A stretch of DNA of 64,000 nucleotides from contig OZ024747.1 of NCBI GenBank assembly GCA_964016885.1, positions 15,748,001-15,812,000 on the forward strand, written 5' to 3'. Source of the DNA: Eledone cirrhosa. Lineage: Eukaryota. The notes below the pieces were generated by a model. The model was not told the origin of the DNA. It saw nothing but the letters and a program-made list of their open reading frames with translations, and ran no database searches. Shown here piece after piece: positions 1 through 64,000 of the stretch (position 1 is the stretch's first letter; every line of letters begins with the position of its first letter). Both the position numbers and the translations under genes were made by a program.

Positions 1-13562: not shown

Positions 13563-13740
13563 AATATATATATATATATAAATTTAGATAGATAGATTGA
13601 TCGAAATAGATAGGTATGTAGATATAGATAGATAGATAGATAGATAGAGGTAAATTAATCACTACAATTAAATTGTCCATATTTGCCCCCTCCCTCAATT
13701 CAGAAATGCTTCCATTGTATATATCTATCTATATATATAT

Positions 13741-14060
13741 ATCATCATCATTTCATTTTACGTCCGCTTTTTCCCTGCTTGCAAGGGTGGGACGGGAACT
13801 GATTCTGGCTTGATTTCTAACACCAACCTCATTTACAGTGAGTGATGTGTGCTTTTTTGCCGTGGCACCTCCACGACCACTTTGCAGTGGAATGATATGG
13901 ACCCCAGTCCCTATCATCTCATTTCTACAGCTGAGTAAAGTAGAGCAATGTGAAATAAAGTGTCTTGCTCAAAGAAACAACACATCATCGGGTCTGAGAA
14001 TTGAACTCACAACCTTTCGATTGCAAGGCCAATGCTCTAACCACTAGGCCATGTGCCTCC
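13741..14060 (-). mobile_element. tRNA-derived SINE (family B, CORE-like)
   Basis: Minus strand GGAGGCACATGGCCTAGTGGTTAGAG...GAGTTCAATTC followed by ctttgagcaagacactt. Confidence 0.7.
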
Positions 14061-14386
<326 letters not shown>

Positions 14387-15650
14387 TTTTTAAAAAATAT
14401 AATATGACATCGAATTTGTAATCCTTAAGGATTACATCAGGACTATATTCTGTAACAACAACTAAACTGTGAATTTTACCAATCATGGTCATTGTGAAAT
14501 ATACTGCTACTATTATTTTAACATTGTTATTAGTGAAGCTTCTAAATAGCATGTCGGTAGGGGTTGATTCTGTTATTATATAGATGATAATAGTTAGGTT
14601 TATATTCTTCTTTGATGTTACTACTTTTCTTTTGTGAGATAATATAATCTTTTTGTGATATTTAATACAAGATATTATTTCTTTTTCTTTATATATCTAT
14701 GCTGCTTTGTATTTGCATGCAATGTTTGATGTCCTACTAATTTATGTAGTTTTACAAAAAAACTCTAACAGAAATGTTTTTCTCCATTTTAACCTACGGG
14801 GGACTATTAATACCTTTCAACACATCGTACTTGCGTTGAATAATAAGCAAGATAATAACTTCTATTGCCGTTGTGAATTCGCTTTCTTAACACCATACTG
14901 TTATTCAATCACGTTGTGAACCTTTTCCTGTTGAGAGGGTTCTGAGGTTCTGCAAGGTTCAGTTAAACAGCAAGTAACCTAAATGCATATAAAATGTATT
15001 CATGGAGGCGAGAGTGGCAACATTTTAAACACCTTTTATCATTTAAGTATACTAAATTGTGAAATGGGTCACCTTTATATAAAGAAAGGTTGAGATGGAT
15101 ATTCAAAATAAAAATAAAAAATTGATAGCATATATACAGCGATCAAACATATATGTTAGTTTTTGTCGGTAAGGAGAATTATAGTTGTCTCCTCCGATTT
15201 GCAAGTGATATATCCTCAGGCATGTTACATTTTACTTTTCGAATTAAGCCTGTAGCCGTTGAAACACGTCTCCTTCTCCCGTGGCGTGGCGTTCAGTCGA
15301 TAATCCAAAACAGCAATTTTGAAGTGTGACTATTTCAATGTGGAGGTTGTGATGGGGAATATAACGCTCTAGGATATTGTGCATTATATGGCACAACTTT
15401 AAAATTTGTTAAATGCAAGATACTAGAAAGAGATCATATATAAGATGGAATTGGTATTCAATGGCAAACTAGAAATTATAATAAAAGAATGAACAGCAGG
15501 TGGTAGGGTATGAATCAATGAATACTTTCAAAGGTATGGGGAACATTACTCCTTAGCTTTAAATTTCGTAGAGCAACTATATAATCAATTCAATCGTCTC
15601 CACATAACCCCCCCCCCCTCATCACCACAAACACCCACCCACCCTGCGCG

Positions 15651-15715
<65 letters not shown>

Positions 15716-15949
15716 ATATTTTATATTTGGTGATGGTCATGTTGCAAGTATGACCAATCACAAAAGCACGCACCATACGATTTTTCACTTTGTCTTTATT
15801 ACTATTTATTGATTAGTTTGTCAAAGTTCTTTCGTTACACAATCTGTGCCCTCCTCAATGGTTATCTGTTCTCTTCTGTGCTTGCGCCCTGTCTAGTCTT
15901 AAACAAGGCAACGGTATATATAGGAGAGATAGCTCGTATCATAGAAGAA

Positions 15950-16125
15950 ATAATGGTTTCTACTTTTGGCACAAGGCCAGCAATTAGCCCAGTGCATTAC
16001 TGGTACTTTATTTTATCGACTCCGTAAGGATGAAAGGCAAAGTTAACCTCGGCGGGATTTGAACTCAAACAGAAAAGGGCCGTAACTCTATGTTGCAAAG
16101 CATGGTGTTCGACCCTCTTCCAACA
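15950..16125 (-). mobile_element. SINE family A
   Basis: Reverse complement of the family core (aggatgaaaggcaaagttaacctcggcgggatttgaactc). Confidence 0.8.
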
Positions 16126-17516
16126 TCTTATTGAGAGAGAAAATTAAAAAACATTGGCGAGAAGTTAAGGGGGAGAAAATAAAATGCACATCATCTCCGC
16201 CAGTATTGAATGCTCAATTAATTAATGTTTAAATATTCTAAATATTTTATTTTTACCAGATTCTAGATTAATGAAATTGTAGATACTTTTGAAAGGAGGA
16301 TATATACGAACTGGAATGCTTGCTAGCTCAGCGATGCCGTGAAACTAAAAGACATGAAGAATATCTACAACTTCAGCAAACCAGCTTGGTGAGTATGATG
16401 ACTATCTCAGAAACTGCGACATGAAGAACAAAAGCTGCCAAACTTCATCCAATAGTGTGTATATGAACATGTGCTTCTATATATATATATATATATACAT
16501 TTACATATTTAGGTTTATACACACGAGTAACGTATATTCTTACTTGAAACTTGGCCATCAACAACTAGACCTACCATTTTTGAGATTTAAAACTTAACAC
16601 ACCAAGTTAAAAGTTCAATTTCAATTTCAATTTTCTCACCGAAAGATACATTTTTCGCACTTAACAATGTGTTAACAGAAAACAGATCATTTCCTTGTGT
16701 CAAAACATGATATTTACTTATCGCAGAAAATAACCACCATAACTATTTGAAACAGTACACAAGAAAAAAAATAATGTAAAATATCTAATTTCCTCTATCC
16801 AGTCCTGACGAATATACAAATTTGCCAACAAATTTGAAATGTATACTCTTCGTTTTGTCTTTATTCATTCATCTTCCTTTTTTTTTTCAGTTATCTAGGC
16901 CATTGATCTTTACCCTCTCCTCGAACTTTCTTTGTATTTTAACCCTTCTTGTTCATTATTTATTTATTATCTTGGTGTATGAAGAATATAACGAGAGTAC
17001 AAGACTTGTTATATCACATATATTATTAGGAATTCAGCATGGCTGTCGTAATCTAGTAGAGATTATTGATTCGCTTTTGATTTGATTGTAGCAAAGATTG
17101 CTGTTGTCCGATTGCTAAGGTTCAGTTGGTGGGGAAGATGGGCAGTTGTTATTTTATTTGTGTTGTTGTGTTACTGTGTCTGTTTCTAGGAGTAGGGGAG
17201 AGGGGGTTTACTTCCTATCGCTGATTATTTACAAAATTCAGCATCCGCTCTTGACAATTCGTTGTTAGAAGCAGCAAATAAAGATGTGTTGTACGTGTAA
17301 TGACCTCCATGCTAGTCGGAACGTGCAAACATTGTTTACTCATTTTACAGATCAATTTCCCTCAAATAGGAAGAAGACCGTGCAAAAACGACACTTTATC
17401 AACTACATATTTAAAACATATTCGCCCGGTTCATCAAACAATTTCTCCTTCACTTTCTTTTATATTCAGTTATTTGTGTGTGTGTGTATGTGTGTGTGTG
17501 TGTGTGCGTGTGTGTG

Positions 17517-17556
<40 letters not shown>

Positions 17557-17589
17557 TGTGTGTGTGAGTGTGTGTGTGTATATATATAT

Positions 17590-17621
<32 letters not shown>

Positions 17622-17703
17622 GTATATATATATATGTATATATATATATATGTATATATATATATGTATATATGAAGATATATATATATACATATATATA
17701 TAT

Positions 17704-17781
<78 letters not shown>

Positions 17782-19959
17782 ACTGTTTTCTACTTATATT
17801 TCGTTTCATTTCCGTATTGATGTTTCACTTACTCGCATTTTCTATCTGTGTAATTCTTTATATTTCACGTTTTTGAATTTGAAGTATGAAACAGAAATTG
17901 CAACAATATCATCTATTCATTGTCCTTTTCTGTCAGTATTTATTATTTCTGTATTTATTTCTATTTAATTGTCAATGATTCAGTAGTTTCTAATTAACTA
18001 ACTTCCTTTCTTGTAAAATATAATGTTCCTTCCACTCTCACCCCATCACATCTTTCAGCCATTGAATGTAACTATTATATTTCTTCTAAATTTGATTATA
18101 TGATAGTATCAGATTCTTTTCTCTTTTCCACGATATTATATGCAACGATTTGCCCTAAAATCTACAATTACTTATTAATTTTTACACTTTCCATGGCAGA
18201 TAGGTTTTCAGAATAGCGAAAAACATATGACTGAACATTTAGTATCATCTCCTCTATGTTCTGTGTTTAAATACCCGTCACAGTAAACTGCATTTCATTT
18301 CCGTCATGGGAATACGGGTCAAAGTGTGTTAGATAGTAATGCATAATATTCGCCAATACATATCACATTTCATCTAGGAGCCATTCGGGAAGATCTACGA
18401 AATCCCCGTAGAAAATCATCACGTTGAGTTATTGTTATGCTACTTGCCTGGAGAAAATTAACCACCCTCTATAATATAGAGGGTGATTATTTTCTCCAGA
18501 TTATATATGGTTAGGAGACAGTCATATATGATGACGCAAGAAGACTATGTAATAAAGATGATGAATTACTTTCAACAAAATTTATGAACCCACAAATCTC
18601 AAGAAAATACTCACACGAGGACAGCTGAATGAGTATCGTCAGAGTATGAGTGAGAAAAATGTGTTATATGTGCAATTTGCAATTTTCTATCTATTGTGTA
18701 AGAGATTTCGCTCAGTGATTTTTGAATCTTTTGATAATTATCTCATACACTCATTCAACATCATTTATTTTCTTTCCTTTCTACATTGAAATATGTGTTG
18801 TATTAAACAGCACATGGAATATTCCCTTGCTCTCCACTAACTAGTGACACTCTTCTTTCCCCGCGCCACTTCAACAGAATGGCCAAAATATTGTTTACAC
18901 CCTTTAGCGTGTATTTTCTCGCCTTATCTGTCTGCAATTTTCCTCGTTCCTTCATTTATCCAACCAACATTCTCTTTCATATTCTCTTATATTTCTCCTC
19001 TTTTTCTTATGTTGTCCTATTTATTCTCTTTGATACACATCCTTGTGTGTGTTGTCAAATTTGCTTCATTGAACTAAACATCTCGTAATTCGCCGCCGCC
19101 TTCCCAGCCCCCGTCTATTAACAACCATTGCTTTATTTGAAGTAAATATGCGTGTGAAAATGTGTCCTTATTTTTATCTGCACCTGCTCAATGAAAAATA
19201 GTGATTTTCTTTTCTCTTTTTCTCTTTCGCTGTTTCTCCGAAAATGTTTATATTATAGTCCTTACTAAACACTTTAATTGTTATAATTTATTCTCTTCAT
19301 CCCCTTTTCTTTATCCAGCTTCCCTCGTATATTTCAATTCTATTTACTAGTTAGATTAAAGGCTTTGTTTTGCATTGTCATTATTTATGTTTCATGTATT
19401 ATACCTCTCACCATTGGAACTACACATAGAACTGCATTTTTCTTTTTTTCTTTTCTTAAGTTCATTTTAAATGGGTAAATCATAAAAGAAAGAAAGAAAG
19501 TGAAGTTATTTGCAGATGTTTCAATGTATTCGAAAATACAGAATGTTATTATTATTTTGTTTTTGTTGTTTTCGAGAGTGGGAGTGCCGTAGCATATTAT
19601 GAAGATAGAGCTAAGAAATGTAAAATGATGTACAAACATTTAAACTATTAAAAGTTAATCATCCATAACAATAGATGTATAATAAAACAAAGAAAAACTG
19701 TAAACAATATCCTGTCTGCCCAATCAACCACAAAAAAATGCTATCCCCTCCATTGCTTACTCCTTATTAAAAAGCTAAAATAGTAGTTGTAAAAACAAAA
19801 ACAGCAACCCACGAGGGTCGGATCAATAACGATGTTCCTAGTTTAGGGGAATGCATTTAAAATTATTCATCCAGATTAAGTATTGGTTTTTCCGGTGTTA
19901 TGCGATAAAGAGTTGTAGCAGTTATATGATTTTCAAGTTTTCAACCTGTGTTGTATTAA

Positions 19960-20088
19960 ATAATTGTTTCTACTTTAGGCACAAGGCCAGCAATTACCCA
20001 GTGCATTACTGGTTCTTTATTTTATCGACCCCGTAAGTAATACACAGACTAATTGTGGCCTTGTGCCAAAAGTAGAAACAATTATTAT
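19960..20088. mobile_element. Two SINE family A 3' fragments in inverted orientation
   Basis: taattgtttctactttaggcacaaggcc ... ggccttgtgccaaaagtagaaacaatta. Confidence 0.7.
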
Positions 20089-21295
20089 TGATGTTGTTGT
20101 AGTTAATTTTATTATTGCTGTAAATGTTATTTATTGAGTCTTAACGTTGTGATAGTTTACCCGAACTTGCATTATCAATTGTGGTCGTTATTTTCACACT
20201 AGGGAAGATGAGATTTAAGGGGCATTCAGCTACTACATCTAGTAGGTAGGGCGATATTTCATATGTTGATTCGCCGGCCAATCAAGTAGTAGTTATATAA
20301 TTTGATAGACTTTGTTGATGAATTCATAAATTTCACAATACAATGTTTCTTGTGCATCACCAACATAAAATAAAATTCATTTTAGAAATATAAGCGGATA
20401 TTCTAGAGCCAAGCTTATCTCATCAAGATTTGGTTTTTGTCTAGGCTGATTTAACAACACATTACACGTACTATTGTCTCCATTGCGTAACCTATGTACT
20501 TCATAGACACTGAGGAGCCTGGAATTTAAATATGGGTTATATATGTAAATTCTCAATAAGAAATCCTTAAATAGGCCATGGCTATCGAGCTAATCTCCTG
20601 AGAAGCGACAATTTTATAGGCACTTTGTTGTTTATTGAACTTACGCCTATTCTACAAGGGATAAAATAAAAATATTAGCAACAAACAGGCAATATACAAA
20701 TAGAAACATAAATATTTAAAAAAATAAAATGCTATCTCATTATCTTACTTTATAAAATATATGAACATTTCCCGTGTACAAAAACATTATGTTTATTTTC
20801 CTGTCGTTTTTTAGTAATTTTTCGTTTTCGTTTTTTCTCTATTTTTTCTCTCGCTTCTACATAATTGCCCCCCGCGTACTAGAGAACAAATTTGTCGATT
20901 TAATTATATGAAGGCATTAATCTTTAAGTAACATGAACAAATTATCAGATTAACCACTATCAATGCTAAAGCTCAAAAGGTTTGAGATATTTTTGTTTGG
21001 GTTTTTTCTTATTTAATACATATATGGTATTTTCTGTTTTTATTCATTTTTAAATGAAAACATTTTAAGTGAATATTTGCTGTGTATGACTTTAAACAGT
21101 TTCAGTTTGATGACTCTGGAAGTGTGTGTGTATGTTTCAGCACGTGTATGCACGTGTCTTAGGCATTGTATATCTCCCACTCCCAAGAATCTCGCTCGCA
21201 TTTATTCTCCATCTATGTAACCATCTCTTTTCCATTTCTTATCCTTTGCTCTGTCTTTATACGTAGGCGCATACATACACGTATACAAATAATAT

Positions 21296-21298
21296 ATG

Positions 21299-21374
<76 letters not shown>

Positions 21375-21441
21375 CATATATATATACGTACACAAGCATT
21401 TATTTATATATCTCAGTAAATAGATACATTATATATATGTA

Positions 21442-21500
<59 letters not shown>

Positions 21501-21563
21501 ATATGTATATATGTATATATGTATGTGTATATATATATGTATGTATATATGTAAATATATATA

Positions 21564-21609
<46 letters not shown>

Positions 21610-21669
21610 GGTATATATATATATATATATATATGTATATACATATATATATATGTATATATATATATG

Positions 21670-21733
<64 letters not shown>

Positions 21734-21745
21734 CATATATATATG
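21296..21745. repeat. Degenerate (TA)n/(TATG)n microsatellite tract
   Basis: Direct reading. Confidence 0.9.
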
Positions 21746-23343
21746 TGTGTGTGCTTGTGTGTATGTATATATGTATGTACATACGGATATATGCGAGTAG
21801 AGTATGTATTTGCAGATACATGTGTTCGAGTAGGCGTAGCTGTTACCAAGTCAGTAATACAACAAAAATATGAAAAATATAATATGTCAGATAACAAATA
21901 ACCAATTCATAATAAAGATTATCTTTTGTATGTTAGTATAGACGAAAAACAGGAAGTAAAATGTTTACTTTACTGACTTATTTTTGGCTTTTCTCTTTTT
22001 TCTTTTTCCTTTTTTTCATCATTAATAATTGATCTGTCGATTGACGATAAATTTTTGGCCGCCATTTTAGTTTTACATTTATTGCGCTTTATGGGAGAGA
22101 TAATTGCTATTGCGTGCTTGTCTTTGCCTTTGATTTGCCTGAAGTGGAGCGATGTTTCAGGAAGAGATAGTGTTAAAAAAAGGGGAGGATGGCACGGTCA
22201 GCGTGCTAACTTCAAGAAAATGAAATGATACATTAACTATGGGTAGATCTTATTTCCCGCCTGGATTAATGAACACAACTTCCATTTATTATTAGATCCA
22301 CACATAGAGAATATAAAGTGGTTTACGTATGATAAAAAGTAGTATTAGTTTAGAGTTTGTTTTTATTGATTTATATATATATATATATATGTGTGTTCAT
22401 TTTCTTTTATTTTCGGGGTAGGAGGTTCTATGTGTTATTCCCACTCTTCTTCTTCTTCTTCTTCTTCTTCTTCTTCTTGTAATTGTTGTTGTTGCTGTTG
22501 GACTTCTTCTTCTACGACGTCGTCACATTCTTCTTTCCCTTCTTGTTCAGTATACGCAAAATCTAGTTCTTCTTCTTTTCCCTATATGCTCACTACCTCT
22601 CCCTCATCATCATCATCATCATCATCATTGTCGTCGTCATCATAAGCGCCACCACCACCACCACCACCACCACCACCATCCTTATATTCCTATTCATTTC
22701 CACTTCTCTCGGTTCCTCTCCTTTCACATCTGTAAGAATGGACTAGCTACACGTCGTAGAATAGTCGCATTATAACAAATTTGAAATCATAAAAAGAAAA
22801 ATTAGCAGATGCACAATTAGCTATTAATTGAAGCGATAATAGAAATCTATTAATTTTGTTTTGGAACATTCCTTCGTTTATATGGCCTTTTAACAAAACT
22901 CTTCTTCTTCTTCTTCTTTTTCTATAATTATTGTTGTTCTTGTCGTTATTATTGTTGTTCTTGTGACTGTATTGCTGTTATGTGCGAGGTTGTGAGGTGG
23001 TGGGCTCGGGCTTGTTCTGTGTTGTTTCTTCTCCAACACTATGGATTCAGTGAAATGTGAGAAAATCGGCAGAAAAAGAGCAATGATGAATGAATAGAAT
23101 AAATACGGAAAAAAAACACACCAATAACAAGATTAGCGGCAACAACAGTAGCAACAACAGCAAAAACAACGACAAAAGTAACTGTACTAATAAAAACAGC
23201 AGAATAACAAGTGAGATGAGAGAAAAATAAAGAAGAGATGTAGCGATCGGAAAAAAAGAGAATTTGAGAGAAGGAGAGAGACGGTGAGAAAGAGAGAGAT
23301 GGGTGAGAAAGCGAGAGTGTTGCGAAAGAGAGAGATGGTTGAG

Positions 23344-23459
<116 letters not shown>

Positions 23460-23789
23460 TAATATGTTTAAAAGAAAGTAAGATGAACAATCAAAAGAAA
23501 AAGAAAATCATATAAAACGAAAGATGAGATAAGGGGAGGATACTAGAGGGAAGTAAACAAAAACTGAAGGTAACAAGAAATGTAAGAAAAGAGATGATCA
23601 TAGAGGTATTATGAGTGTAGACAAAACACTGCTGAAATGGTATTCATTTGTATAAACCAGCAGCTGTCGATGACAAACATCACTCATCGGTGCATGGCAG
23701 GTGATGTTTGGTCCAATGCTTTCCAGGAACTCTTGAGAGAGAGAACTCTCAAAATAAAAATATTAGATAAAATATAAAGAGTGAAAGAT

Positions 23790-23832
<43 letters not shown>

Positions 23833-23897
23833 TGGTAGTAGTAGCAGTAGTAGTAGTTGTAGTAGTAGTAGTAATAGTAGTAGTAGTAGTAGTAGTA
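23790..23897. repeat. (GTA)n microsatellite
   Basis: Direct reading. Confidence 0.95.
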
Positions 23898-24169
23898 ATA
23901 AAAAGAAGTTGAACATGATAAAGAAGATATATGTGCATGAGAAATCTATAATGGGTTACAAAAAAAAAGAAATAATAATCAACATTATCATCAACACTTA
24001 ATAATAATAATGACGATAACGATGATGATGATAATCATAATTTTCTTATTAGCTACACAGGGCTCACATTAAGAAAACATTGAGGACGACACAGGACGAT
24101 GCGCGGTAATGCTTTTTGCATGTAAATGTATTATAACCAAATAAAAACACATGTAAAAAAATACTTAAC

Positions 24170-24590
24170 TTGAGCACTGCCAATCTTGGGATTTCTGGAA
24201 GTTATCCATGAACCTTGACCGAAAGTCTTCTGGGAAAGTTTGGCTAGTTGATTCTCGTCGACGCCCAGATTCTCCCTAAGAACGTCGTCGCTTTTACCCT
24301 AACTCTAATCCCCTATAGAAGGCCCGCCGCGTTGGAGTTTCCATCGGTCGTACTACCCGATTAGTAGAAGACTTGATGCGCTTGACGATATTCCACCTTA
24401 CAAGCATTCCCTCCCGGTCTTCACTCGACACGGGACTGCGACTCTTTAAAAAAGACGGGCTGTCGAAACAGGCGTCTACCAAACCTCTGACCATTTGCGC
24501 CAGGGCGCGTTTATTTCATCAGACGGTATCCAAAGTATATTGGGTGTTTCGACACTTAACCGATACCCCCTCCTGTTGGTAGTAAACACA
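24170..24590 (-). mobile_element. GC-richer decayed non-LTR retrotransposon fragment (possibly L1/Tx1-like ORF2)
   Basis: Composition shift and broken coding-like frames (RRAFYRGLELG..SDDVLRENLGVDE); family assignment is inference. Confidence 0.4.
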
Positions 24591-24863
24591 CACATGCACA
24601 TATCAACCCCTATCCATCATAGTAGAGTTCGTTCCCTGACATAAGAATTCCACCATGTGTCCTTAATTGGCCAATGAGTATCGTTTATCATCAAAACATA
24701 AACCTTCATATTTAGAATACATAGCATTGCGCCACTCAGGTTTGCCTACAAGAACGAGTAAATGTGCTATTTTTTTATGTACGTGAAACTTTGCGTAATG
24801 CAATTTCTGAGTTGAAATGTTAATACACCAAATCACCAATCCCCCGCTTATATATATAATATA

Positions 24864-24923
<60 letters not shown>

Positions 24924-24927
<4 letters not shown>

Positions 24928-25116
24928 TTAATATAGATGAGATTCTACAGGACTAGAACTGTTTCATTCATTAGAAATCATCAGGAATCCTGATGATTTC
25001 TAATGAATGAAACAGTTCTAGTCCTGTAGAATCTCATCTATATTAAAACTGTTATACTCTGCTATGTATTGAGTACCTTACTTACTGTGGTTACCTCCGA
25101 TTCAACCCGGAATAAC
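24924..25116. mobile_element. 127-bp palindrome (24924-25050) containing hammerhead motifs on both strands plus a unique tail; Penelope-type inverted terminal-repeat insertion in (TA)n
   Basis: Arms are exact reverse complements around 24987; the tail recurs reverse-complemented at ~63832-63905. Confidence 0.8.
24941..24990 (-). ncRNA. Type I hammerhead ribozyme motif
   Basis: GGATTC-CTGATGA-T-TTC taat GAA-T-GAAAC-AG ttctagtc CT-GTA-GAATCT; stems I and III pair, GUA site. Confidence 0.72.
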
Positions 25117-25194
<78 letters not shown>

Positions 25195-25199
25195 GTACA

Positions 25200-25244
<45 letters not shown>

Positions 25245-25255
25245 GTACATATATG

Positions 25256-25316
<61 letters not shown>

Positions 25317-26154
25317 CTATCTGTGTGTACATACATATATATACTTAAATTTACATACACACATATATACATACATAAATACATACATGATAAGTGAAGA
25401 AATTCATCATAAGTATAATTGCCCTTTTTTCCCCCGTTTTTCAGCTTACCGTAAAATATTACTTTTCATAAAGTATACCTTTACGTTAAGCTTATCTTAA
25501 ATATATCGCTTTTGCTGTGGATTTGTCCCAGAAGACGCCCACCCACGAAAGGAAGAGAAACAAAAGTAAAATACATTAGAAAGCAAGCTAAATGATGAAG
25601 AACAAAAGATCTTAAGCGTTATTCAGTTGAGGGCATGGATGTATAATTGTTTCTAAAAGTGTATATATCGTTACATAAAATGTTGAAAATAAAGGAAAAG
25701 GGAAGAGCAAAGGAAGATAAAAAATACAGAAACAAAAATGATGAAAAAAATTAAACGATAAAAAATACAGAGACGAGAAATAATTTGGTTTGCAGCACCC
25801 TGAAACAGACTGGAAAACATTTGTCATAATATGTCATGTGTAGAATGATGAAAGGGGATTAGGGTATTAGTCAACAATGTATGAATAGTACCAGACATTA
25901 GAGGCATCTATATATATATATTTATATATATATATATTTATATATATATATATATATATATGTGTGTATGCGAGTTTCGAATGTATATATGTTTGGGTGT
26001 GTGAATGTGGATGCGTATGGATGCCAACACACATCCATTTAAAACGTAACTTGCTGTATAAAAAGGATTTTATGTTAGTATTTGGTGGAAATATACAAAT
26101 TGTTTCGGCTTGTTGCTATACCCTTACGAATATGTTGTCAGAGTTACCTTAAAT

Positions 26155-26690
26155 ATCATACGTGTCCTCAAATATCTCTACCGTAAAGAATCGGACACGG
26201 ACGGTGCCCTCTCTAACGTGCAGGACCACCGGAGCTGGCCACCTCCTAGTTGCATCGCATGGAATGGAGAAGGCGTTGCCACAGATGATAGCAAATGAGA
26301 CGCGGTGCAATAGCTATTCCAGCTCGTGGGCCTCGCACGTACATGTGGCTAGTTCCTCCTCGATATTAGTGAGTAGGGAGGTTGTCAGAGAACTAAGATT
26401 ACCTGAAAGCTCCAACATATGGTAATACGACCGATAATTCAACAGCTTGCGATCTTCAGCTTGTCGGGTAGCGAAGCCTCAACGAATCACCGAATTCACC
26501 GAATTGCGGCTCGAGAAAGTACCATCGCATATTGTGTCATAGATGAGGGTCTTAACACAGTAAATAGGGAAGGTCATGATGCACTCTGTCTAGTCCCACA
26601 CGTTCGAGCCGTGAAGGGAGGTCTTCAGATTCTAAGCCATGATTTATGATCTCGTTCAGAAAGGCATGGTGGCGAAGGAACACTGCTTTT
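26155..26690 (-). mobile_element. Decayed non-LTR retrotransposon fragment (L1/Tx1-like, tentative)
   Basis: GC-rich island with broken ORFs in AT-rich background. Confidence 0.35.
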
Positions 26691-26741
26691 AAGGCTATGT
26701 ATGTATTTATATATGTATGTATGTGTATGTATGTATGTATG

Positions 26742-26820
<79 letters not shown>

Positions 26821-27152
26821 ATAATAATAAATATGAAGACTAAGATCCAAAGATTCTTTGCTTAAACTTTAATCTGTTATTTTAATAAATATATATATTC
26901 GCCTCATTCGGGAAACCTCTGGTAATGAGGTAATAATATTGTATTGATTTTATACATTAAATTTTGCTCTGACACTGACATAGAGCACTCTTCATTTCTA
27001 TGACCTTTTCTGTTTGTAACTGAAATTTCAATACTTATAAAGCTCCCAAGGGAATGATCGTAGCATATTCTACATCGTTATGAGATTGGCACCTTCCAGC
27101 CCTTTTTAAGTCGAGCACTCTCCAGTCATAGGATTTTAAACCAATACCGAAT

Positions 27153-29291
27153 ATGGACAAATACCCTTTGGACTACTCTGTAAAGAATATCGCAACACCT
27201 TCTAATACTCTCTACACGAAAATACTGATAGACAAAGTAGAGAAGGTTGTTAAAAGAATGAGATGGAAAGCTTTGATACTCGATGGTCAATTTAACACGG
27301 ATTCTACGTAACATTTTGACATCAAAACTCACAAATACCCGCAAAGAGTAAAAGATATGACCGCCTTTGAATTAGACCTAGTTAACCTTATCAACAACAT
27401 CAATTTTCGTAAGTACTCTAACCCCTTTCAATCCAAATTATCTAATGATATTTCTACTTTCAAATCTTCTAATAATAAGTTCATCTTCTCAGATAAAACT
27501 AAAAACCTATATGAAGTTAATAATAATTTACACGACCAACTATTAATAGATAATATCACCTCTAAATACCAAATAGCTAATATAAATACGTACCATAATA
27601 TAAATAAGGAAGCTAAAGAATTAGCTGTTTCTTTAAAAATAGATAATAAGACAGAAACACTTGCTAAACGTTCTGCGTATATCACCCTTAAAGATCATAA
27701 ACCCGACTTTATTAATCGCCCTAGTTGTAGATTAATCAACCCTGCTAAGACTGATATTGGTCTTGCCAGTAAAAAAATTTTAAATAAATTAAATACATAT
27801 ATTAGAAGTAAGTCTAAATTACTCCAATGGATAAATAGCTCTTCCGTAGTACATTGGTTTAATAATATTAAGAACAAAATCAGTTCTAGATTCACCCAAT
27901 TTGATATCGTAGATTTCTACCCATCTATTACTCAGACCCTTTTAGTGAAAGCTTTAAATTTCGCTAGAGGGTTCACTAATATCTCCGATATTGAAGAGGA
28001 TGTAATCTTGCATGCTAGGAACACTCTTCTTTTTAATGATAATGACACTTGGGTAAAAATATCTAACCCAGAGAACCCATTCGATGTCTCAATGGGCTCT
28101 TATGACAGTGCCGAGGTTTGTGATCTGGTCGGCCTATTCCTCTTACATACACTTAAAGAAAAATTTCCTAACCATATTTTTGGGCTTTATCGCGATGATG
28201 GTCTAATACTTTCCCATACCACCATAGGCCATAACTTAGATAGATTAAGGAAAGACTTAATAAAAACCTTTGCTAGTTTTAATCTTAAAATTACTATTGA
28301 TACTAACCTGTCCAACGTAGATTTCCTAGATATAAACTTAGATTTGCCTACTGCTTCTTATAAACCATACCATAAACCTAATGAAAACTTAAAATATATA
28401 AATAAAGGATCTTGCCATCCACCTATAGTTTTTAAAAACCTTATCCCTAATATTAGCCGTAGGATCTCCACCCTCTCTTCATCAGAAGCTATTTTCAATA
28501 AGGCATCCCCCTACTATAATATAGCCCTCCAAAATAGCGGCTTTAGCGAACCGATTAAATACATACCTAACTACACTAACTCTATTAAACATAAAAATAG
28601 GAAAAGAAAAATAATCTGGTTCACACCCCCCTACTCTCTAGCAGTTAAAACTAGTGTAGGCAAAAAATTCCTAGAACTCCTAGATAAACATTTCCCTAGA
28701 ACACATAGATACTATAAGATCTTTAACAGAAACTGTGTTAAAATTAGCTATTCCTGCGGTTCCCCTATTAAGTCCTATATCCTCAACAAAATTTCACCTA
28801 GAGAAAATCAAACTTGCTCCTGTAGAATCAAAAGTGAATGCCCATTACAAGGTAAATGCAACACCAAAGCCATTGTATATGCGGCTAATGTGACAACCAT
28901 CAGCAACAACCATCCAGTCACCAGTGAACGATATGTGGGTATGACGCAAGACAGATTCAAAACGCGTTATTACTCACATGTCGCATCCTTTCGACATCCA
29001 GAAAAAAGATTTACAACAGCTCTGGCTAGCAGAATCTGGGATTTGAAAGACCAAGGCATCCAATATAAACTAGATTGGTCAATTTTGAACCAATCTAAAA
29101 AATATGCTAGAGGAACAAGAAAATGCACGCTCTGCATAAACGAAAAATTTTGGATATTGCAAAATCTTAAATCACCAAAGACCTGCCTGAACACAAAGAC
29201 GGAAATTTTTACCAATTGCCCACACATGAAATCACACCTGCTTTCCAGCTCATATAAACTTAACACACTTTCAGATACTTATCCTCCATAA
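27153..29291 (+). pseudogene. PLE reverse transcriptase + C-terminal GIY-YIG endonuclease (712 codons with one in-frame TAA at 27309-27311; 644-aa open part starts at 27357)
   Basis: N-term YSVKNI..KRMRWKA; RT motifs RLINP, FDIVDFYPSI, MGSYDSAEVCDLVG, YRDDG; CSC-x5-CP-x4-C linker; IVY..YVG, FKTRY..H, CTLC..EK, LN GIY-YIG motifs. Confidence 0.9.
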
Positions 29292-29678
29292 ACTCTTATT
29301 ATTCTCTTTTTAATTACCCTTTCTGACTTACTTTCATTCTTATCCTTGTCAATAATTTCATTTATTTTCACTTTTATTTATTTTTACTTTACCCCCCCCC
29401 CCCCCTTTATTCTCCGATCCACTTCCTATTTTCTATTTTTTACTTCCCCTTCTTTTACTTCCCTTTTCCTCCACTAACTGATTATACTTGTCTTTTGTGT
29501 TTTTCAATCCAGATATATTTTTCATTTTTATTTTTATTTTATTTTTGCGCAGCCTATCTTACAATTTTATACTTGTACTTATTTATCCACGTTTCAATAT
29601 GGCTGAACGCCTTAATGTGTGTATACTTTTTATATATGTACATGAGTGACTACGTGTGTGCGCGCGCGTGCGTGTATG

Positions 29679-29720
<42 letters not shown>

Positions 29721-30498
29721 CGCGTATGTATGTGTGTGTGTATAGGTGTTTGTGTGTTGTGTATGTATATATTATGCGTATGTGTAGTTGTCTTTATATC
29801 CGTGTTTTTGACATTTCGTTTTTATGTTTTTGTTCCTTTTTTCTCCCCCCCCCCCCTTCCCTCTTTTGTTACTTACTCAGTTTCATACGTGGCCATGCAA
29901 ATAGGTTTATATGCGCTAGTATAAGTATGTGTGTGTGTGTGTGTGTATGTACGTATCGAACGTATGGAAGTGTAATTGCGCGTGTGTATATGCATAATTA
30001 TTTTTACATTTCTTTTGTGAGACACGCGTGTCTGTGTATGTATGTACCCCCCCCCTTTTTTTTGTTTTCTTTAATTTTTTCTTTCTATCTTTTCTTTCTA
30101 ATTTATCGTTACTATATTTTTATAAATATATCGAGACCGATACTTTTCTTTTAATTATTATACACTCTTTACCTCCTTTCTTTCCGCATCTAAGTGTCCA
30201 GGCGTTTTTATGCGCGCGACTTTATATTCTTATATTTACGATGTAACCATTTCTGTCTGTATAATACAGACATATAGATACACTTGCCCTAAATTTTTAT
30301 AATTACGCACACTTTCTAACTATACATTTACATGTGCACATATACATATATGCACATCTGTGAGCGTATATACATACACATACACACACCTAACTATTTT
30401 TCTTGATAGATTTTTATATATTTCAATTTCTATTTCATTTATCTATATATTTTTTTGATTTTCTTGATGTGTTTTTCTAAGTATTTGCCCATGTTTTA

Positions 30499-30578
30499 TA
30501 TTGCCTCGTCTGACGAACGAATGAAGTCGTTTATTTCGTATTCGCCTCATTCGGGAAACCTCTGGTAATGAGGTAATA
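30499..30578 (+). ncRNA. Type I hammerhead ribozyme in the PLE 3' terminal repeat
   Basis: TATTGCCTCGT-CTGACGA-A-CGAATGA..TCATTCG-G-GAAA-CC tct GG-TA-ATGAGGTAATA; 11-bp stem I, 7-bp stem II, GUA site at 30565-30567. Confidence 0.85.
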
Positions 30579-30831
30579 ATATTGTATTGATTTTATACAT
30601 TAAATTTTGCTCTGATACTGACATAGAGCACTCTTCATTTCTATGACCTTTTCTGTTTCTAACTGAAATTTCAATACTTATATATATATATATATATATA
30701 TATATACGCACAGAGCGAGAGAGAGTCATGTACGTGTATGTATGCATGTATATAATTCTAATTTCATATATATGTATATATATTGGAAAATGTGTGAAAT
30801 CCTTGGTACAATTAGGTATATTTAAAAGAAA

Positions 30832-31026
30832 TGGAAAATAATTACTTCAATTATAGTTCTAAACAATTTAATTTCTAAACTTAGGAAAGTTAACCAGAAA
30901 TCTTATAAAAATCTCCCCACCGAAGTTAACAAGGAACTTACTATATCTACAAAACCAAATTGTAAAATTATAATATTATAAAATTAAAGTAAATTGTTTA
31001 GAACTACAAGTGAGTCATTCATTTCC
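30832..31026. repeat. Imperfect inverted repeat; same family as 55216-55383
   Basis: agttctaaacaattta / taaattgtttagaact; shared leader ttggaaaatgtgtga.atccttggtaca. Confidence 0.6.
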
Positions 31027-31028
31027 TT

Positions 31029-31070
<42 letters not shown>

Positions 31071-31455
31071 CATCACGTCCATTGTATATTTCTCTTTCCT
31101 CTTTTCTTTTACTTAATCTCTATAGCTTTCCTTCACGTTATTTTTTCTCGTTTTAAATCATGGCTCTTCAAAACTATTTAGAGGAAACCACCACCATCAC
31201 ACTACTCTAAAAAAATAGCAACTACTACTACTAATGCGGCTGCTCCTACTACTACTACTAGTACTACTACTACTACTACTATTACTACTACTACATTAGC
31301 TATATATACTATAGCTATATCATCAACAGCAGGAACAGGAAAAACAGTCGCAGCATATATAAGAGCATTGGCGGCACCCCATTACGTTCACATAATCTCA
31401 TTTTATATTTTCCCCCGCGGCACTAAGACAAAAAGAAAAGAAAACTTACACCAAC

Positions 31456-31486
<31 letters not shown>

Positions 31487-32069
31487 CCATCAGCATCAGC
31501 ATCAGCAACATAATCATCGCTAATATTATCATCAACAACAACAACAGCCTGCCCACCATCCCCACCACTATAAAAACATGTCTGTGAGTGTTCCTGCAGT
31601 GATATTAGCCCTCTCTCCCATCTCTTCGTCCCTCCCCCACTCCCTCTCTCTTTATGTATCTCTCTCGCTCTCTCTCTCTCTCTCCAACCCTTCTTTCTGA
31701 TACACTCTCCCTTTTTTTTTTATTCATATATGATGGGGTTCGGATGAGTGCACAGTAAGGAGTTATCTTAGCTTCCATGCTGATACCTCGGCAAAACACA
31801 CACAAGTATAATTAAACGCTCTTGTCCAATAACTGGCCATTTTTGCTTCCTACCATGTGATGATCGCTTCATTAGCAACATTAAAACACATCCTCTGTAT
31901 TACTAATGTTAATACTTTCCGCTTTTTTGTATTATTATTACGTTGGATAACATTAGGTGGGGGCAGAGGTGTAGATGTGAGTTGCAGAGGTCGAGTTGAA
32001 GTTGGGAAGGGAGAGAAGCTGTCCTTCATTGATTATCGTTTTCTTACCTCCCGTCGGTTTGTTTTCCAC

Positions 32070-33080
32070 CTTCTCGTTGATAATGGCGGTGACGGTGGAA
32101 GTTGTGGCGTTGGTTTTGTTGACGGTGGTGGAGGGTTTGTGACTACTGGTGTTGGTGTTGGTGAGGATGATAATGGCGGTTGTAGTGAGGTGCATGGTGA
32201 CTGTGGTGGAGAGGTTGATGATGGTGATGAGAGGGGTAATGCTCGATGTAAATATGTTGGTGGTGATGGTGAGAGAAGGGGGGGGGGGGATATGGTGGAG
32301 AGCGCGTCGACGGTGGAGAGCGCGTCGATGGTGATGATGGTGGTGGTGGTGGTAGATGGAGGTTTTATGTTGGTGTTTATGGTGAGAGAAGGAGGGATAT
32401 GGTGGAGTGCGCGTCGATGGTGATGATGGTGATGGTGGTGGTGCTGGATGGAGGTGTTGTTCTGTTGGTGTTTATGGTGAGAGAAGGAGGGATATGATGG
32501 AGAGCGCGTCGATGGTGGTGGTGGTGGTGGTGGTGGTGGTGGTTGGAGGTTTTGAGTTGGTGGTGGTGGTGATGTTGGTGGGGATAATGTGGGTAATGTT
32601 GATATTGGCGATAGTGAAAACAATGGTCAAACTGATAATGCTGATGATTGTATAGATAGTGGGGACAGTCATAAAGATAATGTGGTGGCAGTTGGCATGA
32701 CAATGGTATTGGTGGCATTGGTGGTTTTGACGACAGCAATATTCCCAGTAACTGTGGCCATTATGGTAGTCTGATGACTCTGGAGGTGGTGATGTTAGTT
32801 GTGGTTACAGCGGTAGTGTTCGTGTGTAGATGGTGAAGAGATGTGTTGCACAGTGGTGATGGTGATTATGGCAAAGATTTTAGAGGTTATAGTGCTGACT
32901 GAGATGATGGTGATTATGGAGATGTTAATGGTAAATATAACAGTTAGGAGGCGAAATAGCAGAAAGTGTCGATAATGCAGGACCTGATGTTGGTGGTAAT
33001 GTTGGAGGAATAAGATTGGTAATGTAGGTAATGAGAAGAAGCTAGAGTGATGAATAATAGTGATAGGGGTGGTAATAATA
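32070..33080. repeat. (GGT/GAT)n low-complexity region with a ~110-bp local triplication (32267-32520)
   Basis: Recurrent atggtgagagaagg..ggatat..tggagagcgcgtcgatggtg. Confidence 0.7.
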
Positions 33081-33214
33081 GTCGTGAGTGGACTACATAC
33101 TTATGATAGCGTTCATGATGAGGGGAGCTCTCGTTAAGATAGTGATATTGATGTCGGTCATGTTTGTGGACAACGTATTGATAATAGTGATTGTTGAAGA
33201 AGGGATAATATGAT

Positions 33215-33480
33215 ACCGGAGTTTTCCCAGCCACTTCTTCTTTGCACCTTAGGCGTCCTCGGATTCAGGACAACTGACCTCCTCCGTAAAATCGGTTTGA
33301 TAGCAGCCCGTCTGAGGAAGGAGCTCCGTGAAATAAGGTGTCTGTTGAAACGTGTGTCGCTGGCCATTGTCGGCGGAAATGCTTTTGCCAGTTTGTTCGT
33401 GGGGTACAACCGAAACAACGCTCTGCCCTAGGTAGAGAGTCAGCGACCCTCTTCCCTCTCTTTGTCTAGTAGTTATTGCT
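33215..33480 (-). mobile_element. Decayed LINE fragment (L1/Tx1-like, tentative)
   Basis: GC-rich island with broken coding-like frames. Confidence 0.3.
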
Positions 33481-34080
33481 CTTCCCTTCATTTATCTCAC
33501 ATGTATGGCATTTATAGTCCTTTCCAAACGAAATAAAATGTGAGAATGTTGATGGTAGTGAAGCTAGTGGTATTCTAGTGGTAGTTTAGCGTTGATGACA
33601 TAGCACCTCTTTGGTGTGGATGACTTTTCGTCGAATTAACTTTTTATGATTATCCTCAAACGTATTTTGCGACTTCTGTCAGAAGTATTTTCCGTAGAAT
33701 ACTTTCGCAAACATATCTTAATAGAACAGACCTTTTAGCAAAACAAATTTTCATAAAATTATTTTGTAAATGCATTTTTTTCATCGGGAATAGATTTAAT
33801 AGAACATTTTGGTTAAATATAATTTGGTAAAGTAGTTTTAATTACAACATAATTGAAGATGTATAGTATTTTCTTTAATGAAAAAGGAATAGAATTGCCA
33901 TCTAAATATATATACATTTAAAAGATCCATTAAAATGACTTTGATGATGAAGACGATGTCGTTGATATTAAAGATAATGATGATTATGGTGATGGTGATG
34001 GTGATGATGAAGATGATGATGATGATCCACACATTATCTTGAGAAGCATGGGAGGAGACGACACGTTGAGAATCAAAATT

Positions 34081-35415
34081 ATGAGATGGTGTTTAAGGCT
34101 ATGAGATGGTGTTTAAGGCTATGAGATGGCGTTCAAGGCTATCAGATGATGTTCAAGGCTATCAGATGGTGTTCAAGGCTATCAGATGGTGTTCAAAGCT
34201 ATGATATGGTGTTCATGGTTATGAGATGGTGTTCAAGGCTATGATATGGTGTTCAAAGCTATCAGATGGTGTTCAAGACTATCAGATGGTGTTCAAAGCT
34301 ATGAGATTGTCTTCATGGTTATGAGATGGTGTTCAAGGCTATGAGATGGTGTTCAAGGCTATGAGATGGTGTTCAAGGCTATCAGATGGTGTTCAAAGCT
34401 ATGAGATTGTCTTCATGGTTATCAGATGGTGTTCAAGGCTATGAGAATGTGTTAAAGGTTATCAGATGGTGTTCAAGGCTATCAGATGGTGTTCAAAGCT
34501 ATGAGATGGTGTTCATGGTTATGAGATGGTGTTCAAGGTTATGAGATGGTGTTCAAGGCTATCAGATGGTGTTCAAGGCTATCAGATGGTGTTCAAAGTT
34601 ATGAGATGGTGTTCAATCTATGAGATGGTGTTCATGGTTATGAGATGGTGTTCAAGGCTATGAGATGGTGTTCAAGGCTATCAGATGATGTTCAAAGCTA
34701 TGAGATGGTGTTCATGGTTATGAGATGGTGTTCAAGGCTATGAGAATGTGTTCAAGGCTATCAGATGGTGTTCAAGGCTACCAGATGGTGTTCAAAGCTA
34801 TGAGATGGTGTTCATGGTTATGAGATGGTGTTCATGGTTATGAAATGGTGTTCAAGGCTATCAGATTATGTTCAAAGCTATGAGATGGTGTTCATCGTTA
34901 TGAGATGGTGTTCAAGGCTATGAGAATGTGTTCAAGGCTATCAGATGGTGTTCAAAGCTATGAGATGGTGTTCATGGTTATGAGATGGTGTTCAAGGCTA
35001 TGAGAATGTGTTCAAGGCTATCAGATGGTGTTCAAGGCTACCAGATGGTGTTCAAAGCTATGAGATGGTGTTCATGGTTATGAGATGGTGTTCATGGTTA
35101 TGAGATGGTGTTCAAGGCTATCAGATTATGTTCAAAGCTATGAGATGGTGTTCATCGTTATGAGATGGTGTTCAAGGCTATGAGAATGTGTTCAAGGCTA
35201 TCAGATGGTGTTCAAGGCTATGAGAATGTGTTCAAGGCTATCAGATGGTGTTCAATGCTATCGGATGGTGTTCAAAGCTATGAGATGGTGTTCAAATCTA
35301 TGAGATGGTGTTCAAGGCTATGAGAGGGTGTTCAAGGCTATCAGATGGTGTTCAAGGCTATGAGAGGGTGTTCAAGGCTATGAGAATATGTTCAAGGCTA
35401 TGAGAGGGTGTTCAA
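34081..35415. repeat. 20-bp minisatellite, ~67 units, consensus AT(G/C)AGATGGTGTTCAAGGCT
   Basis: Head-to-tail units with no spacers. Confidence 0.97.
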
Positions 35416-35769
35416 TGTAGCAATGTTAGTAATGGTGTCCACAGTGCGTATGATATTGATACTCGTATATGGGTTGATATGATAGGAGGAATGTATAGAG
35501 GTTGAGATGATAGTGAAAGTGATGATAGTGTTGATTATGGAAGTGATGTTACATGTGAAAGTAAAAATAATTCAGTCAATAATTGTGGTGGTGCTATTTG
35601 GGGTGGATACGTCGTAGAGTTGACGATGTATATTTTAATGACAGACCTAATGGGGTGTGAGGGTGGGGTGGTGGCAGTACTTTTGAGGTTTGCTGATGAT
35701 AGCGGCTGTTATGCTGAGAGGGATAAGAATGATGATATTATTGATGTTAGTGTTGGTATAGTTGAGGGC

Positions 35770-35952
35770 AATATCGATAGAAGGTCGGACGCCATGTTTT
35801 GCAGCATAGAGTTCAAATCCCGTCGAGGTTAACTTAGCCTTTATCCTTACGGAGTCGATAAAATAAAGTACCGGATCATGAACTGGGTAGATTTAATTGA
35901 CTTTACCATCCCCCCAAATTGCTGGCCTTCTGCCTATATAAGAAACCATTAT
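35770..35952 (+). mobile_element. SINE family A (internally deleted)
   Basis: gagttcaaatcccgtcgaggttaac...gtcgataaaataaagtacc. Confidence 0.75.
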
Positions 35953-36261
35953 TAGTGGTGGTTGTAGTAGCAGTGGTGATGGTGGTGAAGGTTGGGGTAC
36001 AAACATCTGTGGGAGTGGGAGGGGCAGGACAGATCGCATGGTACTATGACATATGCAATGGACATGTAGATGGGACGTTATCTTCTGATGATATATTTAC
36101 CATTTCTTGCAAACAAATAAAAAATAACCGTAATATGCCTTTCAATTAATACTAATGTTGTTCTTGTTGATGTTGGATCTAATGATGTTGTTTTTATTAG
36201 AAATAAAAAGGAGACACCTCATGAGACAATGTATTTTAGTTTTCAAATTTATTATTATTAC

Positions 36262-36326
<65 letters not shown>

Positions 36327-36373
36327 AGGAGGTTATAGTTCACTTGAAGCATTGTGTAATGAGGTATAAACGT

Positions 36374-36719
36374 TTGTATATGTATAATAAAGCCAAAACA
36401 ATGCAGGTATGTACATAGAATAAAGAATGCAAATGCAAAAGATATTGTTGACAATTAGTCTTTTACCTTAGATTTATTTAAATGTCCTTAATTTGCCAAG
36501 TTATGCTGTCAGTCATGACTGACAGCATGACTTGGCAATCTATTTAGAACACTGGTTTAACCGCTTTACATCCCTCCCAAGAAGAGATATTATCTCGAAA
36601 ATTAAGGACATTTAAATAAATCTAAGGTAAAAGACTAATTGTCAACAATATCTTTTGCATTTGCATTCTTTATTCTATGTCCATACCTGCATTGTTTCGG
36701 ATTTATTATACATATACAA
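36374..36719. repeat. ~120-bp inverted repeat arms enclosing a 46-bp near-perfect palindrome; inserted among (TA)n
   Basis: Arms ~36374-36494 and ~36599-36719; inner ttgccaagttatgctgtcagtcatgactgacagcatgacttggcaa; the arm recurs at ~63610-63732. Confidence 0.85.
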
Positions 36720-36721
36720 TC

Positions 36722-36798
<77 letters not shown>

Positions 36799-37245
36799 GA
36801 ATATGTGTTTATATACATATTCGTACACAAGTATATATACTTATGTAAAAATGTGTGTATGTATGTGTATATAAGTATACATTTTGTGATATCTTATCAT
36901 TTCTCCACTTGCACTCTTGGTAAACAGCCTCAAATATTTGTGAATGCATATGCATGTAATTTATGTATATATAAATATATATACGTATGTATTATACATA
37001 TACATATATACATATATATATATACATATATATATATATACATATATATACACATATATATATATATACATAGGTTTTCAGGCACACCTCCCTAGATCAA
37101 TTTCTACTACCAGTGCAATAGTCAAGTCGAGGTTATAATAGATGTATGTACTTAATTTGCCGTGTGTTGAGGTAAATATAAGAGCTCATTTTACGCGAAA
37201 CGTGATTTGTAGAGAAGAAAATGTGTATATATTTTTTGGGGGACA

Positions 37246-37325
<80 letters not shown>

Positions 37326-37978
37326 TACACACTTACAAAGACAAATATATGTGTGTATATAGCAATATACATATGTATTGTGTCTGTGTATATTTCGTAT
37401 ATATTGATTAATTGTATTCATTAGCCTCTTTCATAACATTGGTTTTTTTCTTTATGTATCCCTATCCGCCATCTTTCTCTCCTGTTGTTTACTAATTCTC
37501 ATTATAAACGTGTATTTAATTAGACAGATGAGAAATACCATTTGTGTCCCTCTACAATGATTTTATATATTCTATTGAAAAATACCCATTTTTTCATCCT
37601 TTCATAACATCTTCAAGCATTCTATTTGCTCTTCATTACTTCTACATCATTTTGATTAGAATTTTGCAGTTTGACCTTTTAGACGTCACCTGATTATAGT
37701 TTTTCATCACAATACATTTTTTATTTAATGTTATTATCATTATAATATTTACTTTTTTCTATTATCATTATTTTTTCCTATTATCATTATTAATTTTCTT
37801 ATTTTTATTATTACAACTATATAAAAATTAAAAACAAACTCTACAGCAATTCACATGGTTTAATCATATTTTCATATTTATGTACGCATCCACATGGAGT
37901 CACAAACTGACACATACATACTCCCACTCACACGCAGACATATGTGTAAATGTGCGTGTGTAAATGTTTATAAATATA

Positions 37979-38019
<41 letters not shown>

Positions 38020-38036
38020 ATATATATATACATATT

Positions 38037-38067
<31 letters not shown>

Positions 38068-38990
38068 CATACATATACATACAGACACACATACATACAC
38101 GCATTCATGTACACATACACATATATACATACAGAAATCAATGTATATTAACTAAATATATATATTTTTTTCTTTTTTGGTCTCATTACCGTTTTTGCAG
38201 GTGTAATGAAATAAACACAACAGTGAAGATTTTATAAATAAAACGTACAAGTGAACAATGTGTATTTGATTTTTTCTTATTATTACCAAAGTTTATACTG
38301 AATATAAAGACTAATTCTAATTATTATACTTTAATTATATTTTTAGAAAGAAAAAAAATTATCACATAAATATTTAGCACCGAAAAATTTTGAAAAATAT
38401 TCATTGATTTCTTGTTTGTATGAAGGCTGCGAAGATCGAATTCTGAAACTATATTTCCAGTCATTCGGGTTCTAGTTATTGTTTGTTGTTCTATACTTGT
38501 TGTTGCAATTCTTCTGCTTTTCTTGTTCGTGTTCTTGCTCTTGTTATTGTTCTTGTTGATTTTGTTATAGTTATTGTTGTTTTGTGGTGGTTTTTGGTGA
38601 CGGTGGTATTTGATTTTGTTTCGCCCCATGTAGGCTTAATTGAATAGACTTAAGATCAAAGGGGTTCAAGCCATACCAAATCCGCGTTTTCTATTTGTAA
38701 GGCATAATGCATCTCCATGCTTCCTTGATGACAAAGATATTTACCTCCAAAATTTAGACAAAATGTGTCGTTGCATATTACTACTATTAAACTTTTCCAT
38801 CATTAGTAAGGTCCTGTATCTGCTGCCAATCTAGACATTTTGCTGCCTGTCCAACATGACATATCAATAGGTGTGAGAAATGCTTAGTGGTGCCTATCTA
38901 CTCGTAAAGCGCCCAGTATTAGATTTAGCATTGGTATACGGCTAAAAGATGTCTTAAAAGAGAACGTGAGGTAGGAACAGGTGCATCTCA

Positions 38991-39447
<457 letters not shown>

Positions 39448-39728
39448 ATAATATTAATAAATGGAAGCTATCTTTATAAAACCATATTTATTTTATTATA
39501 TATATTTCAAGGGTACCAACATTTTGGTACGCCCTCATGAGATAAAGTACAAAAGTTGTTTTACAGATAGTGACATATCCAAAAAGAAAAACTTATCGTT
39601 TTAAGTTCAGTTTGAATAAATAATTATTTGCTTATATATATATATATTTATTTATATATATATATATTTATATATTTATCCTTATCGAGCCCTCTTTGGA
39701 TTTTAGTCTTCCAATTTATTATTATTAC

Positions 39729-39761
<33 letters not shown>

Positions 39762-39764
39762 ATA

Positions 39765-39931
<167 letters not shown>

Positions 39932-40017
39932 CTGTATTTCCACGAACCAAACTATCGTCTTCCTGTAGCAACGTTTTTCGATATATTTACTTCTGCGTTC
40001 ACAGATTGATTCTTTTT

Positions 40018-40068
40018 AGTTTCAGAAGATCCCGTTAAGGGTGAAAGAAGCGATTCTATGCTTAAACT
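40018..40068 (+). ncRNA. Hammerhead-like motif with variant core CAGAAGA
   Basis: AGTTT-CAGAAGA-T-CCC gttaa GGG-T-GAAA-G..C-TT-AAACT; same as 44250-44302. Confidence 0.45.
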
Positions 40069-40088
40069 TCAATCTGTAATTTTAATAA

Positions 40089-40220
<132 letters not shown>

Positions 40221-40230
40221 GTATATATAT

Positions 40231-40545
40231 TGTTATACTTTGGGAGGGTCATGTTGCCAATAAGAAACACATGCACCAGTGCTTTCACTCCAATTTATTA
40301 TAAATTAAATTATAAATTAAAAAAAATTCATGAATATCCGGTTGGTGGTTGGTTCCACGACCGAATGGTTGTTCATATAATGTCAAAGTTCTTTCGTCAC
40401 GCATCCTGTGACCTCTTCAGTGACAGGAAATATATAAATTTATATTTTTTTTTTTATTTATAATTTAATTTATAACAAATTGGAGTGAAAGCAACTGGTG
40501 AGTGTGTTTCTTATTGGTAACATGACCCTACCAAAGCATAAACAT
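40231..40545. mobile_element. Inverted-repeat element (~100-bp arms) with an internal hammerhead, in (TA)n
   Basis: agggtcatgttgccaataagaaacac..tttcactccaattt / aaattggagtgaaag..gtgtttcttattggtaacatgaccct; decayed relative at ~15715-15865. Confidence 0.75.
40381..40425 (-). ncRNA. Minimal type I hammerhead ribozyme motif
   Basis: TGTCA-CTGAAGA-G-GTCAC aggatgc GTGAC-GAAA-G aa C-TT-TGACA; perfect 5-bp stems I and II, very short stem III, CUU site. Confidence 0.7.
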
Positions 40546-40602
40546 ATCGGTTTCAACACAAGTTTTCAGATAAAGAATCTTGCTAAACAAATTCAGAAAC
40601 GA

Positions 40603-40692
<90 letters not shown>

Positions 40693-40724
40693 CATATATA
40701 TATATAGTTATATATATAGTTATA

Positions 40725-40780
<56 letters not shown>

Positions 40781-40796
40781 GTTATATATATAGTTA

Positions 40797-40895
<99 letters not shown>

Positions 40896-40917
40896 CATAC
40901 TTACATACATACATACA

Positions 40918-41718
40918 ATCTCAAGTCCAGCCTCCAGCGCGCCTGGAGTTGGTCCATTGACTGGGATTTATACCTCAATGTCGATAAGTGTTGCCATATG
41001 GCAGTCGGTACACCTTATAACTCAGCTCTTACCTTCAACAGTGGCACTGCTCCTTTGAAGATCTTGGTCTGCTGGTCGACTCGTCCTTCAAACCATCAAA
41101 ACTTTGCATTCCAGCCGCAAACAAAGCAAGGAGCTCTCATTTTCTTAATCGACGCTCCTTTGTCAAACTCACTCCATAAATTGAATGAGACCGCACCTAG
41201 AATATGGCATCCAAGCATCAAACCCATACCTCATCCGGGATATCCATCACTTGGAGAGAGTTCAACGACTAGCGACTTCATTGGTACAGGGTCTTCATGA
41301 GCTGCCCTACGTAAGCCGGCACAGAAGCTGAACCTCTTCTCCTTGGAGCGTCGACGGCTACGAGGCGATCTCATTTTGGCTTACAATCTCTTCAATGGCC
41401 ATTACGATCTCCCTCAAGATCTCCTATTCACTCCGGCACGTGAAAGGGGTCTACGTGAACATGACAAAAAGCTGTTTCACCGCCGCTTTCGCCTAAATAG
41501 ACGGAAAAAAGCTGCTTTCTCGATCCACATCTCTGGTCCCTGGAATCGGCTCCCAGAAGAAGTAGTCAACGCACCAACCACGCAACAATTCAAGGTGAAA
41601 TTGGACCGGTGTTGGACCACTGTGTTTCCGACTGTGTAAATGTTGCCCCTCTCCCCTCCTTCCATGGCATCCGAAGCATCTATGTTTTATTTTCTGCCAA
41701 ATATATTAAATTGAATTG
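40918..41718 (+). mobile_element. CR1-type LINE 3' fragment (RT C-terminus and 3' UTR)
   Basis: LERRRLRGDLILAYNLFNG...RGLREHDKKL...WNRLPEEVVNAPT..FKVKLD; upstream frameshifted LERVQR motif. Confidence 0.8.
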
Positions 41719-42407
41719 AGTATATAGAGAGATAGATAGAGGGGAGAGAGAGAGAGAGAGAGAGGGGGGGAGAGAGAGGGGGGGGAGAGAGAGAGGGGGG
41801 GGGAGAGATGCACTATTGGTTGATAGCTAAATCGCTTGAAAAGATTGAGAGAGAGAAAATATAAGAGAGAGAAAGTATGATACATGGAATAAGAGAGACA
41901 AAATTGATGGAATTATTTTATAAGTTTAGATAAGTCATGAAATACATTCTTTCATTGAAATCATTTGACTGAAAGCATCATGAGGTTTGTGAAAAAAATC
42001 ATAATTTCCACAAACATCAAAGAACATATCACTTATGAGAATAACGTTTGAAAATAATTACAAGAATACGCAGCATATGACACGGTATCATTTGCTTGTA
42101 TCAATAAAGTAAAGGAATGATAGATGAGGTATATATACTTATATAGATATATATACTTATAGATATAGATATCTATACTTATAAATACAGATATATATAT
42201 ACTTATAGATGTAGATATATATATACTTATAAATATAGATACATATACTTTAAATATATATATAGTTGCCCACTGGTATTCGCGGGTGTTACGGCCCTAG
42301 AGCGTCTACAACAGGTGAAAAACCGCGAATACTGGACGAGGCCCATGAAAATGACTGTAAACGTCAAAATATGACGTAAAACATGAATTAAAAAATATAT
42401 AATATGT

Positions 42408-42507
42408 AATAATTGTTTCTACGTTAGACACAAGGCCAGCAATAACCCAGTGCATTACTGGTACTTTATTTTATCGACCCCGTAAGGATGAAAGGCAAAG
42501 TTAACCT
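42408..42507 (-). mobile_element. SINE family A 3' half nested in the Tigger-like element
   Basis: Family core, reverse complement. Confidence 0.75.
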
Positions 42508-43388
42508 ATATAATATTTAATAATGATATTTAATAATATATAATATTTAATAATGATTTAATAAAAAATACTGTAAAATGTACGGGTACTCACCAACAAT
42601 GAATAATCTCAATTCAAGGTGATGATGAAAATAATGAAGATAATGACTGCACAGCCAAAGCAGATTCCCTCATGTCGAAGTGTTAAATTCTCACTGTCGT
42701 TATCCTTTTGGCATTTTCACAGAAACATACTGCTACGGTAGTCCTGATCGCCGCCTAGTTCTTCTTTAAGCAGCGTACGGTGCTTTCGTTGACGCCATAT
42801 ATAGCGACCTACTGCGGCATAACCTTTGCCATTCTGGAGCATATACAGCAACTGTACCATCTCAATGAGCGTTATAACCTTTTTTCTTGCGTTTAGGTTC
42901 ATTGCCAGAAGCCTTAGAAGGCGTAGGGCGTTTGGGCGGCTAATTAGGGCTTTAATAAACACGCTGCGAAAAAAACAGCCCTCAGCAAAACAGTCGAGAT
43001 AGCTATTGGTCGCAGTTTTTCCCCCAATAAACGTACAAATAATCTTCTCTGCGTCTAATATGCGCATAGCACGAATGGGAGAACGAGCAGAGATTAAAAA
43101 CAGTCATGGTTTCAAAAGAAATAGTCAGTATGACTACAATATTTCCTATACAGTAATCTATACTATAATAAGAGAGGGGGGGGGGACCAGCAAGTGACCG
43201 TTTTCAATGAGGCTATATCTGCTCTCAGCCTCGAAAATTAGCCTGTTGAAATAAACAATGTTTATGATCAAATGTAGTGGTGATTAAAAACAGCACTGGT
43301 ATAAAATTAACGTTCAGTCCCTTGTATACCTTTGATTAGTCATCGCTAGCCCAATCAATACTAGTGCGCTTGATTGTATATATATATA

Positions 43389-43609
43389 TAGGAACGAGTA
43401 GGACCCCGACGGCTGAGCTCAAGCCGTTTCGACGGCTAATTCTGGACGGTTAAGTCCAGAATTCGACGGCTAAGTCCAGAATTAGCCGTCGAAACGGCTT
43501 GAGCTCAACCGTCGGGGTCCTACACGTTCCTATTACCCACTCTACTACCCTTAGTATTGAGTACTTTGGTGCGTTATTGTCCACCCGGTTCCTTACCACA
43601 TTTCCTTCG

Positions 43610-43612
<3 letters not shown>
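43389..43612 (+). mobile_element. Inverted/truncated hammerhead-bearing terminal-repeat insertion (family also at ~44062-44190, ~44671-44722, ~46450-46588)
   Basis: Arms 43389-43447 and 43474-43532; GACGGCTAA..TTAGCCGTC-GAAAC-GG..CC-GTC-GGGGTC gives stem II, GAAA, stem III and a GUC site but no CUGANGA. Confidence 0.7.
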
Positions 43613-43652
<40 letters not shown>

Positions 43653-44034
43653 AAATACTTCCAATACAACGAGAGGTTGTTGAGAGACAAATACAAGAGA
43701 GTGTATGTGTGTGTGTATGTGTGGAATATAGATAGATGTCACCGTACTAATTAACAAACTTTGATTGAAAACACAGGAACAAGAGATACAAGATACAGTG
43801 TACTTGTATTTAAAGCAAACAAGCGACGTGATGCACGGCTATTCTAATCAAAGGGAACGTCCTATGCTAAGGGTCGTTGAATAGGCCGGCGAATACGGTT
43901 ACATTTCTGTCAATAAATTACCGTTAAAAAGAGTTAAAAAAATAATTACCATGAAAAAAGCCATAAAAAATATCGTAGAAGATATTTACGATTCCGCGAA
44001 TAACCGGGACAGCGGATGTCGGGGGTTCACTAAG

Positions 44035-44065
<31 letters not shown>

Positions 44066-44203
44066 GAGGGCTATTTCAGAAATAGACGTCGGGTTCATAC
44101 TTTTTCCTATTACCCACTCTACTACCCTAAGTATTGAGTACTCTGGTGCGTGATGGTCCATCTGATTCCTTACCACAATTCCTTCGTTACTTATATATAT
44201 ATA

Positions 44204-44238
<35 letters not shown>

Positions 44239-44249
44239 TTATTAAAATG

Positions 44250-44302
44250 GAGTTTCAGAAGATCCCGTTAAGGGTGAAAGCAGCGATTCTTTGCTTAAAC
44301 TT
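44250..44302 (+). ncRNA. Hammerhead-like motif with variant core CAGAAGA
   Basis: GAGTTT-CAGAAGA-T-CCC gttaa GGG-T-GAAA-GCA..TGC-TT-AAACTT; all three stems pair. Confidence 0.5.
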
Positions 44303-44324
44303 TAGTCTTCAAATTTATTATTAT

Positions 44325-44378
<54 letters not shown>

Positions 44379-44638
44379 GTTAGGTTTCTTTTACAAAATG
44401 GAAAAAAAACGAGGTGCCTATACGAGTGAAAGTATAAGGGAAAAAGATGTAATCGAAAATGCAACTGAAGTCTTTTTTTTTTAAATATATTTATTTAGTT
44501 CCTTTACCGGTTTCGCAGTTCTTGTGCTTTTCAAAAGTAGAATTGAGATGGAGGGTTTGTGGTTTTTCTCATATATATATATAAACCTAATATATACCTT
44601 CCATATACTGTACAGATTGTGTTGTTATTTCTTTATAC

Positions 44639-44673
<35 letters not shown>

Positions 44674-44724
44674 CTGTCGAAACAGCCGGATCTCAGCCGT
44701 CGGGATCCTGACTCTTTTCCTATA

Positions 44725-44768
<44 letters not shown>

Positions 44769-45720
44769 AATTTATATATAAGTAGAACACTATTTTATCA
44801 TTCGACGCGTTTCTAATTTATTTCATCAATTTATCGATGTTGCTATACGTATTACATCATATAAACGCCACATTTTGTTACGAAGGTGAAAGAGAGATTT
44901 AAAAACGTCGGTTTCGGCGACAAATATCCTAGTTATTCCATCAACGGAATGGTTTGCTCGCGAAATTACCCTTCATGTAGCTGAATATTCTAAAGGCACG
45001 TCTACACTTTCAAAGACATTCATCATGGAACCGTGTGCGGTAAGGCTGACTCTTTGATTTACAGGTACAAACCATCCGACGGGCTTCCAAAAGTTTTCGT
45101 TCACTATTTCACTCTCCAGATCTTTTTTGATGCCATGCAGTAAGATGAAACAGATATTGTAAAGTTATATAGTGAAGTATATATGTGAAGAGAGATTCTG
45201 CAGAACAAATTGGTGTTGATGATGATGATACGAATAGCTTTACTGCAAGTAATGTTGACAAAAGTAATTATATAAGACTAAATATTAAAGATGATGTATG
45301 AAGACGAACGCACAATAAACAAGAGGTATTACACAGCTGTTTACTTTATCGCCTATAATAAGTATATTTAATCAATATCCTAGGTTAGGAAAACAATATC
45401 CATTGACTTTATAGGCCTTTATTACCGATGTGAGCTACATTTGTTCAATTTAACGATTTTCCATATGAACGCTCACTCAAAGATGCAAATAATGCAACTG
45501 GTTATATAGTTAGGTGACTAGATAAATAGAAAGTCACACACAGACACACACACACAGACACACACTCATATGTGTGTGTCTGTCTGAATGTGTGTGTTTA
45601 AATAGACATATATATGAATGTATATATAGTGTATTTTGCAATACACTATATGCTTAATTAAAAGCATTTTGAAGACCTTGGGCTATTGTTTTAGAGTAGT
45701 GACAGTCTCACTTACTTTAA

Positions 45721-45816
45721 ATTTTCAGCAAACAGGGGGAGATAAAGCTGACAGAGCTCTGTTTCGTACTATTTGGTACTTATCAAAGCTAAGTATTCCA
45801 CCTGTTTGCTGAAAAT
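45721..45816 (-). ncRNA. Type I hammerhead ribozyme (same family), core 45746-45790
   Basis: Core is the exact reverse complement of 46335-46379. Confidence 0.85.
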
Positions 45817-46038
45817 CATGAATGTTTGATTCTTATAGAATTCTAGTAATAATCAGGAACTGATTATACAGAGCGGTTGCCGGTCAAGCAGAAATTGAAA
45901 ATTAGAATTGGTGCTCTGAAATAGCGATATATATATGATTGTATATATAGTGTATTTTGCAATACACTGTATGCTTAATTAAAAGCATTTTGAAGACCTT
46001 ACGCTATTGTTTTAGAGTGACAGTCTCACTTACTTTAA

Positions 46039-46134
46039 ATTTTCAGCAAACAGAAGGTGATGAAGCTGACAGAGCTCTGTTTCATACTTTTTGGTACTTA
46101 TCAAAGCTAAGTACTCCACCCGTTTGCTGAAAAT
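46039..46134 (-). ncRNA. Type I hammerhead ribozyme (same family), core 46064-46108
   Basis: Stem II GTAC/GTAT (G-U wobble); 318 nt from the previous copy. Confidence 0.75.
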
Positions 46135-46308
46135 CATGAATTCTAGTAATAATCAGGAACTGATTATACAGAGCGGTTGCTGATCAATTCATATATATCG
46201 CTATTTCAGAGCACCAATTCTAATTTTCAATTTCTGCTTGACCGCCAACCGCTCTGTATAATCAGTTCCTGATTATTACTAGAATTCTATAAGAATGAAA
46301 CATTCCTA

Positions 46309-46404
46309 ATTTTCAGCAAACAGGTAGCGTACTTAGCTTTGATAAGTACCAAATAGTACGAAACAGAGCTCTGTCAGCTTTATTCCCCCCTGTTTGCTGA
46401 AAAT
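46309..46404 (+). ncRNA. Type I hammerhead ribozyme, U3-A8 core variant, with extended stem I
   Basis: ttttcagcaaacagg..AGCT-TTGATAA-GTAC caaata GTAC-GAAAC-AGAGCTCT-GTC-AGCT..cctgtttgctgaaaa; GUC at 46373-46375. Confidence 0.85.
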
Positions 46405-46608
46405 TTAAAGTAAGTGAGACTGACACTACTCTAAAACAATAGCGTAAGTAACCAGGTGCACCATAACGCACCAAAGTACTCGATACTGGGTAGTAGAGTG
46501 GGTAATAGGAAAAGAGTCAGGACCCGACGTTCAGATTTAGCTGTCGGAACGGCCGGAGCTCAGCCGGCGGGGTCCTAACACTGTTCATATATATATATAT
46601 ATACATAC

Positions 46609-46737
<129 letters not shown>

Positions 46738-46739
46738 CA

Positions 46740-46962
<223 letters not shown>

Positions 46963-47098
46963 TGGTGCTCTGAAATAGCGATATATATATGAATGTATAT
47001 ATAGTGTATTTTGTAATACACTGTATGCTTAATTAAAAGCATTTCGAAGATTTTACGCTATTGTTTTAGAGTAGTGACAGTCTCACTTACTTTAAATG

Positions 47099-47188
47099 TT
47101 CAGCAAACAAGGGGAGATAAAGCTGACAGAGCTCTGTTTCGTACTTTTTGCTACTTATCAAAGCTAAGTACTCCACTTGTTTGCTGAA
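47099..47188 (-). ncRNA. Type I hammerhead ribozyme (same family), core 47121-47165
   Basis: One mismatch in stem II; core otherwise intact. Confidence 0.7.
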
Positions 47189-47282
47189 AATTATGAATGT
47201 TTGATTCTTATAGAATTCTAGTAATAATTAGGAACTGATTATACAGAGCGGTTGCTATATATACAGAGAGAGAGAGGGGGAG

Positions 47283-47324
<42 letters not shown>

Positions 47325-47746
47325 GAGAGAGAGAGAGAGAAATATATACATACTATATATTTATATATATACATATATAAGTGTGTTGGTGGCTATATTT
47401 GAAGATATTTTGGGATTATTTCATATAAGCGTTTGATGATATATGTGAGGAATTGTCTGATTACTTGAAAATGTGAATATCAAAAACTGTTAGAAGACAG
47501 AGAGAAAATCAAATTAGTTCTGAATGTTTGAGTTCGAAAAATAAGATTAGAAGAAAATGGTGAAGGGGAGGGGGATGAGTGGAGGAAATGAAACAAAGAA
47601 AACTGAAAGGTACTAACCTAACTCAATGTATGTTTTGTGTATATATGTGTATATATGTGTATATATGTGCTTGTATATAAAGATCCACTTTATTTGTTTG
47701 TAGATACATATATAGATGTTTATGAAAGTGTTGTTCGTTTTGTTTA

Positions 47747-47810
<64 letters not shown>

Positions 47811-47835
47811 GCGGTAACTAGGTTTTGTGTGTATT

Positions 47836-47940
47836 GAAGAAGAAGAAGAAGAAGAAGAAGAAGAAGAAGAAGAAGAAGAAGAAGAAGAAGAAGAAGAAGA
47901 AGAAGAAGAAGAAGAAGAAGAAGAAGGAGAAGAAGAAGAA
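47836..47940. repeat. (GAA)n microsatellite
   Basis: Direct reading. Confidence 0.95.
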
Positions 47941-48409
47941 ATTATCCGAACTTAACAAAATACAACGAAATGAGTGAGAAATAAAGAAGAGAAGAGAAAA
48001 TAAAGTCTTAGTTTCGCTGGAAGGAATAACGATGAGCGCTAAGGAAATATGCATGTGTCTCAAGGCAGCTCTCTTCTACAAGATGTTCTTCTATTTCATT
48101 TGTTATTTTTTAAATTTTTTTTGCCTTTTTCTTGTTGTTTTCAGCATTCTACTTACAGCAGCAATACAATTTTGACTGTTATCAACAACAAATAAGAGAA
48201 GTAGCAAAAATATATCTCAAAGCCAGCCTTTCAGCAGTTTTAATTGTCTCGGGAGTACAGTCTTATTAGCTCAAATTGGTTATCAAAAGGACTCCAGAAT
48301 TGAGATAGTTAGAACGGCAAATTTTCTTAAAATTGTCGCTTGTCTCTTAAGGCGAAAAGATTTTCATAACTGCAAATAACGAAATTTTCCTCAATTCTTT
48401 TGTTGTTGG

Positions 48410-49423
48410 TGCAGCTATGGTTGTTTTTGTTTTTATTTGTTATGATGTTGTTGTTGTTGTTAGTGGTGGTGGTGGTAGTGGTATTTGTGGTGTTGTTACT
48501 GATGCTTTAGTTTGTGGTGTTAATGGTGGTGATTGTGATGGTGGTGTTGTTAGTGGTGATGGTGGTGGTGGTTTTGATGGTGGTGTTGGTGGTGGTGTTG
48601 GTGTTGTTGCTGATGTTGTTGTTTGTGGTGTTAATGGTGGTGATTGTTATGGTGTTGTTGTTAGTGGTGGCGGCGGTGGTGGTGGTGTTGGTGGTATTTG
48701 TGGTGCTGTTTCTGATGTTGTTGTTTGTGGTGTTAATGGTGGTGATTGTGATGGTGTTGTAAATATTGTTGGTGTTATTGGTGATGTTTATGATGGTGTT
48801 GTTAATGGTTGTTCTTCTGATAATGCTTTTTGTGGCATTATTATTGCTGATGGTGATGGTGTTGCTGATGTTGTTGGTGGTGGTGGTGCTGCTATTTTGT
48901 AGGAAGGGGTCCTGTTATTCTTGTGTGTGTTGGTGGTGAAGATATTGAGATTATTTGCGCTGGAAGTCTCACTTATTTTGGTGGTAATGGTGGCTGTTGT
49001 AGTTTTCATGTTGTGGCTATTGTGGTGGTGGTGATGGTGGCGGTGGGGATATTTATATTAGTGATTATTGTTGTTGTTAGTGTTGTTAATCGTTGTTGGT
49101 GATGGTTGTGCAGGTCTGAGCTTATGGCATGGCGCTGACCACTGCAGTAATAAAATAGTCTAGGTGGCGAGGGTAATGGATTATGACAGTATGTTGGGGT
49201 ATGATGGATGATGATGGTGTTGAAAGTGATGATACTAGAGAGGATTTCGATGTGATGGGCAATGATGGTGGGGAGAGGCGGTGAGTGCAATGAGGGTGGT
49301 GTGATAATTTACTATGATAGTGATGATGGATGAAGATGTAGTTGATGATGATGACGGTGATGATAGTGTTTAAGGTTGTGACAGCGAGGTCTTGGTGCTG
49401 TTGTTAATAACAGCAGCAGTACC

Positions 49424-49493
<70 letters not shown>

Positions 49494-49740
49494 AGTGAGA
49501 TGCTGGCGGGGTGATTCAGGTATTGTTGCTGTTGGTGTTGTTTGAGAAGGTAGTGTGGGTTTTTGAGAAGGTGGTGGCGGTGATGTTTCTGATTTTGCTG
49601 GTGGTGTTGCTTGAGATGGTGGTATTGGTGCTGGGGATGATAGACGAGTGTGCCGGTGGTGATAATACCAGTTTAAGTAGAAATGATAGTGATAATCATA
49701 GATGTAATAGTGGGGATAATTTATAATGGTAGTAGCAGTG
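48410..49740. repeat. (GGT/GTT/GTA)n low-complexity region
   Basis: Direct reading; G/V-rich ORFs follow from the composition. Confidence 0.75.
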
Positions 49741-50264
49741 TTTTTCTTTAGGAGGCGAGCAGGAGTAGGTTATAGCTTTCCATACCCCCCTCTCTCTCGC
49801 TCTCACTCTAGCTCTCTTTCTACTTCTTTACACAATCTGTAGTAGAAGAGTATTATTAGCAAACTGTTTGAAAAATACAATTGCCTGGAGATGATATATT
49901 GAAATTAAAAGTTGTTTTCTTGGTAATTGGCGAAATAAATAGGAAAGAAGGCAACATAAATAAAATAAATTATGTAAAGTAACATTTAAATGTCAAAATT
50001 TGATTAAATTCTATCTTATTTTCATTCAGAATTTTATTGTAAGAAGCACACATCTCAACGTTTCTCTAAATATGAACAACAAACCATCCATGCAATGGTG
50101 GTGTTGATTTATACAATAACATTCAAATAGGTAAAAGATTGAAAGAACGCGTATAGACAGAGAGCGCGTGGCTGTGAACCGTGAAACTCACCCTTCACAT
50201 TAAAAATCTCTGTTCAACGTATCAGTTAGTAAAGAATAATGCTTTTCATTATTCTCCACTCTAA

Positions 50265-50488
50265 GGGCGGTGTATTGGCAGTATCGGTAGAGCGTCGAAC
50301 ACCGTGCTTTGCAGCATAGAGTTATGGTCATTTACGGTCTGAGTTCAAATCCCGCCGATGTTAACTTTGCCTTTCATCCTTAAGAGTGTCTATAAAATAA
50401 AGTACCAGTCACACACCGGGGTCGATTTAAACGACTTTCCCCTCCCTCACAAAATTGCTGGTCTAGTGTCTATGTAAGAAACCATTAT
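50265..50488 (+). mobile_element. SINE family A, full length, with apparent target-site duplication (cattattctccactc on both sides)
   Basis: A/B boxes and core; cattattctccactc at ~50247 and ~50483. Confidence 0.85.
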
Positions 50489-50990
50489 TCTCCACTCCAA
50501 ACCGCAAAAACAAATATGAACTTCAATATCTTCACCAGAACTGCTAGGAATCCTAGCTGATTCTCAATAAATTCCATTCTAAATATTCAATAAGTTACTA
50601 CGAACTGTACATAAATGTACTTCACCTTCATAAGTAGACAAGAGTCAGGTACGTAGCTTTGCAGTATATATATATATATATATATATATATGCAAAAGTT
50701 TTATTTTAAATGTTGGGTTACAACGAGTAAATATTTTATAACTGATATAAAAGCACTCAACTGGTTTTGGAGTATATATAATGAAATACATATGGTTTTA
50801 TAAATGTAATTTCCATTTGTTTAATATCGTATATATATATCAGATCAAAAGATGGTTAAAAGAGTTCCATGTATTTTATTATGCGCATTTCAAAAACATT
50901 CCATTCTAAATATTCAATAAGTTACTACGAACTGTACATGAATGTACTTCACCTACATAAGTAGACAAGAGTCAGGTACGTAGCTTTGCA

Positions 50991-51071
<81 letters not shown>

Positions 51072-51202
51072 AACGTTTTATTTAAAATGTTGGGTTACAA
51101 CGAGTAAATATTTTATAACTGATATAAAAGCACTCAACAAGTTTTGGAGTATATATAATGAAATAAATATGGTTTTATAAATGTAATTTCCATTTGTTTA
51201 AT

Positions 51203-51240
<38 letters not shown>

Positions 51241-51247
<7 letters not shown>

Positions 51248-51780
51248 AAGTTAAATAAAAGTCAAATGATTAAAATTTAGCTTCGTTTATTACTGCTATA
51301 TATATTTCAGTGACAGCCATCTTTGGCTGTGACCTCTTCAGGCAGTTTGAATTAGTATGGTATAGACAAGTACATATGTTGTTTAGGTGTATGATATTGT
51401 CAATACTCTGATATGCCCAGTTCCTTGCTGGGTTGTTAATTCACTGGGGAACTGGAGTCATATGACTCCAGTTCCCCAGTGAATTAACAACCCAGCAAGG
51501 AACTGGGCATATCAGAGTATTGACAATATCATACACCTAAACAACATATGTACTTGTCTATACCATACTAATTCAAACTGCCTGAAGAGGTCACAGCCAA
51601 AGATGGCTGTCACTGAAATATATATAGCAGTAATAAACGAAGCTAAATTTTAATCATTTGACTTTTATTTAACTTTATTTTACACTACTCCGGAGTAACC
51701 AAACCAACCTGCGCACTTCGTCGAGTGCTCCAGCCTGCATACTGAGGTGTTGGTATACAACCAACATAAACTCAAAATCT
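51241..51780. mobile_element. 442-bp perfect palindrome (51241-51682) plus ~100-bp tail; inverted Penelope-type terminal repeat
   Basis: Centre gagtcat|atgactc at 51461/51462; inserted in (TA)n. Confidence 0.88.
51577..51631 (+). ncRNA. Minimal type I hammerhead ribozyme (mirror copy at 51292-51346, minus strand)
   Basis: ACTGC-CTGAAGA-GGT c ACAGCCA aaga TGGCTGT c ACT-GAAA-TATATA-TA-GCAGT; palindromic stem III, AUA site. Confidence 0.82.
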
Positions 51781-52109
51781 ATATATATATATATATATAT
51801 ATCAGATCAAAAGATGGTTAAAAGAGTTCCATGTATTTTATTATGCGCATTTCAAAAACAAATATCATCATGCGATGACATTTGCGTTTTCGTCAGATAA
51901 AATAGGGAGACATAATATGAAGGTTAAAAAACACTTGTGAATAGTGCAGTTTTAAATCAACATATGAAAAGTAGTTTTAGATTGATGTGTGATATTTGGA
52001 GAAAAATATAGAGGGGGGGTGGAAAGGATGAAAAAGAAGAGGAGATGAGAGTAAAGAATGGAGGGGGAGGAGTATAATAAGGAAGGATGAGATAGGAGGA
52101 GAGAACAAT

Positions 52110-53369
52110 ATACGTAATCACTTTAACCAACATAACTTAAAAATTGAATTTGATAACAACATCAAACTAGCTAATTTCTTGGATATATTTCTGAATCTTG
52201 ACACTGACCATAAATCTTACGCTAACCATAAAAACAATGAGAATCTAAATTATGTTAATTTTAAATCTAACCACCCCACTAATATTAAGAATGCTATAGT
52301 TAGTAATATTGGAAAAAGAATATCCAACCTATCATCTAATAAAAACATCTTTGATGCTAACGCCAATTACTATAATAACGCGCTTTCTAAAGCCGGTTAT
52401 CCTGATAAAATCAAATATAGTAAAGAAACAAATTCTAGAAGATCTTACAGTAGAATGATTAATCATGATCATTCCAATAACTTTAATAAAAGACCTAGAT
52501 ACAAAAATATAATCTGGTATAATGCTTCTTTTTCCATCTCTATTAATATTCCTAAATTATTCTTTAGTGCCTTAAATAAATGCTTCCCTCCCTATAGTAA
52601 AATATTTAACAAACACACTATAAACTTTTCCTTATCGACCTCCTCCAACATCTCCAACATTATCTCTAAACACAACAATAAAATACTAAATACTAAATCT
52701 CTTCCTTCCAACACTAAATATCATAATAATAGTAATAGTACTCCCGACGTCATTGTTAACTCTAGGCTAATTTCTGCAAACCCAAATACAATGTCAAACG
52801 CAACTTCGTTAAATGTTCTTAATCCCAAACTAAATAAAAAAACTATTATTCCTATCGTAAATAACTTCTCCAATCCAATTCCTTCTATAGATAACTCTAG
52901 GTCACTTGTTAATAACTCTGTTAATTTCTCTAATCGCAATTGTAATTGCCCTGTTTAAAATAAATGTCCTCTCAACAACCATTGTCTTGAAAAAAACTTA
53001 ATCTGCGAATGTAAAGTTAGAACTGACACCAATTCCTTTACCTATTTTGGCTCCACTTCCACCTCCTTTAAAGCTCATCTTTATAATCATCATTCGTCTT
53101 TTAAATACCAACTTAAAAGAACCAACACGGCACTCTCAGAACTCATATGGTCCTTGAAAGACAAAAATATTAACTATAACATCTCTTGGAGGAAGGTTTG
53201 TTCTGCTTCTACATACTTGAATGCTTCTCTATCCAAGACATGTAATCTCTGTCTATGTGAGAAATTTACCATTATATCTCATTTAGATTCTATAATAAAT
53301 AGACGCACTGACTTGTTTTCTCTCTGCTTGCATAATTTCCACAGAACATTCCATAAAGTATACAGCTAA
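52110..53369 (+). pseudogene. 5'-truncated Penelope-like (Naiad-type) RT thumb + GIY-YIG, one in-frame TAA at 52956-52958
   Basis: NFLDIFLNL, YVNFKSNHP, RISNLSS, NIIWYN, CNC..KCPL..C, YFGST..FK, LSELIWSLKD, CNLCLCEK; homologous to 28250-29291. Confidence 0.85.
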
Positions 53370-54221
53370 TATCTAATACTTTACCAATTTAAAATCCTTT
53401 TTCTCAAAGGCAAATATATATATACATATATATTTCTTTAAAAATATACCCATCTTTCTACCTTATTTCAATGTTATTTATTATGCATTATATAATACTA
53501 GTTACTCATTCTATATCACTCCTATTTATCACTTCCCTTTCTTTCTTTTTTCCTTTTTTCTTTTAATTTCTAACCTCTAATCTGTACCTTTTCTTCCTAG
53601 ATACTTCTCAATTCTCATTATTACTCCCCACAATATATCCATTCTTCCTTCTTCCATCCTATCACTGGCCATAAAATTTACTATTACCCTTTTAAATACT
53701 TTATAATATCACATTGAAAAATCCGTCGTAAACATAAACATTTTTTTGACGTTAGATTATACATCCTCAATTCATTATTTTTTTCTCCCTTTCATGCTCA
53801 TCTAACTTCTACATATTACACATATTCATCCTCTCTTCTACTTCATTTCACAATCTTTCCTTAATTACATTACTATTGTTATATATATATATATTTTTTT
53901 AATAATACATATCAACAATTTCTTTCCATCGCACATATTATTGAACGCTTCAATATTCAAACCTTAACATAATATTATTCTTAATACATATTAACAATTT
54001 CTTTTCATCGCACATATTATTAAACCCTTCAATATACAAACCTTAATTTAACATTATTCTTAAAATTTTCTCTTCGTTAATTTTCAAATTCTTTTAATTT
54101 ATATATTATCTTCCAACGGTTTGATCTTATATATTATATATACTCCCGTCCTACAAACTGTAGAGTGCTACTTATCCGATATCTGCATTGCTTTATTGTA
54201 CTACAAATAAAACTCACCTCC

Positions 54222-54301
<80 letters not shown>

Positions 54302-54310
54302 GATATATAG

Positions 54311-54343
<33 letters not shown>

Positions 54344-54440
54344 AAAAAAGATGAAATCGAAAATGCAACTGGAGTCTTATTTTTTTTTAAATATATATAT
54401 TTACATGCATATCACCAGCATTTACATGCATAAATATATT

Positions 54441-54505
54441 TACATGCATATCACCAGCTGTTGTCAAAAGCATTGCTTTTGACAACAGCTGGTGATATGC
54501 ATGTA
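54441..54505. repeat. 65-bp palindrome (32-bp arms)
   Basis: tacatgcatatcaccagctgttgtcaaaagca-t-tgcttttgacaacagctggtgatatgcatgta. Confidence 0.9.
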
Positions 54506-54654
54506 TGTAAATATTTTCTTTATCTGATATTTTGTAACTAACCCTACATAGATCGATATCTAAGTATAGTTAAAATGTATTATCATCACCTAGAAACGAT
54601 CGTAAATCAGTGAAGTATATTTATAATGACTTGATTTTTTACTTCATTGTTTTA

Positions 54655-54706
<52 letters not shown>

Positions 54707-54708
54707 CT

Positions 54709-54783
<75 letters not shown>

Positions 54784-55136
54784 GAAGAGAGAATCCGTAA
54801 ACTATTCAATATCAAGCCATCAAACGTATAGGAAATCATGTTTAGCTTTGCTCTGCGCTCTAATGAAACACTTGTGGATTTCAGCTGTTACAGTATATAT
54901 CAATGATAATGCTGATAAGCAGACCAATCATCAAAAGATGAATGATCAGAAGAACTCCAACAGATATTCATCCATATTAATGTTACACAAAATGGAATGA
55001 ATACCGATGTATCTCAAGTAACCAGATCAACACTAAATGATACTCCAAATGTGTTCTTTTTATCAAAGGAGAAATGTTTAATACAATGTACAGAATTAGA
55101 CTATCAAGGTAAAATAAACATTCACCACATATACGC

Positions 55137-55208
<72 letters not shown>

Positions 55209-55276
55209 TTATAATATTGGAAAATGTGTGAGATCCTTGGTACAGTTAGGTTTATTTGAAAAAAAGGAAAAGCATG

Positions 55277-55880
<604 letters not shown>

Positions 55881-56371
55881 TACACACGCCCACATACTTA
55901 TATATATATACACACACACACTTTTATATATAGACATACACACACATATATATATGGGCCTTCCAGTTTTATTTCACATTATATACATGTCTGTGTATTT
56001 TTTAATTATTTTAAAATTATTTTGAAATGAACGTGATCCATTGGGTCAAGGATGATCTAGTATAAATATATAAAATGATATGTTGGAAGAACATACATAT
56101 GAAATTTACCTAATCTCTCTTCTTAGTCTGGAGGAATTAACTAAATAAATAATCTAGTAAACAGAGCTAAGTTTAAAATGTAAGATTATAGAAATAATAG
56201 GTAAATGTTTATATTATACAGGGGCTGTGGAACTGGAGGTCCAGAGGGAACATGACACCCCTCCCCCATTACCACCACCTCAAATCTTTTTCATCCCCAA
56301 ACAACCAAAACACACAACTATTTGTATATGTGCTATAATTTATGTACATGATATGTTTATCGCATATCGAT

Positions 56372-56407
<36 letters not shown>

Positions 56408-56489
56408 TGGTTGATATTTAAGAATAACGGCTAAACTAATTACAACTAAATTGTGTTCAAATTTGGCCCACCCAATTCAGAAATGCTTA

Positions 56490-56535
<46 letters not shown>

Positions 56536-57401
56536 TAAGGTTTGTTGGTTCACCACTGGATAGAACTGGTCATTTCGTATGGTCAATCTGGTGTCATATT
56601 GTGAAGAGTACTCAACGCAGTGCAGTTCACCCATCTTTGTTTGTGTAGTTGGTGGTGCGAATACGGAGTTAATTATAAATGAAATAAGAGGAGGCTGGAC
56701 TGGTGTAAATTCTTGAAAGGTTTATTATACTATGATCATTTCAATGACCGGGTTCCATATGAATCCGGTGATATCATCAGGTATTGGAATATAACAAAGG
56801 AATATGTAAAAAGCCATGGGTCCGAGAAACCAGAGACAGAGAGAGCGGATGACCAACTAGTTTCACAGCCAGCCGCCCTCAAAGTGTTGGCAACCGAAAA
56901 CTACCAGTGAATACCTGGTAAGGGGGCGCAGCCCTATCATGTACTACCACCACCCCGTCAAAGAAGAGGGTGAAGAAAGAAAGAAAGGGAGAAAGAAGTG
57001 TAGTGTAAGGGTCAAACTACATTCATGTTAGAAAATGCCGCGAAAAAAAAATTACCCAAATTATCTATAGTGGGTGTCTGTACGGTCTAATGTGTGAACC
57101 GAGGATTGGAACGCTAAACTTATGTTGCGAGTTATAGGATGAAACAAATTAAATTAAAAATATTATATTGCAAAATGGTAAATTGAAAAATAGAGGTAGC
57201 GAGATTTATTTATTTAACGAATTACGGGGAGAGTCTTATATGAAAAAAATGTTTAACTCGATAAGATATTAGTATGGGATATAGAGTAAAGATTTCGATT
57301 GGGATCCCAGCCAGCACACCCACCACTATGAGTCAGCCAGTCTCGAGTGGTATCGTCCAGCGAAAGAAATGGAAATTAATTTTTCCGAGTACTCTAGGAA
57401 C

Positions 57402-57826
57402 GTAGCATAAGGTCTTCAAAACGCTTTTAATTAAGCATAAAGTGTATTGCAAAATGCATTATATATACATTCATATATATATGGCTATTTCAGAGCACCA
57501 ATTCTAATTTTTAATTTCTGCATGACCGGCAACCGCTCTGTATAATCAGTTCCTGATTATTTACTAGAATTCTATAAGAACCAAACATCCGTGATTTCAG
57601 CAGACGGGGGGAGTAGTTGGCTTTGATAAGCATCAATAAATGCAGAAACAGGGCCTTGTCGTCTTTATCTCCCCCTTTTTGCTGAGATTAGAGTAAGTGA
57701 GTCTGTCACTACTCTGGAACAATAGCATAAGGTTTTCAAAATGCTTTTAATTAAGCATAAAGTGTATTGCAAAATGCACTATATACACATTCATATATAT
57801 ATGGCTATTTCAGAGCACCAATTCTA

Positions 57827-57829
<3 letters not shown>
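57402..57829 (+). mobile_element. 1.3 tandem copies (period 320) of the ~318-bp hammerhead family; HHR core 57619-57664
   Basis: GGCT-TTGATAA-GCAT caataa ATGC-A-GAAAC-AGGGCCTT-GTC. Confidence 0.8.
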
Positions 57830-57890
<61 letters not shown>

Positions 57891-57927
57891 GTATGCATAT
57901 ATATATATATATATGTATATATATATT

Positions 57928-57959
<32 letters not shown>

Positions 57960-58233
57960 CGTCCTCTCACGTACATTTAAACACAAAATGCATATAGTTA
58001 CATTTCAAAACACATAATAAAGATGATTTGAAAATGAATATGTCGCTTGTATTAACTAATATTTAGATTTAATAAACATCGAACATAGAATTAATTCTGA
58101 CTTAATATAAATATGTGATTATCAAACCATTCATTTGAAATATCCGAATTCCGCCTCTACATCTCCTAATATTGTAGAGACCCCTAATCAAACTAACGGT
58201 ACACTTTATTTTATTATACATGCACATGCATGC

Positions 58234-58270
<37 letters not shown>

Positions 58271-58384
58271 CGTGTGTGTATATATATATATATGTGTGTA
58301 CATATATATATAAGAAGGTGACTGATAGAGATGCATACATGCTTTATACCTACGTACATTCATATATATATATATATATATATA

Positions 58385-58533
58385 TAAATTTGAAGACTAA
58401 AATCCAAAGAGGGCTCGATAAGGATAAATATATATCAAATATATAAGAACCGTAGAGCAAAAATGTATTATTCACCGTTAAGGGTGAAAGCAGCGATTCT
58501 TTGCTTAAACTTTAATATGTTATTTTAATAAAT
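58385..58533. mobile_element. Truncated/inverted copy of the CAGAAGA hammerhead family (related pieces at ~26818-26890 and ~39675-39730)
   Basis: ccgttaagggtgaaagcagcgattctttgcttaaactt preceded by the inverted tail tgaagactaaaatccaaag. Confidence 0.6.
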
Positions 58534-58616
58534 ATATATATATATATATATATATTGAGTGTGTTCTGTTATTATGTCTGGCAATATTACGACAATATGC
58601 CCCTACCCAGGTATAA

Positions 58617-58678
<62 letters not shown>

Positions 58679-58842
58679 AAGGTTTAGCAAATAATGAAAA
58701 AGTTTCAAAATAAATTTTAAAAAATTGACTTTACCTACTATAGTTACCTTTACCAATATATATATACCCCACTCTCAAGAGCGTGAAATTAATAAACATT
58801 TGTTGTACTGCCTCTCTGCTTTGTCCCTGTTCAAATTTGTCC

Positions 58843-58887
<45 letters not shown>

Positions 58888-59407
58888 CTGTGTGTGTATG
58901 TATGAATGTATAACCCGATTTAGCTACAATAACTGGTTGAGGTACAAAGTGTAGTAGAGAGATTGTTTTGTTGATATTTTCGTTATTGTAGTGGCTAATG
59001 CTGTATGTCTCAATATTAAAGTTGTTATTCTCATTTTAAATCTTTATCAAGCATTTCGTATATTTTTGTTGCCTTCTATTTTGATTTTGAATTCACTCGT
59101 TTACTTATACATATATTTTTGTGTTCATACAACTTCATTTCTACTGGAATTGATCTAAACATTGATGATGTTTGTTGATTCATTGGCAGCCGCTGGCCAG
59201 TTTTAAATACATGCCTACGAGTAAATTCTCTTGTTGCTTCTGGATAGTCTGTTTTGTGCGTAGCAAACTTGCAAATTATTCATTCGAAAACTGAATGCGA
59301 TCTAATCTTGCTTCCGTTTCCGGATTGTATTTTAATAACTTAATTTTTTTTTAGGAAAGCAAGTCTTAATATATTATTGTTTCGATTTAATTATTATTAA
59401 AATAAAC

Positions 59408-59460
<53 letters not shown>

Positions 59461-59837
59461 ATATATATATATATACGCACATAAGTTCATATATACACCA
59501 ACGAACATACACAGACACACGCACACACATATATATATATACACACATTTACAGTTTGCTGTTTTCCCGAGATTCTTTTGAAACAGCTCGAGGACACAGA
59601 ATGCATTTGCTTTTGATATTTTAAAATTTATTTCCTTTTTATTTCAGTTTATCACATTGCATTTTATTCAACGTTATTACGTTTTCCGTTATTAACCATA
59701 TTTCTGAGACGTTTTTTTTTGTCATAGGTTTATTCATATGTGGTAATACATCTTTGTTAAATAATAATAATAACAATAACAATAACAACAACAATATCGG
59801 CAAAACCACCACCAACACCACTACCAAATGCAACAAC

Positions 59838-60234
59838 AATAATTGTTTCTACTTTAGGCACAGGGCCAGCAATTACCCAGTGCATTACTGGTACTTTATT
59901 TTATCGACCCCGTAAGGATGAAAGGCAAAGTCAACCTCGGCGGGATTTGAACTCAGATCGTAAAGGGACGTAACTATGCTGGAAAGCTTGGCGTCCGACC
60001 CTCTACCGATACTGCCAATCCACCGCCCTTGCAACAATCCAAATGCAACAACAATAATAATAATAAATTTGTACATTAAACACAAGGCCAGCAAGTTTGG
60101 GGGAAGGGAAAGTCGATTAAATATAACTCGGTGCATTACTGGTACTTTATTTTATCGCCTCGTAAGGATGAAAGGCAAAGCTAACCTCGGTGGGATTTGA
60201 ACTCAGAACGTAAAGGGCCATAACTCTATGCTGC
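59838..60234 (-). mobile_element. Two SINE family A copies (~59838-60029, ~60065-60234)
   Basis: Reverse complement of head and core. Confidence 0.85.
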
Positions 60235-60379
60235 CCACAAGGGCCTACATATAGGGGACAATACAATGTAGATTGACTCTAGGGGCTTACATATATAAGG
60301 TGTAAAAATATAAATAACAATAACAAAATAACAATATAATGCAAACAACAGTATTCACTAGTAGGTGGGATAACTACTG

Positions 60380-60750
60380 AGAAGCGGCTCAGGTACCTCC
60401 ACTAATTCTGAACCAACCGACGCTTCTAGGGCACCCGGGAAGGGTTCCTCTCTCCTGCTCAAATTAGCCAGCCTACAGGCGCATGCTCAGAGAATGCCCA
60501 TTCACACAGACCACTCTCGCCCCCTTCAACCATCTTTCAGCAAATGTACGGGGGGGGGGCAACACTTCTCGCTCCGCCCTCACTTTCCTTTCGAAGTCAA
60601 AATTGAAAAAGATTGAAGGATTGGCCGGAGAGAAAAGTGTCTGTCTTTAGTCCTTTCAACCTTGTTCACCACACAACCTCTTTCGCTACCGCCACCAGAC
60701 AGAAGAACATTTGCTGCCCTTCCTGGTCAAACGAAGGCGTCGATTTTGGT
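60380..60750 (-). mobile_element. Decayed LINE 3' end (L1/Tx1-like, tentative)
   Basis: Minus frame FFCLVAVAKEVVW*TRLKGLK...FAERWL. Confidence 0.4.
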
Positions 60751-60800
60751 CTTTGTATTTATTATTACTATATTGTATGTTATTATGTTATTATATTTTG

Positions 60801-61322
60801 AGGGCGATGGAATGGCAGTATTGGTAGAGCGTCGGACGCCATGGTTTGCAGCATAGAGTTACGGCCCTTTATGATCTGAGTTCAAATCCCCGCCGAGGTG
60901 AACTTTTCCTTTCATTCTTACGTGGTCGATAAAATAAAATACCAGTGACGTACTGAGGTCGATTTAATCGCCCCCCGAGAATTGCTGATCTTATAAAAAA
61001 ACATTATTTTGCAGTGTCGTTAGAGGGTCTGACGCCATAATTTGCAGCAAAGAGTTACGGACCTTTATGGTCTGAGTTCAAATCCCGCCGAGTTTCACTT
61101 TGCCTTTCATCCTTACGGGGTCGATAAAATAAAGTACCAGTAATACACTGGTTAATTGTTGGCCTTGTGCCAAAAGTAGAAACAATTATTTTATTAGTAG
61201 TAAACTTTACCTTTCATCCTTACGGGGTCGATAAAATAAAGTACCGGTAATACACTGATTAATTGCTGGCCTTGTGCCAAACGTAGAAACAATTATTTTA
61301 TTAGTAGAAACAATTATTTTAT
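60801..61322 (+). mobile_element. Cluster of SINE family A copies (two heads plus a duplicated 3' part)
   Basis: A/B boxes at ~60814 and ~60879, second B box at ~61074; core repeated at 61101 and 61205. Confidence 0.85.
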
Positions 61323-61990
61323 TACATATCAATATTTCATAATTCTGATTTAATACCAGGCCTGCCATTACCGTGGAAACCCTTACCAGGACATAGATGA
61401 GACTAACTCTATAGATTGGTTATGGAAAATACTCTAGGCGATGGTAATCTCTGAAATACAAATTCTGAAATCCCTAAATTCCTTTATCTAGTCATTACAT
61501 ATGTCACACAATTGAAATATACTATGGTCACGAAATGGTGGTGGTGGTGATGGTGGGGGCGGGGGGGGGGGGGTTGTGTGCAAGAATGTCCCCTCAAAAT
61601 ATGTTAAACTCCACAGGCAATTCTTGTACACTGCAAGCTTAGTTAAAACTAACTATATGGTTGGAAGTTAAAAAAAATGATTTAAAATCGAATGGCAGTT
61701 TCAAATAGCAGGCGACAGCAAATATTATGTGCAATAATTGTGGATGCCTTTTTAGAAGAAGGACTGTTCTAAAAACCTACATAACATTTAATGCCTAAAC
61801 CGAATATTATTACACTAAAATGGTCAAGCTCAGCATTGAAGAGCCAATAAATATATGTGTATACCAATCAATATATGCATATATTCATATTTGCATATAT
61901 ACATACACATATATTCTTACATACATGCGAATATTCACATGAACATTTACATACATATGCAGTTATATATTGACATGTGCGTATGCATAC

Positions 61991-62037
<47 letters not shown>

Positions 62038-62398
62038 CGCGCTTGTTTGTGCGTGCGTACATGTGTGTCTGTGCGTGCCAAATAGAGATAGACATAAACA
62101 AAGTGTATGAGAGAAAGACACGTATAATTTTAGTGGAAACATATAAGATAAAAGCAATCGAGAGTGCAAGGAAAATGAGCGATCTGCTGGTCCAGTGAAC
62201 ATAACAGAAAATAGAGAGAAAAAAACACTTCATTACTGTAGTAAACAGAAATATTGAAAATCTTACATTGAAGATGCTATTTAATTGAACATCTTACAGA
62301 TGTCGTATTTACAGAAAACAAATTCAAGTCTAGACAGCCATACACACATTAATGCACTTACATGACGCACGTACATTAATGCACTTACACACGCAAGC

Positions 62399-62434
<36 letters not shown>

Positions 62435-62509
62435 GCATATATATATATATACATGCATATATATATACATGCATATATATGTGTGTATATATATATTTAT
62501 ATATAAATA

Positions 62510-62949
62510 TAAATGTATGTATAGAATATTTGGCAATATACCGTATGTTTAATTAAAACATATAGAAGACCATACGCTATCAGTGTTAAAGTAGTGACTA
62601 TGTCACTTACTTCAGTTCAGCGAAAGAAGGGAGAGAAGTTGACAGCCTGTTTCACGCTGGTTGGCGTTCATCAGAGCCACGCACTCCCCTGCTTCCGCCG
62701 AAAATTATAGTAGTTGGATTCTTATAGAATTCCAGTAATAAACAGGAACTGATTATATAGAGCGATTTCCGGTCCAGCAAAAAGTGGGTATTATGATTGG
62801 TGCTCTGAAATAGTGATGTAACCATGAATGTATGTATAGTATATTTGGCAATATACCGAATGTTTAATTAAAAACATTTAGAAGACCATACGCTACCAGT
62901 TTTAAAGTAGTGACTGTGTCACTTGCTTCTTTTCGCCGAAAGAAGGGAA
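62510..62949 (-). mobile_element. 1.4 tandem copies (period ~315) of a diverged subfamily of the ~318-bp hammerhead family
   Basis: Shared blocks gattcttatagaattc.agtaataa.caggaactgattata.agagcg and ttggtgctctgaaatag. Confidence 0.75.
62637..62678 (-). ncRNA. Type I hammerhead ribozyme, canonical C3-G8 core
   Basis: GGCT-CTGATGA-ACGC caacca GCGT-GAAAC-AG g CT-GTC-AACT; one mismatch in proximal stem I. Confidence 0.75.
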
Positions 62950-63039
62950 GTAAACGGAAACTGCAAAGCAAACCACAGAGAAGGATGAAGAAATATATTA
63001 GTTTAACACTAGGTATAGTAGGAAATGGGTTTCCATTAA

Positions 63040-63530
63040 GCAATCAGTCGACGCCACTGTGACTGTTCATGGCTTTTGCATGTCTTAATAAACTTGTCCA
63101 CACCAACCGGTTATTCACTTGAGTTTTCGAGGTGTAATGATCGATTCCTTTCCTCTTCATATTCCTTTTTGCAGTATTTTTGAAACTCAGGCTAGCTCTT
63201 CCTTGCTTTCTTTTCCTCGTGAATATTTGCGCTTAAAGGATTAGTCCGGGGAGTCTCCTGTTGTCCATTCTTTTTAGATGTCCCAACCATCGTATGTTTC
63301 TATTCAATGAGGAATTCTATCATCGGAGATAGACCAGTATACCGCAGGATCTTTTCATTCCTGATCGCGTTAAACACAGTAATGTTCATGATTTGCCGCA
63401 GCTCTCTCATATAAGCATGTTAATTGTCTACTTGAGTTTTACAGACTGTCCAGTTTTCAGTTCCACACAATAGGGACGAAAGGATTACAGCCAAGGTATA
63501 CCTTACACTTGACCGTATAGAGCCTGTCAA
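63040..63530 (-). mobile_element. LINE (RTE-like) 3' remnant
   Basis: Minus frames SLLCGTENWTV and RWLGHLKRMDNRRLP. Confidence 0.6.
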
Positions 63531-63968
63531 AATAAGCGCTAGCTCTGCTCATTCTGTAAAGGTGGTTTATATATAAACAGAAGCCTAGATGTCAATAGGT
63601 ATGCTTGAGAAATTAAGGACATTTAGATAAATCTAAGGTAAAAGACTAATTGTCAACAATATCTTTTGCATTTCCATTTTTTATTCTATGTCCATACCTG
63701 CATTGTTTTGGCTTTACAAATTCAAACGTTTGTATATATATATATATATTTATATATATATTTATATATATATATATATATGTTTATATATATTTATATA
63801 TATTTATATAAGTTATATATATATATATAAGTTATTCCGAGTTGAATCGGAGGTAAACACAGTAAGTAAAGTACTCAATACATACCAGAGTATAAATGTT
63901 TTAATAAAGAAGCTCTTCTTTATTAAAAAAAAAATATATATATGCATATATATATATAATTATTTATG

Positions 63969-64000
<32 letters not shown>

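Follow-up and report, generated by a model that had tools for sequence, protein, structure and literature searches.

Hammerhead Motifs in the Window

The 64,000-nt stretch of Eledone cirrhosa DNA analyzed here (the window) contains six homologous copies of a hammerhead motif, found with a descriptor scan and blastn. As in the original prediction, which the descriptor scan bore out on these points, five have the core TTGATAA, with position 3 at 46339 (+), 45786 (-), 46104 (-), 47161 (-), and 57623 (+); one has CTGATGA (62674–62668, - strand); and stem II varies among them, being GTAC/GTAC in two copies and GTAC/GTAT, GTAG/GTAC, GCAT/ATGC, or ACGC/GCGT in the others. The GTAC/GTAT and GTAG/GTAC stems are GTAC/GTAC after single-base decay. 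Loop II fits CAANNA in all six.

The copy at 46335–46379 (+ strand; copy A) reads as a type I hammerhead motif with a U3-A8 core. Its parts come in the order stem I (AGCT), core, 4-bp stem II, closing the loop CAAATA, then GAAA, a 12-nt palindromic stem III, GUC, and stem I again (AGCT); the predicted cut is after GUC, between 46375 and 46376. Stem I has a UAC bulge 9 to 7 nt before position 3 (46330–46332, +), at the register where the Rfam HH9 consensus also has UAC. In each of the nine lineages tabulated U predominates at -9, and by analogy the bulge is likely the partner of loop II in a predicted tertiary contact. The ribozyme is closed by a long hairpin (46311–46404, +), an outer stem suggested by folding and by paired changes, since it covaries between lineages; the 99-nt region around copy A has a folding z of -9.3.

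The copies are arranged in one cluster and three separate insertions. Unit A (46187–46448, +), carrying the copy just described, is 5′-truncated and inverted, and lies head-to-head with unit C (45989–46186, -; hammerhead 46108–46064), itself 5′-truncated; C is in tandem with unit B (45600–46006, -; hammerhead 45790–45746), which is full length with a 3′ tail. Both B and C have U3-A8 cores, as do insertion D (46960–47255, -; hammerhead 47165–47121) and insertion E (57402–57831, +; hammerhead 57619–57664), which belongs to the GCAT/ATGC lineage; the 3′ ends of D and E enter (AT)n. Insertion F (62501–62954, -; hammerhead 62678–62637) belongs to an older, C3-G8 lineage. There are stem I mismatches in E and one in F, including in each a private mismatch adjoining the cut site, and E also has an additional A ahead of GAAA, so that these two copies are probably damaged as ribozymes.

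The best Rfam match is Hammerhead_HH9 (RF02275, clan CL00010), which has a like kind of loop II and the same UAC bulge register. Copy A scores 17.3 bits and the C3-G8 copy 20.2 bits where the gathering score is 52, so that the two forms scanned from the window are well short of family membership, and Rfam misses the two core forms alike. An Rfam scan of the whole window had no hammerhead among the 150 matches listed, of 191; microsatellite matches to miRNA models dominate, and microsatellites likewise dominate a repeat search of the whole window.

The Repeat Unit and Its Insertions

The motif lies within a repeat whose unit length, taken from core-to-core spacing in direct tandem pairs, is 301–322 nt. 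In the 3.0-Gb E. cirrhosa genome, two anchors placed outside the ribozyme have 2,332 and 2,836 matches, and their controls none. Arrays of up to six units are seen, and one six-unit array is identical over 175 nt. No frame of 110 codons was found over the units, except by microsatellite read-through. Two monomers folded as circles gave z = -7.4 and -4.9, with the antisense strands folding equally well. By the features tested (size, tandems, copy number, non-coding sequence, and self-paired fold), the unit would be classed as a non-LTR retrozyme.

Insertions are 5′-truncated partial tandems. At 59 of 118 loci a 5′ copy is joined head-to-head in inverted orientation; of 155 3′ ends, 111 meet (AT)n, against a background of 10%, a count inflated by one of the two preferred 3′ end points lying in the unit's own AT-rich stretch. 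The insertion ends lie in microsatellites, which would hide target-site duplications. In window copies B and D the 3′ ends are ~140–165 nt beyond the cut site, and the copies retain an intact cut site, an arrangement that would fit a circular or uncut multimeric template.

The 5′ truncation, partial tandems, inverted 5′ copy, and microsatellite target together make up a Penelope-type insertion pattern, and the same architecture has been described for insertions of Penelope-like elements (PLEs; PMC8557442). The unit might then be the pseudo-LTR (pLTR) of an autonomous PLE, with most copies being its 5′-truncated ends: besides the similar insertion architecture, hammerheads are carried by PLE pLTRs (PMC4209133), pLTRs have been suggested as a possible source of retrozymes (bioRxiv 10.64898/2026.07.22.740005), and PLE-like protein matches are found at 20 of 238 loci. 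Those 20 matches, however, are at varied positions and on both strands, giving no fixed RT frame near the units; the 88 free 5′ flanks gave only six pairwise matches, and no common upstream element; and what stands upstream of a unit is another unit. At the loci covered, the repeat was not found flanking a frame with RT and GIY-YIG parts, as a pLTR would, and we regard this origin as very unlikely.

Hammerhead Features Across the Family

The family keeps the core Y3 U4 G5 A6 N7 R8 A9, G12 A13 A14 A15.1, and U16.1 H17, with a 3-8 pair, three helices of which stem I is open-ended, and an NUH site; the predicted fold is that of a type I hammerhead. The cleavage-site triplet is GUC, GUU, or GUA in all 18 copies examined. 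Helix III is a full palindrome in nine of these, which would be consistent with cleavage as dimers, as type I motifs are described to undergo (PMC4209133, PMC6155905). Over nine lineages, the 10.1-11.1 pair is G-C in four, A-U in one, U.U in three, and A.A in one; G10.1-C11.1, typical of canonical hammerheads, is found in the lineage of copy A and three sister lineages.

By nearest-neighbor folding, each of the 18 copies has its predicted minimum 2.9–14 kcal/mol below the hammerhead fold. Such models leave out tertiary contacts. In most family I copies, a predicted alternative helix joins positions 3–5 to stem III. This helix (stem I and positions 3–5 with stem III; 46335–46367 in the window) is retained in several lineages of these copies despite letter changes. 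It is a possible off-state, and a fold blocked in this way could protect circles.

Positions 3 and 8 in the Genome

C3-G8 forms a Watson-Crick pair in the active hammerhead fold (PMC3884650), as the original prediction assumed, and natural covariation from C3-G8 to U3-A8, known to be active in vitro, was described by Perreault et al. (2011; PMC3088659). A genome pattern left free at both positions gave 2,089 matches (reversed control, 0), comprising 1,335 U3-A8 (by subtraction), 704 C3-G8, 23 U3-G8, and 27 C3-A8. Only 50 are therefore mismatched, where about 950 would be expected under independence (our own arithmetic). The proposal that the two positions change together thus holds for 2,039 of 2,089 matches, with the reservation that these paired copies are related by descent and not independent. 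The mismatched copies have a C3-G8 stem II background in 14 of the 23 U3-G8 and 20 of the 27 C3-A8 cases, and a U3-A8 one in the remainder; in a tree of 131 copies (187 rows, minus 10 without a core and 46 short rows) they are scattered. They are decay, not lineages. Purines at position 3 occur in 77 matches, of which one is paired, and form no lineage.

Since such patterns fix the core, a sample anchored outside it was also drawn from a single contig, where 110 places gave 140 units, reduced to 132 by leaving out eight without a ribozyme. It includes 83 U3-A8, 40 C3-G8, and nine mismatched units (123 of 132 paired), and U3-A8 is found at 55 of 102 loci. Each of U4, G5, A6, A9, G12, A13, and A14 is kept in 125–130 of the 132. 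A distant related family, with 59 matches, has 53 U3-A8, four C3-G8, and two mismatched. The expectation that CUGANGA searches would miss most copies is roughly right, in that about half to two thirds of the family escapes such descriptors, but U3-A8 hammerhead descriptors have been in use since 2011–2014 (PMC3088659, PMC4209133).

Positions 3 and 8 are changed in about 2–3% of cases in C3-G8 backgrounds and <1% in U3-A8 backgrounds, roughly half as often as other sites are (4.2% and 0.9–1.3%, respectively); the samples differ and pattern matches favor intact copies, and selection on single genomic copies is not shown by these figures.

Two other features vary with the core. The original prediction gave loop II as always a 6-nt CAANNA, which is true of the window but not of the genome, where 1,200 matches have a 5-nt loop; 95 of the first 100 of these are C3-G8, and 5-nt loops accompany that core almost exclusively. 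Position 7, in the sample anchored outside the core, is U in 69 of 70 U3-A8 units, and U, G, and A in 17, 10, and 1 of the C3-G8 units. These associations of loop length and position 7 with core type may be due to descent or epistasis.

Paired Changes in Stem II

The stem II sequences can be placed in a ladder, ACGC/GCGT to ACAC/GTGT to ATAC/GTAT to GTAC/GTAC, with one double change per step and the 3-8 switch coming after. Between the sister lineages with GTAC/GTAC and GCAC/GTGC, just two of 296 columns differ in their majority letters, and these are the two sides of one stem II pair (permutation p = 3.5e-4). In seven of eight lineage comparisons there is an excess of complete double changes over random placement (p = 2e-4 to 0.03); the eighth (ACGC vs. 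TCGC) has no double change, and pair 10.1-11.1 is broken without compensation. Among 12 natural copies, both sides have changed in 14 of 22 pairs, and 97.3% of 264 cells are paired, compared to 34–47% with slid partners, although these pair counts are inflated by related rows, by lineage names based on stem II, and by a structure drawn from these same sequences.

Double changes might also appear without selection, if hairpin arms are mended by template switching as DNA replicates or during reverse transcription, as has been described for RNA genes (bioRxiv 10.1101/2021.04.15.439925); the long, near-perfect inverted repeats of this element would lend themselves to it. One argument against this is that 3-8 is a lone pair, not part of inverted-repeat arms. 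The unpaired core is conserved too, and G.U intermediates do occur (GCAT/GTGC, in three sampled copies). Some of the stem changes could come from template switching, but it does not explain the core, and is highly improbable as the source of the covariation.

How Often the Pair Switched

As the copies are not independent, switches of the 3-8 pair were counted instead on trees, with the ribozyme columns removed; these used 51, 34, and 44 chosen copies, not all copies. There is a second U3-A8 lineage, with stem II ACGC/GCGA (164 matches; control, 1), and the U3-A8 lineages differ from one another throughout stems I–III, which speaks against their having exchanged the core by recombination. Early trees, which were without the intermediate C3-G8 lineages with a 5-nt loop, were compatible with U3-A8 having arisen just once in the family (p-AU 0.585 and 0.531). 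The sample anchored outside the ribozyme revealed these lineages, which have ACAC/GTGT, ATAC/GTAT, or GTAC/GTAC stems. In the tree that includes them (44 rows), the ACGC/GCGA U3-A8 lineage falls inside a C3-G8 clade (support 99/98) and the main U3-A8 clade inside an ATAC/GTAC C3-G8 grade (support 100/100 and 100/99), and the test rejects a single origin at p-AU 8.5e-7. With a C3-G8 outgroup, both within-family switches run from C-G to U-A. Joining all the U3-A8 rows of this family and the related family is likewise rejected (p-AU 1e-59, 34 rows). With one origin rejected both within the family and across to its relative, pair 3-8 has switched on at least three separate branches.

The branch of one of these switches has only 13 differences over 292 columns and carries another double change too; the main lineage's switch falls on a branch where 33 of 276 columns differ. 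One switch to U3-A8 arose on A.A at 10.1-11.1 (about 160 matches). An order in which U3-A8 came first and G10.1-C11.1 later was considered and dropped, the main lineage having acquired G10.1-C11.1 first.

Linkage by descent alone, in which two masters chanced to differ at positions 3 and 8 and copy number multiplied this one event, does hold for the six window copies taken by themselves (one branch, one event), and agrees with the non-independence of the 2,039 paired copies and with the early trees, which required one switch, but it is largely refuted by the rejection of a single origin, with intermediates and across families, and by the two double changes sharing the 13-difference branch, and we give it very little credence.

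A Possible Amplification Cycle

We consider it highly probable that the locus holds a type I hammerhead in a ~320-nt non-coding repeat, likely a non-autonomous retrozyme, and that its paired covariation likely arose because self-cleaving masters alone were copied onward. In such a cycle, a multi-unit transcript would cleave itself at GUC, GUU, or GUA, and the cleaved monomer would circularize. The RT and GIY-YIG nuclease of a Penelope-like element would then prime at (AT)n, copying over more than one turn, and the inserted copies would decay neutrally. Pair 3-8 changed from C-G to U-A on three branches or more, and single mismatches are seen only as decay after insertion. The Penelope-like element at 26900–30660 (described below) is a candidate helper; no sequence link was found between the unit and the window's Penelope-like elements.

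The paired changes along the family tree likely reflect selection for self-cleavage. The prediction that ribozyme structure was under selection during amplification is upheld on three counts: no lineage with a 3-8 mismatch has been amplified, three or more switches of the pair are counted, and double changes of paired bases separate sister lineages well beyond chance expectation.

A bolder version of selection for self-cleavage would make the family a natural record of a catalytic pair crossing a fitness valley, with the helix III that is palindromic in many lineages letting an intact neighbor cleave a broken-core unit until a second change restored the pair. Single mutants could ride along if cleaved as double hammerheads or in trans by a neighbor. 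We find this unlikely.

Relationship to Known Systems

Both the element class and the U3-A8 core variant are already published, and the present finding extends this picture rather than changing it. The closest likeness is to the metazoan non-LTR retrozymes of coral, mussel, and axolotl (Cervera and De la Peña, 2020; PMC7229834), in which, too, a non-coding repeat of 150–450 nt has a single type I hammerhead per unit, forms tandem multimers, runs to thousands of copies, and is predicted to have a self-paired fold; the axolotl HHR_Amex2 also has U.U at the base of helix II, as do some lineages here. In comparison, the E. cirrhosa family has U3-A8 as its commoner core, and it inserts as short arrays that have inverted 5′ copies and end in (AT)n. 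Its anatomy also fits the non-LTR retrozymes of bioRxiv 10.64898/2026.07.22.740005.

High-copy natural U3-A8 hammerheads alongside C3-G8 in one genome are shared with Schistosoma mansoni, where there are about 1,300 U3-A8 matches (Cervera and De la Peña, 2014; PMC4209133). The S. mansoni motifs are described as minimal, with a long helix II, and tied to PLEs, whereas in those here helix II is 4 bp with a loop of CAANNA or CAACA, helix III is a real helix, and the unit is non-coding. Perreault et al. (PMC3088659), in the passages covered, give their variants as scattered examples and neither draw up a lineage tree nor count independent switches. In the cave cricket Dolichopoda, compensatory stem changes together with a conserved core have similarly been taken as evidence of selection on a hammerhead in a repeat family, the pDo500 satellite (PMC2837043); its abstract notes few core substitutions and mentions no 3-8 switch. 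No report on this family, and no paper counting repeated 3-8 switches on a retrozyme tree, was found in the incomplete body of literature covered.

On the reading preferred here, phylogeny within one genome confirms selection, in a mobile element, on the 3-8 pair known from crystal structures. The ordered natural variants (the stem II ladder, 5- vs. 6-nt loops, weak 10.1-11.1 pairs, and the two cores) could be used to study how core exchanges depend on context.

Other Elements in the Window and Genome

The Penelope-like element at 26900–30660 (+) has a 659-codon open frame (27312–29291) with an RT-type YRDD motif plus a GIY-YIG-like part at its C terminus, terminal repeats in direct orientation, a motif resembling a hammerhead around 30510–30575, and (AT)n on both sides. 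The Atlas neighbors of this frame have GIY-YIG and HTH_animal families; Pfam and PDB sequence searches with the window's Penelope-like frames gave no matches. A second, broken Penelope-like element at 51280–53370 is 36% identical to the first, and ahead of it stand two minimal hammerhead motifs in inverted arrangement (CTGAAGA at 51582, +, and 51341, -) with a long stem II and a palindromic AT stem III. At 1190–2410 (+) there is a tandem repeat of about 530 bp ending in (AT)n, with three hammerhead-like motifs that have a long stem II, two of them with CTGATGA (1219 and 2277); this is probably another retrozyme or pLTR family.

Elsewhere in the genome, six loci (L163, L164, L167–L169, and L194) have long satellite arrays of 464–470 bp with a distantly related C3-G8 type I hammerhead, whose stem II is GATG/CATC or GTTG/CAAC. 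Loci L174, L195–L197, L199–L201, L038, L171, and L198 hold additional related families whose stem II has U.U or C.A at its base (TAGC/GCTT, CAGC/GCTA, or TTTC/GAAT).

The window also has an exon-like frame at 2819–3154 (-) with a GDSGGG motif, which we take to be the active site of a trypsin-family serine protease; broken frames at 40794–41639 (+) with a likely resemblance to a LINE reverse transcriptase at its 3′ end; and a 20-bp minisatellite array at 33959–35000.
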